Source of the DNA: an uncultured Candidatus Cloacimonadota bacterium
GTDB lineage: Bacteria > Cloacimonadota > Cloacimonadia > JGIOTU-2
Direction: 5' to 3'
NCBI GenBank assembly: GCA_964398885.1
Contig: CAYNOU010000005.1
Location: 301 to 64,300, forward strand
DNA length: 64,000 nucleotides
In this document: positions 1 to 64,000 of the stretch, one piece after another
Layout of the letters: each line of letters begins with the position of its first letter
How positions within the stretch are numbered: position 1 is the stretch's first letter
Position numbers and translations under genes: made by a program
Notes under the pieces: model-generated
The model's input: the letters and a program-made list of their open reading frames with translations, nothing else
What the model was told of the DNA's origin: nothing
Database searches by the model: none

Positions 1-2
1 TC

Positions 3-130
3 TGCCCAGAACCCGCTATTCGTATTATTGATGAAAAGCCTGTAATTGATTATGATTATTGCAAGGGTTGTATGATGTGTGCAGAAGAATGTCCAAAAGA
101 TGCTATTAAGATGGAAGAGGAGGGAAAATG
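3..130 (+). CDS. porD: PFOR delta subunit (4Fe-4S ferredoxin), C-terminal fragment truncated by the window start
   Basis: Frame-3 translation [42 protein letters not shown]; CxxCxxCxxxCP ferredoxin motif; the stop overlaps the porA ATG (ATGA). Confidence 0.6.
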
Positions 131-1276
131 AAAAAGACACTGTTAGGAAATTATGCGGCTTCCTGGGGGGCCCAACTTTCAAGGGCTCAAGTAATTTCTG
201 CTTATCCAATTACTCCTCAGACCCTAATTGTAGAAAAATTGTCAGAGATTGTTGCAGATGGTAAACTTGATGCTAAATTTATTAAAGTAGAATCAGAGCA
301 TTCAGCAATGTCTGGCTGTATCGGTGCATCCGCTACGGGAGCTAGAGCATACACAGCTACAAGTTCCCAGGGGTTAGCATTGATGCACGAGATGTTACAT
401 TGGGCAGCACTGGCACGTCTACCAATTGTAATGACAAATGTCAATCGTGCTATGGCTCCTGGCTGGTCTATCTGGGCTGACCAGAATGACAGTTTATCAC
501 AACGAGATACAGGTTGGATGCAAATTTATGCTTCAAGCTCTCAAGACATTTTGGATTCAACAATTTTAGCTTATAAAGTTAGCGAGAAATTGCTTTTACC
601 AACATTTATCACTTTTGATGCCTTCTTTCTTTCGCATACTTTAGAAGTTGTTGATATGCCTCCTATTGAAGATGTTGATAAGTTTCTCCCTCCATACAAT
701 CCAGAATATAAACTTGATGTAAATGACCCACGCTCTTTTGGTGCGCTTACGAGTGAGGAGCACTACTATGAATTTAGATATAAGATGCAAAAAGCAATGG
801 AGGATGCTATTCCTGTTATTAAAGAAGCTGGTAGGGAATATGAAAAACTTACTGGTCGTTATTATGATTTGATTCATCCATACAGATGTGAAGATGCAGA
901 TTTGGTTTTAGTAACCTCTGGAACAATTGCAGAAACCACTAATGTTGCAGTTGACGAACTAAGAAAAGAGGGTAAAAAGGTTGGCAATCTTAAAATCCGA
1001 ATAATTCGTCCCTATCCCAAAGAAGATATTCTTAGAGTTATACAAAAGTGTAAGAAGATTGCTGTAATTGACCGAAATATCTCTTGCGGATATCATGGAA
1101 TTTTCGCTCAGGAATTAAAATCTGCTCTTTATAATGAGAAAGAGATTCCTGTCTGGGGATACATTATTGGTCTTGGTGGTAGAGATGTAAAAATTGAGGA
1201 TATAAAAAATATTGCAGATGAGACTCTTAAAAATGATACACCGAGAGATCTAATTTGGAAAGGAGTTAAATTATGA
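128..1276 (+). CDS. porA: Pyruvate/2-oxoacid:ferredoxin oxidoreductase alpha subunit
   Basis: 382 aa; N-terminus [28 protein letters not shown] is typical of PorA/VorA; SD GGAGGG upstream; 4-bp overlap with the next gene. Confidence 0.85.
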
Positions 1277-3252
1277 AATTAACAATTCCAGAACGGGAAA
1301 TAATGCAACCTGGTCATCTTGCCTGTCAGGGTTGTGGCGGTTCACTGGCGATGCGATATGCCCTAAAGGTTTTTGGCAAGGATACGATTTTAACAATTCC
1401 AGCTTGCTGCTGGTCTGTTATTGATGGCCCTTTTCCGTATACTGCTGTTGGAGTTCCGCTTTTTCATACAGCATTTGAAACAGCTGCTATTATGGCATCT
1501 GGCATAAAAGCAGGTTTGGATATTCAAGGTAAAACATCAACTAATGTAATTGCATGGGCTGGTGATGGCGGTACTTTTGATATCGGAATTGCATCTCTTT
1601 CTGGTGCTGCAGAAAGAAATGATGATATTACATATATTTGCTATGATAATGAAGCATATATGAATTGCTTATCTCTTGATTCTCTTATTATGACTAAGAA
1701 TGGTCTTAAAAAAATAACTGAAGTAAAATTAGGAGAAGAAGTTTATGCATATAATCAAAAAACAGGAGAGCTTACACTAAAGAAATGCATTGGCATTTTT
1801 GACAATGGTGTAAAGAAGGTTTTTGAGGTTAACACATTACATCATACTATAAAAGCTACTTCAAATCACCCATTCTTAGTGTTGAAAAGAAATGGACGTG
1901 GCAAAAAATCTTACTTTGTATGGAAAGAACTGAAAGATTTAATGGAAGATAATGAGATTGTGGTTCTCAAGAAACTCATGCCAGGAAAGGGTTTCAAGTT
2001 TAACCCAATAAAACTTTCTAAGAAAGGAGATTATAAAGTAAATAAGATAAATGAAATAGAAATTCCAGAAGCCAGTTCTGAAAATCTTATGGAATTATTA
2101 GGATTATATGTTGGAGATGGCTGGGTCAGACCTCAAAAAGCAGAAGTCGGATTTGCCCTTCCCAAAAATTCAAAAGGAAGTGAAAAATTAATCTCTCTTT
2201 ACAAGGAAGTATTTAATCAAAATTTAGTTCAAAAAGATGAATCTTATATCTATGTTTATTCTGTTAACTTAGCAAAATTCATTGATTCTCTCGGTTTTGA
2301 AAAAGGAGCAAAAAATAAAATTATTCCTGCTTGGGTTTTTACATTACCAGAGCATGAAAAAGAAGCTTTTGTTAGAGGATTGATGTTATCCGATGGTTAC
2401 AAATTTAAAAATAGCAACAGATATGTCTCTGCAAGTTATGATTTACTAAGAACCTTAAGATTATTATTGCAGACAATAGGATATCAGGTTGGAAAGATTC
2501 ATCAGCAGACCAAGAAAAAAGGAACTCTTTGTGTATATAGACAATTATTAGAAGATTCTACTTACGGTTATATTAGTTTTAGCAAAAAGAAAAAACCAAA
2601 TATTTCAAAATATCTTTCTCAATTAAAACAAAGAGATTTTTTAGCAGACAATGAGTATTTCAGCACTGAAAAGGTAACTTCAATAAAGTTTATTAAAGAA
2701 GAGCCAACCTTAGATTTAAGAGTTGAGGGAGAACATAATTTTATTGCTGATGGAATCGTTGTTCATAATACTGGAATTCAGCGAAGTTCTGCAACTCCAC
2801 ACGGTGCATGGACAACAACTACACCTGTTAAACATTATAAAAAAGGGCGCAAGAAAAATATTGTAGAAATAATGGCAGCTCATAGAGTTCCTTATACTGC
2901 TACTGCTTCTGTAGGTTATCCTGAGGATTTTATAAAGAAGCTAAAAAAAGCTAAAGAAACAAGAGGATTTAAGTTTTTACATGTTCTTGCTCCCTGTCCA
3001 ACTGGCTGGAAATCCGACCCAAAATATACTGTTAAACTAGCCAAACTTGCTGTGCAGACAGATGTTTTTCCTCTTTATGAAGTAGAAGATGGAATACATT
3101 ATAGACAAACAATTAAGGTTAAAGAAAGAAAGCTTGTAACCGAATATTTTAAATATCAAGGTAGATTCAAACATCTTAAAGAGGAAGAAGTTGAGTTTAT
3201 TCAGAAAAAAATTGATGAGGATTATAAAATACTACTAAAGAAATTTCAGTAG
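1273..3252 (+). CDS. porB: PFOR beta (TPP-binding) subunit interrupted by an intein
   Basis: Extein motifs GDGGTFDIG and YDNEAYMN|TGIQRS are split by a 368-aa insert that begins with Cys and ends with His-Asn immediately before Thr. Confidence 0.85.
   Translation: MKLTIPEREIMQPGHLACQGCGGSLAMRYALKVFGKDTILTIPACCWSVIDGPFPYTAVGVPLFHTAFETAAIMASGIKAGLDIQGKTSTNVIAWAGDGGTFDIGIASLSGAAERNDDITYICYDNEAYMNCLSLDSLIMTKNGLKKITEVKLGEEVYAYNQKTGELTLKKCIGIFDNGVKKVFEVNTLHHTIKATSNHPFLVLKRNGRGKKSYFVWKELKDLMEDNEIVVLKKLMPGKGFKFNPIKLSKKGDYKVNKINEIEIPEASSENLMELLGLYVGDGWVRPQKAEVGFALPKNSKGSEKLISLYKEVFNQNLVQKDESYIYVYSVNLAKFIDSLGFEKGAKNKIIPAWVFTLPEHEKEAFVRGLMLSDGYKFKNSNRYVSASYDLLRTLRLLLQTIGYQVGKIHQQTKKKGTLCVYRQLLEDSTYGYISFSKKKKPNISKYLSQLKQRDFLADNEYFSTEKVTSIKFIKEEPTLDLRVEGEHNFIADGIVVHNTGIQRSSATPHGAWTTTTPVKHYKKGRKKNIVEIMAAHRVPYTATASVGYPEDFIKKLKKAKETRGFKFLHVLAPCPTGWKSDPKYTVKLAKLAVQTDVFPLYEVEDGIHYRQTIKVKERKLVTEYFKYQGRFKHLKEEEVEFIQKKIDEDYKILLKKFQ
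1666..2769 (+). other. Intein with LAGLIDADG homing-endonuclease domain inside porB
   Basis: Hint blocks CLSLDSLI (A), TSNHPFLV (B) and IADGIVVHN (G) followed by +1 Thr; two LAGLIDADG motifs (LLGLYVGDGWV, FVRGLMLSDGYK); the flanking extein sequence YMN/TGIQRSS is a motif that reads uninterrupted once the insert is removed (the uninterrupted motif is expected in PorB homologues). Confidence 0.8.
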
Positions 3253-3376
3253 CCCAATTAATCAGGTTATAAAAATTAGATTCTTTAATTTCACAAAATG
3301 TAAAAAGTTCTTGACAAGGAAAATTTAAAATTTATATAGTGTAATTCCTCATAATTCCCTCCTTTACTCTACTAAA

Positions 3377-3408
3377 GGGAGCCGCCTCCCCGGCGGCTCT
3401 TTTTTTAT
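3377..3408 (+). terminator. Rho-independent terminator after the por operon
   Basis: Stem GAGCCGCC / GGCGGCTC with loop TCCCC, followed by TTTTTTTAT. Confidence 0.6.
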
Positions 3409-3412
3409 ACAC

Positions 3413-5386
3413 CTATATATCTGGAATAAAGACTTCCTTATTAGAAAGTATAGTTTTGATTCTTAAATCGTTTCCATCTGAAGAAAAAATAATCGCACCA
3501 TCTTCGTCTGTGCGGAAAAATCTTACATTATGACTTTGTAATCTACCCAATGCTTTTGTGCTGGGCAATCCATAACGATTATATTTACCAACAGAAATTG
3601 CTCCAAAATCTGGAGAAGTTAATTCTAAAAATTTATCTGTAGAAGAAGTGTTGCTTCCATGATGGCAAACCTTCAATACATCAATATCTAACCCTTTCTC
3701 ATATTTCTCACAAAGATAGAATTCAACTTCTTTTTCAGCATCACCAGTAAGGAGGAATGAAAAATTTTTATACTCGCATTTTAGGACTATAGAATAATTG
3801 TTGATGTTTTTACTTGAAAATCCAGAATATGGGGAAAGCAATTTAATCCTCATCCTGGGAAACTCATCAAAGACACGCAGTGTGTCCGCATAAATAATTT
3901 TAATATTCTTATCTTTTATCTTTTTACATAGATTATGGTAAAGTAAAGAATTATATTCACACTTTGGCATCAAAACCGATTTGACTTTTATCTTATCTAA
4001 AAGATAATTTGCTCCGCCTATATGGTCTGCATGTGGATGAGTAAGAACAAGCAAATCAAGCTTTCTAATTTGTTTTCCTTGCAAGAAAGGCACAACTACT
4101 TTTTCTCCAAAATCAATCTTGTTTGTCTTATCTCCTGTGTCTATCAATATGCTTTTTCTGGAGGGTGTCTGCAGATAAATTGCATCTCCAGTGCGAACAT
4201 CAAGAACCGTTAGTTCAATTTTAGGCGAGTATAAAAGTGCTGGCAGGAAAACTATACTTAAAATAACAAAGGCTGAACCTATGATATAGCTAACTTTTCT
4301 GAAGATTCTGTCTTTCTCTTTCCATATTAGAATCAAACAGATTAAGATTGAAAAGATACCAAAAACTTGCCACTTTTCAAAATTCAAAAAATCAAAGAGC
4401 AGAATTTTCCGGCTGCTGACTAAATGTGAAATTGCAAAAAGAATGTTAAGCAAAAATTTGTTTGCTGCTACATAATATACATTTATACCGGCAATTGGAA
4501 AGAATATAGTTAGAATTGACAAAGGCAGGATGACTGAAATAAGTGGAATCGCTACGACATTTGCCAATATCCCACCAAAAGCAATCTTATGAAAATAATA
4601 TACTGTAAGTGGAGAAAGCAGTAATTGAACTACAAAGCTAATTGCCATAAGATTCAAAAGCCAGTAAGGTAGTGCCCATCTTCCCTTCAGCCTATATAAA
4701 ATTTTGGCAAAGATAGGATAGACAACCAAAATAGCAAATACCGAAAGAAACGAAAACTGAAATCCAACACTGAAAATCTGCTGGGGATTAATCAACAAGA
4801 TTATAAAGCCAGCAGCAAATAGGATGTTTACACTATCCCCTTTCCGTTGTATAATTTTCGTAATTAAGAGAAGGCTAATCATAATTACAGCGCGCTGAAC
4901 TGAAGGGGCTGAATGCGAAAGCAAAACATAATAGAAAAGTACCAGGATGGTAAAAATTCTCGCTAAGTTTCGTTTCCGAATTATTACTTGCAAAAGTGTA
5001 AGAATAATTACAGCAATTACTCCTGTGTGAAGACCACTAACAGCCAAGATATGGCTCAAACCCGAATTTGCAAAATCTTCTTTAATATTTTTATCTAAAG
5101 CTTGTTTCTCGCCTAAAAGGATTGCTTTGAGAAATCCTGCCTCTTTTTGTGGAAATAGATTTTCAATACGGTTTCGTAACCATTTCCTTGGTTTGATTAT
5201 TAGAACAGAATAGAGGTTTTGCTGACCACTCTTTATTTTTATAGATTTAGAATAAAAAAAAGTAGTAGCATAAATACTCTTGCTTTCTAAATATTCTTTG
5301 TAATTGAAACTGTAAGGATTATTATTAGGATATGGTTCTTGCAGTTTACCATAGAAGAAAATGTGGTCACCATAGTTAGCGTTCAA
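3413..5386 (-). CDS. comEC: DNA internalization competence protein ComEC/Rec2 (membrane core plus C-terminal metallo-beta-lactamase domain)
   Basis: Polytopic membrane region; MBL motif THPHADHIGG; the track M is actually TTG (Leu), in-frame continuation of the upstream fragment. Confidence 0.8.
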   Translation of the reverse strand: MNANYGDHIFFYGKLQEPYPNNNPYSFNYKEYLESKSIYATTFFYSKSIKIKSGQQNLYSVLIIKPRKWLRNRIENLFPQKEAGFLKAILLGEKQALDKNIKEDFANSGLSHILAVSGLHTGVIAVIILTLLQVIIRKRNLARIFTILVLFYYVLLSHSAPSVQRAVIMISLLLITKIIQRKGDSVNILFAAGFIILLINPQQIFSVGFQFSFLSVFAILVVYPIFAKILYRLKGRWALPYWLLNLMAISFVVQLLLSPLTVYYFHKIAFGGILANVVAIPLISVILPLSILTIFFPIAGINVYYVAANKFLLNILFAISHLVSSRKILLFDFLNFEKWQVFGIFSILICLILIWKEKDRIFRKVSYIIGSAFVILSIVFLPALLYSPKIELTVLDVRTGDAIYLQTPSRKSILIDTGDKTNKIDFGEKVVVPFLQGKQIRKLDLLVLTHPHADHIGGANYLLDKIKVKSVLMPKCEYNSLLYHNLCKKIKDKNIKIIYADTLRVFDEFPRMRIKLLSPYSGFSSKNINNYSIVLKCEYKNFSFLLTGDAEKEVEFYLCEKYEKGLDIDVLKVCHHGSNTSSTDKFLELTSPDFGAISVGKYNRYGLPSTKALGRLQSHNVRFFRTDEDGAIIFSSDGNDLRIKTILSNKEVFIPDI

Positions 5387-5509
5387 TTGTCCAATAACTG
5401 TAGCGGAAAACTTACCAGAAACAGAGATTTGCTCAATTTTTTGGAGAGATAATATAAGTCTTGTTTGACTTGCAGAAGGAATTGGTTCACCTCGTTGTCC
5501 CCGATCTAA

Positions 5510-5824
5510 TCAGGGACTACTGGGTTCATCAAGGATACGAGCTGATATATGTAATTTCTGTTCTCCTAATTCATTAGTTATTTGTGAAATATGGTTTTTG
5601 GGACGAAGTGTTGAAAGAGAGAAGCGGAATGCACCAAAAGAAAGAACGAGTAAAAATAGTAAAAAAATTGGTTTAAATCTAAAAATTATAAGGGTTAAAA
5701 AACAACAAAGAAAAAAGATGAAATATATCCAAAAAGAAAGGTATAAAATATGACAAATTACTATGCCAAGAGCAAAGAATGTTGTAATCAGAATGAAAGG
5801 TTTATTTGAGATTTTCTCTACCAT
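5510..5824 (-). CDS. comEC: ComEC N-terminal fragment (DUF4131-like), separated from the main body by one in-frame TGA
   Basis: Same reading frame as 3413..5386; reads ...RILDEPSSP-TGA-LDRGQRGEPIPSAS...LNANYGDH. Confidence 0.6.
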   Translation of the reverse strand: MVEKISNKPFILITTFFALGIVICHILYLSFWIYFIFFLCCFLTLIIFRFKPIFLLFLLVLSFGAFRFSLSTLRPKNHISQITNELGEQKLHISARILDEPSSP

Positions 5825-5890
5825 TATATTTAGTAAAATGGTGAATTTGTTAACCAGTAAACTGGTTACTAATTTACAAGTTTACCAATT

Positions 5891-5950
5891 TACCCCGTGA
5901 AATAAATCAAAGATTTAATGCGAAGCATTATTTCACGGGGTGAACTGATT
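5891..5950. repeat. GC-rich hairpin repeat (CCCCGTG family) overlapping the dxr stop
   Basis: TACCCCGTGAAAT ... ATTTCACGGGGTGAACTG; the tail ACGGGGTGAACTG recurs at 28513. Confidence 0.5.
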
Positions 5951-7082
5951 TACTAAAAATCTCTTTTTTTACTTCTTTATCAATAGCCAAAATTGTTTTT
6001 AAGTCTGGATTTAAGATATTTTCCGACTTAGATATGTAGTTATCTACAATTTTATAAATATCAATAAATTTAATTTTCTCATTTAAAAACAACGAAACCG
6101 CAGCTTCATTGGCAGCATTAAAGACGGTTGGCATAATCCCACCAGTTTTTCCAACCCAATAAGCAATTTTTATTAAAGGGAATTTTTGGTAATTAACTTC
6201 TTGAAAAGTCAGATTTGGTAAAGTTGCGATGTCAGTAAATTTCGCTGCTGTGGAAATTCTTTCTGGATATGAAAAGGCAAATTGGATTGGAATTTTCATA
6301 TCCGGATAGCTGAGTTGAGCCAGGATAGAACCATCTATGAATTCTACTAATGAATGAATAATAGATTGAGGATGAATTACCACCTCAATCTGTGCATATT
6401 TCAAACCAAAGAGGTGATGAGCTTCAATAACCTCCAAACCCTTATTAGCCATTGTTGCAGAATCAACTGTAATTTTATTTCCCATTTTCCATGTAGGATG
6501 CTGAAGGGTATCTTTAATTGTAATTTTATTAAAATTTTTCAACTCCCAATTATTGAATGGACCTCCTGATGCTGTAAGGATTATTTTTCTTACCTGGGAT
6601 GACAGAGAATTTCCAAGCAAACACTGCATAATGGCACTATGCTCACTGTCTACCGGAATTAAGTTGCAATTATTCTCTTGAACAATTTTCATTATGATAT
6701 CGCCAGCCATTACCAATGATTCTTTATTTGCCAGTGCAATATCGTGTCCACTCTGCAGTCCCGCAACCGTATATTTAAGGCCAGCCGAACCAACCACTGC
6801 ATTTAGCAAAATATCATAATCCAGTCTATTCAAAATCTCCAATAATTCATTTTCCCCAAAATAGATCCTTTTATCTGTGTTTATTTTTGACTTTACGCCT
6901 TCATTTGTAATTATTAAATTTGGAATTTTTAATTGTTCTGCATACTTTAATAAATTTTTGTAGTCATTATGAGCAGTTGCCAACACAATCTGAAACCTGT
7001 CTGAATGCCTTTTGACAACTTCTATGGTTGACCTGCCGATTGAGCCTGTTGCTCCTAAAAGTGCGATTTTCTTTCGTGACAT
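5928..7082 (-). CDS. dxr: 1-deoxy-D-xylulose 5-phosphate reductoisomerase
   Basis: 384 aa; N-terminal NADPH site LLGATGSIGRSTIEV; Dxr core conserved throughout. Confidence 0.9.
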   Translation of the reverse strand: MSRKKIALLGATGSIGRSTIEVVKRHSDRFQIVLATAHNDYKNLLKYAEQLKIPNLIITNEGVKSKINTDKRIYFGENELLEILNRLDYDILLNAVVGSAGLKYTVAGLQSGHDIALANKESLVMAGDIIMKIVQENNCNLIPVDSEHSAIMQCLLGNSLSSQVRKIILTASGGPFNNWELKNFNKITIKDTLQHPTWKMGNKITVDSATMANKGLEVIEAHHLFGLKYAQIEVVIHPQSIIHSLVEFIDGSILAQLSYPDMKIPIQFAFSYPERISTAAKFTDIATLPNLTFQEVNYQKFPLIKIAYWVGKTGGIMPTVFNAANEAAVSLFLNEKIKFIDIYKIVDNYISKSENILNPDLKTILAIDKEVKKEIFSKSVHPVK

Positions 7083-7121
7083 TTTTAAACCTTATTTTGA
7101 AGAGTTGAATTTTAACACTGA

Positions 7122-7275
7122 TTCACCCCGTGTCCAGATGTATCGGGATTACACGGGGTAAACACCGAATATCACCGAGAATTATATTTAATTATTATTC
7201 AGCTTGCCCCGCCTGCCCTGTGAAATTTCTTCCTATTTCACCGGGGTTAAATCTTTATTATTTAATGGGGTGCTT
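7122..7275. repeat. Two GC-rich hairpin repeats (CCCCGTG / CACCGGGG family) between dxr and cdsA
   Basis: ACCCCGTGTCCAGATGTATCGGGATTACACGGGGT and TTTCACCGGGGTTAAAT...TTAATGGGGTG. Confidence 0.5.
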
Positions 7276-7328
7276 TTCGGCCTGCCTGGCGTAGCCTTGG
7301 CGAAGACAGGTGATTAATCTATCCATTA

Positions 7329-8147
7329 TTACCTGATAAAACTAAAATAGAAGTACAAAAACGGTGCACTTATCATCAAACTATCAAATCTATCTAAGAT
7401 TCCACCGTGTCCAGGAAGTAGTTTAGAGGTGTCTTTTACCTGAAAATCCCTTTTTAGATTGGACTCCATTAAGTCACCAAGTTGTCCTATAATACCGACT
7501 ATTATTCCACATGCGATTATATCTTTACAGTTGGGAAGAAGGCGAAAGTTCCAGATAGCACTTATGAGTAAATTCAGCATAAAAGCAAATACAAAAGCCG
7601 AAATTATCCCGGCTATAAATCCTTCAGCAGATTTTTCTCTACTTGCTTTAAAAATATTGCGATGGCTGCCAAACTTTTCACCAATAAAATAGGCAGCTGT
7701 ATCAGTTATCCAGACTAAAACCATTAGGAATATTAAGAGTATATTTCCATACTTTAAGGTACTAATAAGGAACAAAAATTCTAAAAGCAAGGGGATATAC
7801 AACAATGCAAAGATAGTGTATGAAACTTTTTCTGTTGATTGTTTAATATTATTTGAGAAGACATCATAAGTAATGATTAAAATGAAGGTTAAAATATACA
7901 CGAATATGAGATTATTCAATCCAATAAAAAAGATATACCAGTTTATAAAAAGTGATACGACTATAATAATAGGAAGATTTATTTGAATTTTTTTCTTTTG
8001 TTTAGCAAGCACACAAAATTCTCTTACACCCAGAATAGAAATTATACTAATAAGGATTTGAAGATAAATGCCGCCGAACCAGGCGCATATTAATAAGACA
8101 GGTCCAAAACAAAAGGCACATAAAGTTCTTATAGCAATGGGTCTCAT
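7329..8147 (-). CDS. cdsA: Phosphatidate cytidylyltransferase
   Basis: 272 aa polytopic membrane protein; C-terminal signature GHGGILDRFDS. Confidence 0.85.
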   Translation of the reverse strand: MRPIAIRTLCAFCFGPVLLICAWFGGIYLQILISIISILGVREFCVLAKQKKKIQINLPIIIVVSLFINWYIFFIGLNNLIFVYILTFILIITYDVFSNNIKQSTEKVSYTIFALLYIPLLLEFLFLISTLKYGNILLIFLMVLVWITDTAAYFIGEKFGSHRNIFKASREKSAEGFIAGIISAFVFAFMLNLLISAIWNFRLLPNCKDIIACGIIVGIIGQLGDLMESNLKRDFQVKDTSKLLPGHGGILDRFDSLMISAPFLYFYFSFIR

Positions 8148-8150
8148 ATT

Positions 8151-8891
8151 TTATTGTATGTAGCTCATTGATTTAATACCACCAAATTTACGAGTTCGTT
8201 TTTGATAATCTAATATTGCTTGAAGAAATTCTTCTGGAGTGAAATCTGGCCAAAGGGTTTTTGTGAACCATAATTCCGAATATGCGGATTGCCATATCAG
8301 AAAATTACTGATTCGAATCTCACCACTTGTCCGAATTACCATATCCGGGTCTGGAAATTTACTTGTATAGAGATAATTAGAGAATTCCTCCTCTGTTACT
8401 TTCTGAATTTGTTTTTGTAAGATTTTATTAACGGTCTCCACTATTTCATTTCGCCCACCATAGTTAACAGCTAAGATTAAGTTCAAGCCAGTATTGTCTT
8501 TAGTCTTTTGATATGATTTTTTGATTTTCTTAATAAACTGCTCACTTAAACCCTTTTGTGAGCCAATAAAGTGAACAATCACATTATTTTTTGCAAGATT
8601 GTTAATTTCCTTCATCAATGTTCTTTCAATAAGATTAAGCACAGCTTTAGTTTCATTCTTGGGACGAGCCCAATTTTCCGTGGAAAATGCATAGAGAGTA
8701 AGATATTTAATTCCGAGATGCCCCGATGTTTCAACAACTCCTCTAACTGCTTTTACACCAGCTTGATGTCCTTTAATACGCGAGAGACCTCTTTGCTTTG
8801 CCCACCTACCATTACCATCCATAATAATAGCAATATGAGTTGGAATTATACCTTTTTTTACTTCTTTTATTAATTCTTCTTTGGTTTTCAT
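8151..8891 (-). CDS. uppS: Undecaprenyl diphosphate synthase (isoprenyl transferase)
   Basis: HIAIIMDGNGRWA, NYGGR and FLIWQSAYSE signature motifs. Confidence 0.9.
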   Translation of the reverse strand: MKTKEELIKEVKKGIIPTHIAIIMDGNGRWAKQRGLSRIKGHQAGVKAVRGVVETSGHLGIKYLTLYAFSTENWARPKNETKAVLNLIERTLMKEINNLAKNNVIVHFIGSQKGLSEQFIKKIKKSYQKTKDNTGLNLILAVNYGGRNEIVETVNKILQKQIQKVTEEEFSNYLYTSKFPDPDMVIRTSGEIRISNFLIWQSAYSELWFTKTLWPDFTPEEFLQAILDYQKRTRKFGGIKSMSYIQ

Positions 8892-9013
8892 AATAACTAA
8901 TTAAAATTTTTGATATGAACTATAAATTTGTCAATAAAAAAGAGGATTAAAAAGATATTTTTGATAGGATAGAATAATTGTGATTAATAAATATGATATT
9001 AAAAGGATAATAC

Positions 9014-10348
9014 TTATTTAGGTTTTTCTTTATTCTTCAACTTCTCCCACCATTCAATTCTCTTTTTTATTTCTCGTTCAAAACCAATTTCTTGTGGATG
9101 GAAAATCTTCATTTCCTTCATTTTATCAGGAAAATACTTTTGATATTTGTAATGATTATCATAGTTATGTGAGTATTTATAATTTTTGCCATAATTAAGT
9201 TCCTTCATCAACTTTGTAGGAGCATTTCTTATATGCAAAGGAACCGGGAGATGACCGCTATTTTTTGCTAATTTTGCTGCTTTATCATAAGCGATGTATA
9301 CGGAGTTACTTTTTGGTGCTGAGGCAAGATAGATAACTGCTTGCGCAAGTGCATTACTACATTCTGGCATACCGATAAAGTGCACTGCATCCTTAGCAGC
9401 GTTTGCTATTTCCAGAGCTTGATTATCAGCAAGCCCTATATCTTCGGATGCAAATCTGATAAGACGTCTGACAATATATAAAGGGTCTTCACCGCTCTCA
9501 AGCATTCTTGCCAGCCAATATAAAGCCGCATCAACATCAGAACCACGCATACTTTTATGCAGAGCGGAAATAAGATTGTAATGTTCCTCTCCTTTTTTAT
9601 CGTAAAACATACTGTTTTTCTTGAGCAATTCTTTTATTTTGGGGATTGAAAGTTCTTCCTTCTCCTTTCCGAAAGCTTTGATAATCAATTCAACAGCATT
9701 AAGAGCAACTCTAGCATCTCCGCCAGCATAACTGCTCAAGTACTTTAAAATATCCTCATCAAACATTTTTCTATACTTCATTATATCGGCATTTGGATGG
9801 TCAAAGCTTCTGGAGACGATTTTATAGATGTTGTTTTCAGTTAATTTTTCCAGAATGATTACCTTACAACGAGATAGTAAAGGTGGTATGACCTCAAAAG
9901 ATGGATTTTCTGTAGTAGCGCCAATCAGAATTATTATGCCTTTTTCCACAAAAGGTAGAAATGCATCTTGCTGAGCTTTGTTAAAGCGATGGATTTCGTC
10001 AATAAAAAGAATGGTTTTTTTGTGTTTGTTAACAAGATTGTATTCTGCCTCACGCATTGCATTCCGAACCTCAGCAATTCCGGACAATACGGCACTATAA
10101 GAGACGAATTTAGCATTCGTTTTCTTTGCAATAATCTTTGCTAAAGTAGTTTTGCCAGTTCCGGGTGGTCCCCAGAAGATTGAAGAGGTGAGTTGGTCAT
10201 TCTCTATAATTTTTCGCAGGAGAGAATCATTTCTTAATATTTTCTTCTGGCCAACAAATTCGGCAAGAGATTGGGGTCGCACACGATTGGCTAAAGGGGT
10301 GTCTTTATAGTCTATTTTTCCAATTTTTGCAAATAAATCTTCTTTCAT
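9014..10348 (-). CDS. rarA: Replication-associated recombination protein A (AAA+ ATPase)
   Basis: Walker [10 protein letters not shown], Walker [17 protein letters not shown]; MgsA C-terminal domain. Confidence 0.85.
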
Positions 10349-10380
10349 TTTATTTGTTAGGTGTTACAAATATTTCACTC

Positions 10381-11829
10381 CTAACGGAGCTGCTTACGGA
10401 ATCTGCTTACAGGGATGCCTGCTTGATTACGATATTTTGTTACTGCCCGAAGAGAAATTGAAATCCCCTTTTGCGCCAATAAATGAACTATTTTTTGGTC
10501 ACTAAGCGGAGAGGATTTATCTTCACTTTCAATAATTTTAACAATTTCCTTTTTGATGATTTGTGATGAAACATCACCAATATTACTTGTAAAAAACCAT
10601 TTTAATGAGTAAACACCCAGAGGTGTATCAATATATTTATTCTTTACAACACGACAGACCGTAGATACATCTAAATTAATTTTATCTGAAATATCTTCGT
10701 ATCTCATTGGTGTTAATTCTTTTAAACCATCTTTAAAGAATTTAGGCTGCTGCCGTACCATTTCAGCAACAATTTTATATAAAGTCTCCCTTCGCATCCA
10801 TACTGCTTTAACATAGTTTTCTGCAGATGTAATCTTGGACCTTATGTATTTTATAGTATTCTTTTTGTCATAACATTTAGAAAGCATCTGTCTAACATAT
10901 TTTTCATTAATAGCAATTTCTGGAATAAAAGCATCATTTATAATAATTTCTAATCTCTCATTAATCTTTTTTACAATGATATCCGGTAGAATATAAGATG
11001 GATTTTTTGAAGTAATTCCTCTACCTGGCTTTGGATCCAGATGGCTGATACTTTCTTTTAAAGCAAGTAATTCTTTTATAGATATATTATATTTCTTTGT
11101 TAATTTATCATATTTATGTTGTTGCATTAGATTTAAGTCATTTTTGATAATAGAAACCAAATCCTTATTTTCAAGTTGGTCCTCATCTAACTGTGCGAGA
11201 AGGCATTCAGAAAGAGTTCTTGCTCCGATACCTCTTGGATAGATTTGCATTATCATAGAATGTATTTCTTCAGCACGGGAAATAGGCATTGGAACTGTAT
11301 CAGTGAGGTCTTCAAGTGATGAATCAAGATAGCCATTTTGGTCTAAACTATTTATTATTGCATCTGCAAACTGGTGCTCATTTTTATTTAAAGGTAATTC
11401 TCTAACATTGTTATGAAACTGTTCCCAGACATTTTCCTGTTCTCTTTCATAATCTTCAAATCTATCATAATCTGGAATGGATTTATCTTTTCGTTCAATT
11501 TCAAATTGAGTGTTTCTGGCATCGCTCAAATCATTTATAATTTTACCTATCTCTTTAATTTTTTCAGATAAATCGTAATCTTCAAGATCTTCATTTTGTG
11601 AGGTTGCATCTTTTTCTTCAACTTCTTCATCTGAGATAAATTGTTCCTCAAGAGACACAGAACTTAGGTCCTTTAGGAAGGGATTACATCGGAGTTCTTC
11701 CTTTAGTGCAATTTCTAATTCCTGCATTGGTTTTTGAAGCAATTCCGCAGTGATAATCATCTGTGGCGAGAGCTTAAACTTTTGCTCAAGCTTTTGCTTA
11801 TGTCCTATTCCAATACCTAACTTTGCCAT
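10381..11829 (-). CDS. rpoN: RNA polymerase sigma-54 factor
   Basis: Acidic region; HTH ...STVCRVVKNKYIDTPLGVYSLKWFF; RpoN box SLRAVTKYRN at the C-terminus. Confidence 0.9.
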   Translation of the reverse strand: MAKLGIGIGHKQKLEQKFKLSPQMIITAELLQKPMQELEIALKEELRCNPFLKDLSSVSLEEQFISDEEVEEKDATSQNEDLEDYDLSEKIKEIGKIINDLSDARNTQFEIERKDKSIPDYDRFEDYEREQENVWEQFHNNVRELPLNKNEHQFADAIINSLDQNGYLDSSLEDLTDTVPMPISRAEEIHSMIMQIYPRGIGARTLSECLLAQLDEDQLENKDLVSIIKNDLNLMQQHKYDKLTKKYNISIKELLALKESISHLDPKPGRGITSKNPSYILPDIIVKKINERLEIIINDAFIPEIAINEKYVRQMLSKCYDKKNTIKYIRSKITSAENYVKAVWMRRETLYKIVAEMVRQQPKFFKDGLKELTPMRYEDISDKINLDVSTVCRVVKNKYIDTPLGVYSLKWFFTSNIGDVSSQIIKKEIVKIIESEDKSSPLSDQKIVHLLAQKGISISLRAVTKYRNQAGIPVSRFRKQLR

Positions 11830-12039
11830 AATTATTAAATTTAATTTTTAAAGAAATTTATGTCAATTATTGTTAGAAAAAACATGCATACCCCCCAAAA
11901 TTTTCATAGCTATGGCAACATCGTTTGTAGAGAGTAGGTTGGATACTTTTTGTACTTGAGTTTATGATATTTTTTCATAAACTGGATGCAATACGAGACA
12001 ACAAGTGAGATTCTGTAATAAATAAATTTTGATAATTCT

Positions 12040-12320
12040 TTTTACAGAGTCGTCACGGACCATCTTGTCAGGTCGTAGCTTTAGCGAAGACTGATCCGTG
12101 ACGAACACCCCAATTGCTCTTTTCAACAAAATTTGATTTCTGCCATCGTCAGGGAGTGGTCCCTGACGGCTCCTTTTAAGCCTGGACTTCACTACCAGCT
12201 TGCTGGTGTGGAGTTCAGAGCGATATTTACAAAAAGTCTTCATACTGAACTCCATCTCCCCGATTGGATCGGGGATCAAATCGTGATGAAGTCCAGCCTG
12301 AGGGAAAATGCCTTTTAAAT
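12040..12320. repeat. Cluster of REP-like palindromes including an inverted pair of RAYT-family units
   Basis: GGACTTCAC-TACCAGCTTGCTGGT-GTGGAGTTCAG and its inverted copy CTGAACTCCATCTCCCCGATTGGATCGGGGAT...GAAGTCCAG; plus 10-bp stems TCGTCACGGA/TCCGTGACGA and CGTCAGGGA/TCCCTGACG. Confidence 0.6.
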
Positions 12321-12445
12321 CATAACCTTTACCCCACTCGCCTTTACTTCCATTTTTTATCATAAAAGGCGACAATAGCTATTGTCGCCTTCTGGGTAAT
12401 TTACAAATATGTCGCTCTGCAATATTCGGTCTACTTCTTATAGAA

Positions 12446-14149
12446 TCACTCCTTTTTCTGTTGAGATGCATTCAGCACTTCACGGACTTTTCGTTCCAGA
12501 ACATCAGGTGTCATTGGTTTCTGGATAAATGCTGTTCCTGGCTCCAAAATGCCGCGGTCAATAACCTCCTTGCCTGTGTAGCCAGACATAAAGAGCACCT
12601 TCATATCTGGTCGCAAGGGTTTCAATTGTTTGACCAACTCCCTACCACTCATTTTGGGCATTACTACATCTGTTATTATCAAATGGATTGGTTCCTTATG
12701 CTGTTTGCAGATTGAAATTGCCTCACTGCCTAAACCAGCGGTCAAGACAGTGTATCCACTCGTCTCTAATACCTCGCAAATCAAATCTTGAATCATCTGT
12801 TCGTCATCCACAACTAGGATAGTCTCTGAGGCTTGTGGCAGTACAGGAGCCTTGCCAGGTTTATGTGATTCTATGGTCTCCTCTATTCTGGGTAGGAATG
12901 TCTTAAAAGTTGTCCCCTTTCCTGGCTCGCTGTATACCCAGATACTGCCATCACATTGCTTAACGATACCATAGATAGTAGAAAGGCCCAAGCCTGTTCC
13001 TTTGCCTACTTCCTTGGTTGTAAAGAAAGGCTCAAAGATACGGGATTGTGTTTCTTCATCCATTCCACATCCAGTATCGCTTACAGACAGCATTACATAG
13101 GGACCGGCCTGAACTTCTACATGGTGGCTGGCATAATCCTCATCTAAATCAACATTGGCTGTCTCTATGGAAATCTTGCCACCCTTGGGCATTGCATCAC
13201 GGGAGTTAACTACTAAATTCACAATAATTTGACTGACCTGGCCTGCATCCGCCTTTATCTGCCCTAATGTTGGACTTAATGTAGTGACAAGCTCTATATC
13301 TTCGCCAATCAAACGATGGAGCATCTTTTCCATATCAGTTACTATAGCATTGAGGTCCAATACCTTAAGTTTAAGTACTTTCTTACGGCTAAATGTTAGG
13401 AGTTGTCCTGTGAGTGCACTAGCCCTTTCTGCAGCCTTCATAATCTCTTTAGGGTATTTACTCAAAGGGTCAAGCTCGCCAAGTTTATTCAACAGGAGTT
13501 CACTATATCCCGTGATAGCTGTCAACAGGTTGTTGAAGTCGTGTGCCATCCCACCTGCAAGTCTTCCGACTGCTTCCATCTTCTGGGATTGACGAAGTTG
13601 CGATTCGCTTTTGAGTAAAGCCTCCTGCGTCTGCTTTCGTTCAGTAATATCCCTACCAATACCATGAATACCAATTATTTTGCCATTATTATCCTTTATT
13701 GGCCTTAGCTTCAGCCAGCATATCCTTTTCTTATCATTCTTTGTTATAACTGCAGTTTCATACTCAACAGGCTCTCCAGAAACAGCCTTTTGATAATGCT
13801 CAACTGATTTCTTTCTATCTTCTGGAGCAATAAGATAAAGTGACTGTTTATTGATTAATTCTTTTTTTGTATATCCCAGTAATTTTTCAAAAAGGTGGTT
13901 TACAGTTAGATATCTTCCTTTGACATCAGAGGTCCAGATAATATCGTTAGCATTTTCAAATAGGTCACGGAATTTCTCCTCACTTTTATGAAGTGCCTCC
14001 TCTGCTCTTTTACGCTCTGTAATGTCTTTAAGTGATATGACTATACTGGGTTCTTCTTCTTCTTCTTCTTCTTCTTCTTCTGCAAAAAGTATTCTTGCCA
14101 TATCAAAATGCAAGATAAGTTCGTCTATACTGTTTGAATCATTTTCCAT
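12446..14149 (-). CDS. Hybrid PAS sensor histidine kinase with C-terminal receiver domain
   Basis: PAS (DITERK end motifs), His[14 protein letters not shown], HATPase [26 protein letters not shown]...[11 protein letters not shown]; poly-Glu tract near the N-terminus. Confidence 0.85.
14051..14080. repeat. (TTC)10 / (GAA)10 trinucleotide microsatellite encoding E10 inside the kinase gene
   Basis: Perfect 10x TTC run on the plus strand. Confidence 0.9.
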
Positions 14150-14151
14150 AA

Positions 14152-15069
14152 TTATCCTCCAAGTCTATTAGCCTTTGGTAGCTCACCAAAAATCTTCTTA
14201 AAATTTTTAAGAAATTTCCTTTCTAATAAAATGCGGTTCCCAGTAAGACAAAAACGCACAAATATATCATAGTTATTGGTAAATTCATTTAGGCGATTAT
14301 TTTTTAATTTATTACCTGAGTAATTTACTATTCGCCTTCGCAGGTTTTTTGAAGAACCGATATATATAATATTAGTTCTATAAAATGGATATTCAATTTT
14401 TGAGGTAATGCTGAGTTCATAAACTCCAGATTCAGTTGGAATTCTGCTAAAATATCTTTTTGATAACAGGATGTAATCGCTAAAGGCTATATCCTTTTCG
14501 TAATAAGAAGCCTTTTCTCTATAGTTAGGGATATTAAGCAATTTTCTACAATTACATATCGTTCTAACTGACAAATGCACTCCCTTTTGGGCTAACAGGT
14601 ATTGAATATCTTTATCTCTCAAGGCTTTTTCATCCCGATATACCCGTTCTCCGTAGTCCCGATGAAATCGGGGCAGGGGGTGAATCGGGACTATTTCTCT
14701 AATGAGATATGAGTAATATTTTCTGCTTGATATAAATAGACTTCTAAGACAGACAATCTGATTTTGAGGATTCATAACAGATAAATTTTGAATTAACCTG
14801 GAAAGTCGGGTTTTCTCAAGATATTGTAATGGATATATAGATAGGAACTTACTTAAGGTCAACGGCTTTATGTCCACCTCCCTACCAGAAAACCAATATT
14901 TACGCTGGTAATGAAGAAGACTCTTTAAAATATGTCGGGAGAATTTATTCCGTGTGTTAATCCATTTCAATGAACATATTATCTTATTTCCAATAAAATT
15001 TTGAGTGGAATAGATATTTTCTAAACGACTATCTGAAACCTCATAGCAAAGATTTTCATTCTTAATCAT
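14152..15069 (-). CDS. Fusion protein: sigma-54 C-terminal DNA-binding domain (HTH plus RpoN-box-like) fused to a C-terminal GIY-YIG nuclease domain
   Basis: YQRKYWFSG..KPLTLSKFLS..TRLSRLIQN..IVCLRSLF aligns with RpoN QQPKFFKDG..LTPMRYEDIS..STVCRVVKN..VYSLKWFF; LLAQKGVHLSVRTICNCRK aligns with RpoN box LLAQKGISISLRAVTKYRN; GIY-YIG motifs GVYEL...IIYIGSSKNLRRRIVNY...E...N. Confidence 0.6.
   Translation of the reverse strand: MIKNENLCYEVSDSRLENIYSTQNFIGNKIICSLKWINTRNKFSRHILKSLLHYQRKYWFSGREVDIKPLTLSKFLSIYPLQYLEKTRLSRLIQNLSVMNPQNQIVCLRSLFISSRKYYSYLIREIVPIHPLPRFHRDYGERVYRDEKALRDKDIQYLLAQKGVHLSVRTICNCRKLLNIPNYREKASYYEKDIAFSDYILLSKRYFSRIPTESGVYELSITSKIEYPFYRTNIIYIGSSKNLRRRIVNYSGNKLKNNRLNEFTNNYDIFVRFCLTGNRILLERKFLKNFKKIFGELPKANRLGG
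14633..14694. repeat. GC-rich palindromic repeat (CCCGATATA family) in-frame inside CDS 14152..15069
   Basis: TCCCGATATACCCG...AGTCCCGATGAAATCGGGGCAGGGGGTGAATCGGGACT; encodes IVPIHPLPRFHRDYGERVYRD between the HTH and the RpoN-box-like segments. Confidence 0.55.
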
Positions 15070-15257
15070 TATTTTAGCATAAAAGATTTTTTTTTGGCAG
15101 AGTCATAAGTTAATGCCGTAGGTTGAATGACCAACGGTATAAAAGAAGGCTTTATTAATCCTTTTGTTGTATTATCAATATATGTGAGATACTTTGACAA
15201 AGGCATCTCCAATACTTTAGAGAAGATTATTTTACTTATTTTTTGCTTATTTATCAT
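15069..15257 (-). CDS. Hypothetical small protein
   Basis: 62-aa ORF wedged between two genes, no recognisable motif. Confidence 0.2.
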   Translation of the reverse strand: MINKQKISKIIFSKVLEMPLSKYLTYIDNTTKGLIKPSFIPLVIQPTALTYDSAKKKSFMLK

Positions 15258-18200
15258 ATTTTTTTAGAAATCCTGATTTCTGTATGATCCTTCTTGAGTA
15301 TCTTATTCTTTATCTGTTCAGTAATTATTTTCTTAAGTTCAGATTCAGTATAGTTTAGCTTAGCCGCGTATTTTTGAATAATATCCTGGAATGCCTTATT
15401 TTCTCTAAATAGGTTCAGTTTATCAGTAAATACTAATAGGCTATCAGGCACAAATTTGAAAATATTTTCTATCGTATCTCTAAAGTGTTTCTCACTTTCC
15501 CTTCGTGCTTCTTCTGCTCGTTTGCGCTCAATAGCAATAGCAATTTGGTCTGAGGCAAATTCTAAAATCTCTAAATCTTTTTCATTATAGAGAGAAGCAT
15601 CAGTATAACTTTGAACAGCTATAACACCGATAATTTTTTTCTCTATTTTCAGAGGTATGCCAAGCCAGAGAGCAGATGATGAACCGAGTAGTTCTACTTC
15701 ACCTTTTTCTTCAAGTTTATTGAGAGAGTCCTCGGTAACGAAGATGGCTTTGCCGGTTCGCATAACATATTCTGTAAGCCCTTTTCTCGGTTTTCTGGGA
15801 GTAGGCTGGCTATCCTTTTCATCAACAAAGTAGGGAAAGGACATTAATTCTTTATCTTCATCGTAAAGTGCAATATAAAAGTTGGCAGTATCTATAACTG
15901 TGCTTAGATGCTGATGGATTGTTTGATAGAGTTCATCAAGGTTAGCAGTTGTGTTTATTGCATCAGAAATTTTATAGATTGCGGATTGCAATTTTTCAGC
16001 TTGTTTGCGCTCGGTGATGTCGCGAAATATACCTTGAAGCACTTTTTTATTCTTAAGTTCAATGATACTGGCTTTAATTGCAACCTCTTTGATTTCTCCC
16101 TTTTTGGTAATAACCTGTGTTTCCAGAACCTGCCCTTCTTTTTCCTTGAGGTGTTGTTTGAAAGTCCTGCTAAATTCTCCTTTGATTTCTTCTGGAGGAT
16201 GGAGAATCCGCTGGTGTTTACCAACAAATTCTGATTTCTCCCTGCCGACCAACTCTAATGATGCACGGTTACAGTCAATCAATATACCTGTTTCAGCATC
16301 AGCGATGACGATAGCGTCAAGTGAATCCTCAAACTGCTTTCTGTATTTTTCTTCAGATTTTTTAAGAGATTCTTCCATCCGCTTTCGCTTTATAGCCAGT
16401 GCAATTTCGTCAGAAACAAATTCTAAAATCGCTAAATCTTTTTTTGTATAAAGAGAAGCATCAGTATAACTTTGAACAACAACTACACCAATTACTTCAT
16501 TCTCTATTTTTAATGGAATTCCAAGCCAGATTTTTGAAGGGGTTCCAATCACCTCTACCTCTCCAGCTTGAATTAACTTCTCGCTAACCTCTTCAGTGGC
16601 AAGAAGTGATTTACCTATCTTTATTACATAAGCAGTTAATGTCTTTCCTGCTGGAAAAGTAGTAAATCTATCTTTTTCGTCAACATCATAGGGAAGCGCA
16701 ATAGTATCAGTTTCTTTATCATATAATGCTACATAATAATTTGTTGTATCAATAATTGTACTAAGTTGCTTGTGTATTATTTTGAAAAGTTCATCAAGGT
16801 CTTTAGAGGTATTTACAGCATCTGCAATATTATATAAAACTGATTGGATTTGCTCAGCTCTTTTACGGTCTGTGATATCCCTGGTAACTCCTCTGTATCC
16901 CAGCAAATTTCCTTTATCATCAAGTAAAGGAACAGCATTTGTTTCAAGAGAAACTATATGCCCATCTTTATGCACATTTTGACTTACCAGGTTTTTAACT
17001 TTTTCTTTCTCTTTAGAGCTTTCAAGTGCAGTTTTTTTAAATTTATCCTGCTCATCAGGAAGAGCGAGGTCATAGAAATGCTTACCCAACATTTCCTGAT
17101 ATTCATAACCAAGAACTTGCTTAACAATAGGACTGCTGTAAGTATAGCGTCCCTGGGCATCAGTTTCCCAGATCCAGTCACCAGTATTAGCTACGATATT
17201 TTGAAATCTCTCTTGAGATTCTCGTAATGCTTTTTCTTTTTCTGCAGTATCTTCAAGAATACTAAGCAATGATTTTCTGTTTTCTTCTGAGTCTTTATAT
17301 AGTTCTTCAATTTTCTCTTTGTCAGAAATAATTTGTTCTGTTTTTTTCTTTAGTTCATCCTCTACTTGATTCGCCTCGGTGATGTCTTCGTAGGTGGTTA
17401 TGTATTGTTTTCTTCCTTTTAGTGTTATTGAGATTCCTGAAATAGAAACTGGGATTTTCTTGCCATCCTTACTCTTCCTAACTGTTTCATGATAAAAGTA
17501 TCCTTCCTCTGCCCTCTCATTGAGATCCTCGGCTTCCTCCATCATTCCTTTGGGAACAACAACATCATCAATATTTTTTCCTTTTATCTCATCTAATTCA
17601 TACCCAAAGAGTTCTTTAAAATTGGAATTTATATCTAAAATTCGGAGGTTCTCGTCTATGTAAACTTGTGGTGCTGGATTCTTTTTGAATAGAGTCTTGA
17701 ATTTTTCCTCGCTCTCCCGTAGCGTATCCTCCGCTCGCTTGCGCTCGGTGATGTCCAAAATCTGAGCCATTGTCTTTACTTTTCCCGCTGAATCTTTGGT
17801 CACAGTAGAGCTGATTTCCACACGCCTCTTCTCACCGTCGTTCCGCATAATGTTTGACTCGTAACGGGGTGGAACCATCTCACCCCTCTGCCTTCTGATG
17901 TACCGATCTACAAGTAGTTGCTTGCTCTCTTCGTCGAGGAATTTGCGGAAATTCTGACCAATAATTTCCTCACGAGAATACCTGAAGGTTCGGCACAGTT
18001 CGTCGTTTACGTAGAGTAACCGATAGGCGTCATCCACAATAACTATTCCGTCGTGAGAATGTTCCACGATGGAACGGAACCGTTCTTCGCTTTCTCGCAG
18101 CGCCTTCTCCACCTGTTTGCGTTCTATAGCAATCGCAATCTCCTTGGAAACAAATTCTAAAATTTCTAAATCCTTTTCAGTATATAGAGAAGCATTAGTA

Positions 18201-19507
18201 TAACTTTGAACAGCCAAAGCACCAATAACCTTATTTTTAGTTTTAAGAGGCACGCCTATCCAAATCTTACTTTTCCAATCAGCTTGAGCAATTTTACCCT
18301 CTTTCATTAATTTTTCTCGCTTTTCTATAGTTAAATAAAGATGCTTTGCAGTATGAATTACATAGGCAGTTAATCCATTTTTTAATTGTTGTGGTTGTGG
18401 AATATTTTTTTTCAATTGGTCAACATAATAGGGTGCAGTTATTATATTGCTCTTTTCATCATATAGAGCGACATAAAAATTTGTTGTGTCCACAATTGTT
18501 CCAAGTTGTTTATGAATTAATTGATAGAGTTCATCAAGATCTTTAGTGGTATTTACAGCTTCGGCAATATTATAAAGAACTGATTGGACCTGCTCTGCTT
18601 GCTTACGTTCGGTGATGTCATCTATAACAGTAACAACCCGAACTACTTTGTTATTCTCTAAAATAGGTATTTTTCTGGTTTCTGTGGTAATTACTTTTCC
18701 AGCCAACTCATTTGTTTCAACAGTTATAAGCATTTTTCCAGTTTTAAAAACCTTTTGATATTCTTCACGAACAGCATCTGGCAAGAAAGGAAAGATATCA
18801 AAAATATTTCGACCGATTAAATTTTTTGTCTCAAGACCCAATTCTTTGTTCCATTGTTTGAAGGTTTCGTTAAAAAGGAGGATAGATAAATTCTCATCAA
18901 CAACATGAATAGCTTTGCCAATGGAGTCAATCGTTGAGTGGTATTGTTGTTCTGAATGTTTTAGCAGATCTTCTGTTTCCTTTCTAATCTGTATTTCCTT
19001 TTTAATGTTATCATGCGCCAAACAGGCATCTATTGCAATGCTCAACTTTTCTGAGAGACTGAGAAGCATATTGGCTAAAGTTTCATTAACAATTTCCTTA
19101 TTTGTATAAACCAGTTTAATTATTGCAACATTTTTTACAGGAACAATTAATATTGATTGTTCTTTTCCTGTTATTTTAAAACAGTATTGAAAGAAATCCT
19201 TATCGTCTCTGTTTTTTATTACGGGTCGTTGGTTTTCCCATATTTTTTCAAAAATATCTTGAAGAGAACTGACCCTTTTTTTAATATCTGCTTTAGTTAA
19301 TAATGAACCTGCTCTTGCGCCTAATTTGATATTCTCACCCTCTTTTTCACGAAGCCAGATACTTCCTCTTTGAGCATTTGTTTTATGGACAGTTGTATGA
19401 ATAACATCGTGAAGCATTTCTGAAAGGTTCAAACTGTTACCAATGGCAAGTGCACATTCGTAAGAAATGCTAAGTTTTTGAATGACAGATGTATTTTGTT
19501 TCTCCAT
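15254..19507 (-). CDS. Giant multi-PAS/GAF sensor protein with no recognisable output domain
   Basis: 1417 aa; N-terminal GAF, three PAS-GAF modules each opening ITERKQAEQ.QSVLYNIA.AVNT.KDLDEL, plus further PAS domains; no HisKA, HATPase, GGDEF, EAL or HD-GYP. Confidence 0.8.
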   Translation of the reverse strand: MEKQNTSVIQKLSISYECALAIGNSLNLSEMLHDVIHTTVHKTNAQRGSIWLREKEGENIKLGARAGSLLTKADIKKRVSSLQDIFEKIWENQRPVIKNRDDKDFFQYCFKITGKEQSILIVPVKNVAIIKLVYTNKEIVNETLANMLLSLSEKLSIAIDACLAHDNIKKEIQIRKETEDLLKHSEQQYHSTIDSIGKAIHVVDENLSILLFNETFKQWNKELGLETKNLIGRNIFDIFPFLPDAVREEYQKVFKTGKMLITVETNELAGKVITTETRKIPILENNKVVRVVTVIDDITERKQAEQVQSVLYNIAEAVNTTKDLDELYQLIHKQLGTIVDTTNFYVALYDEKSNIITAPYYVDQLKKNIPQPQQLKNGLTAYVIHTAKHLYLTIEKREKLMKEGKIAQADWKSKIWIGVPLKTKNKVIGALAVQSYTNASLYTEKDLEILEFVSKEIAIAIERKQVEKALRESEERFRSIVEHSHDGIVIVDDAYRLLYVNDELCRTFRYSREEIIGQNFRKFLDEESKQLLVDRYIRRQRGEMVPPRYESNIMRNDGEKRRVEISSTVTKDSAGKVKTMAQILDITERKRAEDTLRESEEKFKTLFKKNPAPQVYIDENLRILDINSNFKELFGYELDEIKGKNIDDVVVPKGMMEEAEDLNERAEEGYFYHETVRKSKDGKKIPVSISGISITLKGRKQYITTYEDITEANQVEDELKKKTEQIISDKEKIEELYKDSEENRKSLLSILEDTAEKEKALRESQERFQNIVANTGDWIWETDAQGRYTYSSPIVKQVLGYEYQEMLGKHFYDLALPDEQDKFKKTALESSKEKEKVKNLVSQNVHKDGHIVSLETNAVPLLDDKGNLLGYRGVTRDITDRKRAEQIQSVLYNIADAVNTSKDLDELFKIIHKQLSTIIDTTNYYVALYDKETDTIALPYDVDEKDRFTTFPAGKTLTAYVIKIGKSLLATEEVSEKLIQAGEVEVIGTPSKIWLGIPLKIENEVIGVVVVQSYTDASLYTKKDLAILEFVSDEIALAIKRKRMEESLKKSEEKYRKQFEDSLDAIVIADAETGILIDCNRASLELVGREKSEFVGKHQRILHPPEEIKGEFSRTFKQHLKEKEGQVLETQVITKKGEIKEVAIKASIIELKNKKVLQGIFRDITERKQAEKLQSAIYKISDAINTTANLDELYQTIHQHLSTVIDTANFYIALYDEDKELMSFPYFVDEKDSQPTPRKPRKGLTEYVMRTGKAIFVTEDSLNKLEEKGEVELLGSSSALWLGIPLKIEKKIIGVIAVQSYTDASLYNEKDLEILEFASDQIAIAIERKRAEEARRESEKHFRDTIENIFKFVPDSLLVFTDKLNLFRENKAFQDIIQKYAAKLNYTESELKKIITEQIKNKILKKDHTEIRISKKI

Positions 19508-19552
19508 TATTTATTCTCCCATTCCTATCCGTTCAGGCTCGGCCCGTCTAGG

Positions 19553-19590
19553 CTCCCGATATACCCCCGATTAAATCGGGGGGAGACTGG
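19553..19590. repeat. GC-rich hairpin (CCCGATATA family)
   Basis: CTCCCGATATACCCCCGATTAAATCGGGGGGAG. Confidence 0.5.
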
Positions 19591-19591
19591 C

Positions 19592-20710
19592 CTAACCGAG
19601 ACTAATAACTACAGTTTTATTATATAATTCTATATATTTATCACCTGTAGATGCGATTTCACCTAAACTTAAAAATCCAAATAACAAAACCCCTGTTCCT
19701 GCTTTGTTTTCAATAATTTTTAATTCATCCTCAAATCTATCTTCTAGAAATAAGGCTCTTGTAATGCAATCAATAATTAGAGCTTTTGTTGAGGATGTTT
19801 TCTTTTTGCTTTCAAAAGCATTTCTAGCTTGCGATGTTGCCAAACCTGCGGCAGCTATTAATTTTTCAGGACTTCCTTTCATAATCATCAATATGGAATT
19901 TTCAGGTATTTCGCTACTTAATAAGATATTGTTTTCTGCGTCAAATTCAATAGGAACCCGAAGGATGATTTCGTTGTCATATTTTAACATTCCAAGTGGG
20001 TATGATTTTGCAATCTCAAGGAAATTATCTTTGGTTAATTTGACTCCAGCATCTTTCTCAACAATTTTTTTATAATACTTAAACGCTGGTTCCCAGTTAA
20101 TTGATTTCAAAATATGTTTCTTTACACTGCTGGCAGTAGCAGGACCATAGATAGTTTGCCAACCGTGATTAACTCCGATGGATATGTAATCCTCAATAGA
20201 AGCGATAATAGCTCCACCTGCAAAGTAATCGTCACTTGTAAATAAAGATGGGCGTTTCATATCTATCAAACTGCCTGAGCCACCACCAATGAAAGTCATC
20301 TCTTTTCCGCTTATTTCATATAAAGTTTCTATAAGTAAAGGAATATTATTTGCCCAACCATCATTAAGTATAAAGAGAGTCTCAGTGTTTTTTGATATTA
20401 GTGTTTCTGGTAGGGCACCTTTAAAATCATTTAGATTTTTTATCACTTCAAGTGAAACAGAGGACTTAAATGAACAACCAACTACTCCCTGTTTAAACCG
20501 AGAACCATTATAGATTACTTCCGGGAAGATACCACCCCACACAGGGATTTTCATCTTTTTAAGAAGAGGTTGTATCTTTTCATAATCAAATTTTATTTCT
20601 TCTGCAACAAGTAATAGAATTCCTGTAGCATTGTCTTTACCAAGTTCATTTAGAAAGGGTTTCCACCCTTTTACCTTTTTACCTTCAAAAAACTCTATTT
20701 TTTTAAACAT
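19592..20710 (-). CDS. FIST-domain (N and C) signal-transduction protein
   Basis: Size (~370 aa) and sequence features resemble FIST N/C domain proteins; assignment from recall only. Confidence 0.45.
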   Translation of the reverse strand: MFKKIEFFEGKKVKGWKPFLNELGKDNATGILLLVAEEIKFDYEKIQPLLKKMKIPVWGGIFPEVIYNGSRFKQGVVGCSFKSSVSLEVIKNLNDFKGALPETLISKNTETLFILNDGWANNIPLLIETLYEISGKEMTFIGGGSGSLIDMKRPSLFTSDDYFAGGAIIASIEDYISIGVNHGWQTIYGPATASSVKKHILKSINWEPAFKYYKKIVEKDAGVKLTKDNFLEIAKSYPLGMLKYDNEIILRVPIEFDAENNILLSSEIPENSILMIMKGSPEKLIAAAGLATSQARNAFESKKKTSSTKALIIDCITRALFLEDRFEDELKIIENKAGTGVLLFGFLSLGEIASTGDKYIELYNKTVVISLG

Positions 20711-20711
20711 A

Positions 20712-20758
20712 ATTCTAATTGACTATTTTCTATTGACTATTTTCTATTGACAAAACCT
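20712..20758. promoter_or_regulatory. Array of three TATTGAC(T/A) iterons in the promoter region of the FIST gene
   Basis: AATTGACTATTTTCTATTGACTATTTTCTATTGACAAAACC with 14-15-bp spacing. Confidence 0.5.
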
Positions 20759-20759
20759 T

Positions 20760-21119
20760 TCAATTTTCAATTGATTTCCTTGCAGTCTTCCTGGATGAGA
20801 TAAAAATTGCTGTTAATTCTTCCGCTTCCTTTAACAAGGATTCAACAAGTTCCTTTTTCCGTAGTTTTTCCTCAATGATAAACTCCAGCCAAAAATACGA
20901 CTCATCTACTTCTTCTATTACAATACTCAATTTTGAAATGAAGCTTGCTCTGGATTGAGCAACACAAGAAGCTCTATAATTTGAAGCAACAGATGTTGCA
21001 GATCGTATTAATTGCCCCTTGATATGATTACTTAAATATGTATTGGGTAATGACATTGTAAGCTTAACACAGCGATGCGCAAACGCCTTTGTTCTCTGCA
21101 TTAATTCTTTCTTATCCAT
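20760..21119 (-). CDS. Four-helix-bundle protein (TIGR02436 / Avd-like, formerly the 23S rRNA intervening-sequence protein family)
   Basis: Characteristic pattern ...LPNTYLSNHIKGQLIRSATSVASNYRASCVAQSRASFISKLSIVIEEVDESYFWLEF. Confidence 0.75.
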   Translation of the reverse strand: MDKKELMQRTKAFAHRCVKLTMSLPNTYLSNHIKGQLIRSATSVASNYRASCVAQSRASFISKLSIVIEEVDESYFWLEFIIEEKLRKKELVESLLKEAEELTAIFISSRKTARKSIEN

Positions 21120-21160
21120 GATTAATTTGTTATCTTTTATCTTCGATTTCTAATTTTTAA

Positions 21161-21207
21161 TTGACAATCGTCAATAGTAAATTGTCAATAGTAAATTGTC
21201 AATAGTT
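21161..21207. promoter_or_regulatory. Inverted array of three TATTGACA iterons upstream of the four-helix-bundle gene
   Basis: TTGACAATCGTCAATAGTAAATTGTCAATAGTAAATTGTCAATAG, the reverse complement of the iteron in the array at 20712. Confidence 0.5.
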
Positions 21208-21211
21208 TGTT

Positions 21212-21695
21212 TACACTCCATATTTCCTTTTTTCACTGAGTCGTCCTAAAAGTTTATTTATTTCTTCTTTTAATTCAATAACACGGGATTCTCTATTCTT
21301 AGTAATATTATAATAAAGTTGAAGTTCACTCATTTTTTCTTGCAATTTTTTATTTGCTTGTTTTCTTTCTGTGATATCTCTGCCAAAACTAACGGTTCCA
21401 ATAACTTTTCCATTTTTATAAAATAGTAATATCCTATACCAATATTTTTTAAAGCTTGTGCTTCTCCTTTAATGTAGTCCAATTTTTGTGATAATTCTAA
21501 AGCTTGATTGCCGTATTCTACTGCTTTTTGGGGTGATTCGTTCCAGTAGGCTTTTCCTAATTCATTTAAAATATCAACCTTTTCTATACCGGTAGCTTTT
21601 TCCAACTGCGACTCAAGACTGTCTATTTTCGTTTGAGAAAACAGAAGATTGCTATAAATAAAGAAAATAAATAAAATAATTAAATACTTTTTCAT
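21212..21695 (-). pseudogene. Decayed TPR-PAS sensor gene (signal peptide plus TPR N-terminus joined out of frame to the last strand of a PAS domain and a coiled-coil tail)
   Basis: ORF 21330..21695 encodes signal peptide + TPR; a +2 frame from ~21425 reads [62 protein letters not shown]; the tail is paralogous to the C-terminus of 22518..24035. Confidence 0.5.
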
Positions 21696-21721
21696 ATTAA
21701 CAATACACTAATTAGGCCTTA

Positions 21722-21836
21722 AGACTCATCAGACTGGACTTCACACCGATTCATCGGGGTGGAGTTCAGGATGCTCTTTCGTCTCGAGTCCAGTCTCGCT
21801 GTCGCTCCTCTGAACTCGAGTCTTCATTCTAAGAGG
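21722..21836. repeat. REP-like repeat (left flank of RAYT)
   Basis: CTTAAGACTCATCAGACTGGACTTCACACCGATTCATCGGGGTGGAGTTCAGGATGC...GAGTCCAGTCTCGCTGTCGCTCCTCTGAACTCGAGTCTTCATTC. Confidence 0.6.
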
Positions 21837-22399
21837 AGTTCAGCAAACTCTTTCTCCTTGAGATATTTCTTATAACATTTTATTTGCTGTTTATATAATG
21901 TAGCATTTCCAAAATATATTTTCAGCAATTCATCATTAAATAAGATATCATTTCTTTTACCTATCCATTCAAGATAATTAGAATATTTCCAATCCGAAAG
22001 ATTATCCACTAATCCTGCTTTTTTAGGATTATAATGAATATACTGGCAGAGAGAAATTATATAATTTTCTTTTTTTATTCTCTTATGTTGTAAAGGTCCT
22101 TGGTATAAACGTCCTTTTCTTACATATTTACTATTGTAATGTTGCACATAAGAGTTATTTAAGTCATTGAAAATTTGATAAATAGGTTTGTCATCGTCTT
22201 GTCGTAGAAGAAAATGAAAATGATTTGGCATCAAGCAGTATGCAAAAACAGAAGCAGGATAAGCAATAATTTTTGGTTTGAATTTATCCAAAAAATATGA
22301 ATAATCATCATCACTTACGAAAAGCAATGTATTATTTATAGAATGATTATAAAGATGGAAATACTCTCCTTTTATAAATTTTTCTTTTTTACATCGCAT
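21824..22399 (-). CDS. tnpA: REP-associated tyrosine transposase (RAYT, IS200-like Y1 transposase)
   Basis: HuH motif PNHFHFLL; catalytic Tyr region CQYIHYNPKKAG; 191 aa. Confidence 0.8.
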   Translation of the reverse strand: MRCKKEKFIKGEYFHLYNHSINNTLLFVSDDDYSYFLDKFKPKIIAYPASVFAYCLMPNHFHFLLRQDDDKPIYQIFNDLNNSYVQHYNSKYVRKGRLYQGPLQHKRIKKENYIISLCQYIHYNPKKAGLVDNLSDWKYSNYLEWIGKRNDILFNDELLKIYFGNATLYKQQIKCYKKYLKEKEFAELLLE

Positions 22400-22402
22400 A
22401 GT

Positions 22403-22515
22403 TTTTATTCTTCCTTAAGCAGACTAGACTTCACGCCGAATTTATTCGGAGTGGAGTTCAGAATGCGAACATTCCGACTCAAGTCCAGCGTCGCTACGCT
22501 CCTCTGGACTTGAGT
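22403..22515. repeat. REP-like repeat (right flank of RAYT)
   Basis: CTTAAGCAGACTAGACTTCACGCCGAATTTATTCGGAGTGGAGTTCAGAATGC...CAAGTCCAGCGTCGCTACGCTCCTCTGGACTTGAGTCTTCATTC. Confidence 0.6.
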
Positions 22516-22517
22516 CT

Positions 22518-24035
22518 TCATTCAACCACTTTATACTTTGCCTCTTTACCCAATTTCTCAAGAAGTTCATTTACCTCCTTTTTCAGTTCAATCATTCTTA
22601 ATTCTCTTCCAATAGCTAATTTGTTGAAAGCTTCCAATTCTTCATTTTTCTTTTTAAGTGCTTCTTCTATTTGCTTGCGCTCAACGACTGCGGAAAACTC
22701 TGTTGCTACTGCTTTGCCAATATTAATATCATCCTGGCTCCAGTTGTGTACTTTGTCATCATGAAGATAGAGAACGCCATTAATATTACCATTAGAATTT
22801 ATACAAGGTATAATAAGATAAGCAATCAATTTTGCTTTTTGCCATTTTTCTTTATATTTTTCGTACCAATATTTTTCACGCACATCATTAACTACAGAAA
22901 TTTCTTTTTTTTCATACGCAGCCTTTGTATCTTCTCCTCGTTTAGTAATTGGAATAAGCGATTCAATACCCGGGAAGTTTTCTCTTTCATCTGAAATTTG
23001 CCAATCCTTTTTTGAATCAACTTTTGCTCTAAATACGACACGGGGGAGATTTAGCCCAATTCTAATAGCTTTTAAAGCGATTAAAATAGCTTTTTTAAAA
23101 TCAGGTTCAAGAAGACTTAGAACTACATCTTGTAAAATTTTTCTGTTGCGTAGTTCTTGTTTCAAAGATTTTTCAATGTTTTTCAAAAGAGTAATATCAC
23201 GCTGTGTTCCCCAACAGCGGATTAGAGAGCCATTTTCAATAATTCCGATTAGATTATTGAGATACACATGAATTATTCCTTTAATATCAGGTTCATGGGA
23301 TTCTCCATCAATAAGCCGAAAGTCACTGTGGATAAAGTTTTTTAGGTATTCAATATTTCTTTTATCAGTAGGAACAAGAAGATTTTCCAGCTTGGTTCCT
23401 ATTATATCTTCTCTCTTTTTAAATCCATACATTTGTGCCATCATATTGTTGCATTCAACAAGAGTTCCAGTAGCATAGATTTGTTCTATAATCTCATCTT
23501 CGTCAAGGTCAATAGGAATTGGCTCGGCAGATTCAAAACACCAGATACCTTCTGAGCTGCTCTGTATAAATGCACGATAGCGTTCCTCGCTTCTTTTTAA
23601 CTTTTCAGCAGATATTTTTTGTTTCTGCTCTATTTTCCATTGAGTTAGTGCTTTTTTTATTACATCAGGGATTATTTCAAGGTATCTCCCCAAAGGGTCT
23701 TTTACTATGTAATCCTGGGCGCCTAATTTGATTGCCTCTGCAGCGATAGATTCGTTCCCAGAGGCTGCTACAAAAACAACTGGGACATTTAGTTTGTTCT
23801 TCTTTATCTCTTTTAAAAGTTCAAGGCCATTCTCATCTGGGAGTTTATAATCAATTAGAACTATATCAAATGAGGCGGAGCAAAGATGTTGGATTGCATC
23901 TTTTCCTTGCTTTACCCAAAGTATTTTGCAGTCAAGCTCACTCTTGTCCAATGCTCTATTCATAGCAATGTAATCATGTTTGATATCTTCAACAAAAAGG
24001 ATTTTTAACTTTTTTTTCATAATTTTTTCTCCCAT
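22518..24035 (-). CDS. Response regulator (N-terminal receiver) with PAS/GAF-like sensory domains and a C-terminal coiled coil
   Basis: REC: KILFVEDIKHDY...DIVLIDYKLPDENG...VVFVAASGN; PAS end motif TQRDITLLK; no DNA-binding or enzymatic output recognised. Confidence 0.75.
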   Translation of the reverse strand: MGEKIMKKKLKILFVEDIKHDYIAMNRALDKSELDCKILWVKQGKDAIQHLCSASFDIVLIDYKLPDENGLELLKEIKKNKLNVPVVFVAASGNESIAAEAIKLGAQDYIVKDPLGRYLEIIPDVIKKALTQWKIEQKQKISAEKLKRSEERYRAFIQSSSEGIWCFESAEPIPIDLDEDEIIEQIYATGTLVECNNMMAQMYGFKKREDIIGTKLENLLVPTDKRNIEYLKNFIHSDFRLIDGESHEPDIKGIIHVYLNNLIGIIENGSLIRCWGTQRDITLLKNIEKSLKQELRNRKILQDVVLSLLEPDFKKAILIALKAIRIGLNLPRVVFRAKVDSKKDWQISDERENFPGIESLIPITKRGEDTKAAYEKKEISVVNDVREKYWYEKYKEKWQKAKLIAYLIIPCINSNGNINGVLYLHDDKVHNWSQDDINIGKAVATEFSAVVERKQIEEALKKKNEELEAFNKLAIGRELRMIELKKEVNELLEKLGKEAKYKVVE

Positions 24036-24134
24036 ATTTTTATTATTTTTCTCACTGAGTCCACAGGGATAATCGGCGATGTAGAGAGGGATGTATTTTC
24101 ATTTCATTTTTGGTTATCTTTTATAATCAATCTT

Positions 24135-24575
24135 TTATGGCAATTCAGACATTGTCCAGTATATTTGAATCTCACGAATGGCGTTTGAGAAATTTTCAAA
24201 ATCCACAGGTTTTTGGATAAAAGTATTGCAGCCGAGTTGATAGCTTCTGATGCGGTCAATTTCTTCTTTTGAGGTTGTAAGCATAATCACTGGAATTGAC
24301 TTAAGTTGTGGATCTTTTTTGAGAATACCGAGGCATTCAACACCATCCATTATGGGCATTCTTATATCCATTAGTATGATGCCTGGTCTTGGAAATTTTT
24401 CAGAATCAGAGTATTTACCTTTATGGCGGAGAAATTGAAGACATGCCTCACCATGAGGGACTACGAAAAGAGAATTTGTGATTTTATGAAGTTTCCAAGC
24501 CCGTTTAACAAAAATAACATCATGCTTATTGTCTTCAACGAGGAGAACAGGGAAATCTTTCCATATATTACTCAT
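24135..24575 (-). CDS. Single-domain response regulator (CheY-like receiver)
   Basis: VLLVEDNKHD...ILMDIRMPIMDG...VIMLTTS receiver motifs; 146 aa. Confidence 0.8.
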   Translation of the reverse strand: MSNIWKDFPVLLVEDNKHDVIFVKRAWKLHKITNSLFVVPHGEACLQFLRHKGKYSDSEKFPRPGIILMDIRMPIMDGVECLGILKKDPQLKSIPVIMLTTSKEEIDRIRSYQLGCNTFIQKPVDFENFSNAIREIQIYWTMSELP

Positions 24576-24607
24576 TTTACTATACCACCTATATTTGTTC
24601 TCTGTCG

Positions 24608-25846
24608 TTACCCAGTTTTTTGGTGTAATTGTTCTGCCTTTATTTTCGGCAAGACAAATGTAAAGATACTACCTTTACCTGGCGTTGATTCTACCCAAAT
24701 GGTGCCGCCATGTTGTTCTACAGCCTTTTTAACAATTGCCAGTCCAATACCTGTACCCTCATATTCTTCTTGGGTATGCAGTCGTTGAAAGATACCAAAT
24801 ATCTTATCAAAATGGCGGGATTCAATTCCAATTCCATTATCGCGTACAGAGAACTCCCATGCATCTCCTATATCCCTATGTTCAATTGAGATGTGAGGCT
24901 TTGAGGACTGATTAAATTTAAAGGCATTTGATAATAGGTTGGAAAATATTTGTTCCATCTGGATTTCGTTGGCTTGAATTATAATATCTTCTTTTGGAAG
25001 AGTTATCTCAACATTTTCATCTGGGTGCAACTGGGAGACAAGGCGAGACAGGAGCTTGCCAATATTTACATTGGTTATCTTTGGTATAGTTCTTCCTATT
25101 ATAGAGTATTCCAGAAGGTCTGTTACCAGTTCCTCCATATGCCATGCATTTTCTGCAATACCCTGGATATATTCCCGTCCAATTTCATCTAAACTATCAC
25201 TACAATCCTCTTGAAGGAACCGGCAATAGTTGTTTAGTGCGCGTAGAGGAGCACGAAGGTCGTGTGAGACCGCATAAGTGTATTGGGATAACTCATCATT
25301 AACCTTCCTCAACTCTTCTATCTTGTGTTCAAGTTCCAGTGAATATTTTTTAATTTCTACTTCCATTTGCTTCCGCTTGGTAATGTCAGTATAAACTGCC
25401 ACTGCTCCAACTAATTCATTTCCTATTAATATTGGTGAACCAGCCATCACTACATCCACAGGGGTATCATCCTTCCGATATCGGACGGTCTCTATAGTTG
25501 GTATATTTTCTCCAGCTAATACCTGTTTGCTATAAAGTTTTGCTTCCTCAAATTTATCAGCACCTGCAATTAGGTCATCAATATCCTTACCTATCATCTC
25601 TTTTTTTGAATATCCGAAAAGTTTCTCAGCTACCTGATTACACATAATTATCTTATGATGGGCATCCATAGTAATTATGGCATCAGGAGCATCAGCAAGC
25701 ACTGCTTCCAGATAAAGGCGGCGTTCTTCGTTTTCCATCTCTGCTTTCTTGCGATGACTTTCTAATTTTTCCAATTCAGCAATTCGCCTACGCAGTTTTG
25801 CCAGTTCATCTACAAGTTCTTTTTTTGTCTTACCTTTATTAATCAT
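24608..25846 (-). CDS. PAS sensor histidine kinase
   Basis: PAS, then HisKA SHDLRAPLRAL, then HATPase GTGIGLAIVKKAVEQHGGTIWVESTPGKGSIF. Confidence 0.85.
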   Translation of the reverse strand: MINKGKTKKELVDELAKLRRRIAELEKLESHRKKAEMENEERRLYLEAVLADAPDAIITMDAHHKIIMCNQVAEKLFGYSKKEMIGKDIDDLIAGADKFEEAKLYSKQVLAGENIPTIETVRYRKDDTPVDVVMAGSPILIGNELVGAVAVYTDITKRKQMEVEIKKYSLELEHKIEELRKVNDELSQYTYAVSHDLRAPLRALNNYCRFLQEDCSDSLDEIGREYIQGIAENAWHMEELVTDLLEYSIIGRTIPKITNVNIGKLLSRLVSQLHPDENVEITLPKEDIIIQANEIQMEQIFSNLLSNAFKFNQSSKPHISIEHRDIGDAWEFSVRDNGIGIESRHFDKIFGIFQRLHTQEEYEGTGIGLAIVKKAVEQHGGTIWVESTPGKGSIFTFVLPKIKAEQLHQKTG

Positions 25847-26094
25847 TTTGTATATCTCCTAAAAGAGAAATAAATATTATAGAAATTTTTTGTCAAACTT
25901 TATTATAAAAAATGTGCATAACCTCACCAGTGTGCGGTGTTCTTCCCATCACTTTGGACTTTAAATATATTTTGCAAAAGTAAAAATAATTTTGTAAAAT
26001 AAAAGTTTTTATTAAAAATTTTGAGAGCGATAAAACTTGACTTAAAAATAATTCAATAAAAAATTTTACAGAAAATAATTTTTCAGGAGATATA

Positions 26095-26457
26095 ATGCTA
26101 AGAAATAGCAAAGGTTTTTCTATTTTTACTATAATAAGTATTATTGCTTTTGCTGCAATAATTTTTATACTTTTAATACCACAATTTTATAATGTAAGAG
26201 CAAAAGAAAAGCAAGAGCAATGTATTGAAAATATGGAAAAAATAAAAAAAGCAATTGAGGAATATATGGCTGATAGACACCAGTCATTTAATGGTGACCT
26301 TGTAGAACTGGTTCGTACTGGTTATCTAAAATATTCGTATGAATGTCCTGAAAATGGGGTTGGGGATAAGTATATTGCAAGTGGTGATTTTAATACTGGT
26401 GAGGTAATAGTTAAATGTCCTAATCAGGCTGAATTTCCTGACCATATTTTAAAATAG
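26095..26457 (+). CDS. Prepilin-like / pseudopilin-like protein
   Basis: N-terminus KGFSIFTIISIIAFAAIIFILLIP resembles a class III signal/pilin helix but lacks Glu+5; pilin-like AKEKQEQCIENMEKIKKAIEEY segment. Confidence 0.4.
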   Translation: MLRNSKGFSIFTIISIIAFAAIIFILLIPQFYNVRAKEKQEQCIENMEKIKKAIEEYMADRHQSFNGDLVELVRTGYLKYSYECPENGVGDKYIASGDFNTGEVIVKCPNQAEFPDHILK

Positions 26458-26517
26458 ATTTTAACATAGATAACAAAAAAGGCGACCAGTTAATAGACTG
26501 ACCGCTTTTTTTAAAAT

Positions 26518-28302
26518 TTACATTTTAAAGAATTCACTTCTCCAGTCTTTTATGTTAGCATCCTCTTTAGCTTTCTGATACCAGGTATTGTAAGCTTGAC
26601 TATCTTTGCTCGCTATCATCTTTTCTTTAAGTTTGCTTTCTTCTTCTTCAAATTTTTGCATATCGGCAGGTTGGAACTCAACTAATTTAGCTAAATAATA
26701 TTCTTTTTTACCTCTAATCAAAGATGATATTTTTCCAACTTTTTTCAAATCAAGAATAGCCTTATTTAGACCCTCTTCTCTACCTATATCCTTAATATAG
26801 GCTTTCTGTGCTATCAGTTCTGTATTAACAATTTCAAGATTGTTATTCTCTGCTATATTATAGAAATTATCTGGATTAATTTGTGTAGCAATACTATCTG
26901 CCTTAATAAAGAGTAAGTCCATTTTTTTACTTTGTTCAATATCAGTAGCTATCTTATCTGTTGCTGTCACCAAATCTTGATAATGTTTTCCAATTTTATA
27001 CGAAATCATTGCAATAAAATAGTCTCCCGATACACTTAGATAAGGTTTTGCCACTGCACCAAGTTTATTTGAATACGCAAAGTCTATAAGAGTTTTTGAC
27101 TTGCCAATTCCAGGAATATATTGCTCATCTTTTTTAAATTCTTTTGTTTCTTGAACTTCATAATTAAAGTTTCTTGCAACAACTTCAAAACTATCATCTT
27201 TACACTGTTCATAGAAATCAAAAGCAATTTTTTCAAGATTTTGTTTGGTTTCTGCACCAGGTTGTTCCTTAATCAAAATATGACTTGCTCTCACTTCTTT
27301 TTCACCATCTGTAATACGAGTATCTGTAACTTTGATAATATGCCATCCAAATCTGGTTTTTATTGGTTCACTCACTTCACCTTTTTTCAGAGAGAATGCT
27401 TTTTCTTCAAAAACTGGGTCCATTTTTCCTTTTCCAAAGAAATCTAAATCGCCACCTTTAGAAGCTGATGGACATTCTGAATATTCTTTTGCTAATTCTG
27501 CAAAATCTTCACCATCCAAAACCATCTGGTAAATTCTTTCAATTCTATCTTTTGCTTCTTTTACATCTGCTGGACCTGGTTCCAATGGAATTTTTGCATA
27601 TTTAAGTTTTCTCTGGGGTCCAACCTTGAAATCTTCTATATTATTATGATAGTATTCTTTTATCTCTTCTTCAGTAACTTGCACAGAATCAATCATATCA
27701 AGAGGAAACACAATAATATCAGCTTTTGCCTTTGTATTTTTCTCAATATAATCTTTTTTGACTTCATAATCAGTAACAATAGCGACTGATTTTATGATAT
27801 TCATAAGTTTTTCATATTGAAGAATTTTGTAGTAATAATTTTCAAGCCAGGACCAATCAATCTGGGGATTTTTGAGTGCTGATTTATATTTATTAATATC
27901 AAAATCACCATCAGTTTGGAAACCTTCATGTTGAAGAACAACATCAGGCGGCTCATTCAGCATTTTATTTGCAACTTCTCTGGATGAGACTTTAATATCA
28001 AACTTCTTGATTGCATTATCCAAAATAATGCTTTGCACTAATTGGTCCCAGGTTTGGTCATTAAGCTGCCTGTAAGTTTGTTCATCAATCTCTTTGTCTT
28101 CAGAGTTTTCAATATAGTTAGAATAGCTTTTCTGGAGCATTTTATAATATTCATCATATTTTATTTTATTTCCATCAATAATTCCAACATAATATTTTCC
28201 CTTGAACATTCCTGTAATGCCCATTGTACCCATTCCGCCAATAAACACAATTGCAATTATCCATATAATCGGTCTAGACATACTTCGCATTTTATTGAGC
28301 AT
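26518..28302 (-). CDS. ppiD: Periplasmic chaperone / peptidyl-prolyl isomerase PpiD-SurA family
   Basis: N-terminal membrane anchor; SurA-like chaperone region; parvulin rotamase motif VRASHILIK...[10 protein letters not shown]. Confidence 0.7.
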
Positions 28303-28445
28303 ATATATCTCCTTGTATTTAGTAAATTTTGATAAAAAATTTTGTTTATCAAAAACTATGCAAGTTTTTTCGAATTAATTTAAAATGTCAACAAGATTTT
28401 ATTGACAGATAATATTCTTATTTTGTTTAGAATACATAACGTGGT

Positions 28446-28528
28446 TTACCCCGTCCCGATATATCGGGATTCATATTGTTATATAATTTTTATCCTCTTA
28501 GATGTGTTATATTTAACGGGGTGAACTG
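28446..28528. repeat. GC-rich hairpin repeat combining the CCCCGTG and CCCGATATA motifs
   Basis: TTTACCCCGTCCCGATATATCGGGATTCAT...TTAACGGGGTGAACTGC. Confidence 0.5.
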
Positions 28529-28607
28529 CAAAGATTAAAGGTGAAAGATTAAAATTCTAAATCAAAAATTTTATTTAAAAATTATAAATGATTTGTGAGG
28601 TATAAAC

Positions 28608-28967
28608 ATGGAAATGAATAAGGAAAAATTGCTATATCGTATTTTTAAAGAAGATGCTCAGGATAGAGGGATGGATATGAAAGAATTTTATCATAAAAGA
28701 AGAAGGGGACTTCTTCCATTCCTCAATTCCAAAGGGGAGGTTGTATGGCTCAAGAGAAAGGAGTTCAGGATTGCCACTGTAAGGAGAATAGACTATATAA
28801 AAAAGTCAAAAAAATCAAAGTATCATAGACATTCGCATCACCATGAAGATGCTGATTTCACTGGACCTATTACTCCCGAAATGGCTAAATACTTTTTCTT
28901 TGGGGCAGTCGCAGTGGTGTCGGCATATCTCTTCGTTAAATTTATAGAGTTCTTAGTATCGCTTTAG
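28608..28967 (+). CDS. Hypothetical protein with C-terminal transmembrane anchor and a His-rich segment
   Basis: 119 aa; HRHSHHHED; hydrophobic C-terminus. Confidence 0.3.
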   Translation: MEMNKEKLLYRIFKEDAQDRGMDMKEFYHKRRRGLLPFLNSKGEVVWLKRKEFRIATVRRIDYIKKSKKSKYHRHSHHHEDADFTGPITPEMAKYFFFGAVAVVSAYLFVKFIEFLVSL

Positions 28968-29590
28968 TTACTTATTTTTTCCCCTAGATTGATTAGACTT
29001 TTTCTTAACACTTCTCTTTTAAAATCTATTTCGTCTTTTTTAGTCACAAAAATTGGCTTGCCATAAATTATCTTTGCCGGTGAAAGGAACTTTGGAATTA
29101 TAAAATTATCCCAACTATTTAGTATCCATTTTCGTCTTGCATTGCAAGACACCGGAATAATAGGTTTTCCGGTTTTATATGCTAAGTACAAAATACCATC
29201 CTGAACTTTTTCTTTTGGTCCACGAGGGCCATCTGGAGTAATTCCAATGTCGTACTGCGATGCAACATCAATCAATTTTTTCATAGCTTGCATGCCACCT
29301 CTTTTAGTTGAACCCCGCACAGCTTTATAGCCTAACCTTGAGCAGGCACGTGCTATATACTCACCATCTTTATGCTTTGAAACCAAAATGTGAATGTTCT
29401 CAAAACGATGTGCATAAGAGAGAATAAGCAGCCTGCTATGCCAGAAAGCATAGATTACTGTTCCATACTTTTTTTTGACACTATCTACATATTTTTTATT
29501 TATCCTTTGGATGCGTAAACTGCCAATAAGAATGTTTATCAAAGTGGAACCAAGTATCTGAACGATTTTATTTCTTGTTTTCTGTTTCAT
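28964..29590 (-). CDS. DUF374-family lysophospholipid acyltransferase-like protein
   Basis: 208 aa; immediately downstream of lpxB, as in many LPS clusters; AFWHSR...TPDGPRG motif region. Confidence 0.55.
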   Translation of the reverse strand: MKQKTRNKIVQILGSTLINILIGSLRIQRINKKYVDSVKKKYGTVIYAFWHSRLLILSYAHRFENIHILVSKHKDGEYIARACSRLGYKAVRGSTKRGGMQAMKKLIDVASQYDIGITPDGPRGPKEKVQDGILYLAYKTGKPIIPVSCNARRKWILNSWDNFIIPKFLSPAKIIYGKPIFVTKKDEIDFKREVLRKSLINLGEKISN

Positions 29591-30755
29591 TAATCATTGA
29601 AAGAGCAATTTTTGCTACCCGCCAGTTGGCTGTTCGCTGTAATACTATGGAAGGCAGGGCAGATTCAGAAGCTTTCTTATTTCCTAACTTTTCTTGTAAT
29701 ATTGAAAGTTCTTCTTTCATCTTTTTATAATTTTTTTCATCATTAAGAATCAAATCAATATTATTGATAATGTTAGTTGGATTTACCTCTTTCTGAATTA
29801 ATTCTGGAACAATCTTCTTACCTGCTACAATATTTGGTAAGGCTATCATGTCTATATTAACAAAATGCTTTGCAATTAGATAAGAAAGAAAAGAAGTTTT
29901 GTAAACCACAATCATTGGCGTGCCAATATACCCGGTTTCTAATGTTGAAGTTCCTGATTTTGAAATAACCAAATTGCAATATTTCATAAGTTCATAAATC
30001 TCATCTATAATTGAAATATAATTTTTTATCGGTTCAATGATTTGATAAAAATGTTTTTTGGAAACAGTATCTGCGAGAGATATGAGGAATTCATAATTAT
30101 TTTCTCTTTTTTTCAGTTTTTGAATAGTTTTTACCATTTCTGGTAATATGCGGTTTATTTCAATATCACGGCTTCCTGGAATAAATGCAAGCCATTTTTT
30201 GCTTTCATCCAAATGATATTTCTTAGCAAATTCTTTTTTTGAAAGTTGAAATGTTATCTCTTCTGAAATAGGATGCCCAACAAACTCAACATTAGCACCA
30301 ATCTGCTCGTATAACTCTTTTTCAAAAGGAAAAATAACTGCAATCTTGTCTGTATATCTCTTTATCTTATAGATTCGTTTCTTTTTCCATGCCCATACCT
30401 GGGGGCTGATATAATACAAAACAGGAATTTTCAACTTGTTGGCAATCTTTGCAATTCTGAGATTTAATCCTGGATAATCCACCAGAATTACCAAATTTGG
30501 TTTTCTTTTAATAAATTCTTTTTTAATTTTATTTATTACTTGATAAAAGAATGCAAGATGTTTTAGAACCTCTGCAAAACCAATTACAGAAAATCGTTCA
30601 AAAGGGAAAATAGATTCAAATCCAAGTTTTTGCATTTTGGGACCACCAATGCCCCAGAATTTTATTTTTGAATCCAGTTTCTGTATCTGCTTTAGAAATT
30701 CTGAAGTATGCAAATCTGCAGACCGTTCACCTGTTAATATGAAGATATTTTTCAT
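29568..30755 (-). CDS. lpxB: Lipid-A-disaccharide synthase
   Basis: 395 aa; N-terminus IFILTGERSADLH...IGGPKM is typical of LpxB. Confidence 0.85.
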   Translation of the reverse strand: MKNIFILTGERSADLHTSEFLKQIQKLDSKIKFWGIGGPKMQKLGFESIFPFERFSVIGFAEVLKHLAFFYQVINKIKKEFIKRKPNLVILVDYPGLNLRIAKIANKLKIPVLYYISPQVWAWKKKRIYKIKRYTDKIAVIFPFEKELYEQIGANVEFVGHPISEEITFQLSKKEFAKKYHLDESKKWLAFIPGSRDIEINRILPEMVKTIQKLKKRENNYEFLISLADTVSKKHFYQIIEPIKNYISIIDEIYELMKYCNLVISKSGTSTLETGYIGTPMIVVYKTSFLSYLIAKHFVNIDMIALPNIVAGKKIVPELIQKEVNPTNIINNIDLILNDEKNYKKMKEELSILQEKLGNKKASESALPSIVLQRTANWRVAKIALSMINETENKK

Positions 30756-30829
30756 AGAGGTTAGTTTTGGGAGGTTGATTTTTTCGTCAAGAAAACGAAA
30801 AATATTAACTCTATATTTAGAATGACTCT

Positions 30830-31789
30830 TTATTTATAGATATAGTATTGAAGGTCTATTTCTTCCATTTCATTTCTTGAAATTTGTGACAGTTGATACA
30901 TCAATTCTTTTAGAGAAGATTCATAAGTGTTATAAGTTGAAAGATTTTTGAAAGAAGGAAATGAGATTTTTTGCTTTGTTGCAATTATTATTAGTGTTTC
31001 TGAATCCTCATTTTTCTCTGGAAGCAATCCAACTGGCAAAGAAAATGCATCTTTCTCATCAGGAAATTTAAAAACTTCGTTTGCTTGAACAAAATTGTTT
31101 TCTCTATATTCGTTTGGAAAAAGCATTCCCACAGACTCGTTAGAGTAAAGGCAAAATATAGATAAATAACAATCTTTGGTTGGTAGAATTGAAATTTCAA
31201 GTTCTTCACCTTCCTTAAAATATTCCTTATTAAGTTCAGCCTTCAAATTAAAGTAAGGGTCTCTTTCACCTTTTTGCTTACCGACTTTTACTTTCAAAGT
31301 AACTATTTTTTTAAAGATATTTCCATAGGTTGCTACCCTTTCGTTTAGGATTTCTTTTTCTAATATTTTTGCTTCGCTGCTTAGGTTTACCAGCTGAGAA
31401 AAATGATCAATTAGGATTTTGTTATTGCTTTCAGAAGTAATTTTGAGGGTTGTTGCGTTAACCATTACACCACTGTAATATTCAATTACTCTTTTGCAAG
31501 CATTTTGTACTGCAAGTTCCCTTGCTTGCTCTGGAGTAATATTTTCTATAACAGCAGAACCAGTTACCTCAAACCAGTCATTGCTCAAATCTTTAATCTC
31601 TTGTTCGTCTGTTTGATAAATTGTCTTAACTTTATGTGGTTGGTCTGGAATGATAGTTTTGTTTTGAGAACATGTTAGTATAAAAAAAGTTATAAGTAAT
31701 AAAACTAAAATATGTTTCATAATATCCTTCTTAATATTTGTAGCACAATCGCCTCGATTGTGAGGTGTGAATTCCGACTTTGTTTTCAA
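30830..31789 (-). CDS. Putative lipoprotein of unknown function
   Basis: Internal Met gives the signal peptide MKHILVLLLITFFILTCSQ with a lipobox; LPP20-like N-terminal region. Confidence 0.4.
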   Translation of the reverse strand: MKTKSEFTPHNRGDCATNIKKDIMKHILVLLLITFFILTCSQNKTIIPDQPHKVKTIYQTDEQEIKDLSNDWFEVTGSAVIENITPEQARELAVQNACKRVIEYYSGVMVNATTLKITSESNNKILIDHFSQLVNLSSEAKILEKEILNERVATYGNIFKKIVTLKVKVGKQKGERDPYFNLKAELNKEYFKEGEELEISILPTKDCYLSIFCLYSNESVGMLFPNEYRENNFVQANEVFKFPDEKDAFSLPVGLLPEKNEDSETLIIIATKQKISFPSFKNLSTYNTYESSLKELMYQLSQISRNEMEEIDLQYYIYK

Positions 31790-31870
31790 TTTTTTCGCGA
31801 TAAAACGGACACTTGCGTTACAAGTTGATTAATACTCCACAATAATTTTATCCGAATCACCAATTACCTG

Positions 31871-31912
31871 TCATACCTCATTACCAAGCCCCAGCTTGGT
31901 AATGTAATGTTA
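31871..31912. repeat. 42-bp palindromic repeat (CCAAGCCCCAGCTTGG family), copy 1
   Basis: TCATACCTCATTACCAAGCCCCAGCTTGGTAATGTAATGTTA. Confidence 0.7.
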
Positions 31913-32076
31913 TTGCGTTCCCAAGCAAGGGCCTGGGAACGAGAGGAAAAATTCGATAAACTCAATTTATAACTTAAGTCAAGTTTCGCTCTGCTCAACT
32001 TAACTCAAGTTCTTCAATACCTCCACCACAACCTTATCCACATCACCAATTACTTGCGGTGTCTGCTCACGGTTGT

Positions 32077-32301
32077 TCAACCTTCTTGCCATATAAGGAA
32101 CATTGTCATCAATATAATTTTCTCATACCTCATTACCAAGCCCCAGCTTGGTAATGTAATGTTAAGATTATTTTCTAAATCAAATTCAAGTTCTGCTACT
32201 TCGTTCTTGGATCTTTTTGATCTTCTTGCCTGATAGAATGATATTAATAGATTATCCCAAACATATATCTTTGAATACAAATATCCTATTCTCTTTGGCA
32301 T
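32077..32301 (-). pseudogene. DGR reverse transcriptase truncated to its first ~50 aa by insertion of the palindromic repeat
   Basis: WDNLLISFYQARRSKRSKNEVAELEFDLENNL matches the DGR RT N-terminus (as in Bordetella phage Brt WENLLDAYRKTSHGKRRTWGYLEFKEYDLANLL); the ORF then runs into the repeat TLPSWGLVM and stops. Confidence 0.7.
32122..32163. repeat. 42-bp palindromic repeat, copy 2 (identical to 31871..31912)
   Basis: Exact second copy 255 bp from the first, inside the RT remnant. Confidence 0.7.
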
Positions 32302-32304
32302 AGT

Positions 32305-32601
32305 TCATTTTGTTTTTAGTGATTCTTTATACCAACCACCAGTCTGTCTTCCTATTTCATTTATAGACTTTGCTAAATATTCATAATGTTTAATCGTAAT
32401 TAAATTTACTTCTTTACATAATCTCACATAATATCGTAGAATTTCCAAATCTATATTCGCTTTTATTAGAAGTTGAGTTTTTTTCTTTGAAAAGCGTGTA
32501 TTAATATACTTCTCCATTAAATCATAAAGATGATTTTCTATCCTTGTTCTTAAGGTATATCTGTAATTCCTGGGAAACTTAGAAATCTTTGTAAAAACCA
32601 T
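32305..32601 (-). CDS. avd: DGR accessory variability determinant (Avd), four-helix-bundle family
   Basis: 98 aa; KFPRNYRYTLRTRIENHLYDL...IDLEILRYYVRLCKEV...INEIGRQTGGWYK (Avd-like GGW end); sits between an FGE-domain gene and the RT remnant in the classic DGR order. Confidence 0.7.
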   Translation of the reverse strand: MVFTKISKFPRNYRYTLRTRIENHLYDLMEKYINTRFSKKKTQLLIKANIDLEILRYYVRLCKEVNLITIKHYEYLAKSINEIGRQTGGWYKESLKTK

Positions 32602-32757
32602 TTTATCAAATCATATAAATCTATAAGGGCCTTAACTTCTTTTATATTGTTCATTATCTAAACCTTCACAAGTGAGGTCACTTGTTTTACAAAAATTTTT
32701 CGACCCCGACTTTGTCGGGTTAAAAGGGTAAAAGAATAAAAGGGAAAAGAGTTACAA

Positions 32758-33786
32758 CTATTTTGTCCTGCAAAAACGAGAACCATAATCGTAGTCGCAG
32801 AAACCTAGAATGCCGTAACCGCGCCCAGCACAACGACAGTAGCTGCCGTAGCTGCTCCAAGAACCGCCACGCAAAATGCGATATGTTCCACTTTTAGGAC
32901 CCTTAGGATTATTCTTTGGACTATTTGAATAATAATTCTCATCATACCAATCCCAGCACCACTCCCACACATTGCCACTCATATCATAGATACCAAGCTC
33001 ATTGGGCTGTTTCTTTCCTACTGGATGGGTTTTGCTCCCTGAATTTTTTGAATACCAGGCAACTTCATTAATATTGTTGCTGCCGGAGCCGGAGTATTTA
33101 TACGAACCAGAGGTTCGTGCTACTGCTGCATATTCCCATTCTGCTTCTGTAGGTAATCTGTAGCCATTTGCAGAAAAATCGCATTTTGTGTTTTTGCCAC
33201 TGCCACTGTAACAAGTCATTAAACCTTCCTGTCTGCTTTTTTTATTGCAGAATTCAACTGCATCATACCAACTTACTTGTTCAACTGGTAAATTATCTCC
33301 TTTGAAATATGAAGGATTATTGCCCATTACTTCTTTCCATTGTTTTTGGGTTACTTCATATTTCCCAATATAAAAATCACCAACCCTTACTGTATGGACT
33401 GGTTTTTCATCACTATCTCCACTTGTGCTTCCCATCTGGAAGGAACCACCTTTTACAAATACCATACCCCTTGGTACAACATTTACTTTGAAATTAACAG
33501 TCCAACCCTTTAAGCTTCTTCCTTCAAGGACAGGTTCCCAGCATATTTCGTGATTTTTCCCTGGTTTTACATCATTCAAATCTCCAGCAATAACTTCTGG
33601 CTTTATTTCGGTTCCATCTTTATTGGTTGCTGAAGGAACAATATTGTAAGTGTCATTTCCGGAAAGGTCGTAAGTAATAACAATTCTGCCGTTTTCTATT
33701 TTTTGTTGTATATTGGAAATTGGTTGGGAGAAGAGGGTTGATGTAAAAATAATAAATAAAAAGCAATATAAAATAACTTTTTTCAT
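32758..33786 (-). CDS. DGR target protein: secreted FGE-sulfatase (DUF323/CLec-fold) domain protein with a C-terminal variable region
   Basis: Signal peptide; FGE-domain motifs VSWYDAVEFCN, RLPTEAEWEYAA, GNVWEWCWD, RILRGGSW; the C-terminal 30 codons are dominated by NNC codons (AGC, TAC, GGC, TGC, GAC, TTC). Confidence 0.75.
   Translation of the reverse strand: MKKVILYCFLFIIFTSTLFSQPISNIQQKIENGRIVITYDLSGNDTYNIVPSATNKDGTEIKPEVIAGDLNDVKPGKNHEICWEPVLEGRSLKGWTVNFKVNVVPRGMVFVKGGSFQMGSTSGDSDEKPVHTVRVGDFYIGKYEVTQKQWKEVMGNNPSYFKGDNLPVEQVSWYDAVEFCNKKSRQEGLMTCYSGSGKNTKCDFSANGYRLPTEAEWEYAAVARTSGSYKYSGSGSNNINEVAWYSKNSGSKTHPVGKKQPNELGIYDMSGNVWEWCWDWYDENYYSNSPKNNPKGPKSGTYRILRGGSWSSYGSYCRCAGRGYGILGFCDYDYGSRFCRTK
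32761..32880 (-). other. Putative DGR variable region (VR) at the 3-prime end of the target gene
   Basis: Codons agc agc tac ggc agc tac tgt cgt tgt gct ggg cgc ggt tac ggc ... ttc tgc gac tac gat tat ggt tct cgt ttt tgc are consistent with diversification of template AAC codons. Confidence 0.5.
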
Positions 33787-33871
33787 AAATTTTTCCTTTT
33801 TTAGGTTTGTTCTTCTAATGAAAAAGTGTTAATGTTTAGTCCAGGAATTTATGGTTACAACCTTCTTAAGG

Positions 33872-36553
33872 TTAATGGGAATATTCACTTAAAGCTCTTT
33901 TAATCTGAAATAACAATTCCTCATTGGTTTCGTTTTTCAGCAATTTTTTTAGGAATTTTTTATTGCTTTTGCTCTTACATTTTACAAAATATCCTATAAG
34001 ATGTTTCTTTGAACGGACAGTTGCTTTTGAATAATTTTTCAGGATAATTTTTTCTGCGTCTACTCCTATTTTTGCCAAACCAATTTCTGCTGAATAACGA
34101 ACCTCCTGGAATTCGTCATCTGTGGCAGCAATCAAAGGTAAAATTGCATCATGATTATTAATCTTTTGTAAAGCGATTGCACTTTCTCTTCGAACTGTTA
34201 CAATGCTATCTTTAAGACTTTCAATAAATAATGGGATTGCTGTTGGGTAGCCTAGGTCACCAAGTGCTTTTATAGATGATGCTCTATAAGAAGGATTATT
34301 GCTTTGTGTATATTCTGCTAATATTGGATAACTGCTTTCATCCTTGATTTTTCCCAGAATCAGCATAGTAAATCTAATCTTATTTTTAACAGAATCTTCT
34401 AGAACTTTATGTAGATATGCCACGGCAGATTTTCCAATTTTTGGAATCATTTCATACAATGCTTGCGACTCTCTTGCACTTTCTGTATTTAGTTTATCAA
34501 CAAGAAAAAGCATCGCAGAATCTCCCATTGCAATTACCTTTTCTCGTGCTGGTTTGACCAAATATTGAAATTTCTGTGAAGCTGCTGAAGCCTGCATAAA
34601 AAGTGTTTCAATATCCTCTCCAAGCGGCTCATCTGCAGGTTCCATGTCATATTCTTTACTTGGCGCAAGAGAATCTAAATAAGAATTTTTTGAATCAATA
34701 CCGATTCCGTAAGTTGAATGAATCCAATAATTATTATTTTCTCCCCGGGGTGAGCCATAAAAATCATTGCCATTCAAATCCAAAAATAGACCTATATAAC
34801 CAAATCCTCTTCTTAAATCAGAATAACCCATAGTTATATCTCGCTTTGCAATATAGCCATCATCTCCATTTGCATCAAGGAAAAAACTGATTGCATCAGC
34901 ATTACCAGCACCTTGAGATAAGTCATAACAAACATAGTTGTCATCTCCTTGAAAGTCATATAATCCGCCGAAAGCATAGTCATGTCCACAGCCTTGTGAG
35001 ACCCCTTTTGAATTATAATTATCGTTACCAAAATAATCTATCAGAGCGCCAAAAGCAAGATGCACTCCTGAGCCTTGTGCGTATTGATAGGATTTATAAT
35101 GGTCATTTCCTTCTTTATCAACAAGTCCACCTAAAGCATACCAATACGCAACACCTTGACCGTAAATATCTGAGAGGTAATTATCATTACCGCTTTTATC
35201 AGCTAAGATGCCAATTCCACCAGAATAATATGGTCGCATACCGAATCCAAATCCTTGCGAGAGACTTTCAAAGTGCTCGTCATAGCGAAGTATATCAACA
35301 TATTTTTGTGTTACAAGATAATTGTCATTTCCAGAATTGTCTATAAGTCCGCCGAAACCCCAGCAGAAGCCAAATCCTTGTCCGTACAGGCAGCATTCAT
35401 AAGTATCATTGCCATCGTTATCAAGTAGTAATCCGATACCATAAGCGCCGCCACCTTGCACCATATTTTGGGCAAAATATTTGTCATCTCCTTTTTTATC
35501 TGATAAAATTCCAATACCGAAATAGCCAATTCCTTGAGAATAATTCTTTGCTGAGTATAAATCGTCTCCTTTATAATCAATCAGAAAATTTAGACCAAAA
35601 TATCCAGCACCCTGGCAAAAATCTTCTCCAATGTAAATATCATCTCCTGAATAATCTAATATTACACATAATTTATTTTCTTTTGAAAATTTGTATATAT
35701 CGTTTCCAGTATAATCAATTACAAAAATATAGTCGCTAATATTCGTATTGTTAGAAGGATTTATAGCAATTTTTCCATATTCGGTTTCTAACGCAATCTT
35801 ATCATTGAAAAACAAGGAATCATCTTCAGCCTGAGGCTGATCCGCCTCTGGCGGAGAAGATAATACAAGAGTATCAATTCTTGAGAGCAATTTAGAAGTT
35901 AATATTGCGGCATTAACTAAATTGTTTCTTTTTAATTTGGCTGCGATTTTTCCGAACTTTTTGTTTTTCTTTCTGGATTCCTCTTCATCATCTTTAAGGT
36001 CTTTCAAACTTTTTTCTTGCATATCTTCGGACTGTAAGAAATATTCTTTTGCATATTTTTTTAGAAATGCCATTTCGCTATCAGAAAATGTAGAATATGC
36101 AGAATCAATATTACTCATAATCTCTGGAAGTTCGGTTAATATTACTGTTACAATCTTCTTATTAACTGGATGAAGTTCTTCAAATGAAATTTCTAATTGA
36201 AATTCTTTGGGTTTGGCTGTTTCAGATTTTTTAGCATCAACATCCAAAAGTTTTGAATCAAAAATAATCAAAGAATCAAGGTTTTCAGTATTTTGAAAGT
36301 GATAATCAGCAATAGAGTCGCACGCATCAAAAGTAGATAAAGGTTTATTGAATAATTTATTTATCAAAAAAAGACGAAATGTGTCGGCATTTGACAGATT
36401 AAGGTTAAAAGTAAGGTCTTTCCTTGTCATCTTAATTTTTGATAAGGCAGAATCTATATGAGTATTCTGCAAGATATCTAATGGTTGAAAATTGTCTGCA
36501 TATAAATAAATTATACTCCCACAAAGTAGAAATATTATAAAGAATTTTTTCAT
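33872..36553 (-). CDS. Large secreted protein with ~22-aa GNDxY / QGxGxxGxGxLxD tandem repeats and C-terminal HEAT-like repeats
   Basis: Signal peptide; more than 12 repeats such as YSGDDIYIGEDFCQGAGYFGLNFLIDYKGDDLY; C-terminal HEAT-like helices; no catalytic motif recognised. Confidence 0.5.
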   Translation of the reverse strand: MKKFFIIFLLCGSIIYLYADNFQPLDILQNTHIDSALSKIKMTRKDLTFNLNLSNADTFRLFLINKLFNKPLSTFDACDSIADYHFQNTENLDSLIIFDSKLLDVDAKKSETAKPKEFQLEISFEELHPVNKKIVTVILTELPEIMSNIDSAYSTFSDSEMAFLKKYAKEYFLQSEDMQEKSLKDLKDDEEESRKKNKKFGKIAAKLKRNNLVNAAILTSKLLSRIDTLVLSSPPEADQPQAEDDSLFFNDKIALETEYGKIAINPSNNTNISDYIFVIDYTGNDIYKFSKENKLCVILDYSGDDIYIGEDFCQGAGYFGLNFLIDYKGDDLYSAKNYSQGIGYFGIGILSDKKGDDKYFAQNMVQGGGAYGIGLLLDNDGNDTYECCLYGQGFGFCWGFGGLIDNSGNDNYLVTQKYVDILRYDEHFESLSQGFGFGMRPYYSGGIGILADKSGNDNYLSDIYGQGVAYWYALGGLVDKEGNDHYKSYQYAQGSGVHLAFGALIDYFGNDNYNSKGVSQGCGHDYAFGGLYDFQGDDNYVCYDLSQGAGNADAISFFLDANGDDGYIAKRDITMGYSDLRRGFGYIGLFLDLNGNDFYGSPRGENNNYWIHSTYGIGIDSKNSYLDSLAPSKEYDMEPADEPLGEDIETLFMQASAASQKFQYLVKPAREKVIAMGDSAMLFLVDKLNTESARESQALYEMIPKIGKSAVAYLHKVLEDSVKNKIRFTMLILGKIKDESSYPILAEYTQSNNPSYRASSIKALGDLGYPTAIPLFIESLKDSIVTVRRESAIALQKINNHDAILPLIAATDDEFQEVRYSAEIGLAKIGVDAEKIILKNYSKATVRSKKHLIGYFVKCKSKSNKKFLKKLLKNETNEELLFQIKRALSEYSH

Positions 36554-36649
36554 TTAATCTCCTAATTTACACTTAGATTAAGACATTTTGGAAATTTATG
36601 TCAAAGTTTTAGCAAGAATCCTTTTATAAAAAAAATTATTCCTCAAAAA

Positions 36650-36735
36650 AATCCTTGACGCCTTTTTCAAAACCTATTTAAATAACTATCAAAATCAAAA
36701 GGAACTGCTGGTTTCTACCTTATGGCGTCAAGGAT
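36650..36735 (+). promoter_or_regulatory. Leader inverted repeat upstream of infC (possible autoregulatory L20/IF3 leader structure)
   Basis: Perfect 12-bp inverted repeat ATCCTTGACGCC ... GGCGTCAAGGAT separated by ~62 nt. Confidence 0.35.
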
Positions 36736-36809
36736 TGCCAATAAGGCTAAATAAAAAATATGTAGGAGGTGAGCACAGCAGTTGCTCACCTTTTTTAATG
36801 GAGGTGAAG

Positions 36810-37370
36810 ATAACTGTAAGCAGAAGATATTCAAGATGGCAGAAGCCAGGAAGAAATAAGAATAGAAAGCGAATCAATAATCAAATTAGAGATTCTAAGG
36901 TTCGTCTGATAGGTCCAGAAAAGGAATCATTTGGGATTGTTTCTATTAATGTTGCTTTAGATAAAGCAAGAGAGTATGGTTTAGATTTAGTTGAAATTGC
37001 GCCCAGTGCCAATCCACCTGTTTGTAAGATTATTAATTATAGTAAGTTCTTATTTGAGGAATCAAAAAGAGCAAAAGAAGCAAAAAAGAAGCAACAATCA
37101 GTACATTTGAAAGAGGTAAAATTTCGCCCAAGAACAGATGACCATGACTATAATTTCAAGTTAAATCATATAAAGAATTTCCTGGATAAGAGCAACAAAG
37201 TAAAAATCACAGTACAATTCCGCGGTAGGGAGATGACTCATAAGAAATTTGGTTATGATTTGATAGAAAGATTACGGAAAGATTTAGAAGAATTTGGTGC
37301 TTTTGAAAATAAACCAAAGATGGAAGGTAGATTTTTAGTTACCTTTGTGATAAGTAAAAAGAAAATATAA
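36810..37370 (+). CDS. infC: Translation initiation factor IF-3; start codon probably non-AUG (ATA at 36810) after a strong SD
   Basis: Conserved IF3 core VRLIGPEKESFGIVSINVALDKAREYGLDLVEIAPSANPPVCKIINYSKF; GGAGGTGA at 36800-36807; the track ATG at 36735 would add an implausible 25-aa extension. Confidence 0.75.
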   Translation: MTVSRRYSRWQKPGRNKNRKRINNQIRDSKVRLIGPEKESFGIVSINVALDKAREYGLDLVEIAPSANPPVCKIINYSKFLFEESKRAKEAKKKQQSVHLKEVKFRPRTDDHDYNFKLNHIKNFLDKSNKVKITVQFRGREMTHKKFGYDLIERLRKDLEEFGAFENKPKMEGRFLVTFVISKKKI

Positions 37371-37471
37371 AAATTTTTAAAAATTTTATACTTTTCCATT
37401 ACTTTCTATAAAAGTATTTATAAGAATTCAAAATATAAAATAATAGATTGAAATAACATATAGGAGTTTAT

Positions 37472-37666
37472 ATGCCAAAGATGAAAACGAGGAAATCTGC
37501 TGCCAGGAGATTCAGTAAAACCGGAAGCGGAAAAATAAAGAGGAATAAGGCTTATCGGGGTCATTTTATGACAAAAAAATCCTCTAAACAAAAAGCGAAT
37601 CTTAGAAAAGGAGGATTAGTTTCATCTGCTGATAAAAAAAGAGTAAAAAGTATGTTAGCATCCTAA
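37472..37666 (+). CDS. rpmI: 50S ribosomal protein L35
   Basis: [14 protein letters not shown]...; 64 aa; SD AGGAG. Confidence 0.9.
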
Positions 37667-37694
37667 TAACATCAAACTCCATATGAGCCTTCGG

Positions 37695-37797
37695 CTCGTC
37701 AAAAATAGTCATATGCTTTTTTTGAGCGTCATAAATAGCATAATGACAGCGAACAAAGTGAGCATTATGACGGTTTCAGCCATTAGAATTTATAATT
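37695..37797. repeat. MITE-like dispersed repeat, copy 1 (between rpmI and rplT)
   Basis: GAGCCTTCGGCTCGTCAAAAATAGTCATATGC...GTCATAATGCTCAC...GACGGTTTCAGCCATT; inverted copy at 62212..62383. Confidence 0.55.
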
Positions 37798-37821
37798 TAG
37801 GATTTTAAATAAGGAGTTGTT

Positions 37822-38181
37822 ATGTCAAGAGTAACAAACAATGTAGCATCAAGAAAAAGAAGGAAGAAGATTCTGAAACACGCAAAAGGATATAGAGGTG
37901 GTCGTAAACTTTATCGTGCAGCTCGTGAAGCAGTTGAAAAGGGTTGGCAATATGCATATCGGGACCGTAGAAATAGAAAAAGAAATTTTAGAAGATTATG
38001 GATAATTAGAATCAATGCTGCGGTAAAAGAACACGGTTTAAACTATAGTCAGTTTATTTTTGGGTTAAAAAAGTTAAAGATAGATTTAAATAGAAAGATG
38101 CTTTCTGAACTGGCTATCAACAATCCAAAAACATTTGCGTCAATTGTAAAATCTGTCAAAAAGAAACTTGAAAAAGAGTAA
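37822..38181 (+). CDS. rplT: 50S ribosomal protein L20
   Basis: [19 protein letters not shown]...; 119 aa. Confidence 0.9.
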
Positions 38182-38186
38182 CAATA

Positions 38187-39209
38187 GTGAAAGAAGAAAT
38201 TCAGATTTTAAGACAGAAAGCTCTGGAAGAGATTCCTAATTGTAAAAATTTGAAGGAACTTGAAAGCCTTAGAATTAAATTCTTGGGGAGAAAAAGCAAA
38301 CTATCTTCATTATTGGGCCAAATAGGGAGACTTTCAAAAGAGCAGAGACCTATAATTGGTAATCTATTAAATCAGACAAAAGAAGAGATTGAAAAACTAA
38401 TCTGTGTAAGAAAAGAGGCGCTTTTAATTATAAAACAGAAGAAGTCTAAAACTAAACCAGAGATAGATATTACTCTTCCCGGCAGACCAATTGAAACTGG
38501 TGCTAAACATCCTTTATTCCAGGTATGGGAAGAAATTGAAGATATTTTTATAAGTCTCGGTTTTGAAATTGCTGAAGGTCCAGAAATTGAATCTGAGTAT
38601 TACAATTTTGATGCATTAAATACTCCAGAATGGCATCCAGCAAGGAATCTCAGTGACACTTTCTATCTAAAAAATGGGATGCTACTCCGCACAGAAACCT
38701 CGCCTGTACAGATTCGGGTAATGGAGAAATACAAACCACCCATTCGTATAATAGCACCCGGAAGATGCTATCGTAATGATAAGCCTGATGCCTCACACTC
38801 GCCTGTTTTCCACCAATTTGAAGCATTAGTCGTTGATGTCGGTATTACATTTGCTGATTTGAAGGGCACTCTGGATTCTTTTGTAAAAAGATTCTTCGGC
38901 GAAAAAACGCATTCCCGTTTCAGACCACATTTCTTCCCTTTTACTGAACCAAGTGCTGAGATTGATATTTTGTGTATAAATTGTGGAGGGAAAGGATGTA
39001 AATTATGTAAGAATACAGGCTGGTTAGAGATGGGCGGTGCAGGAATGGTTGACCCAAAAGTTTTAGAAGAAGTTAAATACGATTCAGAAAAATACACCGG
39101 TTTTGCATTTGGTTTAGGTATTGACCGTATAACTATGCTGCGTTATGGAATTTCTGACATCAGGATGTTATTGAGAAATGATTTGAGATTTTTAAGGCAA
39201 TTTGTATAG
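38187..39209 (+). CDS. pheS: Phenylalanine--tRNA ligase alpha subunit (GTG start)
   Basis: Class II aaRS motifs FRPHFFPFTEPSAEID, GAGMVDP, GFAFGLGIDRI. Confidence 0.9.
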   Translation: MKEEIQILRQKALEEIPNCKNLKELESLRIKFLGRKSKLSSLLGQIGRLSKEQRPIIGNLLNQTKEEIEKLICVRKEALLIIKQKKSKTKPEIDITLPGRPIETGAKHPLFQVWEEIEDIFISLGFEIAEGPEIESEYYNFDALNTPEWHPARNLSDTFYLKNGMLLRTETSPVQIRVMEKYKPPIRIIAPGRCYRNDKPDASHSPVFHQFEALVVDVGITFADLKGTLDSFVKRFFGEKTHSRFRPHFFPFTEPSAEIDILCINCGGKGCKLCKNTGWLEMGGAGMVDPKVLEEVKYDSEKYTGFAFGLGIDRITMLRYGISDIRMLLRNDLRFLRQFV

Positions 39210-39432
39210 TCTACCACAATCCCCAATTAAATCAGGGACGGGAGACAATGGATGATGAAAATAATCAAGTATACAGAGTTAATTATGAAATCATCTGATC
39301 TAACAGGATTTGTAATTCTGTTTATTAAAACACCATTAAAAATGGCGTTAGGATCATTGCAATGTACTTGTAATTCATAATTTTACATTTATCTCTGTGT
39401 GCTCTGTGCCTCTGTGGCAAAAGGATTTTCAG

Positions 39433-41841
39433 ATGAAAATAAGCTATAATTGGTTGAAAGAATTTATCCCAATAAAGCTTTCTGTCAAAGAGTTTTGTCA
39501 GAGACTTACAATGTTTGGAATTGAGGTTGAGGGAATTACTCATCTTGGTGATGAATATGAAAATATCGTTGTTGGTAAAATTTTGTCTGTAAACTCACAT
39601 CCGAATTCAAATAAATTATCAGTCTGCATCGTAGATGTGGCAGGAGACAAGCCAATATCTGTTATTTGTGGAGCACCAAATGTCAAAGAAGGTCAATATG
39701 TTCCTGTTGCAAAAGTTGGTTCTATTGTTGGGGATTCTCAGATTAAAAAAGTTAAAATTCGTGGGATAGAATCTCTTGGGATGATCTGTTCGGAAAGGGA
39801 ATTAGGTATTTCCAATGACCATTCTGGAATTATGGTTTTAAGGAATGATTGGAATATAGGAACCCCTTTTGCAGAAGTTTTACAAATTGATGACTATATC
39901 ATAGATGTAGAAATTACACCAAACAGGCCCGATCTTTTAGGAATGCTGGGGATTGCTCGCGAAGTTGCAGTTATGCTGAATAAAAAGTATACTCTACCTA
40001 AAATAGAATTTGAGCCTGATATGTCCGGAAAACAACCAACTTCAGAACTTATATCAGTAGAAATTAATGCTCCAGAACTTTGTCCTCGTTATTGCTGTAG
40101 GGTTATTAGAGATATTACTGTTAAACCTTCACCAAAATGGATGCAAAAAAGGCTTAAAGCCATTGGGTTGCATCCCATAAACAATATCGTAGATGTAACA
40201 AATTATGTCTTAATGGAATATGGTCATCCGCTACATGCTTTTGATTATGAGAACATTTCTGGAAACAAAATTATAGTTCGTAGAGCAAAGGATGGCGAGA
40301 AAATAAAACTTCTTGATGAGGATGTTTATACCTTGTCCTCTCAAAACCTTGCCATTGCTGATATTGAAAAGCCGATTGCTCTGGCAGGTATTATGGGAGG
40401 AATTAATAGCAGCATTCTCCCTGAAACAAAGGATGTTGTTTTAGAATGTGCATGTTTTAATCCAAGAAATATCCGTGCAACATCTCTTTATCTAAATCTT
40501 GAATCTGAATCTTCATACAGGTTTGAAAGAGGGATGGACCCAAACAGATTAGAAGAAGTAATTGACCGTGCGGCACAGCTAATTCAGATAACTGCCGGTG
40601 GAGAAATATGTAAAGGTATTGTAGATATCTATCCTGATAAGGTTTTGCCTAAAAAAATCTTTTTGCGAACTAACAGGGTAAATAACATTTTAGATACACA
40701 ACTACAGCCTGAGACCATAAAATCATACTTGCAAAAATTAGAATTTTTGGTTTATGAAAAAGGCAAAGATTTTGAAGTAACTATTCCTACATTCCGCTTG
40801 GATTTGGAACGGGAGATAGATCTTATAGAAGAGATCGCACGATGTTATGGTTATAAAAATATTCGTTCTCAATTTACATTACCGCGAATAGAAAATATTC
40901 TTAAAAGAAAGACGATACGAAAGATACGAAATCATCTTATTAATTTAGGATTTTATGAAGTTTGCAATCTCAGTTTTGCAAATTTAAATGTGCTTGATGA
41001 ACTTAATCTGTCACAAAATGATTATAGAAGAAATACAATTGAATTATCAAATCCTTTAGGTGAGCAATTTTCCATTTTAAGGACTACCTTAATCCCTGAC
41101 CTTCTTAACAATGTAGCATTAAATTTATCATATAAATTTGATAATTTTAAACTGTTTGAACTAAATAAAGTTTATCTTAAAGATAGCAATAATACATCTC
41201 TTGAGCCTATTTCGCTAACTGGTGTAACAGTTGGAGACTTTGTACCAAAATATTGGAATTCTAAATCTCACTTGTCCTCATTCTTTGATGTAAAAGGTAT
41301 TGTAGAATCAGTTTTTAAAGTTCTTCATTGCACACATTATATGAGTTTCAAAAAGTCCGATGAGCCTTTTTATTTATCTAGTGAAAGTGCTGATGTATTT
41401 ATTGGTGATACAAAGATTGGTTCATTAGGAACCTTGCAAGAGGATATTTTATCTAAATTTGGGATTAAAGTTCATACAATACTGTTTGATATTAATGTTT
41501 CAATCTTGCTTAATTATATTAAACAAGAGGAAATATATTATAAGAAAGTGATAAAATTTCCTTCTGTGCTTCGTGACATCGCAATTATGGTTCCAAAGGA
41601 AGTCTCTGTTGCAGAAATTGAAAGAACTATTAAATCAATTAATTCGGAAATAATAAAAAATGTTAGATTATTTGATGTATATCAAGGTGAGCAAATTAAA
41701 GAAGAATATCGCAGTATGGCTTTTAGTATCACTTTTCAATCAGATAAATCAACATTAACGGATGAATATGTTAATAAATTATTTGACAATATTGTTGAAA
41801 AATTATTAAATGAACACAAAATTACATTGAGGCAAAAATAA
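39433..41841 (+). CDS. pheT: Phenylalanine--tRNA ligase beta subunit
   Basis: Canonical start MKISYNWLKEF (the track ORF starts 36 nt earlier); tRNA-binding, B3/B4, B5 and FDX-ACB regions. Confidence 0.85.
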   Translation: MKISYNWLKEFIPIKLSVKEFCQRLTMFGIEVEGITHLGDEYENIVVGKILSVNSHPNSNKLSVCIVDVAGDKPISVICGAPNVKEGQYVPVAKVGSIVGDSQIKKVKIRGIESLGMICSERELGISNDHSGIMVLRNDWNIGTPFAEVLQIDDYIIDVEITPNRPDLLGMLGIAREVAVMLNKKYTLPKIEFEPDMSGKQPTSELISVEINAPELCPRYCCRVIRDITVKPSPKWMQKRLKAIGLHPINNIVDVTNYVLMEYGHPLHAFDYENISGNKIIVRRAKDGEKIKLLDEDVYTLSSQNLAIADIEKPIALAGIMGGINSSILPETKDVVLECACFNPRNIRATSLYLNLESESSYRFERGMDPNRLEEVIDRAAQLIQITAGGEICKGIVDIYPDKVLPKKIFLRTNRVNNILDTQLQPETIKSYLQKLEFLVYEKGKDFEVTIPTFRLDLEREIDLIEEIARCYGYKNIRSQFTLPRIENILKRKTIRKIRNHLINLGFYEVCNLSFANLNVLDELNLSQNDYRRNTIELSNPLGEQFSILRTTLIPDLLNNVALNLSYKFDNFKLFELNKVYLKDSNNTSLEPISLTGVTVGDFVPKYWNSKSHLSSFFDVKGIVESVFKVLHCTHYMSFKKSDEPFYLSSESADVFIGDTKIGSLGTLQEDILSKFGIKVHTILFDINVSILLNYIKQEEIYYKKVIKFPSVLRDIAIMVPKEVSVAEIERTIKSINSEIIKNVRLFDVYQGEQIKEEYRSMAFSITFQSDKSTLTDEYVNKLFDNIVEKLLNEHKITLRQK

Positions 41842-42185
41842 TGAATGTTGATTTGCTTGGTAAAATTGAAAAAAAGATCGAAAATCTAATTTCAGAATAT
41901 AAAACTTTAAAAGATAAATATAATAGTGCGTTAAAAGAAAAAGAAGAATTAAATAATAAATATAAAGACCTGTTCCTTAATAAGGATAGAGCAGAAAATC
42001 GCATAGCAGAACTTGAAAAGGACTTGCAATATTATAAAGAGCAGGCATCTGAGCTAAGTAATAAATTAGCACAAAAAGAAGATAAGTTAAAAAGTTATAC
42101 CGAACAGGCATACACTATTGACAGTAGAGTTGATGCCTTACTTACCGCAATTGATGATGTGCTTGAAGAAAAAGAGTCTGAATAA
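41841..42185 (+). CDS. zapB: Coiled-coil cell-division protein, ZapB-like
   Basis: 114-aa all-coiled-coil protein immediately upstream of zapA. Confidence 0.35.
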   Translation: MNVDLLGKIEKKIENLISEYKTLKDKYNSALKEKEELNNKYKDLFLNKDRAENRIAELEKDLQYYKEQASELSNKLAQKEDKLKSYTEQAYTIDSRVDALLTAIDDVLEEKESE

Positions 42186-42207
42186 AATAAACTAATTATA
42201 AAAATAT

Positions 42208-42477
42208 ATGAATAGTATTTTTGTAAATATTTTTGGTGATGAATACTCAATAGCTGGTGATGTGGACCCAACTGATATTAAAAAATATGCAGAATATCTT
42301 GATGAAAAATTAACTGAGTTATCTGTTGACACTAACATTGAATCTAAGTATAAATTATCAATATTATGTGGTTTAAATATAATTGAGGAGATGTTTACCC
42401 AAAAGGAACAATTATTTGAAGTTGAAAAGTATTTAAAAAAGATATCCAATCTTTTAGATTCTTTTTCTGCGGAATAA
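42208..42477 (+). CDS. zapA: Cell division protein ZapA
   Basis: 89 aa; VNIFGDEYSIAGDVDPTDIKKYAEYLDEKL...LSILCGLNIIEE matches the ZapA pattern. Confidence 0.6.
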   Translation: MNSIFVNIFGDEYSIAGDVDPTDIKKYAEYLDEKLTELSVDTNIESKYKLSILCGLNIIEEMFTQKEQLFEVEKYLKKISNLLDSFSAE

Positions 42478-42754
42478 ATTTTTATAAATCTGCTTGTCAC
42501 AAAATAGCTTATATTTGTAAGAGAATAAGTATTTAAGTCATTTTGTTCTTTTCTTGAAAAAGGCCTATCCTGTTTGTGATAACAATGTTGTTTTGTGCTA
42601 AACTTGAACTATAGGGTGTTCGATTAGGTATGGCGTGAATGCCTTCATTGCAGTTGGACTCATAAAATATCTATAAGGATTCCCATTATTGAGATACAGT
42701 TCAAACAAATTGTTACACGGCAAGGACAGGTCTTTTTTATTGAAAGGATGAAAA

Positions 42755-44308
42755 ATGATACAATATCTCATTCTGGCAATTGCAGTTTTAGTGGGACTAT
42801 TTTTAGGATGGATTTCCTTCCGTATTTTAACAATCAAGAAGATTAACAATGCAAAAGAGATTTCAAAAAGAATTAAAGAAGAAGCACTCTCTGAAGCGAA
42901 AGTTATAAAAAAGGAAGCGGAATTAGAAGCAAAAGAACAATGGTATGCCAGAAGTTCAAATTTAGAAAAAGAGATTGAAAATAGAAAAAAGGAATTGCAC
43001 AAACTTGAAAACAGATATAATCAAAAAATTAGCGGGATTGAAGAACGTTTGTCAAGACTTGATAGAAGAGAACAATCTGTTTCTGATAGAGAAAAACATG
43101 TTAATCAAAAACAAGTTCAACTAAAAGAGCAGGAGCAAAAGCTGCAGAAGTTAATAGATGACCAAACAGAAAAATTAATGGCGATTGCTCAGATGAATAA
43201 GCAGAAAGCTATTGAAAAATTGCTTGAGCGATTTGAAAATGAAGCGAAAAGTGATGCTGCAAAAGTTCGGAAAGAAATAATTGATAAAGCCAAGTCTGAA
43301 GCAGAGAAGGAATCACTCAAAGTTTTAGCTTCTGCTATTCAGAGAACCGCGGTTGATTATATTGCAGAGTCTTGCGTCTCGGTTGTTCCGTTACCATCAG
43401 AAGAGATGAAAGGTAGAATTATTGGTAGAGAGGGTAGAAATATTCGGGCTTTTGAAAATAGAACAGGAATTGAGTTAATAGTAGATGATACTCCTGAGGC
43501 AGTGATTCTATCCAGTTTTGAACCTATACGCAGGGAAATTGCTCGTAGGTCTTTGCAAAAATTAATATCTGACGGAAGAATCCATCCAGGTAGAATAGAG
43601 GATACAGTTAAAAAAACTGAAGAAGAAATAAACCAGGCAATTATTGAAACAGGCAAGCAAATTTGTATTGATCTTGGTATTAATGACCTTCCAAAACCTT
43701 TGGAAAATTTAGTTGGAAAATTACAATTCCGCACAAGCTATGGACAGAATGTTCTTAAGCATAGCATTGAGACAGCCTGGATATGTGGTATGATTACAGC
43801 TGAAATTGGTTTAGACCAAACTCTAGCAAAAAAGATAGGTTTGTTACATGATATTGGGAAAGCTGTTGACCATGAGGTTAATGGAGCGCATCCTCAAATT
43901 GGTGCTAATTTGGCAAAAAAATATGGTCTATCCCAAACTATAGTTAATGCTATTGAAGCACACCATGAAGATGTAGAAGCAGAAACCCTTTATGCCGTTC
44001 TCGTGCAAATCGCTGATGCTATTTCCGGCTCCCGTCCAGGGGCAAGACGGGAAACGCTGGAATCATATTTGAAAAGATTAGAGAATTTAGAGAATATTGC
44101 CTCATCATTTGATGGAGTTCAAAAATGCTTTGCTATACAAGCCGGTAGAGAGGTCAGAATAATGGTGGAACACAATTATATTGACGATGCTCAAGCTGAA
44201 ATGTTGGCTTCAGATGTGGCTAAAAAAATTGAAAATGAACTTCAATATCCTGGACAAATTAAGGTTACTGTCATAAGAGAAGTTAGAAAAACAGCATTGG
44301 CAAAGTAG
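42755..44308 (+). CDS. rny: Ribonuclease Y
   Basis: N-terminal TM helix, coiled coil, KH domain [17 protein letters not shown] domain HSIE...HDIGK. Confidence 0.9.
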
Positions 44309-44530
44309 TTGAAACAGTTGAATTAGTTGAATCGGTTGAACTGGTTTATTTTCCACTGATTTGGAAGATACCCATAGAGGAATATTTGTTTAATTTGGAA
44401 AATGTTTATCGTTCTTAAATATAATAAATAAGTATCAAAAATTTTAAAATATGTTTAAGAAATAACAGAAATATCCGAAAAACTATATTAAAATATTATT
44501 TATCCAATGTCAATAAATCAAATATAAAAA

Positions 44531-45319
44531 ATGATAAAAATTTTGTTCATTGCAGATATTTTTGGAAAACCCGGGAGGAAAGTTGTATTACAATTGCTTC
44601 CCTTGCTTAAATCCAGAGAAGATTTTGATTTAATAATTGCAAATGGTGAGAATCTCGCTGGCGGAAGAGGTATTACTCCAAAAACCGCCACACAGATGTT
44701 TGAGATTGGTATTGATATTTTTACAAGTGGTAATCATCTCTGGGATAAAAAAGAGATAATTAAATTTTTATTAGATGAAAAGAGAATCTTAAAGCCTGCT
44801 AATTATCCGCCTCAAGCACCTGGAAATGATTTTTTTATTTATGAATCCAGAAAGAAAATTAAAATTGCAATTATTAATTTAATAGGTAGAGCTTTTACTG
44901 TAACTGTGGATTGCCCATTCAGATGTGCAGATAGTTATATTAAAAAGTTGAAAGAAATTACAAATATTATTTTTATTGATTTTCATGCTGAAACAACCGC
45001 AGAAAAGATGGCTCTTGCCTGGTATCTTGATGGAAAAGTATCAGCAGTAATTGGGACTCATACGCATATCCAAACCGCTGATGAGCGAATTTTGCCCAAA
45101 GGAACTGCTTATATAACTGACGCAGGAATGACAGGTCCCCACGATTCTGTAATAGGAGTACGAACTCAAGATGCAATAAACCGATTTATAAAGCAAATTC
45201 CTGTCAGATTTAATCCTGCAAAAGAAAATCTAAAATTAAATGGTGTTATTGTCTCAATTGACGAGCAAACAGGGAGAGCAACAGATATTCAAAGATTGTC
45301 AATCCCATTAGAAGAGTGA
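44531..45319 (+). CDS. ymdB: YmdB-like metallophosphoesterase (TIGR00282 family)
   Basis: KILFIADIFGKPGR...ANGENLAGGRGIT; conserved rny-ymdB synteny. Confidence 0.8.
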   Translation: MIKILFIADIFGKPGRKVVLQLLPLLKSREDFDLIIANGENLAGGRGITPKTATQMFEIGIDIFTSGNHLWDKKEIIKFLLDEKRILKPANYPPQAPGNDFFIYESRKKIKIAIINLIGRAFTVTVDCPFRCADSYIKKLKEITNIIFIDFHAETTAEKMALAWYLDGKVSAVIGTHTHIQTADERILPKGTAYITDAGMTGPHDSVIGVRTQDAINRFIKQIPVRFNPAKENLKLNGVIVSIDEQTGRATDIQRLSIPLEE

Positions 45320-45351
45320 GGAAATTCAGTATTCCGAATTTTAGTTTAAAT

Positions 45352-46251
45352 ATGGAAAAAATTTTAAAAGGAAAAGTTGTAGCAGAGAAACTTCTTAAAA
45401 ATTTGAGAGAAGAGATTGCAAATTTAAAGTATAAGGGAGTTGTTCCGTTATTAGCGATTTTTACGGTCGGAGACAATCCAGCATCAGATTACTATTCTAA
45501 AAATATTATAAAGGTTGGGAACAAGATTGGAATTAACACAAGAATGATTTCTTTTGAACAAGATGTTCAAGAGGATGAACTCATCAAACAAATTGAAGTA
45601 ACTAATGTAGATAAAAGTGTTAGTGGGATTTTATTACAAATGCCTTTACCTCCTCATTTAAGGACTGATAAAATTATTATGTCAATTAATCCTCAGAAAG
45701 ATGTTGATGGCTTACATCCTCTCAATGCTGGCAAATTATTACTTGGAAAGGATTGTTTTATGCCCTGCACACCAGCTGCTATTTTGGAACTAATTAAGTT
45801 TTATAATATTAAAACCGATGGAGAAAAAGTAGTAGTTTTAGGTAGAAGCAACACAGTTGGAAAGCCATTAGCAAATTTGCTTTTAAGGAAGTGTGAATAT
45901 GCTAATTCAACTGTTACTATCTGCCATTCTCATACTAAGAATTTGACTGAGATAACAAGAGCAGCAGATATTTTGATTGCTGCAATTGGAAAGCCTTATT
46001 TTGTTACTGAAAAGATGGTTAAAAAAGACTCAGTTATTATTGATGTAGGAATTAATAGAATTTTTGACAAGGAATCAGAACAGTATAAATTCGTGGGAGA
46101 TGTTGATTATGAAAGTGTATTTGAAAAAGTAAATGCGATAACCCCTGTACCTGGGGGGGTTGGCTCTATTACAACTGCTACTCTTTTATCTAATGTTGTA
46201 AAAGCTGCTCTATATGGAGTAGCCGAGAAAAGTTACTACGGTATTAATTAG
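45352..46251 (+). CDS. folD: Bifunctional methylenetetrahydrofolate dehydrogenase/cyclohydrolase
   Basis: Start at MEKILKGKVVAEKL; motifs GDNPASDYY, LLQMPLP, PVPGGVGSITTA. Confidence 0.85.
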   Translation: MEKILKGKVVAEKLLKNLREEIANLKYKGVVPLLAIFTVGDNPASDYYSKNIIKVGNKIGINTRMISFEQDVQEDELIKQIEVTNVDKSVSGILLQMPLPPHLRTDKIIMSINPQKDVDGLHPLNAGKLLLGKDCFMPCTPAAILELIKFYNIKTDGEKVVVLGRSNTVGKPLANLLLRKCEYANSTVTICHSHTKNLTEITRAADILIAAIGKPYFVTEKMVKKDSVIIDVGINRIFDKESEQYKFVGDVDYESVFEKVNAITPVPGGVGSITTATLLSNVVKAALYGVAEKSYYGIN

Positions 46252-46367
46252 GCACATAAATTTTTTTACTGAAATATTCAAAAAATCAAAAAAATTAAAA
46301 AAAATAATTTTTTTATTGACTTATTAAAATTGTAAATAAAAATATTGTTCAATTATGGGAGGTATAA

Positions 46368-48863
46368 ATGTTAAAGAATAAATATGTTGTGATTCTAAGT
46401 ATTTTCATTATCGCAAGTTTAATTACAATTATTAGTTGTGGAAGAAAAGGCACATTAAATCCGAATACAGCACCATATATTGAAATTACTGAATACAGCG
46501 GTATTGCAAAAACCGATACTACTTGGTCAGACTCTACAATGTTTGAGGAAATCGGAAGCTTAATTGACCCTGCGATATATAATTCGCTTTTTTACCAATT
46601 TATTCGCTGGAATGCCTGGGATGTAGATGGCAATGTTGTAAGTTATGCATATCGTGTTGGTACTTGGGATTCTCTATCAAATAACTGGGTTTATGACAGA
46701 GCTTATGGTATTGAAACTGACCCTGAAACTGGATGGGTTTTACATTTGCAACCAGATAATACTATGGATATTTGGACAGCACCAAACAAACGATATCCAA
46801 TAGCATCTGTTTTTTTCCCATCTACTGATACAACAGATTTCAGAAAGAACTTTGGAAAATTTGAAGTTAAGTGTAAAGATAACGGTGGTGAGGTTTCTAA
46901 AACTGCTGTAAAATATTTTGTTACCTGGTCAGATGTTCCGGAAACCAGTGTAGGAACTTCACAAGGCGTAATTGACTCCTTCCGTGTTGGTACAGCAATT
47001 CTGTTCAACTTTACCCCACTTGGAGATGATGACCCATACGGAGATGACCCTGCATACTTTAAATATCGTCTTGTATATTACGAAAAAACAAGTGAAGATT
47101 CTATGATTTTTGAATGGAATGATGCGGTTGTCTTAGATAGCACAATTTGGTATTCAACTAAAGATTTTCCAGATGACCCTGGTGAAAAGGATAATAAATC
47201 GCAAGTATTACTTATGAAAAATTATCCTGAAGATGACCCACATAAATCTTTGAAACCAACATTAAAAGTGAATGATTTGAATGAAGTAACACAAATACAG
47301 GCAAAAACAGTTGATAAAGCTGGAATTGAAGACCCTGATTATGCAAAAATGACTTTCTTTGTAAGAGGTCATTTTAAACCTGAAACCTGTCCTTTTATGA
47401 GTTCGTGGAAATCATGGTCATCATCATATTATAACATCATATTCGGCGATAGTCGCTTAAATATTACTCCACATATTTATGTTCTTGGCGAATATAGTTA
47501 TCTGCCCTATATGTCAACTACAGAAGAGATGATTCCAAGTAAATTTATCACAGCAGATGAACTACATTATGCAGATAGATTCTATATGGATAAGAATGAT
47601 AATATCTCTGCTATCTGGTCTGACGATATTGAAATAAATATGAAGTGGCATTATCTTGGCGAATATCAATATGTTGAAAGTAAGAAAACAACAAGTTTTG
47701 CAGGCAATACCTATAATTATGATGAAAATTTAGGTATATATGAACAATATTTCTGTGATATAGCTTATATGGATATTCAATTAGATGGTGGCACAGATGG
47801 TTTACCATCTATCTCTACTCATATAGTCAGTGATGAATCAGGTGATTGGATGAGAATCCCAATTTACGAAGACCAGAAATGTAAATTGTTTAACATCTTT
47901 TCCGGACAACATACTTTCAGGGTTAGAGCGGTTGATTATCAAGGTGCTGTTGATACAACCCCTGAATCACTTGAATTTCTACTTTATGAAATAAAAGGAA
48001 CAGATGATAAAAGTGGAGTCCTTCTTGTAGATGACACAAAAGGAACCATGATGTTTGCTGTTGAAGATTCTGTGGATACTTTTTATAACCATCTTTTGGA
48101 AGACTGCTCCAATGACAGTATCTTTGATTTACAAGAATCACCCTTTACAAATACAAAAATCCTTAATCAGGATATTAGAAATGATGAACCGAGTATTGCA
48201 CCATATTTTGCACTATCAGATATTCATCAATATAAACTTATTATTTGGCATGCTAATAATCCTAAAGAACTTTTTCCCTCTGGTTTGGGAGCTGTCCATT
48301 TAGTAAACCATTATGATATACTAAGATTTTATCTCAATAGTGGTGGTAATCTATTATTTACTGGCTGTGCAAAAGTTTGTGACCCTGATTATGCAAAGAC
48401 TAATTTCTTACAAGATTATGCAGGATTAGCAGATACTTTATCTGTTTTAAACACCGATGATATTGTTTGGGGTAATCCAAGTGTAAACAATTCTCCAATG
48501 GGTGGAGCAAGCGGTTCCGTTCCATTTGAAGGTATTGAGATTGACTCTCTTAATGTAGTTTATTCATTAGCAGGATATCCGTTCCCTCAGTATCTTGGTT
48601 CTACCCCACTTGGTGCTATCGGTAGTGTTACATTCCTGAATATTGTTAATGCTGAAGAAATTTTTACCTGTATTCCTGGACCGAATTTCCCTGATCCCGA
48701 ACCATACAGTGGTGCTCCAGTCGGTTCAAAATATATCAAAACACCCGGAGTAAGCGGTTCAGTATATATTCTTGGTTTCCCACTTTTCTACTTCCAGGTT
48801 GATCAAGTAAAATTGTTCCTGAATAAAGTATTTGATGAAGTAGGAATAACTTATAATCCATAA
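46368..48863 (+). CDS. Large lipoprotein of unknown function
   Basis: Lipobox ITIISCG; 831 aa; no recognised catalytic motif. Confidence 0.4.
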   Translation: MLKNKYVVILSIFIIASLITIISCGRKGTLNPNTAPYIEITEYSGIAKTDTTWSDSTMFEEIGSLIDPAIYNSLFYQFIRWNAWDVDGNVVSYAYRVGTWDSLSNNWVYDRAYGIETDPETGWVLHLQPDNTMDIWTAPNKRYPIASVFFPSTDTTDFRKNFGKFEVKCKDNGGEVSKTAVKYFVTWSDVPETSVGTSQGVIDSFRVGTAILFNFTPLGDDDPYGDDPAYFKYRLVYYEKTSEDSMIFEWNDAVVLDSTIWYSTKDFPDDPGEKDNKSQVLLMKNYPEDDPHKSLKPTLKVNDLNEVTQIQAKTVDKAGIEDPDYAKMTFFVRGHFKPETCPFMSSWKSWSSSYYNIIFGDSRLNITPHIYVLGEYSYLPYMSTTEEMIPSKFITADELHYADRFYMDKNDNISAIWSDDIEINMKWHYLGEYQYVESKKTTSFAGNTYNYDENLGIYEQYFCDIAYMDIQLDGGTDGLPSISTHIVSDESGDWMRIPIYEDQKCKLFNIFSGQHTFRVRAVDYQGAVDTTPESLEFLLYEIKGTDDKSGVLLVDDTKGTMMFAVEDSVDTFYNHLLEDCSNDSIFDLQESPFTNTKILNQDIRNDEPSIAPYFALSDIHQYKLIIWHANNPKELFPSGLGAVHLVNHYDILRFYLNSGGNLLFTGCAKVCDPDYAKTNFLQDYAGLADTLSVLNTDDIVWGNPSVNNSPMGGASGSVPFEGIEIDSLNVVYSLAGYPFPQYLGSTPLGAIGSVTFLNIVNAEEIFTCIPGPNFPDPEPYSGAPVGSKYIKTPGVSGSVYILGFPLFYFQVDQVKLFLNKVFDEVGITYNP

Positions 48864-48884
48864 TATAATCTAAATACAAATTTT

Positions 48885-48928
48885 AGGGCGAAATCTAGAA
48901 AATTTTAAGATTTCGCCTATTTTTTTTA
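48885..48928 (+). terminator. Rho-independent terminator
   Basis: GGCGAAATCT ... AGATTTCGCC followed by TATTTTTTTT. Confidence 0.6.
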
Positions 48929-49070
48929 CTGTATTGTTTTTTTCTTTCAAATGTAATTAGATATAATATTTTTGACTCCATTTTAAAATACCACTTCTTC
49001 CATTCTTTTGCGATATCTATACATCCTGGGAAATAGTCTAAAATAATAATGGCTAATTTATCTTGAACAT

Positions 49071-49110
49071 AAAAAAAGCCTGTCAGCTTACCAGCGGACA
49101 GGCTTTTAAA
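49071..49110 (-). terminator. Rho-independent terminator for the minus-strand gene 49126..51363 (palindromic, possibly bidirectional)
   Basis: AAAAAAAGCCTGTC...GACAGGCTTTTAAA; on the minus strand the stem is followed by TTTTTTT. Confidence 0.55.
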
Positions 49111-49125
49111 TTAAATTTAATTAAT

Positions 49126-51363
49126 TTATCTTACGAGGAGCATTTTCTTTGCAATAGTACCATTGTTAGTTTCTAATTTGTATAAGTAAATACCATTGGC
49201 AACATTACGATTGTTATTGTCTTTTCCATCCCAAATTGCATAACCTGTATAAGGGGATGAGTCAGCAGTAGGTTCAAGAGTTCTTACGAGTTGTCCTTTA
49301 GTATTGTAAATCTTTATGATAGAATTTTTAATATTCTTTGCAGCAGAAAATGCGATTCTAGTAGAATTAGTAAAAGGATTTGGATAATTAGATAATATAA
49401 GAGCAGTACTCTCTGTGTTTCCAGGCTCATCAATGGAAGATATACCGAAATGAATCTTAATAGATGTATACATAATGTATCCACCTGTTTGTGGTCCTAT
49501 ATTCTGAATGGAACTACCATAATCATTATCATTAAAGTAATAGATATATATCTCACCCCATTCATCATCTATTTTTTTAATATAAGGTGCGACATAGGGA
49601 TATACAGTAGTTTGTCCCATAAATAATGGGTCATAAACATCAGAAAGTGGTATTGGGTCACTCCAGGTCTGTCCATCACCGATTAGGGCACCGCCTTTTG
49701 CAGAGATAGAAATTATGGGATGATTAAGATAATTCATATCAGTTGGAGTTGGATAGGTTATGGTAGGATTCTCAGCCTTTAACAGTTCAGTTCCGTCTGC
49801 CCAGATTTGAACCATCCAATCGTTGTCACGGCACATTGCCTGATGTTGAATATTCTCATGAAAACCTAAGGCCTCAACATCGGTATATGCCATAGTTAGC
49901 CATGGATAAACTAATGTATCTCCTGAAACTGGTTCAATTGTCCATGGCACACTATATCCTGAGGGGTCTGTTCCCGGCAAATTAGGAACATGATTTAGTT
50001 CCCATGTTCCATCAGTCTTGTAAACAATTTCTGCTTCAAAATGGAAGAGATAAGCAGGCCAATAAGAAGCACTACCGGCAGCTACATCTACATGTGCAAC
50101 CCATATCTGAACAGGTGTATGCAAATTACCATAGCAATCATATAGAGCAGAATGGTGTCCAGTGTGCATATTACCAGGCCATCCAACCCATACATCTAAG
50201 TGATCATAAGGGTCAGCCCCGGCTTCAGGTCTAAAGCCCGGAATATTTTCAACTTCATAAAGCACATAGCGATTCAAATCATCACCTGGGTTAACTATAA
50301 TTGGACAAGAATGGAAGTTAGCATAATCCCATGTTTCACCACCGTCAAAGGATTCCCATGCATAAAATCCAGGTTCAATGGGTTCGGTTGTTAAGGTATC
50401 AATAGCATAAAATCCAGCATAACCAATAAAGGCAATATGACCTGGAGTATTCAAATCTACTGCGAAAGATGGATATGGACGAATGTAAGCACTTGATGAC
50501 CATGTAGGCAATACGATATCAAAAAGTTTTTGTGGTACTGACCAGTTATCAAGACTCATTACTGCAGCAAGATCGCCATAGACATAATCTTCTCCAGCCA
50601 CATCAACATATCTGAATAATTCATCTTCTGGATAACCATCGGGATCTCGTTGGGAAACCTGATAAACTCTTAGAGTGCCATCTGTATCGTAAGTAGGAGA
50701 GGGACCTATTTCAATATAGGGCCAGATATATTCTTCTACGGTAGGCACAGGTTGAGGAAAATATATTGACGTTTGCCAAAATCCTGGTATCCCCCACCAT
50801 TGAATGTCATCATAACTTATACCTGTTTGTGTACCTTCTGGATTCGCAGGGATGATTTCATGCCAGCTTGCAATAGGCTCTCCAGAATTTGGATGTATAT
50901 CCATTCCAGGGTATCCTTGCCATCTATCAGCAGTAGTTATAGTTCCATTGGATATAGTTCCATCAGGTTCCACATACGCATAATAAACTCTTCTATTAAT
51001 TTGTGGATCAGTTCCAGGTCTTCCGTGATAAATAATATAAATACCCGGTCCAAATGGAGTTCCAATTGATGAGATTAGTCCTTCTTTTTGGGTTCTAAGT
51101 GGATGACTACAATAACTTCCAGGCATATAGTCATAGTAACTAATGTCACCAACTTGTACCGGTTCACGCGTAAATTCATAATCTGGTGGAGCTGGATTTA
51201 CATTATCACGGTAAGAGGATGGTGTAGCATTTTTTAAATGTTCAGGTACTTCTAATGGAATATAAGTTTTGTTGTCATCTATACTTGGCTTTTGCAATTC
51301 TGCCCATACTAAACCGGCAAAACAAAATGTGGTTATTATTGTTAATACAATAATCTTTTTCAT
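49126..51363 (-). CDS. Secreted protein with T9SS C-terminal sorting domain (Por secretion cargo)
   Basis: Signal peptide; C-terminal LSNYPNPFTNSTRIAF...IKIYNTKGQLVRTL...YAIWDGKDNNNRNVANGIYLYKLETNN matches the TIGR04183-type CTD. Confidence 0.6.
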   Translation of the reverse strand: MKKIIVLTIITTFCFAGLVWAELQKPSIDDNKTYIPLEVPEHLKNATPSSYRDNVNPAPPDYEFTREPVQVGDISYYDYMPGSYCSHPLRTQKEGLISSIGTPFGPGIYIIYHGRPGTDPQINRRVYYAYVEPDGTISNGTITTADRWQGYPGMDIHPNSGEPIASWHEIIPANPEGTQTGISYDDIQWWGIPGFWQTSIYFPQPVPTVEEYIWPYIEIGPSPTYDTDGTLRVYQVSQRDPDGYPEDELFRYVDVAGEDYVYGDLAAVMSLDNWSVPQKLFDIVLPTWSSSAYIRPYPSFAVDLNTPGHIAFIGYAGFYAIDTLTTEPIEPGFYAWESFDGGETWDYANFHSCPIIVNPGDDLNRYVLYEVENIPGFRPEAGADPYDHLDVWVGWPGNMHTGHHSALYDCYGNLHTPVQIWVAHVDVAAGSASYWPAYLFHFEAEIVYKTDGTWELNHVPNLPGTDPSGYSVPWTIEPVSGDTLVYPWLTMAYTDVEALGFHENIQHQAMCRDNDWMVQIWADGTELLKAENPTITYPTPTDMNYLNHPIISISAKGGALIGDGQTWSDPIPLSDVYDPLFMGQTTVYPYVAPYIKKIDDEWGEIYIYYFNDNDYGSSIQNIGPQTGGYIMYTSIKIHFGISSIDEPGNTESTALILSNYPNPFTNSTRIAFSAAKNIKNSIIKIYNTKGQLVRTLEPTADSSPYTGYAIWDGKDNNNRNVANGIYLYKLETNNGTIAKKMLLVR

Positions 51364-51374
51364 TTTTTCTCCTT

Positions 51375-51420
51375 TACCCCGTGTAATCCGCCAGCTGGCG
51401 GATATTTCACTGGGGTTAAT
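51375..51420. repeat. GC-rich hairpin repeat (CCCCGTG family with nested CCGCCAGCTGGCGG) at the start of gene 49126..51363
   Basis: TACCCCGTGTAATCCGCCAGCTGGCGGATATTTCACTGGGGTTAAT. Confidence 0.5.
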
Positions 51421-51506
51421 TTTTCATTTTTTTGTTTACATCTCTATTGACAATTATCCATTAGTTGTCCTTTTAGGAAACTAAGATGGAATTGTCTGCC
51501 TATTTA

Positions 51507-52595
51507 TTAAAATTTCATTCTAACGGAAAATCTCATAGGTCCTTCCATAAAACTATTATCTAATTTTTCTTCCAGGTCGCCAAAAGGAGTATATGCAAAA
51601 TCAAGGTCCATAATTGCAAGGGAAGTAGGGATTTTCCAACCTAAGCCAAAGGATAATTTTTGGCAGTCTAAATTAAATTGATATCCAGAACGCAAAAAGA
51701 AGGTTCCCACACGATATTCAGCACCTAAATTGTAAGTTTCCAATCTATCTACACAGTTATCAAGTTGAAAAACAACATTAAGTGACTGCATATTAGTTTC
51801 ATATAGATTCATTGCAGCGCCAAGTGAGAAGTTCATAGGAATTGGAAAAGATAATTCTTCTCCATCTTCGTCAATTTGACCATCACCATCGTTATCAAGT
51901 AAATCAAATGGGTCTTCGTCAAGTAATCCATCTTTGTCATTGTCCACATCATATTTGAGGTTAGGACCAAAGTTTCTGAGGCTCATTCCAATTGTAAGGT
52001 CACGCCAACCTGTATTATACAAAGAGCCAAGATCAATACTCCATCCATTAACATCATATTCGTCAAGATTTTGTCTTAGATATTTTCCAGTAATACCAGC
52101 AGCAAATTTATCAGTTAAACTGGTAGCATAGGAGATTCCAGCCATCATATCGCTGCAAGTAAATAACTCGCCAGTGGGGCCCCAATTCCCATCAGGATCA
52201 GTAACATCTTCTTCAGTAACCTCCATCCAGTCCATATACAAAACAGAGCCATTAAGAGCAAAAACGCCCAGAGAAGTAGGAAATGCTAATGTAGCATATT
52301 CAAAGTTAATATCTGCAACATATTTGGTGTGATTGAGAAATAGTTCCATACCATTAGTAAAAGCCAACCCGGCAGGATTCCAATAGGATGCAGAAGCTCC
52401 TTTGACATAAGGAGTATATGCTTCACCCATACCAATGCCTCGGGCATCTACACCTAATTTGAGAAATTGTAAACCAGCTGTTCCAACTTTAGCAAAAATA
52501 TCTCCAAGAAGGATAGTTGGTATAATTAACAAGATGATTAAGCTAAGAACAATTTTATTTCCCAATTGAACAGAATTTGTATTTTGTTTAAACAT
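51507..52595 (-). CDS. porV: T9SS outer-membrane beta-barrel protein PorV (LptO)
   Basis: N-terminus KVGTAGLQFLKLGVDARGIGMGEAYTPYVKGASASYWNPAGLAF matches the conserved PorV start. Confidence 0.65.
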   Translation of the reverse strand: MFKQNTNSVQLGNKIVLSLIILLIIPTILLGDIFAKVGTAGLQFLKLGVDARGIGMGEAYTPYVKGASASYWNPAGLAFTNGMELFLNHTKYVADINFEYATLAFPTSLGVFALNGSVLYMDWMEVTEEDVTDPDGNWGPTGELFTCSDMMAGISYATSLTDKFAAGITGKYLRQNLDEYDVNGWSIDLGSLYNTGWRDLTIGMSLRNFGPNLKYDVDNDKDGLLDEDPFDLLDNDGDGQIDEDGEELSFPIPMNFSLGAAMNLYETNMQSLNVVFQLDNCVDRLETYNLGAEYRVGTFFLRSGYQFNLDCQKLSFGLGWKIPTSLAIMDLDFAYTPFGDLEEKLDNSFMEGPMRFSVRMKF

Positions 52596-52611
52596 TTTAA
52601 CCTACCTTTTT

Positions 52612-55600
52612 TTATTTAATTAAGACAAACTTGTCAACTTTTACATTTCCTGAGTCGTGGTCTTTAACAGAATACAAATAAACACCACTTGCAATAATTT
52701 GGTTATTCTTAGATAGCATATCCCAGGAATGTATACCACTTGAAGTAATACCTGTCTGGGTTGCTTTACTTGGGTTAATAACATCTTCTATATATTCACC
52801 ATTGTGCTTTATCTCATCTACAAGATCGCCTGCTAATGTATAAATCTTTATCGTACAATGTTCAGGAAGGTTTACAAACCAGATTCGTTTACTTTTATCT
52901 CCCTTTTCATCATTATCTCGTCTACCATCAAATTTACTTTGTCCTAAATATGGATTTGGTACGACATAGATATTATCCATATCAGAAGTAGCAGCAGGTC
53001 CAGGGAAAACAGTAATTCTATTTCCATCTTTTCCTGATTCAAGTGGTCCCAGCTTTCTGTCCGGGATACCTCTATCAAATGAGGTTACAGCGATATAATT
53101 TTCAACACCTTTTTCTGGGTACTCAATAGTATACTTATAATATCTCCGAGATAATCGTTCTTTCCAAAGGTTATGTAATGCTACAGGATTACCAATGGCA
53201 CTTTGACCGCCATGATGAGGAAGTGGAATAAGCTTACCAATATATCTTTCTTTTGGTGTATGCAATCTTACTTTATGTAAATCTAGATATATATTCTCAC
53301 AAATTTCTTCATCATCATAAATATTTGGGTTCATAAACTTTAACGCTTCTTCAGGAACTCCTGTGCAAGAATTAACGAATGTGGTATCAAGGTCATCCAC
53401 ATCAAGTGTATCATAAAGAGGTCTTCCATATACGGTATCGCCAATTTCAATTTCAACGAGTTCATATAAAGAATTAAGCTTATAGTAATCAGTCCATCTA
53501 ACTGTATCGCCGCTTTCTGATATATATATAATATCCTCATTTTCATTTGAGCCTACAACATAAGGTTGTGGCAAGCCTTTATTGATACCCAAGTCACCTC
53601 CAAAGTCCACACTCACAACGGTATCCATTAGTACATTTAAACAACAGTCATAGTCAAGATAATCCTGTGGAGTCTCAATTTTGTCCCACCTTTCAATCTC
53701 CATATATGCATCCTGTACTCCACAGTTTGATGCTCTCCATAATGTATATCCTTGAAAGTCATGTTGCAATCTATGTCCTGTGGCTGGGTCCAAATATGCA
53801 TTAGGATTATAGTAAGCTGAGTCTGGGGTGATATCTGAATTATAGCTAGGGAGTTCAGGGTATTCATTCTGATAGCCTATATAATCTGCTGGGACAGTCA
53901 TATTGTCAGTACTAAATTCAGAACTATTTTCCCAATAGACAAATATAGAATCGCCGTTTTCAGCTTGCATAAGGGTCATTTTGGGTATATCAGGAGGACC
54001 AGGTGCTTCATAATGTCTGAAGGTATCTGGCAAGACAACAGTTGTCAAGGTTTGAGGAGTTTTATAAATATATTTTGCCCATGTAGCAGTTCTTTTTAAC
54101 TCAGGGACATCATCACCAGGGAAAATTGCAATTACAATTTTCATAGTTTCTTTGGGTTTAAGATTCCAGCTTGAATCTGTTGGTGCAATGTATCCTTTCA
54201 TATCTCCATAGAAGCCAAAAAGGTAACGAGTGTCACAGGGATCATTTAGTTGGGTATCAGGATGGTCTCTTAAGGAAGTATATTTATCATTAAATGGATC
54301 AGTGTTATGTGTCATTAGCCAATATTTTTCGTTGCGGTCTCTAGAAGGAGATTCATCATAAGGGCCATCACCTACTTCCCATGTCCAGCACGCGAACTCT
54401 AACTGGTCTGGGTCTGGAGTACACACTCTTGAGCCAACATATCCTGTAGTTAGCCCACCATCACCATCTGCATCGTATGTGTAAGCAAATTCATAACCTG
54501 AGCCCGGGACATAACTACTTATATCATCTCTTGCTTTTGCAACACTCCAGGATTGAGGTCCAACATCGCTATCCATATATACACCCATTGCACAGTCATA
54601 CAATGTATCTTTTTCATTCATATTGCTGATATCAAACTCAACATAAACAAGATTCTTAATATATTCATAACTCCATTGAGAGCTTAATTGGCGGACACGG
54701 ATATTAAGAGGCGTATGGCCTTGTCCAAAAGTCCAGCCACCCCATATTCGTTCACCAGTTGTTCCAAACGGGCTATAATCATAATAATAACCCATAAAAT
54801 CTTGTTCTGATATTGGCGCTCCATCTTCATCAATCAAACCATCGCCGTCATCGTCTTGGGGCACAGCAAAATTGTATAGGCTATCAGGGTCTATATAGCC
54901 TAAATTCAAGAATCCAAGGGGAAACCAAATTCTTAAATTTTCTTCTTTCGTAATAATATCAGGTGCATTTTCAGGGAATTGGTAGGGCTGGAGTCCACCA
55001 AAATCATAAAATGGAGCAGGAAGTTCATCTGCAGACCTAAAAGGAAAAGTAAATCCAGGCATATCTTCATCAATACAAAGATCATTGTCGTCATCAACTC
55101 CAGCCTGCTGCTCCCGAATTGAACTTTCCAGCACAGCATCATCTTTGTTATACATATCGTATATTGCACCCAAAGCCTGCTCTTCTAATCCATTATATGC
55201 AGGAAGAAATTCATACATATCAGCATCACCATCAAAGCCTACAGAGCATAAAGTATCAACAACTGGCCCAAATGTGGTAACACTAGCAGTAATATTCTCT
55301 TCCGTATGTTCTTCATCACCCCAATATAGTTTCTGTCCCAGAGCATCTCTTCTTTCTTTCTTTGCTCCAAACCATAAAGCGCCCTGGTATAAATAATCAA
55401 TACCTGAACCTCCAGGATATTCTAATGATGGATATTGTGGCACAACATCATCACCTGAGCCAAAAAATCCATAATTACTAATTCTAAGCCAGATATTGCC
55501 AACATTATGATAATGAAAAATATCAAGTTTTCTGTCACCACCAGAACCACCCATAACAGATCTAGCACACAAGAATGTGCTGAATCCTAATAGAAGCACA

Positions 55601-55641
55601 GTAGTGAATATCAGTATCAATTTTCCTTTATTATTACGCAT
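52612..55641 (-). CDS. Large secreted protein with T9SS-type C-terminal beta-sandwich, possibly PorU-like (porU-porV synteny)
   Basis: 1009 aa; signal peptide; C-terminal GVYLYSVKDHDSGNVKVDKFVLIK; immediately upstream of porV; C25 peptidase catalytic motifs not confirmed by eye. Confidence 0.35.
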   Translation of the reverse strand: MRNNKGKLILIFTTVLLLGFSTFLCARSVMGGSGGDRKLDIFHYHNVGNIWLRISNYGFFGSGDDVVPQYPSLEYPGGSGIDYLYQGALWFGAKKERRDALGQKLYWGDEEHTEENITASVTTFGPVVDTLCSVGFDGDADMYEFLPAYNGLEEQALGAIYDMYNKDDAVLESSIREQQAGVDDDNDLCIDEDMPGFTFPFRSADELPAPFYDFGGLQPYQFPENAPDIITKEENLRIWFPLGFLNLGYIDPDSLYNFAVPQDDDGDGLIDEDGAPISEQDFMGYYYDYSPFGTTGERIWGGWTFGQGHTPLNIRVRQLSSQWSYEYIKNLVYVEFDISNMNEKDTLYDCAMGVYMDSDVGPQSWSVAKARDDISSYVPGSGYEFAYTYDADGDGGLTTGYVGSRVCTPDPDQLEFACWTWEVGDGPYDESPSRDRNEKYWLMTHNTDPFNDKYTSLRDHPDTQLNDPCDTRYLFGFYGDMKGYIAPTDSSWNLKPKETMKIVIAIFPGDDVPELKRTATWAKYIYKTPQTLTTVVLPDTFRHYEAPGPPDIPKMTLMQAENGDSIFVYWENSSEFSTDNMTVPADYIGYQNEYPELPSYNSDITPDSAYYNPNAYLDPATGHRLQHDFQGYTLWRASNCGVQDAYMEIERWDKIETPQDYLDYDCCLNVLMDTVVSVDFGGDLGINKGLPQPYVVGSNENEDIIYISESGDTVRWTDYYKLNSLYELVEIEIGDTVYGRPLYDTLDVDDLDTTFVNSCTGVPEEALKFMNPNIYDDEEICENIYLDLHKVRLHTPKERYIGKLIPLPHHGGQSAIGNPVALHNLWKERLSRRYYKYTIEYPEKGVENYIAVTSFDRGIPDRKLGPLESGKDGNRITVFPGPAATSDMDNIYVVPNPYLGQSKFDGRRDNDEKGDKSKRIWFVNLPEHCTIKIYTLAGDLVDEIKHNGEYIEDVINPSKATQTGITSSGIHSWDMLSKNNQIIASGVYLYSVKDHDSGNVKVDKFVLIK

Positions 55642-55701
55642 CTTACCTCCTAATTTATTTTCATAATCTTCATATAAAATAAGATTTTATTTAAGAGCTT
55701 A

Positions 55702-56340
55702 TTAAAATGTAAACTTAATTGGGAAAGTAACCCAGATAGCTATAGGTTTACCCTGATTTTTCGCTGGTATGAATTTCCATTGCTTAACAGCTTCAATAGC
55801 AAGTTCATCCAATCCTCCTGGTCCAGATTGAAGACTTTTTACAATCTCTACTGCACCAACGGTTCCATCTTCAAATACTTCAGCCTGGACGATAACAGTT
55901 CCTTCTAAACCACTTTGTCGTGCAAAATCTGAATATTCAGGCCAGACTTTCTTAATTGGTATAGGGTCTTCTTCATAAATCACGAACTTAGGGGTTGTCC
56001 CGATTCTTGTAACTGGAGGTGGTTCTGTTAAATCAAGAGTAGTAGGTCCAATTGTTTCGATTTCTTCAATCTCTTCATCGCTCTCTAAATCAGACTCTTC
56101 TATTGTAAGAGGAATGATAGGTTTAACCTCTTCTGGAGGTTTAAATTTCTGTCTAACTTCCGGAGGAATTTCAATAGTTTGAATTTCTTTTACTTTGTGT
56201 TGATAAGGTTTCACTTCAATTTTTGGGGAAACAATAAAGGCAAATAATAAAAGAAGCAGTGCCAAACTTAGAGACCTCTCAAAGTACGAATTTACTTCAT
56301 CTTTCCAATCTGACAAACTATGCTCTAACTTATCTTTCAT
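55702..56340 (-). CDS. tonB: Energy transducer TonB
   Basis: N-terminal TM; Pro/Glu-rich spacer EIPPEVRQKFKPPEEVKP; TonB C-terminal domain GLEGTVIVQAEVFEDGTV...AVKQWKFIPA. Confidence 0.7.
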   Translation of the reverse strand: MKDKLEHSLSDWKDEVNSYFERSLSLALLLLLFAFIVSPKIEVKPYQHKVKEIQTIEIPPEVRQKFKPPEEVKPIIPLTIEESDLESDEEIEEIETIGPTTLDLTEPPPVTRIGTTPKFVIYEEDPIPIKKVWPEYSDFARQSGLEGTVIVQAEVFEDGTVGAVEIVKSLQSGPGGLDELAIEAVKQWKFIPAKNQGKPIAIWVTFPIKFTF

Positions 56341-56369
56341 TTTATATTATCTTTATTTTTATATTTAGA

Positions 56370-56777
56370 TTAAAACAATTTTTTTACTTCAAACGAAACC
56401 CTTAATGCTTGGGCTTTTTTTAATTCATTCATTATATCTACCATAAGTCCATAGTCTGCATCCTTATCAGTACGAAAGCAGGTTATAATACTAGGATTTT
56501 CAGCGAGTTTTTTTTGCATTATATATTTTATTTGACCAGTCTCAACAGCAAAGTCATCTACAGATATAATACCTGATTGTGCCACATAGATTGTAGCAGC
56601 ATTTCTACGGTTAATCTTTTGGAATGTTACAGCTCTTGGTAGATTTACTCTCAAACCTTTCTCTTTAACAAAAGTTGTACTGACCATAAAGAATATCAGC
56701 AATAGAAAGGCAATATCGGACATTGATGCATTAGGGATTTCAGTAGCAATTTTTGTTTTTCTCTCAATTTTTGCCAT
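56370..56777 (-). CDS. exbD: Biopolymer transport protein ExbD/TolR
   Basis: 135 aa; single TM DIAFLLLIFFMVSTTF is typical of ExbD. Confidence 0.8.
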   Translation of the reverse strand: MAKIERKTKIATEIPNASMSDIAFLLLIFFMVSTTFVKEKGLRVNLPRAVTFQKINRRNAATIYVAQSGIISVDDFAVETGQIKYIMQKKLAENPSIITCFRTDKDADYGLMVDIMNELKKAQALRVSFEVKKLF

Positions 56778-56898
56778 ATATCCTCATATTACCACAAGAA
56801 TTTCACGGGAAGAGTCACAAGAATAAAAAATATACATTTTTTGCGTGTCTGTTTTTTGTGACTGCCCTGTGTATATTCTGTGGTTGCCATATTTTCTT

Positions 56899-57312
56899 CT
56901 ATCTGGTAGACAGTGAGACTGTTTGTGCCCCTGCCCCAAGGAGTTGATCAAGGGCTTTTACCATCATATAGTATTTACATCTTCTATCTGCCTCAAGGAC
57001 AAAAACCATCTTGGGATTTTCGCTAATCTTGTTTTGAACTACTGTTTTGAGTTCCTTGAGCGAGACCTGTCTTTCATCAACTGCTATTTCACCTCTCTTA
57101 TTTACTTTAATTTTGGTCAGATTTTCTTTTTTAATTTTTACTTTCTGCCCACCAGCTTCTGCGTGTGGAGGTAAGACCAGTCCCAGGCCTTGTTTTACAT
57201 CAAATTTGGTAGTAACCAAAAAGAAAATCAACAATAGAAAAGCTACATCTGCCATTGAAGCGGTCGGAATACGAGCTTTTTGTCTGACTTTTTTTAGTTT
57301 TACTATATTCAT
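56899..57312 (-). CDS. exbD: Biopolymer transport protein ExbD/TolR (second copy)
   Basis: 137 aa; DVAFLLLIFFLVTTKF. Confidence 0.8.
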   Translation of the reverse strand: MNIVKLKKVRQKARIPTASMADVAFLLLIFFLVTTKFDVKQGLGLVLPPHAEAGGQKVKIKKENLTKIKVNKRGEIAVDERQVSLKELKTVVQNKISENPKMVFVLEADRRCKYYMMVKALDQLLGAGAQTVSLSTR

Positions 57313-57418
57313 TTTATTAAACCTTATATATTATTGAATATACATGGTTATTAATTTCTTACTTTCTTAATTCTAGTTTAAATAATTAACATAAGTTAAT
57401 GAACAATAAGGTTAATAA

Positions 57419-58273
57419 TTATTTTGTCTCAAGTAGTGCTTCTGTAAATTTTTCCGAACCTGTTTGCATATCGATAATTAATCCATCAATAGCTGAGATA
57501 AAGAAATTGTTAATCAGTTGAATTGGGATTGCTACTGAAAGTCCAGCAGCGGTAGTAATCAAAGCGATAGAAATACCGCCAGCTACAATAGTTGGTTCGA
57601 CTTCACCTGCAGCTTCAATAGCTTGGAATGCTTTAATCATACCAACGACTGTCCCCAAAAAGCCTAACATTGGAGCAAGATTGATAGTTGTAGCCAATGC
57701 GATTAATCCTTTTTCAAGAAAAGACATTTCTAAAATACCTGCATTTTCAATAGCCTTCTCTACCTCTTCAATTCCCTTATCGGCTTTTAATAATCCGGCA
57801 TGCAAAATACTTGCTACAGGACCACGGGTTTTGGAGCAAAGTTCTGTTGCTTCATCAATCTTCTTCTCTTTAATCAAGGGTGCAAGTTTATTCAAGAAGT
57901 CGTGGACAGAAATTTTAGCATATCTAAGAGCAATTATTTTCCATATAGAGGTAGCCAATGCCCAGATAACAAGGAGCAGGATAGGCCACATAACAAATCC
58001 ACCTTTGATAAACAGGTCAACCAAACCACTTCCCACAATTCTTCGTGCAAATCCCTCAAAACCACCGATGCCCTTTACTGCTTCTACCTCTGTTGTTTCT
58101 GCTGCAATGGAAGTCGTATCTTCAATAGTTTCTTTTTCCTGTTCTTGTGCAAGTATGTTACTGGAAATTAATATACTCGCCACAAAGATTATTAGGATTA
58201 GAATGTTGACTTTCTTGTTCACCTTTAATCCTCCTTTCCCGACAAGTCGGGATCCTTCAGAATTTTTTACCAT
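57419..58273 (-). CDS. exbB: MotA/TolQ/ExbB proton-channel protein with N-terminal periplasmic extension
   Basis: Three TM helices; conserved C-terminal region TINLAPMLGFLGTVVGMIKAFQAI...AGGISIALITTAAG. Confidence 0.8.
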   Translation of the reverse strand: MVKNSEGSRLVGKGGLKVNKKVNILILIIFVASILISSNILAQEQEKETIEDTTSIAAETTEVEAVKGIGGFEGFARRIVGSGLVDLFIKGGFVMWPILLLVIWALATSIWKIIALRYAKISVHDFLNKLAPLIKEKKIDEATELCSKTRGPVASILHAGLLKADKGIEEVEKAIENAGILEMSFLEKGLIALATTINLAPMLGFLGTVVGMIKAFQAIEAAGEVEPTIVAGGISIALITTAAGLSVAIPIQLINNFFISAIDGLIIDMQTGSEKFTEALLETK

Positions 58274-61200
58274 TCAAGACTTATTCCTAATGTATATTTT
58301 CTGGGTTCAGAATATCTACCTGGGTTTTTAAGATAATCTTGATAGATAGCTGCGCCTGTAAGGTTATCGCCCTCATCTAATTTGCCATCATTGTTTGTAT
58401 CAAAATTCCTAATAATATTTCCATCATCGTCAGTTTCTCCAGTTTTTGCATATACCCAATTTATATTTTTTGTGTTAAATAGATTATTTACATTAAAGAA
58501 TAATTTTACTTTAGACTTTCCAATTAAATAGAATGCCTTGGTGAGTCTAAAGTCTGCATTATGAGTCCAATCCAATCTCTCTGAGTTTGTATCTAATGGT
58601 TTATCATTTTCTGAGACAGGAGTATACGGTCCGCCAGAATTAATCTGCCATAATAAGTTAGCATAAAATTTATCAGGCATTTTTAATCCTAAAAGATAAA
58701 ACTCTTCATCTTCAGGGATTCTGAAATCAAAGTTAACTGAACCTATATGTCGTATATCCCAGTTGAGGGGGAATTCTCTTAAGTTGTCTCTTGCCGTATG
58801 TACATCCGAGTTTTTACCAGTTGCCCAGGAATATGTATAGCCGATATTAAATCCCCAAAAGTTACTAAATCTTTTTCTAAGGGTAAATTCTGCACCTCTG
58901 GCACTACCATAATCAGTTGATATATAAAGATAGTGCTGTTTTCCTGATTCAGCAATCTCCTCGGGCAGTATTGAATAATCAACACTTAGTTCACTTACAA
59001 GATTATAGATATTCTTATAGAAGAGTGTGACATCGAGCAGATAATCTTCTCCCATTTGATGTTCAACACCAACCTCATAGGTAATTGTTGTTTCAGGCTT
59101 TAGATTTGGATTACCAACATTAGCGCCAACTGAACCTACTTCAGGAGTAGCACTTGTGAAAACATATTGCATAGGAGGCAATTGACTTTGATAATTATAT
59201 GCGAAATGCATAACATCTTTATCAGTAATAGGATGGGAGACACCGAGTCGCGGGCTTATCAACAGCTGAAATTTATCAACCTTTTCTTTATCAATATAAT
59301 AATCGCCTTCATCATCTTGCTTAAGATATGCAACAGAGTCCCACTCAGCATCCACATATTCTCCAGTAGCATCACTAATTACTTGATATTTATCACCCAG
59401 ATACCAGGAGTCAAACCTTATTCCAGCATTAACTATCATACCTTTCCACTCCATTTTATCCTGGAGATAATAGGCACCTTGCCAGGGATAAGCTTTATAT
59501 CCGTCAATAGACCCTCCAGCAAATTTTATTCCATCTTTAAAGTCATCAATATGATAAATTTCTGCACCATAAGCGAGATATCCATAATCAACAAGTGAAT
59601 CTATTGGTATATGCATTCCAAGGGTATCAACCTCTTTTCCTTTCAAATAATTTGGTAAACGCTTGACATCATCAATATCCCATGGACTATATAATCTATC
59701 TTTATAAATGTCATTATATTTGATCTCAAAACCAGTTTTAGCACTATGGATAATACCAATCTGATAAGTTAAATCACCTCTAAGTGTATAAGTAACAGTT
59801 TCATCATCAACAAAAGAACCGGCATTGGTACCAGGCGATGAAAATCCGGGAACATTTGTCCAATCACCTATTTGATTACGGTATTTAAGTGAAACATCAA
59901 TTCCATTTTCAAGAATACCTGGTATATCGACACCATAGTTATTAGCAGAAGGATTTGCGGGATTAAAATGCCAGTTTTCATCTGAAAAATACCAATCCCT
60001 ATCCACACCAGAATTTAATTCAATACCAGTTGCGAATCTACTACCACGAATTGTATAAAACATTTTAGGTGAAACTGTATGATCAAATGTAAAAGCTTCC
60101 TGGTCATGAGTTGTAGTATAATGATTAGAATATTGTAAAGAATATTTCATATATTGGGAGTATGGAAGATATATTTCTTTATCACCTCTTACAGCAATAG
60201 TGAATTTAGTTTTTGGACTCAATTGAAATTTCACTTTTGAATTAAGTTGGTAATTATTCCTAAAGCGATTTCCTAAGTCAAAGAAATTGAAAAGTTCGTC
60301 TCTATCACCACCTAAACTATTTATATTTTTAACTTGTTCATCCTTTAGAATTCTTGTAGTATCAACAAGCTCTCCATCGCAGAAAATTTTATTAGTATAG
60401 AGCACATCATTTTTGCCAACAAAATAGTAATCTTTATACCTTGTATCTGTCCAGGAACCAGAGCCATTTAGATAAAATGTAAGTCTATCTCTTTTTTCCC
60501 TTGTTCCAAGTGGAAATAAAGGACCGCCTATGGCAAACTTTATCAAGTCTGTATTATTTCCTTCATCTAATATGTGGTCTGACCTGAATTCTAATTTTCC
60601 TGAATAAGAAGGTCCACCAGATTTTGTTACTAAATTAATAATAGCTGATTGAGCATTTCCGAATTCAGCAGTGAACCCACCAGTTTGAACAGACATATCA
60701 TTAACTGCATCTAAGTCAAGATTCATCCCAAAAGCATTATCAACAGGATTGGAAATAGACATACCATCTACAGTATAGACAACCTCTCCAGAACGTCCAC
60801 CGCGAATATGCATATTTTCACCAGAGCCAACCGCTCCAGCTGTAACGGCAACGATTCCTTGAATATTTTCAACTGGCATATGCTCCATATCCTCAGATGT
60901 AACAATATTTTCAGAACCTGTAACATCTTTTTCAACAAGTTTTCTCTCCGCTTTTACAGTAATACCTTCAATTCCAATTGCCCTCTTTTCTAACTTAAAA
61001 TTTAAGGTTGTTGTTAAATCCAAATTGATTTTTACATCTTCTACTGTTACCGAAACATATCCCATCAAAGTTGCTTTAACATTATAAGTGCCAGCCGGAA
61101 TATTGATAATCATATATCTGCCTTTTTCATCTGTTATAGTACCTATTTGCTTATCTAAAATAACTATGTTTACACCAATAATTGGTTCATCAGTCGCAGA

Positions 61201-61302
61201 ATCAGTCACTCTCCCTATTAACTTTCCAGTAGTTCCAGCAGATAGAATATTGGTAAATAGTAAGAGAAATAAAATAGTTAAAGTTATTGCATACTTATTC
61301 AT
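58267..61302 (-). CDS. TonB-dependent outer-membrane receptor (SusC/RagA-like, with N-terminal carboxypeptidase-regulatory-like domain)
   Basis: Signal peptide; GKLIGRVTDSATDEPIIGVNIVIL CarbopepD_reg domain; plug and beta-barrel; C-terminal ...YTLGISLEW aromatic terminus. Confidence 0.8.
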   Translation of the reverse strand: MNKYAITLTILFLLLFTNILSAGTTGKLIGRVTDSATDEPIIGVNIVILDKQIGTITDEKGRYMIINIPAGTYNVKATLMGYVSVTVEDVKINLDLTTTLNFKLEKRAIGIEGITVKAERKLVEKDVTGSENIVTSEDMEHMPVENIQGIVAVTAGAVGSGENMHIRGGRSGEVVYTVDGMSISNPVDNAFGMNLDLDAVNDMSVQTGGFTAEFGNAQSAIINLVTKSGGPSYSGKLEFRSDHILDEGNNTDLIKFAIGGPLFPLGTREKRDRLTFYLNGSGSWTDTRYKDYYFVGKNDVLYTNKIFCDGELVDTTRILKDEQVKNINSLGGDRDELFNFFDLGNRFRNNYQLNSKVKFQLSPKTKFTIAVRGDKEIYLPYSQYMKYSLQYSNHYTTTHDQEAFTFDHTVSPKMFYTIRGSRFATGIELNSGVDRDWYFSDENWHFNPANPSANNYGVDIPGILENGIDVSLKYRNQIGDWTNVPGFSSPGTNAGSFVDDETVTYTLRGDLTYQIGIIHSAKTGFEIKYNDIYKDRLYSPWDIDDVKRLPNYLKGKEVDTLGMHIPIDSLVDYGYLAYGAEIYHIDDFKDGIKFAGGSIDGYKAYPWQGAYYLQDKMEWKGMIVNAGIRFDSWYLGDKYQVISDATGEYVDAEWDSVAYLKQDDEGDYYIDKEKVDKFQLLISPRLGVSHPITDKDVMHFAYNYQSQLPPMQYVFTSATPEVGSVGANVGNPNLKPETTITYEVGVEHQMGEDYLLDVTLFYKNIYNLVSELSVDYSILPEEIAESGKQHYLYISTDYGSARGAEFTLRKRFSNFWGFNIGYTYSWATGKNSDVHTARDNLREFPLNWDIRHIGSVNFDFRIPEDEEFYLLGLKMPDKFYANLLWQINSGGPYTPVSENDKPLDTNSERLDWTHNADFRLTKAFYLIGKSKVKLFFNVNNLFNTKNINWVYAKTGETDDDGNIIRNFDTNNDGKLDEGDNLTGAAIYQDYLKNPGRYSEPRKYTLGISLEW

Positions 61303-61367
61303 AGCTTCTCCCTTCGTGACTTTATCTCTTATAAGAGATTATGGAACATATTTTTTACTGATACAAA

Positions 61368-62213
61368 TCATATGTCAATTTTTTTATTATTTAAATTTGT
61401 TTTGCTATTATAATTTTTATATTTTATTAATAATTTTTCTATTAAAGTTTTCTCAAATTTATTTATTTTACTATCTTTTAAGAAGTTTAAATCAGACTCT
61501 TTTTCAAAATTTTTTTTGAAGGTATTTACGAATTTATTAAAGCTAATAGGTTCATCTAAAATTTGATTAATTGCTATAGTTTTTTGCGATAAGAGTTTTT
61601 TTAAAGTCTTACGGTCAGAGGCATTGTTAAAAGGCACTAATTCAGCCATTAATTCTTGATTGTGGTTTAGTAATATAGAGCCGTGTTGAAGTAATACACT
61701 ATTTTTTCTAATTTGTGCACTGCCAATAATTTTTTTGTGTTTGTAATGAATTTCATACTTTGAAGCACTTGCAAAGCAAGGATTTGACCAATCTTTCTGT
61801 TCTTTATTTTGATATATACCATCTTCCATTTCAGCAGAAATACCGATGTCATCAAGACATTTTATAAGAACACTTCCAATTTTCTGATAGGATTTTAAAA
61901 TTGAACCACTCATTATTCCATTAGTATTCGCAATAACTGCATAAGTAACTTCATCGTAATGTAAAACCGCCCTTCCACCCGTTGGTCTCCGAACTATTCC
62001 CAAACCATATTTTTTAACTTTATCTAAATCAATTTGTTTTTCAATATTTTGATGAAATCCGAATGAAACTGTTGGAGGGTCCCAATCATAAACTCGGATA
62101 GTTTGTGGCGAAATGCCTTTTAATACTCCCAGCAGAATAGCTTCATCTATTGCCATATTTTCTGCTGGAGCCATTTTGCCAGAGATGATGAAACGCCAGG
62201 TATTATTAGTCAT
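61368..62213 (-). CDS. lplA: Lipoate-protein ligase A / octanoyltransferase family protein
   Basis: BPL/LPL catalytic-domain motifs RRPTGGRAVLH and KIIGSAQ(I)RK. Confidence 0.7.
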   Translation of the reverse strand: MTNNTWRFIISGKMAPAENMAIDEAILLGVLKGISPQTIRVYDWDPPTVSFGFHQNIEKQIDLDKVKKYGLGIVRRPTGGRAVLHYDEVTYAVIANTNGIMSGSILKSYQKIGSVLIKCLDDIGISAEMEDGIYQNKEQKDWSNPCFASASKYEIHYKHKKIIGSAQIRKNSVLLQHGSILLNHNQELMAELVPFNNASDRKTLKKLLSQKTIAINQILDEPISFNKFVNTFKKNFEKESDLNFLKDSKINKFEKTLIEKLLIKYKNYNSKTNLNNKKIDI

Positions 62214-62383
62214 AATGCTTCACTGTCAAATGGCTGAAGCCGTCATATTGCTTTGCTGTCATAAATTGTTATTACACTTATTTTGTTAAAAATGGACATC
62301 TGATAATTTTTAACTATTTATAACGCTATCCCCGCGGACGCGGGGAAGTAGCATATGACAATTTATGACGAGCCGAAGGCTCT
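62212..62383. repeat. MITE-like dispersed repeat, copy 2 (inverted relative to 37695..37797) with an extra nested CCCCGCGGACGCGGGG hairpin
   Basis: AATGGCTGAAGCCGTCATATTGC...AGCATATGACAATTTATGACGAGCCGAAGGCTC. Confidence 0.55.
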
Positions 62384-62556
62384 TCTGACTCTCCAAAGGA
62401 GAATTTGACCTTTTGTTTCCCTTTTTCAATTATTCCAATTTTAATAGCATCTGTTTTAGAAATAATTTCTTCAGAATCAATCTTGTTTGCAAATGCAATC
62501 ATTCCAACTCCATCTATAGTAGACGCTGAATTTTATATTTCATTTTGTAGTAATAA

Positions 62557-63459
62557 TCAGCTAAATTGAGTATATTTTTTTAGATTATTATACCGATTAT
62601 CTATCTGTATTCTATTGATATTTTTTATGATTTCAACACTGAAACCCTCTATATTGAAAGAAGATGTAATTGTTCCATAAATTGTAGCTCTTTTTAATGT
62701 TTCATAATTAATGTTATTTTGTGAAGCAATATATCCCATAAATCCTCCTGCAAAGCAATCTCCAGCACCTGTTGGATCAATCACTTTTTGAACAGGGAAA
62801 ATAGGTGCAAAGAAAAGATTGTTTTTTGCAATCGCAATGGAGCCATATTCTCCCTGTTTTATGATAATGAGTTTTAGACCCATTTGTAAAACTTTTTCTG
62901 CAGCATCAAAAATATAACTCTCGCCAGTCAGCATTCTTATCTCTTCTTCATTAATGAATAGTATATCTATCATTTTTAATAACTTTTTTAAGGATTTATT
63001 TTTTCCTTCAATCCAGAAGTTCATTGTATCTGCTGCAATTATTTTAGGCCTTTTCATCTGGCTTAAGACGCTTATCTGTAATTCTGGGTCAATATTGCCT
63101 AAAAAGAGATATTCACACGAGCTACAATTATCAGGTATTTTTGGTGAGAAGTTTGCGAAAACATTTAGTGAAGTTTTTAAAGTAATTGCTTCGTTAAGAT
63201 TTTCATATTTTCCTTCCCAGCGGAAAGTTTTGCCATCTGCTATTTCTAATCCATTTGTATCTATGCCTTTATTCTTTAATAGGTTGATATTTTCTTTGGG
63301 AAAGTCAGTCCCAACAACACCCACAATTGAAACATTTTTGCAGAAGTAGCTTGCTGCTAAAGAGGCATAAACTGCAGAACCTCCAAGCGCATCTTTCACC
63401 TTACCAAATCTGTTCTGAACAGTATCTAATGCGATTGAACCGATGATTAGAAGGCTCAT
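62557..63459 (-). CDS. PfkB-family carbohydrate kinase
   Basis: GGSAVYAS (N-terminal GG motif) and DPTGAGDCFAGGF (C-terminal anion-hole motif). Confidence 0.8.
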   Translation of the reverse strand: MSLLIIGSIALDTVQNRFGKVKDALGGSAVYASLAASYFCKNVSIVGVVGTDFPKENINLLKNKGIDTNGLEIADGKTFRWEGKYENLNEAITLKTSLNVFANFSPKIPDNCSSCEYLFLGNIDPELQISVLSQMKRPKIIAADTMNFWIEGKNKSLKKLLKMIDILFINEEEIRMLTGESYIFDAAEKVLQMGLKLIIIKQGEYGSIAIAKNNLFFAPIFPVQKVIDPTGAGDCFAGGFMGYIASQNNINYETLKRATIYGTITSSFNIEGFSVEIIKNINRIQIDNRYNNLKKYTQFS

Positions 63460-63743
63460 TTTTCCTCATTTATGATTATTTCTGTTTTAGGTTCTTTTGA
63501 TTCTGTAAGCCATTTAAACAATTTATCTGGACCTCCGCTTGAAAAAAATTTCACAAGCAAGATAACAATGATTAAGATAATAATCCTGAGCAATAATTTC
63601 CAGAAAGAAGACAGTTCTTTATTTCGTCTTTCTCTCCTTCTTTTCCACTCGTCGCCAAATTCTGAATGTTTCATATGAAAATCTCTTTCACCACAAAGGT
63701 CACAAAGAGCACAAAGAAAATAAATATACACTCTCATTCCCAA
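63456..63743 (-). CDS. Hypothetical small membrane protein whose 5-prime end overlaps the tandem repeat array
   Basis: 95 aa; the start region is encoded by the repeat unit (HMKHS); C-terminal TM. Confidence 0.25.
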   Translation of the reverse strand: MGMRVYIYFLCALCDLCGERDFHMKHSEFGDEWKRRRERRNKELSSFWKLLLRIIILIIVILLVKFFSSGGPDKLFKWLTESKEPKTEIIINEEK

Positions 63744-64000
63744 GCCCCAGCTTGGGAATGCTTACATGTCATTTTCATACTCCTTTGCCTGCCCCGTTAA
63801 ATTTCTTTCTATTTAATGAGGTGTCCCGATTTGTTTTCGGGACATGTAGGTTTCATATGAAAATCGTTGTTAATATTATATGGAGTAGTTCCGATATATC
63901 GGAACTGAATTCGGCAAGAGACTTGCCGACCCCAAATCAAATATAATTTTTATTCTCCTTTGCGTCCCCGAGGCATCGGGAACATGAATGTTTCATATGA
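63660..64000. repeat. Tandem array (at least 3 units, truncated by the window end) of ~140-180-bp degenerate repeats, each ending in TTTCATATGA and containing GC-rich hairpins
   Basis: GAATGTTTCATATGAAAATC at 63664-63683, GTTTCATATGAAAATC at 63846, GAATGTTTCATATGA at 63986; internal hairpins CCCAAGCCCCAGCTTGGG, GTCCCGATTTGTTTTCGGGAC, GTTCCGATATATCGGAAC, GTCCCCGAGGCATCGGGAAC. Confidence 0.5.

Follow-up and report, generated by a model that had tools for sequence, protein, structure and literature searches.

The gene of a four-helix-bundle (4HB) protein of the PF05635 family and the repeats on its two sides make up a single conserved module, the geometry of which is strict. We addressed this module in a 64-kb window, the whole stretch of DNA that was analyzed, and we incline to the view that positions 20713-21207 are one copy of a compact, widespread cassette, in which the PF05635 gene lies between inverted arms built from 7-nt units.

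Inverted heptamer arrays around the four-helix-bundle gene

A preliminary description of this DNA had pointed to two inverted tandem arrays at the locus, and both proved to be real (20713-20753 and 21166-21207; table 1). An inverted-repeat search placed the arms at 20718-20751 and 21170-21203, with 34 nt that are 88% complementary and 418 nt between them. Three copies of TATTGAC(T/A) at a spacing of ~14 bp had been described for the first array; the + strand indeed carries three copies in steps of 14 nt, TAATTGACT at 20716-20724, TATTGACT at 20731-20738, and TATTGACA at 20745-20752, with the minor correction that the first copy reads AATTGAC and not TATTGAC. The three reverse-complement copies of the second array were confirmed as GTCAATAG at 21170, 21184, and 21198 on the + strand, again in steps of 14 nt, besides which a single sense ATTGACA occurs at 21160, and the "TAATT..TTGAC" start common to both arrays (+ strand) was recovered as a repeat family. 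The true unit is 7 nt long: ATTGACn alternates with ATTT(A/T)Cn, and this alternation of heptamer types produces the apparent 14-bp period. In the TRF analysis, both arrays were reported at period 14 (20713-20751, 2.7 copies; 21166-21206, 2.9 copies) and scored at period 7 too, and they were the top two of the 71 tandem-repeat rows for the window. The heptamer unit, the family-wide architecture, and the parallel with 23S rRNA intervening sequences described below were all absent from the preliminary description.

The arrays are not what base composition would produce. CTATTGAC occurs nine times in the window compared with 1.85 ± 1.3 expected (none of 100 shuffles reached nine), and five of the nine copies fall inside the two arrays; TTGAC-N9-TTGAC was found nowhere else in the 64-kb window. 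The inverted-repeat score of the flanks was 51, compared with a shuffle mean of ~17 and a maximum of 29. Chance repetition of a -35 element, the simpler explanation raised when the arrays were first described, is thus ruled out by the shuffles and by the absence of further such arrays from the window.

Table 1. Features of the cassette and its host flanks (positions in the window)
Feature	Positions	Strand	Description
Upstream host flank	21211..21345	-	44-aa ORF ending ...KRKYGV*; 3'-terminal remnant of a PAS sensor gene
5' arm	21166..21207	-	Coding strand CTATTGAC-AATTTA x2.9, about six heptamers (ATTGACA/ATTTACT); TRF score 75
Leader, 5' arm to ATG	21120..21165	-	Opens with short antisense unit GATTGTCAATTAAAAATTAG
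4HB gene, PF05635/TIGR02436 (S23p)	20760..21119	-	119 aa; between the arrays
3' arm	20713..20753	-	Coding strand GTCAATAG-AAAATA, ~2.7 copies, antisense heptamers; TRF score 69
FIST_N/FIST_C gene	19592..20710	-	372 aa; downstream (right-hand) host flank, co-oriented with the cassette
428-nt segment	20725..21152	-	Leader, ORF, and inner 3'-arm units; window compared with the arms-only allele of L200; AAAAT direct repeats at the bounds

The 5' arm starts 4 nt past the TAA (21213-21211) that ends the upstream gene remnant and holds the -35-like hexamer TTGACA three times, and the 3' arm ends 2 nt short of the FIST ATG (20710). The antisense unit GATTGTCAATTAAAAATTAG of the leader is able to pair locally with the last units of the 5' arm (inverted repeat 21152-21168/21181-21197). 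No clear Shine-Dalgarno sequence was seen in the leader, and no terminator-like site was found between the cassette and its neighbors. An Rfam search of positions 19000-23000 at E <= 1 returned no rRNA and no RNA family.

The protein encoded between the arms is basic (pI 9.3) and scored above the curated cut-offs of both PF05635 (53.2 bits; cut-off 33.8) and TIGR02436 (76.2 bits; cut-off 24). Its predicted structure (pLDDT 95.1) has four helices in an up-down four-helix-bundle fold, with TM scores of 0.85-0.90 to 2RLD (matched at E = 3.6e-15) and of 0.80-0.85 to 2GSC. Because the dN/dS of the gene was 0.11-0.12, the protein is under purifying selection. More than 4,400 close relatives were recovered from one search, and proteins with 65-89% identity occur in different phyla. 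The protein shares a four-helix-bundle fold (TM 0.72-0.78), small size, and basic character with Avd, the accessory protein of diversity-generating retroelements (DGRs; 4DWL, 8UB7); however, the identity was only 14%, and BT_0352 (2RLD) and Xcc0516 (2GSC) are much nearer. The bAvd model PF22296 gave no match at E <= 0.01, and a DGR context was rejected, with no reverse transcriptase domain among the genes within ±6 kb. A PADLOC defense-system search with four PF05635 proteins gave no match.

Allelic states of the junction and recurrence of the arms

The cassette occupies the short spacer between two co-directional genes, the decayed PAS sensor gene and the FIST gene. A C-terminus of the KRKYGV* type also precedes the cassette site in L092, L089, L200, and L197/L198, and a comparison for presence or absence of the 4HB segment, as the preliminary description had suggested, was made at this orthologous junction. 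In relatives, this PAS-FIST junction holds a naive spacer, an arms-only hairpin, the cassette of the window, or unrelated 4HB cassettes, and three unrelated PF05635 subfamilies were found at this one site; the FIST orthologues in L197/L198 have no arrays, and that in L089 has only a relic. Virtual deletion of the 428-nt segment that separates the window from the arms-only allele of L200 gave a product 70/79 identical to the L200 spacer, and the AAAAT at the bounds of this indel falls within the repeat array and is therefore ambiguous as a target duplication. Judged from this comparison of sequences, the naive, arms-only, full, and unrelated states at one junction indicate that the cassette is a discrete insertion/deletion module.

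The same architecture was observed around other PF05635 genes. Set 1 comprised 81 genes (63-89% identical) from Desulfobacterota, Bacteroidota, Balneolaceae, Planctomycetota, Cloacimonadota, and KSB1, and set 2 represented a different PF05635 subfamily from metagenomes. Arrays with a period of 7, 14, or 21 were present on two sides of 47, on one side of 27, and on neither side of 7 of the 81 set-1 genes; the corresponding numbers were 33, 27, and 23 among 83 in set 2. Overall, inverted heptamer arms of ~32 nt were found at about three quarters of ~155 homologous genes from the two subfamilies and many phyla, and 73-75% of the genes lay above the 99th percentile of geometry-matched controls. 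Array density was 2.9 and 2.1 per kb near the genes, compared with 0.18 and 0.27 per kb elsewhere. Arrays occupied 70% of the spacers adjoining set-1 genes compared with 10% of the other spacers in the same contigs; the intergenic-only control was weak in set 2 (36% vs. 19%, n = 21), where spurious long ORFs in G+C-rich contigs hide spacers.

These loci also had a geometry in common. The PF05635 genes with arms lie in short spacers between co-oriented genes, and the neighbors shared the orientation of the 4HB gene at 74/76 and 76/80 (set 1) and at 49/62 and 47/57 (set 2). The 5' arm started at a median of -0.5/-3.5 nt from the upstream stop codon, and the 3' arm ended at a median of 7/12 nt before the next ATG. 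Arm length had a median of 32 nt or 4.6 units, most often came to 4-5 units in either subfamily, and changed in 7-nt steps. The heptamer sequence varied between loci and agreed between the two arms of one locus; in set 2, 35 of 76 loci had their own 3' arm as the best partner of the 5' arm (mean score 33.8 vs. 15.3). Cultured carriers of cassettes include Nostoc punctiforme (PCC 73102), Planktothrix, Gloeocapsa, Gracilimonas mengyeensis DSM 21985, and Mariniflexile; the arms at N. punctiforme NPUN_RS35560 are perfect, (CAATTCG)4.7 and (AATTGCG)4.9. On a Nostoc flagelliforme plasmid all five 4HB genes showed the cassette pattern, with 39 of its 52 arrays located away from 4HB genes. An exact search of IMG/VR for (ATTGACT)x3 yielded 18 contigs, and in none of them was a 4HB gene close by; the heptamer arrays are thus not exclusive to the 4HB cassette. 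Our literature search, with most subscription journals outside its reach, found no paper that ties PF05635 in general to heptamer arrays, and the heptamer-arm design around this family is apparently unreported so far.

These distributions bear on the proposal, made when the locus was first described, that the arrays are operator or promoter elements (-35 boxes or iterons) of a regulator that co-controls the FIST and 4HB genes. [quoted passage not shown] 13.4), and the heptamers of the other subfamily (AGTGGTT, CAGGGGT, CAATTCG, and others) are unrelated to TTGACA. The arrays stay with the 4HB gene irrespective of the gene that comes next, traveling with it into unrelated neighborhoods in many phyla; their sequence changes by locus yet is matched between the arms; and array-free FIST orthologues exist (L197/L198). 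Thus, the operator or promoter explanation is largely refuted, and we regard it as very improbable; on the basis of these comparisons, we assign the arrays to the 4HB gene and not to the FIST gene.

Possible roles of the arms in RNA and DNA

ORF-containing intervening sequences (IVSs) of 23S rRNA, which encode "S23p"/PF05635 proteins, occur in Coxiella burnetii, Leptospira, and others, and it seems somewhat probable to us that the cassette is their non-rRNA counterpart. In the Coxiella IVS, an S23p ORF is combined with a 28-bp terminal inverted stem that is cut by RNase III and with tandem GACAGAT heptamers upstream of the ORF, the copy number of which varies between strains; the ORF is reported to be decaying and untranslated, and the IVS is viewed as a selfish element with unknown mobility (PMC4990558). 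The cassette and the IVS are alike in having a PF05635 protein in the loop, an inverted stem, and heptamers beside the ORF, and the co-orientation of the cassette with its host genes can be likened to the sense orientation of the IVS in the host transcript. They differ in that the cassette lies between protein-coding genes and the IVS in helix 25 or 45 of 23S rRNA, in that the cassette arms are made wholly of heptamers, and in that purifying selection acts on the cassette ORF (dN/dS 0.11), in contrast to the reported decay of the ORF in Coxiella.

By analogy with the IVS, the cassette would be transcribed within the RNA of the host operon, the arms would pair into an imperfect stem of roughly 35-45 bp with the ORF looped out, and RNase III would cut this stem and separate the cassette RNA from the cistrons on either side. 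Such a cut would affect FIST translation too, since the start codon of FIST is where the 3' arm ends. The cassette may also have its own promoter in the subfamily of the window, where the 5' arm offers TTGACA -35-like boxes. A promoter-like site inside this arm would yield transcripts that lack most of it. Processing of such an RNA stem would be the likely mechanism. The arms paired in the MFE fold of a 521-nt RNA and likewise in its centroid fold, and the predicted RNA duplex of the two arms had an energy of -33.6 kcal/mol, compared with -11.3 ± 3.0 for shuffles; the whole-cassette fold was not more stable than shuffles (z = -1.5), and only the closing stem stood out. Mismatches in the arms showed no strand-specific tolerance of G:U pairs, either in set 1 (12 sense- vs. 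24 antisense-compatible, p = 0.07) or in set 2 (73 vs. 64, p = 0.49). Thus, the grounds for the RNA-stem model are the analogy and the folding, and the complementarity of the arms, which carries no RNA-specific signature, may equally be a DNA-level property or the product of a copying mechanism.

In an explanation at the DNA level, to which we give appreciably less credence, an enzyme encoded elsewhere would use the heptamer arms as ends for recombination or transposition, or as ssDNA hairpin sites, and RNA pairing would be incidental; the arms-only hairpins might then be excision footprints or landing pads, a possibility that we hold to be just as tentative. The lack of a wobble signature in the arm mismatches is consistent with this explanation, as are the naive, arms-only, and full alleles together with the three unrelated subfamilies at one junction, the short direct repeats that bound the 428-nt indel, the presence of several cassettes in some genomes, and the occurrence of 65-89% identical proteins in different phyla. 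In addition, gene-less inverted pairs share the heptamer type of the cassette on the same contig or replicon (17/32 arrays, p = 5e-6); no remnants of a 4HB ORF were found inside such pairs on the Nostoc plasmid. However, the cassette contains no transposase or recombinase, its sole encoded product being the 4HB protein; its termini are not defined and lack a clear target-site duplication; arm length varies in 7-nt steps; the locus is stable across genera (e.g., Mariniflexile) and identical in eight metagenome contigs; and the strong co-orientation with host genes would be unexpected for a purely DNA-level element. The outer flanks (TAA-ACAA... and ...GAATT-ATG) have no repeat in common. A nearby gene of the Y1, REP-associated tyrosine transposase type (RAYT-like) was considered as a partner and rejected, as no homologue was present at any of ~190 other loci; this neighbor is coincidental.

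Like MITEs and REP-like elements, the cassette has inverted ends, presence/absence alleles, and, within one genome, gene-less hairpin derivatives that have its ends; unlike them, it ends in heptamer arrays whose length varies and not in defined terminal inverted repeats, and it is without a cognate transposase and without a clear target duplication. The earlier suggestion that the arrays are terminal inverted repeats of a cassette carrying an Avd-like gene therefore holds for its anatomy, given the arms that abut the stop codon and the FIST ATG, the allelic series, and the geometry of the family; this anatomy came with neither a transposase nor a clear target duplication, and transposon-like mobility would go beyond it.

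Whether they act in RNA or in DNA, the arms might also be putative binding sites of the 4HB protein itself, as RNA or ssDNA, with about one protomer per 7-nt unit. We consider such binding unlikely, and a service to autoregulation, protection, or propagation no less doubtful; it would be compatible with either the RNA-stem or the DNA-level explanation. In its favor, the 4HB paralogue determines which heptamer type is seen within a contig or replicon: L045 and L119 carry paralogues that differ, and so do their heptamers; in L077, both paralogues (88% identical) have one heptamer type; and on the Nostoc plasmid 73% protein identity goes with a 1-nt heptamer difference and 28% with an unrelated heptamer. 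Nevertheless, common descent of the cassette as a unit explains this co-divergence of gene and arms equally well, and in some subfamilies at least (L199, Planktothrix), the arms have the opposite polarity with respect to the ORF. Partly conserved cores were detected in the heptamers, ATTGAYT with 8.0 bits compared with 4.9 in controls and nnYnAGT with 4.05 bits compared with a control maximum of 3.2. The array mode of 4-5 units in both subfamilies can be set beside the pentameric state of the crystallized homologues (five chains in 2RLD; Xcc0516 pentamer, PMC4990558), and the basic character of the protein (pI 9.3) beside the binding of RNA by the Avd fold in the DGR ribonucleoprotein (8UB7).

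Relation to intergenic heptamer repeats and implications

Intergenic heptamer repeats are represented by the cyanobacterial STRR, by TAACTGA in Beggiatoaceae, Cyanobacteria, and Bacteroidetes, by GGGAATC in Xanthomonas, and by GGGGAYT in Anabaena. The cassette arrays resemble these repeats as tandem 7-nt units in short intergenic spacers near start codons, and the arms of the Planktothrix cassette include AATCCCC, the complement of GGGGATT; in contrast to the STRR-like repeats, the cassette arrays are matched inverted pairs around one gene family. Intergenic heptamer repeats often stop a few nucleotides short of a start codon (PMC4679880), and 70-75 convergent inverted pairs have been described in Xanthomonas (PMC4692102). 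Binding of S1, Csp, or CsrA, or formation of G-quadruplexes, was proposed in these papers, with no link to PF05635 (PMC4679880, PMC4692102). Arrays with a period of 14 or 21 beside PF05635 genes may mislead repeat or CRISPR-array finders and operon annotation.

To our knowledge, PF05635/TIGR02436, a very large family, has no known function outside DGRs, the 23S rRNA IVSs that carry PF05635 have been unexplained since the early 1990s, and many bacteria have an excess of 7-nt tandem repeats (STRR, TAACTGA, GGGAATC) that is likewise unexplained. We offer as a speculation, with low confidence, that PF05635 cassettes are cross-phylum, operon-embedded selfish elements, whose pentameric protein reads its own arms and whose turnover seeds intergenic heptamers. 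If this were true, insertion, deletion to arms-only hairpins, and spread of the hairpins would account for a large share of the STRR, TAACTGA, and GGGAATC/GGGGAYT repeats. The cassette makes the role of the arms (RNase III substrate, protein-binding site, or recombination site), the role of the protein, and the origin of heptamer repeats testable, and it may connect two old puzzles, the rRNA intervening sequences and the 7-base repeats of bacteria.

Inverted heptamer arrays around the four-helix-bundle gene

The preliminary description had reported a four-helix-bundle gene between two inverted arrays of a TTGAC-containing repeat, and both arrays were found in the window (table), far above chance. 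They gave the top scores among the 71 tandem repeats that Tandem Repeats Finder called in the 64-kb window, and each was reported at both period 14 and period 7; the actual repeat unit is a heptamer, in which ATTGACn and ATTT(A/T)Cn occur by turns. CTATTGAC was counted nine times in the window compared with 1.85 expected, which none of 100 shuffles reached, and TTGAC-N9-TTGAC had no further instance in the window outside the arrays. The inverted-repeat score of the flanks was 51, whereas shuffles averaged 17 and never exceeded 29.

The 119-aa protein encoded between the arrays matched PF05635 (53 bits; cut-off 33.8) and TIGR02436 (76 bits; cut-off 24). Its AlphaFold model (pLDDT 95) showed four helices and superposed well on BT_0352 (2RLD; TM 0.85-0.90) and Xcc0516 (2GSC; TM 0.80-0.85), and more poorly on Avd of diversity-generating retroelements (DGRs; 4DWL; TM 0.72-0.78). 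The dN/dS of the gene (0.11-0.12 against the homologous loci L092 and L089) indicates, as judged from the coding sequence, a functional protein. Arm, leader, ORF, and arm (hereafter, the cassette) take up nearly the whole stretch between the upstream ORF's stop codon and the FIST start codon; 4 nt and 2 nt remain at the outer arm ends, and every neighbour is on the minus strand. The window sequence was identical to JGI metagenome contigs, and candidate division WOR-3 MAGs were the named relatives that came closest for the cassette and the adjacent genes.

Coordinates of features in the window and in homologous or comparison loci
Locus	Feature	Coordinates	Strand	Detail
Window	3'-arm repeats (starts)	20716, 20731, 20745	+	TAATTGACT, TATTGACT, TATTGACA; 14-nt spacing
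Window	5'-arm repeats (starts)	21170, 21184, 21198	+	GTCAATAG; 14-nt spacing
Window	tandem repeat, 3' arm	20713-20751		score 69
Window	tandem repeat, 5' arm	21166-21206		score 75
Window	inverted arms	20718-20751 / 21170-21203		34 nt, 88% complementary, 418 nt between (inverted-repeat search)
Window	four-helix-bundle ORF	21119..20760	-	119 aa
Window	stop codon of upstream ORF	21213-21211	-	TAA
Window	FIST start codon	20710	-	ATG
Window	virtual deletion	21152..20725		428 nt
Window	121-aa and 44-aa ORFs	21211-21695	-	overlapping
Window	Y1 transposase gene	21824-22399	-	RAYT type
L089	direct duplication	4880-4960 and 5385-5450		~60 nt; GATTGGGAACAAGGAAAAAGTTAAAAGG...GTGAATTGC
L089	nested double hairpin	2392-2475		GGAGTGC / ATCAAC..GTTGAT / CTGTGAC..GTCACAG / CACTCC
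L101, L108	ATTGACT arrays	4756-4809 (L101), 3974-4098 (L108)		up to ~18 units
L025, L029, L047	inverted arrays	5108-5833 (L025), 5126-5712 (L029), 4633-5177 (L047)		ATCGCGT and ATAGCGG types
L203/L204 (pNFSY06)	gene-less inverted pairs	120050-120222 and 174399-174533		common interior GAATAATAAGAATAATTTTGAATTAATTAATTC ... GCCCCCACTGA
L194	Planktothrix agardhii p1 cassette	909-1738		arms AATCCCC + AATCGTA

Association of the arms with the gene family

The arrays are a property of the four-helix-bundle gene family rather than of the window locus. We analyzed two PF05635 subfamilies. Set 1 comprised the best 80 of 183 relatives from a one-genome-per-species scan, plus two closer relatives; those 80 were 63-84% identical to the window protein and came from Desulfobacterota, Bacteroidota, Balneolaceae, Planctomycetota, Cloacimonadota, KSB1, and Ignavibacteriales. 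Set 2 comprised 80 metagenome loci, 42-65% identical to a second, unrelated paralogue met by chance in locus L045. Arrays of period 7, 14, or 21 within 150 nt were present on both sides of 47 of the 81 genes in set 1, on one side of 27, and on neither side of 7; the corresponding numbers in set 2 were 33, 27, and 23. The set 1 unit was A-T-T-G-A-Y-T, sense upstream and antisense downstream. In set 2, the heptamers differed wholly between loci (AGTGGTT, CAGGGGT, CAGTTCT, TTAGTAT, AGTGGCC, and others), and both arms of one locus carried the same heptamer: the 5' arm found its best partner in its own 3' arm in 35/76 loci, and the score averaged 33.8 within a locus versus 15.3 with other loci. In the two sets, 73-75% of the genes scored above the 99th percentile of random positions matched for geometry on the same contigs. 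Heptamer arrays reached a density of 2.9 and 2.1 per kb in the vicinity of the genes versus 0.18 and 0.27 per kb in the remaining sequence; for other periods, the enrichment was only about twofold. When only intergenic spacers were considered, 70% of gene-adjacent spacers in set 1 held an array versus 10% of other spacers (36% versus 19% in set 2, a weak control with n = 21). The alternative reading of the arrays as a shared operator or promoter set of the FIST and four-helix-bundle genes gained no support: the arrays go with the four-helix-bundle gene rather than with FIST, TTGACA was found only in this subfamily, and promoter-like matches were at background level.

Cultured organisms carried the same design. 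Nostoc punctiforme pNPUN02 has perfect arms, (CAATTCG)4.7 / (AATTGCG)4.9, the Nostoc flagelliforme plasmid pNFSY06 (239 kb) has inverted arms at 5/5 annotated four-helix-bundle genes, and further cassettes occur in Planktothrix agardhii and Gloeocapsa PCC 7428; Bernardetia, with direct arms, was an exception. The Planktothrix cassette, each arm of which concatenates two heptamer types, lies in a defence locus between DISARM drmD and an MmeI-type restriction-modification gene, and that of Gloeocapsa (L195) in another, between a DUF1156 gene and a HEPN (Swt1) gene.

The cassette evolves as one unit, and heptamer type goes with the paralogue within one contig or replicon. Differing paralogues had differing heptamers in L045 and L119, and two paralogues of 88% identity in L077 had one common type. 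On pNFSY06, AATTCGC and AATTCGT occurred at 73% protein identity, AATTCAA at 55-57%, and AGCAGGG at 28-31%.

Median arm length was 32 nt, or 4.6 units (mode 4-5), in both sets. Relative to the upstream stop codon, the median start of the 5' arm was -0.5 nt in set 1 and -3.5 nt in set 2, with 88-94% of 5' arms beginning within 15 nt of it; the next ATG followed the end of the 3' arm at a median distance of 7 nt and 12 nt, respectively. Of the upstream neighbours, 74/76 in set 1 and 49/62 in set 2 were co-oriented with the gene; downstream, the counts were 76/80 and 47/57. On the simplest reading, the cassette is bounded by the outer arm ends and sits sense-oriented in a short operon spacer between two genes; the window geometry is typical of the family.

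Allelic states at the PAS-FIST junction and arrays without the gene

The host flanks, a PAS sensor end (...KYGV*) upstream and the FIST start (MFKKI...) downstream, were traceable in relatives. L092 (FIST 80% identical to that of the window) had the same cassette, with an 89% identical four-helix-bundle protein. The closest relative, L200 (87%), had a 73-nt spacer in which 5'-arm units were immediately followed by 3'-arm units without the ORF, and which folds into a hairpin (-14.9 kcal/mol, z = -4.1). The spacer of L197 and L198 (74%) was naive, 52 nt long and heptamer-free. L199 and L196 (74-75%) carried at the same site PF05635 genes with different heptamers, whose proteins showed no significant BLASTP match to that of the window. 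L089 (70%) had a mere relic ahead of FIST, its cassette following another PAS gene. Because of these junction alleles, we concluded that the cassette is a discrete unit of insertion and deletion and that the same site was occupied repeatedly; the naive, arms-only, and full states support, as anatomy, the small cassette that was one of two readings in the preliminary description, which had proposed comparing the locus across strains. Virtual deletion of 428 nt with AAAAT at its bounds left a 78-nt spacer matching L200 at 70/79 positions, and parsimony favours L200 as a deletion product rather than a landing pad, since the more distant L092 also has the cassette.

Several further structures were observed at these loci. 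Upstream of the window cassette, a 44-aa ORF ends in ...LSEKRKYGV*, a match to the C-termini of the PAS sensor genes preceding the site in L092, L089, and L200, and it is overlapped by a 121-aa ORF with a signal peptide and a TPR-like N-terminus; the region looks like a decayed sensor gene with an internal deletion. Elsewhere in the window, the minus strand of 15254-19507 encodes a 1417-aa sensor protein with three GAF-PAS modules that are nearly identical to one another; three copies of the motif AEQ.QSVLYNIA.AVNT.KDLDEL are present in it. In L089, a direct duplication lies on either side of the four-helix-bundle gene, the antisense array CAATTGTCAATAGTCAATAGAAAATA has one copy ahead of the ORF and another behind it, and the spacer ahead of FIST contains, in place of a cassette, two nested hairpins, together with the relic TCAATCGTCAATTG immediately 5' of the FIST ATG.

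Heptamer arrays are not restricted to these cassettes. None of 18 IMG/VR contigs with exact (ATTGACT)x3 had a four-helix-bundle gene nearby; ATTGACT units form long arrays, with no such gene in the vicinity, in the giant-virus-like IMG/VR contigs L101 and L108, one adjoining an Erv1/Alr gene. Inverted arrays of other types surround type II secretion pseudopilin-like genes, without a four-helix-bundle gene, in three Planctomycetota loci. Gene-less heptamer hairpins also occurred in the fetched loci. On pNFSY06, 13/52 arrays lay next to the five four-helix-bundle genes, an approximately 15-fold enrichment, because gene-adjacent regions make up 1.6% of the bases. Of 32 other period-7 arrays, 17 were of the same heptamer type as a cassette on that plasmid (null 17.5%, p = 5e-6); many were gene-less inverted pairs, in which a search for ORF remnants found none. 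These observations point to cassettes as the origin of arms-only elements, or to arms-only elements as targets of cassettes. Two such pairs with a common interior look like members of a small non-coding element family bearing cassette-type arms.

Known elements and a proposed mechanism

The cassette differs from the intervening sequence (IVS) of 23S rRNA in lying outside 23S rRNA, the defining location of an IVS, and shares all other testable features with it. A DGR was rejected, with no reverse transcriptase within 6 kb on either side and no match to the bAvd model, as was a classical MITE or transposon, given neither a transposase nor a clear duplication. The Y1 (IS200-like) gene of the window, of the REP-associated tyrosine transposase (RAYT) type (NF047646 at 64 bits, short of the cut-off of 80), appears close by coincidence, because no homologue adjoins any other four-helix-bundle cassette.

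Among documented systems, the ORF-containing IVS comes closest to the cassette. That of Coxiella carries an S23p ORF and a terminal inverted stem of 28 bp, which RNase III cleaves; a variable number of tandem GACAGAT heptamers lies where it cuts (PMC4990558). By analogy, we infer that the cassette would be co-transcribed with its host genes and that its arms would pair into a stem processed by RNase III. The arms were paired in the MFE and centroid folds of the window cassette RNA (duplex energy -33.6 kcal/mol), no terminator-like site was found flanking the cassette, and the co-orientation of neighbours is consistent with dependence on host transcription. Arm mismatches, however, showed no strand-specific G:U tolerance; therefore, a DNA-level role of the arms, as recombination ends or single-stranded-DNA hairpins, stays a serious rival to RNA processing. 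Putative binding of the arms by the four-helix-bundle protein is likewise a serious rival.

Heptamer repeats have been described several times without a link to PF05635, namely TAACTGA (PMC4679880) and GGGAATC / GGGGAYT, a group that includes 70-75 convergent pairs in Xanthomonas (PMC4692102). We found no paper stating the family-wide association in a literature coverage that was incomplete, and an earlier description is possible. In a figure legend of a large clustering study, '23S rRNA IVP' appears among CRISPR-array-associated proteins (PMC10910872). Tandem arrays of period 14 or 21 beside four-helix-bundle genes might be mis-called as CRISPR arrays.

Follow-up and report, generated by a model that had tools for sequence, protein, structure and literature searches.

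The locus described here lies in a stretch of 64,000 nucleotides (the 64-kb window) from a bacterium of the Cloacimonadota, an uncultured phylum that is common in anaerobic digesters. It consists of an intact gene for a TnpA_REP-like HUH/Y1 nuclease, a RAYT, on the minus strand (21824..22399) and of the two genes around it on the same strand, a receiver-PAS-GAF sensor gene (22518..24035) and a sensor pseudogene (21212..21695). On both sides the RAYT gene is bordered by a BIME-like repeat unit, and two imperfect hairpins, H1 and H2, are found in each of these flanking units. An inverted pair of H2 hairpins lies at a distance of 9.5 kb from the RAYT. In Proteobacteria much work has been done on REP/RAYT systems, and surveys of them exist for some other phyla.

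The RAYT gene and its product

The RAYT gene was characterized by its open reading frame and motifs, Pfam, NCBIfam, PDB, fold and dN/dS. Translation of the open reading frame gives a protein of 191 amino acids in which both PNHFHFLL and QYIHYNP occur, in agreement with an earlier reading of the sequence alone (the sequence-only reading), which had placed an HUH motif and the tyrosine region YIHYNP in this protein. In the alignment of 32 homologues H60, H62 and Y120 are invariant positions. The second Y of YIHYNP varies among the same homologues, and Y120 is therefore likely to be the catalytic tyrosine. The protein has an HUH motif and a single catalytic tyrosine in the Y1 arrangement, as is the case for RAYTs.

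The Pfam family Y1_Tnp was matched weakly, with 25.4 bits against a threshold of 23 bits. The sole NCBIfam match was NF047646, REP_Tyr_transpos, an equivalog model named 'REP-associated tyrosine transposase', which was covered from position 8 to 146 of 146 with 64.2 bits (E 1.1e-17) and thus below its curated cut-off of 80 bits. The match to this RAYT model is nevertheless better than that to the general IS200-like one. A sequence search of PDB likewise gave one match only, 4ER8, the E. coli TnpAREP. An AlphaFold model of the protein, built from the 32 homologues (pLDDT 91.6), had 4ER8_A as its top fold match over the whole chain (E 7.3e-10, TM 0.64/0.73, 164 columns), whereas the IS200, IS608, ISDra2 and Sulfolobus TnpAs were found at E values of about 1e-5 and TM of about 0.44, the best match of IS200 type having E 8.5e-6 and TM 0.43/0.60. 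As modelled, the fold is nearer to TnpAREP than to TnpA of IS200 type, also when the C-terminal extension is included. The proposal that the protein is a RAYT rather than an ordinary IS200 TnpA is thus upheld by the NCBIfam match, by the PDB match and by the top fold match. Compared with E. coli TnpAREP, the identity is 16% in the structural alignment, the HUH motif is NHFH instead of DHLH and the length is 191 instead of 165 amino acids.

RAYT groups have been set out before (PMC5581495), and subclasses 2.4, 2.6 and 2.8 of the class 2 TnpA_Y1 proteins are known from several phyla, among them Bacteroidetes and Cyanobacteria (Quentin et al. 2018, PMC6006769). By the described motifs and length (an HUH of the NH[IFV]H type, YIH.NP and 179-199 amino acids) the protein fits class 2, the TnpA_REP class (PMC6006769), from which it differs in the W[QE] motif, where the W is replaced by Y or F (G.L[YF]). 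The signature consisting of NHFH, YIH.NP and a length of about 190 amino acids does not fit IS200 subclass 1.1, which is characterized by DH[VI]H and Y[IV]ENQ (PMC6006769).

The protein search gave 380 relatives at E <= 0.001, and the named ones are nearly all from Cloacimonadota (Cloacimonetes) MAGs. In the metagenome scan the identity was at most 49% among the RAYT matches listed (L127-L206), and these distant relatives were left out of further comparisons. All seven orthologues compared are 576 nt long, and the pairwise dN/dS among them is 0.1-0.26; the gene is intact and under purifying selection. One RAYT copy was found in the window and one in each related locus (loci of up to 20 kb).

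Flanking units and their hairpins

The downstream unit (21730..21829, plus strand) starts from the last codon and stop codon of RAYT and contains H2 at 21734-21769 and H1 at 21781-21822. The upstream unit (22420..22523, plus strand) starts in the same way from the final codon and the stop of the sensor gene and contains H2 at 22424-22461 and H1 at 22476-22516. The last codon and stop are GAA TGA on the minus strand in both genes, and the order in the RAYT sense is the last codon and stop of the preceding gene, H1, a short spacer and H2. The units are 100 and 104 nt long, have the same orientation and are identical in 85 of 105 alignment columns (81%), and a BLAST search of the whole window with one unit gave the other at E 8e-19. 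The direct flanking repeats previously proposed are thus real, but their length and identity had been set at 115 bp and about 85%. Both units are G+C-rich within an AT-rich window (34% G+C), and the upstream unit folds with z of -6.7 on the plus strand and -5.5 on the minus strand.

No Rfam family matched the flanking units. There were 0 intrinsic terminators and no T-run of terminator type within 21000-24300, which rules out that the hairpins are classical terminators, and a scan of viral contigs gave 0 matches. A possible half-site GAGGAGTTCAG at 21833-21843, in the 3' end of the RAYT gene, is regarded as a coincidence because it codes for the ..ELL.. C-terminus, which is also conserved in the orthologue L126, where the flank hairpins are different.

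H2 consists of CTGGACTTCAC, a variable palindrome and GTGGAGTTCAG, and its antisense strand relative to RAYT is the one that forms two G·T pairs; in the RAYT sense the general form is CTGAACTCCAC, the variable palindrome and GTGAAGTCCAG. The downstream copy (21734..21769, plus strand) reads CTGGACTTCAC-ACCGATTCATCGGG-GTGGAGTTCAG and the upstream copy (22424..22461, plus strand) CTAGACTTCAC-GCCGAATTTATTCGGA-GTGGAGTTCAG, the plus strand being the G·T strand and antisense to RAYT. The module of GGACTTCAC, a palindrome and GTGGAGTTCAG that the sequence-only reading had seen in each flanking repeat is found in exact form at 21734-21769, and the copy at 22424-22461 deviates from it by one mismatch. 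The inner stem of the upstream copy is better than that of shuffled sequences (p=0.007). On the plus strand the downstream copy forms an uninterrupted outer stem of 11 bp and an inner stem, while on the minus strand the outer stem is broken by two A·C mismatches. In most copies the stem can, by sequence, be extended below a 2-nt internal mismatch (GCA-GA-...-AA-TGC). The G·T pairs of H2 are always on the same strand across species, which fits single-strand recognition, and an RNA containing G·U pairs would fit too.

H1 has, in the RAYT sense, the general form of GACTCRAGTYCAG, a loop of 15-16 nt and CTGGACTYGAGWC, and it starts 1-2 nt past the stop codon of the preceding gene, sensor or RAYT. 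The downstream copy (21781..21822, minus strand) reads GACTCGAGTTCAG, 16 nt and CTGGACTCGAGAC on the minus strand and lies 2 nt past the RAYT stop. In the upstream copy the arms, 22476-22488 and 22504-22516, are 100% complementary and form a perfect 13-bp palindrome. The core TGGASTTCA, which can pair with itself through two G·T pairs, builds the arms of both H1 and H2. The G·T polarity of H1 is opposite to that of H2, as judged by the orthologues and, in the window, by the downstream copy: in most copies the G·T pairs are on the RAYT sense strand in H1 and on the antisense strand in H2. The hairpins closest to the gene, H2 upstream and H1 downstream, are consequently opposite in polarity within the direct units of about 100 nt.

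The feet of H2 are CAGA/CTGG.. on the plus strand and GCATT/CTGA.. on the minus strand, and the foot of H1 is TGAA/GACTC.., so that no GT[AG]G tetranucleotide is present at the foot of either hairpin. A GTGG inside H2 reads ATGG or CTGG in other species. Because their feet are without GT[AG]G, H1 and H2 are, as judged from their sequences, atypical, non-canonical REPs.

A third locus with an inverted pair of the module had also been noticed and was recovered at 12182..12296. It is intergenic and consists of two H2 modules placed head to head, 12182-12218 (plus) and 12245-12296 (minus), with a spacer of 26 nt, between the gene of a hybrid histidine kinase (12446..14149, minus strand) and an rpoN-like gene (10381..11829, minus strand). 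No RAYT or other transposase adjoins it. The fold z values of the pair are -4.8 and -5.9. In having inverted REPs, a short spacer and an extragenic position this pair appears REPIN-like, as counted in the 64-kb window. An inverted REP pair is also present in the locus L098. In the regions of the RpoN homologues L212-L214 (95% and 77% identity), compared as empty sites, the DNA differs upstream of the rpoN promoter and no insertion boundary or target site of the doublet could be read. When one mismatch per arm was allowed, the window contained 4 modules, compared with 0 in 30 Markov shuffles, and two mismatches per arm gave no additional locus, the number of module loci in the window being three.

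Related loci and neighbouring genes

The scan of 185,579 species-representative genomes for the module used a loose pattern, GACTTCAY..TGGAGTTCAG, and gave at least 120 loci, most of which are chance matches in other phyla. Among the loci listed, 12 are from Cloacimonadota, in eight MAGs. The extended form CTGGACTTCAY..RTGGAGTTCAG was found in all 15 listed Cloacimonadota matches and in 2 of 109 elsewhere, with about 1 expected by chance. One of the 12 Cloacimonadota loci, L068 from Ca. Celaenobacter antarcticus, has a RAYT. In the other 11 no RAYT was found within the 5-8 kb examined per locus, and the module occurs there as singlets, inverted pairs or H2+H1 units. The inner palindromes vary by copy, and of the 30 unique modules 14 are significantly better in folding than shuffled sequences; that they have changed and can still fold indicates compensatory change. 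The claim that the repeats are present elsewhere is confirmed by these 11 loci in other Cloacimonadota genomes and, in the window, by the pair at 12182-12296. The RAYT is flanked by hairpin repeats that recur elsewhere in the genome, which for its own genome was judged over 64 kb.

In the orthologues L207 (88% identity), L068, L121, L123 and L209 (66%) the RAYT is flanked on each side by modules with these arms, which are antisense to it in every case and often form tandem arrays of two or three units. H1 follows RAYT or sensor stop codons also in L068, L121, L123 and L207. Around the RAYTs of L126 (62%) and L211 (54%) the direct layout is the same but the hairpins are different ones. Further intergenic copies of the locus-specific flank repeat were found within 10 kb in L121, L209 and L211. 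Since the more distant orthologues carry different flank hairpins, REP type and RAYT lineage co-vary, as has been described for Proteobacteria (PMC2817692; PMC6006769).

L121 and L122 are from different samples and do not differ in their RAYT protein or in the DNA upstream, but downstream they differ by exactly one unit of 97 nt. This suggests a recent gain or loss of a unit, and the difference could also be due to assembly collapse or plain unequal recombination.

The sensor gene 22518..24035 ends in a tail, ..GRELRMIELKKEVNELLEKLGKEAKYKVVE before the stop, and the repeat unit begins at its stop codon. The tails of the two flanking genes end in ..GRELRMIELKKEVNELL..KYKVVE and ..NRESRVIELKEEINKLL..KYGV and are identical in 23 of 54 positions, and no further tails of this kind were found in the window. 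The similarity of the C-terminal tails that had been noticed at the outset is thus real, and the same is true of the pseudogene: 21212..21695 is a frameshifted fusion in which a TPR N-terminus (21420-21695) is out of frame with the last strand of a PAS domain and the tail (21212 to about 21420). The description of the two genes as a paralogous sensor pair holds for the tail of about 50 amino acids, which they have in common, but not for the rest, which is unrelated, the N-terminal parts being receiver-PAS-GAF in one and TPR in the other.

A RAYT orthologue is found directly downstream of a tail-bearing sensor gene in L068, L207 and L126 (62-88% identical). In L121 a stop-interrupted tail remnant lies upstream of RAYT, and the next gene downstream bears another tail. 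The N-terminal architectures all differ among the tail-bearing sensors next to RAYTs. In L207, the closest relative, RAYT, a FIST gene and a large sensor gene are syntenic at 85-89% amino acid identity, the pseudogene and a gene of the 23S-IVP family are absent and the upstream sensor is different. The adjacency of tail-bearing sensor and RAYT, which the window shares with four related genomes (one of them with a mere remnant of the tail), makes the position of RAYT look inherited and not the result of a recent landing. The suggestion that the cassette had landed in a tandem sensor pair is therefore not supported. That the neighbourhood has been rearranged is supported by the comparison with L207, and the simplest reading is that it rearranges readily, but nothing ties RAYT to the rearrangements as their cause; a causal role is possible.

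The tail-like mini-ORFs found in other metagenomes adjoin KaiC/KaiB-like genes, a cluster of small ORFs that includes an integrase, or a split CheB/CheR-PAS gene at its end, and no Y1_Tnp was found near them. The linkage of sensor tail and RAYT is therefore clade-specific rather than general and best explained by inheritance.

Interpretation of the locus

The locus is best described, with a probability of roughly 0.8, as a REPtron, in which a single, probably vertically inherited RAYT gene lies between repeats of its own. Hints of such inheritance as a single copy are the synteny with L207 and the dN/dS of 0.1-0.26. The family and fold of the protein, the integrity of the gene, the purifying selection and the architecture of the repeats are established. 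So are the dispersal of the repeats without the gene, the co-variation of flank hairpins and RAYT lineage and the conserved position.

The hairpin biochemistry of E. coli TnpAREP and IS608 TnpA is established, and by analogy with these proteins the RAYT protein would bind the hairpins when they are folded in single-stranded DNA, as at replication forks. It may read the conserved irregularities of the stem, which in H2 are the two G·T pairs within the outer stem of 10-11 bp and, in most copies, also the 2-nt internal mismatch below it. The protein would then cut near the foot of the hairpin and rejoin the ends. In this way REP units could be multiplied, deleted or moved, resulting in singlets, inverted doublets (REPINs) and tandem arrays, without movement of the RAYT gene itself.

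The closest known system is the yafM REPtron of E. coli (TnpAREP, 4ER8), with BIME-2 units of Y and Z2 REPs. Both systems have a single HUH/Y1 gene between composite units of two different imperfect hairpins, and both have copies of the hairpins elsewhere in intergenic DNA. The hairpins proximal to the gene are of opposite polarity here, as Y and Z2 are around yafM, the layout of which has been described (PMC2817692, PMC6006769); inverted orientation of RAYT-flanking REPs has also been described (Nunvar 2010, PMC2817692). The hosts differ, Cloacimonadota here and Proteobacteria for yafM, and so do the REPs, which here have no GT[AG]G foot and in which a 'wobble palindrome' outer stem, with TGGASTTCA in both arms, surrounds the variable inner palindrome. 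Atypical structures of the flanks are already on record for class 3 and, from Bacteroidetes, for subclass 2.6 (PMC6006769). Points that speak against a REPtron are the NCBIfam score of 64 bits, below 80, the feet without GT[AG]G, the small number of module loci in the window (three) and the direct units, which resemble the ends of IS200/IS605 elements.

The REPIN-RAYT system of Pseudomonas fluorescens SBW25 (Bertels and Rainey 2011, PMC3116915) has in common with the present locus a RAYT under purifying selection (one copy here per 64-kb window), inverted REP doublets away from the gene (here 12182-12296) and co-variation of REP type and RAYT lineage. The REPINs of SBW25 number in hundreds, whereas the modules here were counted in the 64-kb window only. 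Next to the gene there are H1+H2 composites and tandem arrays here, instead of the symmetrical REPINs of SBW25.

An alternative is that the hairpins are mainly RNA or transcription elements, such as 3' stabilisers of mRNA, attenuators, terminators or protein-binding sites, that they are kept by selection on expression and that their adjacency to RAYT is incidental. The start of H1 just past the stop codons of sensor and RAYT would fit such a role, as would the G·T positions, which in an RNA would be G·U pairs. Between the sensor gene and RAYT no sigma-70-like promoter is conspicuous, which makes read-through plausible, and REPs of other bacteria are known to influence mRNA stability (PMC3733652). 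The strand of H2 with the G·U pairs is, however, antisense to all three neighbouring genes, and the modules occur in both orientations as singlets, inverted pairs and tandem arrays. The results for Rfam families, terminators and terminator-like T-runs were all negative, and the change of flank hairpins with RAYT lineage is not explained by an RNA role alone. As the main explanation of the hairpins it is improbable. An RNA role and a REP/RAYT role are compatible, and for H1 a secondary role as an mRNA 3' hairpin is plausible given its place right after stop codons, the lack of a T-run and the lack of a clear promoter before RAYT.

It is slightly less probable still that the locus is an autonomous insertion sequence of the IS200/IS605 type, with the units of about 100 nt as its ends, in which case the whole element of about 800 bp would be mobile and would have been inserted fairly recently between the sensors. 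Elements of this family, such as IS608 and ISDra2, share with the locus the HUH/Y1 fold and direct flanking hairpin regions, and their imperfect hairpins are recognised on one strand, a likeness which is proposed for the RAYT here. The same orientation of the flanking units, the Pfam Y1_Tnp score above threshold and the differences in wider neighbourhood among L121, L123, L126, L209 and L211 would agree with this. An IS200/IS605 element would be expected to have a protein of about 130-150 amino acids with Y[IV]ENQ and several near-identical copies; the protein here has 191 amino acids and YIHYNP, unlike IS200 subclass 1.1 (PMC6006769), and a single copy was found, in the 64 kb as in each of the related loci (up to 20 kb). 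The greater length of the protein goes with a C-terminal part and a Y motif of RAYT type, and by HMM, by PDB sequence search and by fold it is nearer to TnpAREP. Neither tnpB nor any sign of further copies is present, and the hairpin modules are dispersed without the gene. The synteny with L207, where the divergence of RAYT is similar to that of the neighbouring genes, and the cross-species dN/dS, which points to long-term conservation at the level of the host, are also against an insertion sequence. The repeats might, finally, be intergenic hairpin DNA that was duplicated locally, brackets RAYT by chance and belongs to no wider repeat family; the three module loci in 64 kb would agree with this, but it is very improbable and is contradicted by the module at 12182-12296, the 11 RAYT-less loci in other Cloacimonadota genomes and the flanks of RAYT orthologues in at least five other genomes.

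A more far-reaching version of the REPtron reading is tentative and, taken as a whole, rather unlikely. The REPtron would here be still active and of an undescribed REP type, with a 9-nt 'wobble-palindromic' TGGASTTCA core that is found in both arms, is opposite in polarity in H1 and H2 and is identical in orthologues down to about 66%. It would be attached to the 3' end of sensor genes with the tail of about 50 amino acids, and it may promote both gain and loss of units and reshuffling and decay of the sensor genes, as in the pseudogene, the tail remnant of L121 and the L121/L122 polymorphism.

The literature searched contained no mention of REPs or RAYTs in Cloacimonadota. On the favoured reading the locus is an ordinary REPtron in a phylum for which none was described in that literature, and current understanding is not overturned by it. 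The finding has value for annotation, in that the proper name of the gene is RAYT and not IS200 transposase, and in that intergenic islands of high GC content in the genome are accounted for by the hairpin units, which might be a cause of contig breaks in MAGs of this kind as well. The units are also markers of a neighbourhood that is locally unstable, and the strand-asymmetric hairpins without GTAG would provide a useful extra test case for the reading of substrates by RAYTs.

The interval downstream of the RAYT

The sensor pseudogene beside the 191-aa RAYT gene is followed by a gene for a 119-aa protein of the '23S rRNA-intervening sequence protein' family (window 20760-21119, minus strand; PF05635, 53 bits). 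In the gap that separates the stop codon of the pseudogene from the start of the 119-aa gene, at 21166-21206, a 14-nt unit, AATTGTCAATAGTA, is repeated in tandem (2.9 copies, 96% matching). The array contains TTGACA-like boxes and may serve as a promoter or operator. Comparison with the closest relative shows that the syntenic interval between the RAYT and FIST genes (locus L207) contains neither the 119-aa gene nor the sensor pseudogene.

Other repeats and the 6S RNA gene in the window

A second family of palindromic repeats (..ATTACCAAGCCCCAGCTTGGTAAT..), unrelated to the RAYT repeats, is present in three copies. The copies at 31871-31912 and 32123-32164 are 252 nt apart and 100% identical, and the third, at 63727-63768 (63.7 kb), is 67% identical. 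Two G+C-rich intergenic stretches (14640-14690 and 19540-19590) have CCCGATATACCC in common, followed by a CCCGAT..ATCGGGG hairpin. This hairpin is similar to the palindromes inside the H2 modules, one of the two hairpin types of the RAYT repeat units, but has no outer arms like theirs. Repetition is also found within a gene: the PAS/GAF sensor gene of 1417 aa at 15254-19507 (minus strand) has an internal triplication, with repeats of ~180-200 nt that are 68-76% identical and start-to-start spacings of ~860 and ~1740 nt.

A search of the whole window against Rfam gave a single family above threshold, 6S (SsrS) RNA (RF00013). Its gene, at 42559-42736 on the plus strand, scores 72.7 bits, where the gathering score is 46.4.

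Sensor tails outside complete sensor genes

At L121, another locus with a RAYT orthologue, the sensor upstream of the RAYT repeat units is reduced to a tail remnant with nothing more left. The remnant (9700-9803) is stop-interrupted (..DRELKMIELKKEINELLEKS*KEAIYEIAE*) and lies immediately upstream of the units. Over 51 nt its DNA is 86% identical to that of the tail carried by the sensor gene downstream of the same RAYT. Other metagenomes also contain short ORFs (69-94 aa) that are similar to the sensor tail (GRELRMIELKKEVNELL type): L216-L219, gene at about 850-1160; L215, 5001-5252; L220, 5001-5210. Each lies in one of three settings: immediately upstream of a KaiC-like ATPase accompanied by two KaiB genes, at the end of a split CheB/CheR-PAS gene, or next to a small-ORF cluster that bears an integrase. 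The sensor tail may be an independent small module with a function of its own.

Follow-up and report, generated by a model that had tools for sequence, protein, structure and literature searches.

The prototype of the diversity-generating retroelements (DGRs) is that of Bordetella phage BPP-1, in which the target Mtd is accompanied by bAvd and bRT. The components of this element are described in PMC3240598 and PMC5703328. Wu et al. 2018 (PMC5758913) distinguish a cassette architecture B2, with the order avd-RT-TR (TR, template repeat) and an upstream CLec/FGE-sulfatase target, and also record DGRs with remote targets. Caspase/peptidase-linked "conflict system" DGR targets carrying FGE/CLec sensor domains have been described (bioRxiv 10.1101/2023.09.22.558884), as have orthocaspases with DUF4384 or FGE-sulfatase accessory domains (PMC7475262).

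In this study, we analyze a stretch of 64,000 nucleotides from a member of the Cloacimonadota (the window; positions 301-64,300 of the forward strand of contig CAYNOU010000005.1, assembly GCA_964398885.1), which is the only 64 kb of the genome in view. Minus-strand positions 32077-33786 hold a DGR remnant composed of a target gene, Avd and a reverse transcriptase (RT) stub, and every feature noted beforehand lies where it had been placed. We conclude that the locus is, with high probability, the wreck of a chromosomal target-avd-RT-TR DGR whose engine was deleted and whose variable repeat (VR) has become fixed.

The closest described system is architecture B2, of which we found intact examples in L015, L021, L171/L172 and L175 (L-numbers, from L004 to L175, label fetched sequence stretches). 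The locus resembles B2 in gene order and orientation, in an Avd of the DivGenRetAVD family, in the RT N-terminus, in the position of the VR at the 3' end of the FGE-sulfatase/CLec domain from RGGSW onward, and in a pyrimidine-rich stretch after the VR. It departs from B2 in that the RT is 46 codons long, no TR is present in the window and Avd is frameshifted, which makes retrohoming impossible. The BPP-1 element likewise combines a CLec-fold target bearing a C-terminal VR with Avd and RT, but it is phage-borne and has its TR upstream of the RT, whereas the window locus is chromosomal and non-functional, with an FGE-sulfatase-type target and a layout that places the TR downstream. As in the conflict systems and orthocaspases, a CLec/FGE sensor is associated with a caspase-like protease and with DUF4384 at the locus; unlike them, the locus has these as three separate genes with no STAND NTPase, and its caspase has been destroyed along with the diversifier.

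Results and discussion

The target gene and its VR

The target is an intact gene of 342 aa (32758-33786, minus strand) matching Pfam PF03781, FGE-sulfatase, with an E-value of 5e-53. The protein has an N-terminal hydrophobic, signal-like segment, an N-terminal domain of about 90 aa and an FGE-sulfatase/CLec domain, and shares 55% full-length identity with the target encoded by the intact DGR in L171. Its C-terminus is of the VR type. The fossil VR extends from CATTTTGCGTGGCGGTTCTTGG to TTTTGCAGGAC (32765-32877, minus strand), can be aligned to the VRs found in L015 and L021, and ends in an AGGAC motif, a possible IMH, common to the VRs of relatives; its variable codons, about 29 in number, follow the RGGSW motif (32770-32856, minus strand). 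NNC codons make up 14 of these 29 and NNY codons 27, compared with 17% and 54% over the remainder of the gene, where the A content is 35.5% as against 13.8% in the 29 codons; only 48 of the 63,914 87-nt segments on the VR strand are equally A-poor. This composition matches that of verified VRs in relatives (A 0.14-0.20, NNC 0.46-0.61) and differs from that of likely non-DGR FGE homologues (A 0.31-0.42, NNC 0.04-0.14), a class made up of sequences whose fetched locus lacks both RT and TR and whose composition is not VR-like. The original prediction of an FGE-domain target with a VR signature is therefore upheld by the Pfam match and by alignment with verified VRs, although its description of the C-terminus as almost all NNC codons, while pointing to a real signature, was overstated: the region is rather NNY-rich and A-poor.

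Beyond the target lie a pyrimidine-rich motif of CTTTTMC-type repeats (32721-32752, minus strand), found by alignment and common to L015 and L021, and, 41 nt past the target stop, a weak 6-bp hairpin, CCCGAC-AAA-GTCGGG (32705-32719, minus strand; -6.1 kcal/mol, z = -2.2). The region 32705-32752 as a whole may represent a cis element of the former DGR.

Avd and the reverse transcriptase

The Avd pseudogene occupies 32305-32654 on the minus strand, with frame A starting from the ATG at 32654 (MNNIKEVKALIDLYDLIKWFL) and frame B running to a stop at 32305. The 98-aa ORF at 32305-32601 had been read from the sequence as an Avd-like gene. Its identity as Avd is confirmed by Pfam bAvd (E 3e-21) and by the NCBIfam equivalog DivGenRetAVD (NF033474; 92.3 bits, cutoff 80), but it is not an intact gene, being the downstream frame of a frameshifted Avd. 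One C of a Pro codon has been lost near 32591-32592, producing a 1-nt frameshift that is present in all assemblies; the Avd of relatives reads WFLPKISKFPRNYRY across the break in an uninterrupted gene, and a tblastn search with the L171 Avd as query matches two different frames of the window. Frame B is open for 98 codons and the break sits in a T-rich run, GGTTTTTAC, as might be expected if Avd were still functional, either at full length (116 aa) through -1 slippage at TGG-TTT-TTA or as the 98-aa product, with only the RT and TR lost. TGG-TTT-TTA, however, is not a canonical X XXY YYZ heptamer, relatives manage with an uninterrupted gene, and Avd would have no selectable role once the RT and TR were gone, so that we consider a working Avd very improbable.

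The RT stub, recognized by alignment to full-length RTs, comprises codons 1-46 of a DGR reverse transcriptase (32164-32301, minus strand) and forms the first part of a 74-aa ORF (32077-32301) that then reads through a 42-nt repeat to 32077. Over its whole length, the 46-residue stub aligns with residues 1-46 of 23 full-length DGR-type RTs (52-70% identity), which supports the earlier reading of this N-terminus as the start of a DGR RT. The identification was made through RTs adjoining Avd homologues; a word-indexed protein search with the 50-aa stub returned only the stub itself, and comparison of the stub with PDB and NCBIfam gave no match. When phage sequences were searched with the stub by tblastn, 11 of 14 weak matches lay inside annotated RT genes. 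Homology to RTs ends exactly at the start of the 42-nt repeat (32164), and tblastn with two full RTs detected no further piece in the 64 kb. A complete RT gene and a TR/VR pair, the marks of a functional DGR, are both missing from the window. With the additional finding that each gene identity is backed by a profile or homology search, the proposal of three adjacent minus-strand genes in DGR order is sustained.

Intact relatives and the proposed deletion junction

The nearest relatives of Avd and RT, found through the Avd search (L015 and L021) and among the relatives of the target (L097, L111 and L134), lie in loci that carry TR/VR pairs whose mismatches fall almost only at TR adenines; within a test segment of 80 nt, TR adenines account for 13 mismatches and other bases for 0 in L015, the corresponding counts in L021 being 16 and 1. 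In these relatives the TR lies directly 3' of the RT stop. L171/L172 show the intact order target-avd-RT-TR-Peptidase_C14-DUF4384, and caspase genes adjoin target homologues in L091, L093, L112, L120 and L172. L091 has a target homologue (61% identity) without any avd or RT, and a decayed palindrome of the same family as that in the window lies between its target and DUF4384.

The corresponding order in the window is RT stub, 42-nt repeat, caspase tail A, a second repeat copy, caspase tail B and DUF4384. Fragment A (32000-32122, minus strand), found by its match to the L091 caspase, consists of the last ~35 codons and stop of a caspase (Peptidase_C14) gene; in a 32-aa alignment it shares 75% identity with the C-terminal end of the caspase-domain protein in L091 (E 4e-10), and it also matches the C-termini of the caspases adjoining target homologues in L093, L112 and L172. 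Fragment B (31829-31870, minus strand) consists of the last 13 codons (QVIGDSDKIIVEY) and stop, with 11 of 13 residues the same as at the end of the L091 caspase, and the two fragments share only 81% nucleotide identity. The DUF4384 gene (30830-31789, minus strand; Pfam PF14326, E 8e-16) is a conserved downstream partner, placed likewise in L091 and L172. Divergence between the L172 caspase and DUF4384 proteins and those of the window is too great to show orthology directly. Comparison of the junction of RT stub, palindrome and caspase tail with the intact order of relatives therefore indicates a deletion of about 3.3 kb, at whose junction the palindrome lies. The earlier suggestion that the RT is cut where a palindrome was inserted thus correctly placed a repeat at the RT end, but the repeat marks this deletion rather than a simple insertion.

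The two repeat copies, A (32123-32164, with its core CATTACCAAGCTGGGGCTTGGTAATG at 32131-32156) and B (31871-31912), both on the minus strand, are 100% identical. The palindromic core is 26 nt long and its DNA hairpin has a folding energy of -11.7 kcal/mol (z = -6.2). Two further hairpins lie nearby on the minus strand: X (31971-32011), with a 15-bp stem, spans the stop of caspase fragment A (-8.4 kcal/mol, z = -5.2), and Y, GTTCCCAGGC-CCTT-GCTTGGGAAC (31917-31940; -10.8 kcal/mol, z = -6.1), is a diverged member of the palindrome family that forms an inverted doublet with copy B. The Logan contig L009 has a single repeat copy and is without the 252 bp between the copy starts. Assembly collapse at the 42-nt repeat could also produce such a single-copy contig.

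A single deletion of ~3.3 kb would account for the loss of the RT from codon 47 onward, of the TR and of about 95% of the caspase gene. Its likeliest route would be recombination of a palindrome copy in the RT with a second, direct copy close to the 3' end of the caspase gene, so that one copy would be left at the junction, and a comparable event between the two present copies is apparently seen in L009. The junction contains exactly one complete copy, as recombination of direct copies predicts, a product of this type is seen for the present pair in L009, and palindrome-family direct repeats of 141 nt, 97% identical, surround the module in L091. The identity of the two 42-nt copies (100%), as against 81% for the adjoining caspase tails, was also counted for the deletion model. 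The deletion could instead have been unrelated to copy-by-copy recombination and have come about by illegitimate recombination, hairpin-provoked breakage, later landing of the palindrome or a one-ended adjacent deletion. No genome with both pre-deletion palindrome insertions was found, and no transposase is linked to the family. Moreover, the flanks of the 42-nt unit, TAACATTA and GGTATGA, are common only to the two local copies, so that one may be a local duplicate of the other. In view of the form of the junction and of L009 and L091, we regard an origin independent of recombination between copies as a real possibility, though less likely than not.

Contigs L008 and L004 end within the 42-nt repeats, a sign that assemblers struggle there, and a chimeric join at the repeated 42-mer might mimic truncation of the RT. 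At least five samples, assembled independently at JGI, nevertheless show the same join of RT stub, repeat and caspase tail, as does the NCBI MAG (the assembly with protein MEA3475301.1), and no repeat is involved in the Avd frameshift; the probability of an assembly artefact is very low.

The missing TR and the invariant VR

The TR was sought with a tolerant IUPAC pattern in which each position admits the VR base or A (TGCGTGGCGGTTCTTGGARMARMWAMRRMARMWAM...). The pattern matches the window, where scanning the 64 kb on both strands with tolerance for A returns only the VR itself, in agreement with the original failure to find a matching TR by eye; a related A-mismatch scan does detect a TR in relatives. 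The absence of a TR from the window is explained by its expected position, directly after the RT in the avd-RT-TR layout, which would have fallen inside the deleted segment. On IMG/VR the pattern gave no match; the scan of metagenome_contigs is void, as the VR itself was not returned either, that collection evidently being without these samples.

A 2.2-kb region is 100% identical in nucleotide sequence across 13 stretches (about a dozen contigs from several samples, in JGI and Logan assemblies), these being consensus sequences rather than reads, apparently from one study and clonal over the whole 2.2 kb. Samples containing the contig are JGI 3300031586, 3300031651, 3300031654, 3300031624, 3300031650 and 3300031365, and SRR9705735, SRR9700624, SRR9700625 and SRR9707989. 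The target sequence is the same in 11 contigs and its 90% protein cluster has a single member; at the consensus level, no VR variant indicating diversification across populations was seen in the 13 stretches or in that cluster. Four short, low-coverage contigs (1.3-2 kb) ending near the Avd start had hinted at a coexisting variant, for which nothing was found in support. Strain variation in the VR had been proposed as a check, and at the level of consensus sequences the locus is invariant in every assembly carrying it.

This invariance bears on whether the cassette is only locally dead, with its target still receiving variation in trans from another, intact DGR of the same genome that has a TR matching the VR. 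Remote-target DGRs exist (PMC5758913), the RT clade of the stub is common in Cloacimonadota, and the analysis covered only 64 kb of the genome. Against this, VR and target protein are the same in every assembly, with no variant in the 90% cluster, the accessions of 10 related NCBI RT clusters include none close to that of the MAG, and the TR-tolerant pattern is absent from IMG/VR, making diversification in trans improbable. Since the locus has no RT, TR or full-length Avd, mutagenic retrohoming would be impossible and the VR appears fixed; the absence of the RT body and TR from the window, together with the invariance of the locus in assemblies, is what the original prediction of an inactivated element with its last VR state frozen implied.

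The palindromic repeat family

The exact 26-nt core occurs in about 25 species from several FCB phyla, in 67 stretches of other genomes. Copies are several per genome, frequently in inverted doublets and arrays, lie outside ORFs of at least 120 aa in 65 of 69 cases, and form hairpins of -11.7 to -12.6 kcal/mol; in L091, the module is flanked by a 141-nt palindrome-family array in direct repeats that are 97% identical. In Ignavibacteria the palindrome lies within a unit of ~120 nt with 16-nt terminal inverted repeats, which also surround Bacteroidota copies; none were seen around the window copies. No transposase or recurrent neighbor family was found among 407 ORFs around palindrome copies, and the Y1_Tnp gene in L175 is flanked by different repeats. 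Rfam gave no relevant match in 31700-32900 (E <= 5) or in nine palindrome loci (E <= 0.1), no relevant paper containing the sequence was found in the literature, and no viral contig was found to carry the palindrome. An attC site was rejected, the GTT...AAC stem order being opposite to the R''/R' arrangement of attC, and so was a CRISPR, the two copies being 252 nt apart and the "spacers" of the L083 array near-identical.

REP and REPIN elements are repetitive extragenic palindromes and their inverted doublets, mobilized by RAYT transposases. The palindrome belongs to a widespread REP-like family: like REP/REPIN, it is short, GC-rich, perfect, multi-copy and mostly intergenic, with doublets and arrays, and is found at rearrangement junctions. 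It differs from classical REPs, which are species-specific, in that its core is the same across several phyla, and from REP/REPIN in having no linked transposase, whether RAYT or another; the ~120-nt Ignavibacteria unit with its 16-nt terminal inverted repeats is more MITE-like. We tentatively suggest, as a proposal with less than even chances, that the palindrome CATTMCCAAGCTGGGGCTTGGKAATG(AG), 26-28 nt, may form the core of a mobile REPIN- or MITE-like family that has not been described before, near-unchanged in Cloacimonadota, Marinisomatota and Ignavibacteria/Bacteroidota, and that it actively remodels genomes, including the loss of the DGR engine and caspase here. If this is true, a mobile palindrome family would have deleted a DGR engine together with its caspase partner and turned a hypervariable sensor into a fixed one. 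The junction palindrome is in any case a lead to a possible cross-phylum repeat family.

Conclusions

A pseudogenized DGR is an ordinary kind of thing, here well documented at one locus. An intact DGR would once have varied the CLec/FGE domain at the C-terminus of a secreted protein, which probably worked alongside a caspase-like protease and a DUF4384 protein, and after the deletion the VR would have remained in its last state, now evolving as ordinary coding sequence. DGR surveys curate functional cassettes, and the death of cassettes is rarely documented. The intact cassettes of L171/L172, the window with its stubs and L091 without a trace of avd or RT form a natural series of three steps, which shows that a diversified CLec sensor can persist as an ordinary gene after loss of the diversifier. 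Orphan FGE/CLec proteins with VR-like, A-poor C-termini may likewise be fossils of DGR activity, and fossil VRs call for caution in annotation and in estimates of DGR activity.

The target gene and its variable repeat

The locus is very probably a pseudogenised diversity-generating retroelement (DGR) carrying a fossil variable repeat (VR), and the original prediction of a decayed DGR was right in substance. Three adjacent minus-strand ORFs lie where it had placed them, among housekeeping genes (IF3, L35, L20, PheST, LpxB) that make the locus chromosomal; membership in a prophage is not obvious. The window comes from a Candidatus Cloacimonadota MAG; its sequence is also present as JGI 3300031586 Ga0315541_1000161, and its L20 protein carries a name taken from Cloacimonadota MAGs. 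The target (32758-33786, minus strand) is an FGE-sulfatase/CLec protein of 342 aa (Pfam E 5e-53). Among the 29 codons that follow its RGGSW motif, NNC accounts for 14/29 and NNY for 27/29, against 17% and 54% elsewhere in the gene (310 codons); adenine makes up 13.8% versus 35.5% in the remainder and G+C 53% versus 37%, and just 48 of 63,914 equal-length windows on the same strand are as low in A. The codon anomaly is real and sharply local, although its description as "almost all NNC" was too strong. By the same measure, five homologue loci with a verified template repeat (TR) gave A of 0.14-0.20 and NNC of 0.46-0.61, while seven homologues with neither reverse transcriptase (RT) nor TR in the fetched locus and a composition unlike that of a VR, likely not DGR targets, gave A of 0.31-0.42 and NNC of 0.04-0.14. 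This contrast shows that the codon bias is not general to the FGE-sulfatase domain.

The VR of the window (32765-32877, minus strand) aligns with those of its relatives from CATTTTGCGTGGCGGTTCTTGG to the ...AGGAC end. Downstream of the VR are pyrimidine-rich CTTTTMC-type repeats (for example CTTTTACCCTTTT), found at 32721-32752 (minus strand) in the window and at 5915-5960 and about 1430-1460 in the related loci L015 and L021. The motif is common to this DGR clade and may be a cis element or merely the avd upstream region.

Remnants of Avd and the reverse transcriptase

The ORF at 32305-32601 scores 92.3 bits, above the 80-bit NCBI equivalog cutoff for the DGR accessory protein Avd, and matches Pfam bAvd at 3e-21. 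Its identity as Avd thus stands, but the supposed 98-aa gene is not intact: despite the score it is a frameshifted pseudogene. The three nearest Avd proteins share ...W(F/L)(L/E)PKI(S/A)(K/V)F(P/S)RNYRY..., whereas the window reads MNNIKEVKALIDLYDLIKWFL in the frame from ATG 32654 and then TKISKFPRNYRYTL in the -1 frame. The lesion, near 32592, is the loss of one C from a Pro codon (TTA-CCA-AAG to TTA-CAA-AG) and is present in all assemblies. Independently of the alignment to the nearest Avds, tblastn with the Avd of L171, an intact relative, matched two separate frames.

The third ORF had been read as the start of a DGR RT cut to about 50 aa. As a query, the 50-aa peptide gave no identification in word-based, PDB or NCBIfam searches, and phage tblastn returned weak matches only, yet 11 of the 14 lay inside annotated reverse transcriptases. 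Decisive identification came from RTs adjoining Avd homologues. Those of L015 (6388-7467; 57% identity, E 4e-15) and L021 (1926-3020; 63%, E 3e-19) align with residues 1-46 and both alignments end at codon 46, and the same 46 positions align at 52-70% identity with 23 further full-length RTs of this clade, whose members include several Cloacimonadota MAG sequences. These alignments bear out the reading of the N-terminus. No other piece of the RT was detected within the 64-kb window.

The missing template repeat and the state of the variable repeat

An A-tolerant scan of the window found no partner TR for the VR, agreeing with the earlier inspection by eye. In six related loci (L015, L021, L097, L111, L134 and L171) the TR lies directly 3' of the RT stop and over 80 nt differs from the VR by 11-17 adenine differences and 0-1 elsewhere, the L171 comparison requiring one codon indel; the avd-RT-TR order is architecture B2 of Wu et al. 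2018 (PMC5758913). The TR position in these relatives, with no partner in the window, places the TR inside a lost segment. An intact Cloacimonadota DGR, located via an RT homologue (L171 2560-5376; L172 123-4851), has the order target-avd-RT-TR-Peptidase_C14-DUF4384, with the TR within a 103-aa ORF, and its target is 55% identical to that of the window over the whole length. This is the probable ancestral layout: the window keeps the same order minus everything from RT codon 47 through about 35 codons before the stop of the caspase (Peptidase_C14) gene, a missing segment of about 3.3 kb when measured against L172, with one palindrome copy at the join.

The locus has lost RT and TR and its Avd is broken, which makes local retrohoming impossible. 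All 13 fetched stretches of the 2.2-kb region (about a dozen JGI and Logan contigs) agree at 100% identity, the lone mismatch falling at a contig end inside the repeat at 31871-31912, and the 90%-identity cluster of the target has one member in a collection of 15 billion proteins. Service of the VR in trans, by an RT and TR outside the 64-kb window, is improbable: IMG/VR held no match to a TR-tolerant VR pattern, and no RT from the same MAG occurred among ten related clusters. A metagenome scan for the TR was void, not even the VR itself being returned from that collection.

Loss of the segment

A 42-nt repeat (copy A, 32123-32164, minus strand) adjoins RT codon 46 and recurs identically as copy B (31871-31912, minus strand); its core is a perfect palindrome with an 11-bp stem (-11.7 kcal/mol as DNA, z = -6.2). 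Directly after copy A, ENYIDDNVPYMARRLNNREQTPQVIGDVDKVVVEVLKNLS* matches the C-terminal 32 residues of a Peptidase_C14 protein (750 aa) at 75% identity (E 4e-10); the gene of that protein adjoins the closest target homologue, in L091. Directly after copy B, QVIGDSDKIIVEY* represents the 13 C-terminal residues of a protein of this type. Target homologues in L091, L093, L112 and L120 all adjoin caspase genes.

Recombination between two direct palindrome copies would remove the interval and leave one complete repeat at the junction, and a single complete repeat is what the junction carries. Copies A and B are identical at 42/42 positions while the adjoining caspase tails are just 81% identical, so either the repeats are younger than the sequence around them or they have been homogenised relative to it. 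One Logan contig of the locus (L009 2302-2343, SRR9700624) has a single 42-nt copy and lacks the 252 bp between copy starts, exactly the copy-by-copy deletion product expected of the present pair. This variant is a polymorphism in the population or else a collapse during assembly; another Logan contig (L008) breaks within the repeat. In L091, 141-nt direct repeats made of the same palindrome family (2295-2435 and 7459-7599, 97% identical) bracket a caspase-target-DUF4384 module from which avd and RT are absent, and a decayed family member separates the target from DUF4384 (6174-6232). Adjacent deletion or breakage is a possible alternative, no pre-deletion intermediate having been found, but copy identity, the two Logan contigs and the bracketing and decayed copies of L091 support the recombination route. 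The L091 DUF4384 reading frame also contains an in-frame stop.

A widespread palindromic repeat family

Exact copies of the 26-nt core CATTMCCAAGCTGGGGCTTGGKAATG are present in 67 stretches (L024-L090) from about 25 GTDB species representatives. These belong to Cloacimonadota, Marinisomatota and Ignavibacteria/Bacteroidota, plus one Brocadiaceae MAG, and a single genome has up to about nine core-bearing stretches; the window has a further copy at 63735-63760 (minus strand). The A/C and T/G variants of the core go together in 70 of 72 copies. Of 69 copies compared with ORFs of 120 aa or longer, 65 fall outside them. The core is often found as an inverted doublet with a related hairpin or with half-site arrays downstream, and in Ignavibacteria the palindrome sits inside a unit of about 120 nt with 16-nt terminal inverted repeats. 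No Rfam family, IMG/VR viral contig or relevant text in the literature searched matched it, and the copies showed no recurrent neighbour gene or linked transposase. The palindrome resembles a REP/REPIN or MITE family in its behaviour, though its conservation across phyla is unusual.

Other structured elements were also seen. Five short hairpins, unrelated to one another, cluster at window positions 63500-64000 (minus strand). Three have a copy of one string, gattttcatATGAAAC, in front of them, and this string resembles a ribosome-binding site followed by a start codon; its last copy appears to be the true start of the downstream gene, and the layout recurs in other Cloacimonadota MAGs (L032, L048, L088). 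Another intact DGR (L175 5250-6700) has a Y1_Tnp gene (PF01797, 5852-6298) directly after the TR. Arrays of hairpin repeats other than the palindrome (CCTATGCGTGAACGCATAGG and CGCCCCGCCAAAGGCGGG among them) border this gene on either side, an arrangement that resembles a RAYT and its REPs. A 6S RNA lies at 42559-42736 (plus strand; RF00013, 72.7 bits, E 2e-12).

Pseudogenised DGRs are of a known kind, and the window supplies a new and well-resolved example, adding a reconstructed ancestral layout, a second lesion in Avd, a co-deleted caspase partner and a repeat at the scar. The palindromic repeat family is a more open lead than the DGR itself.
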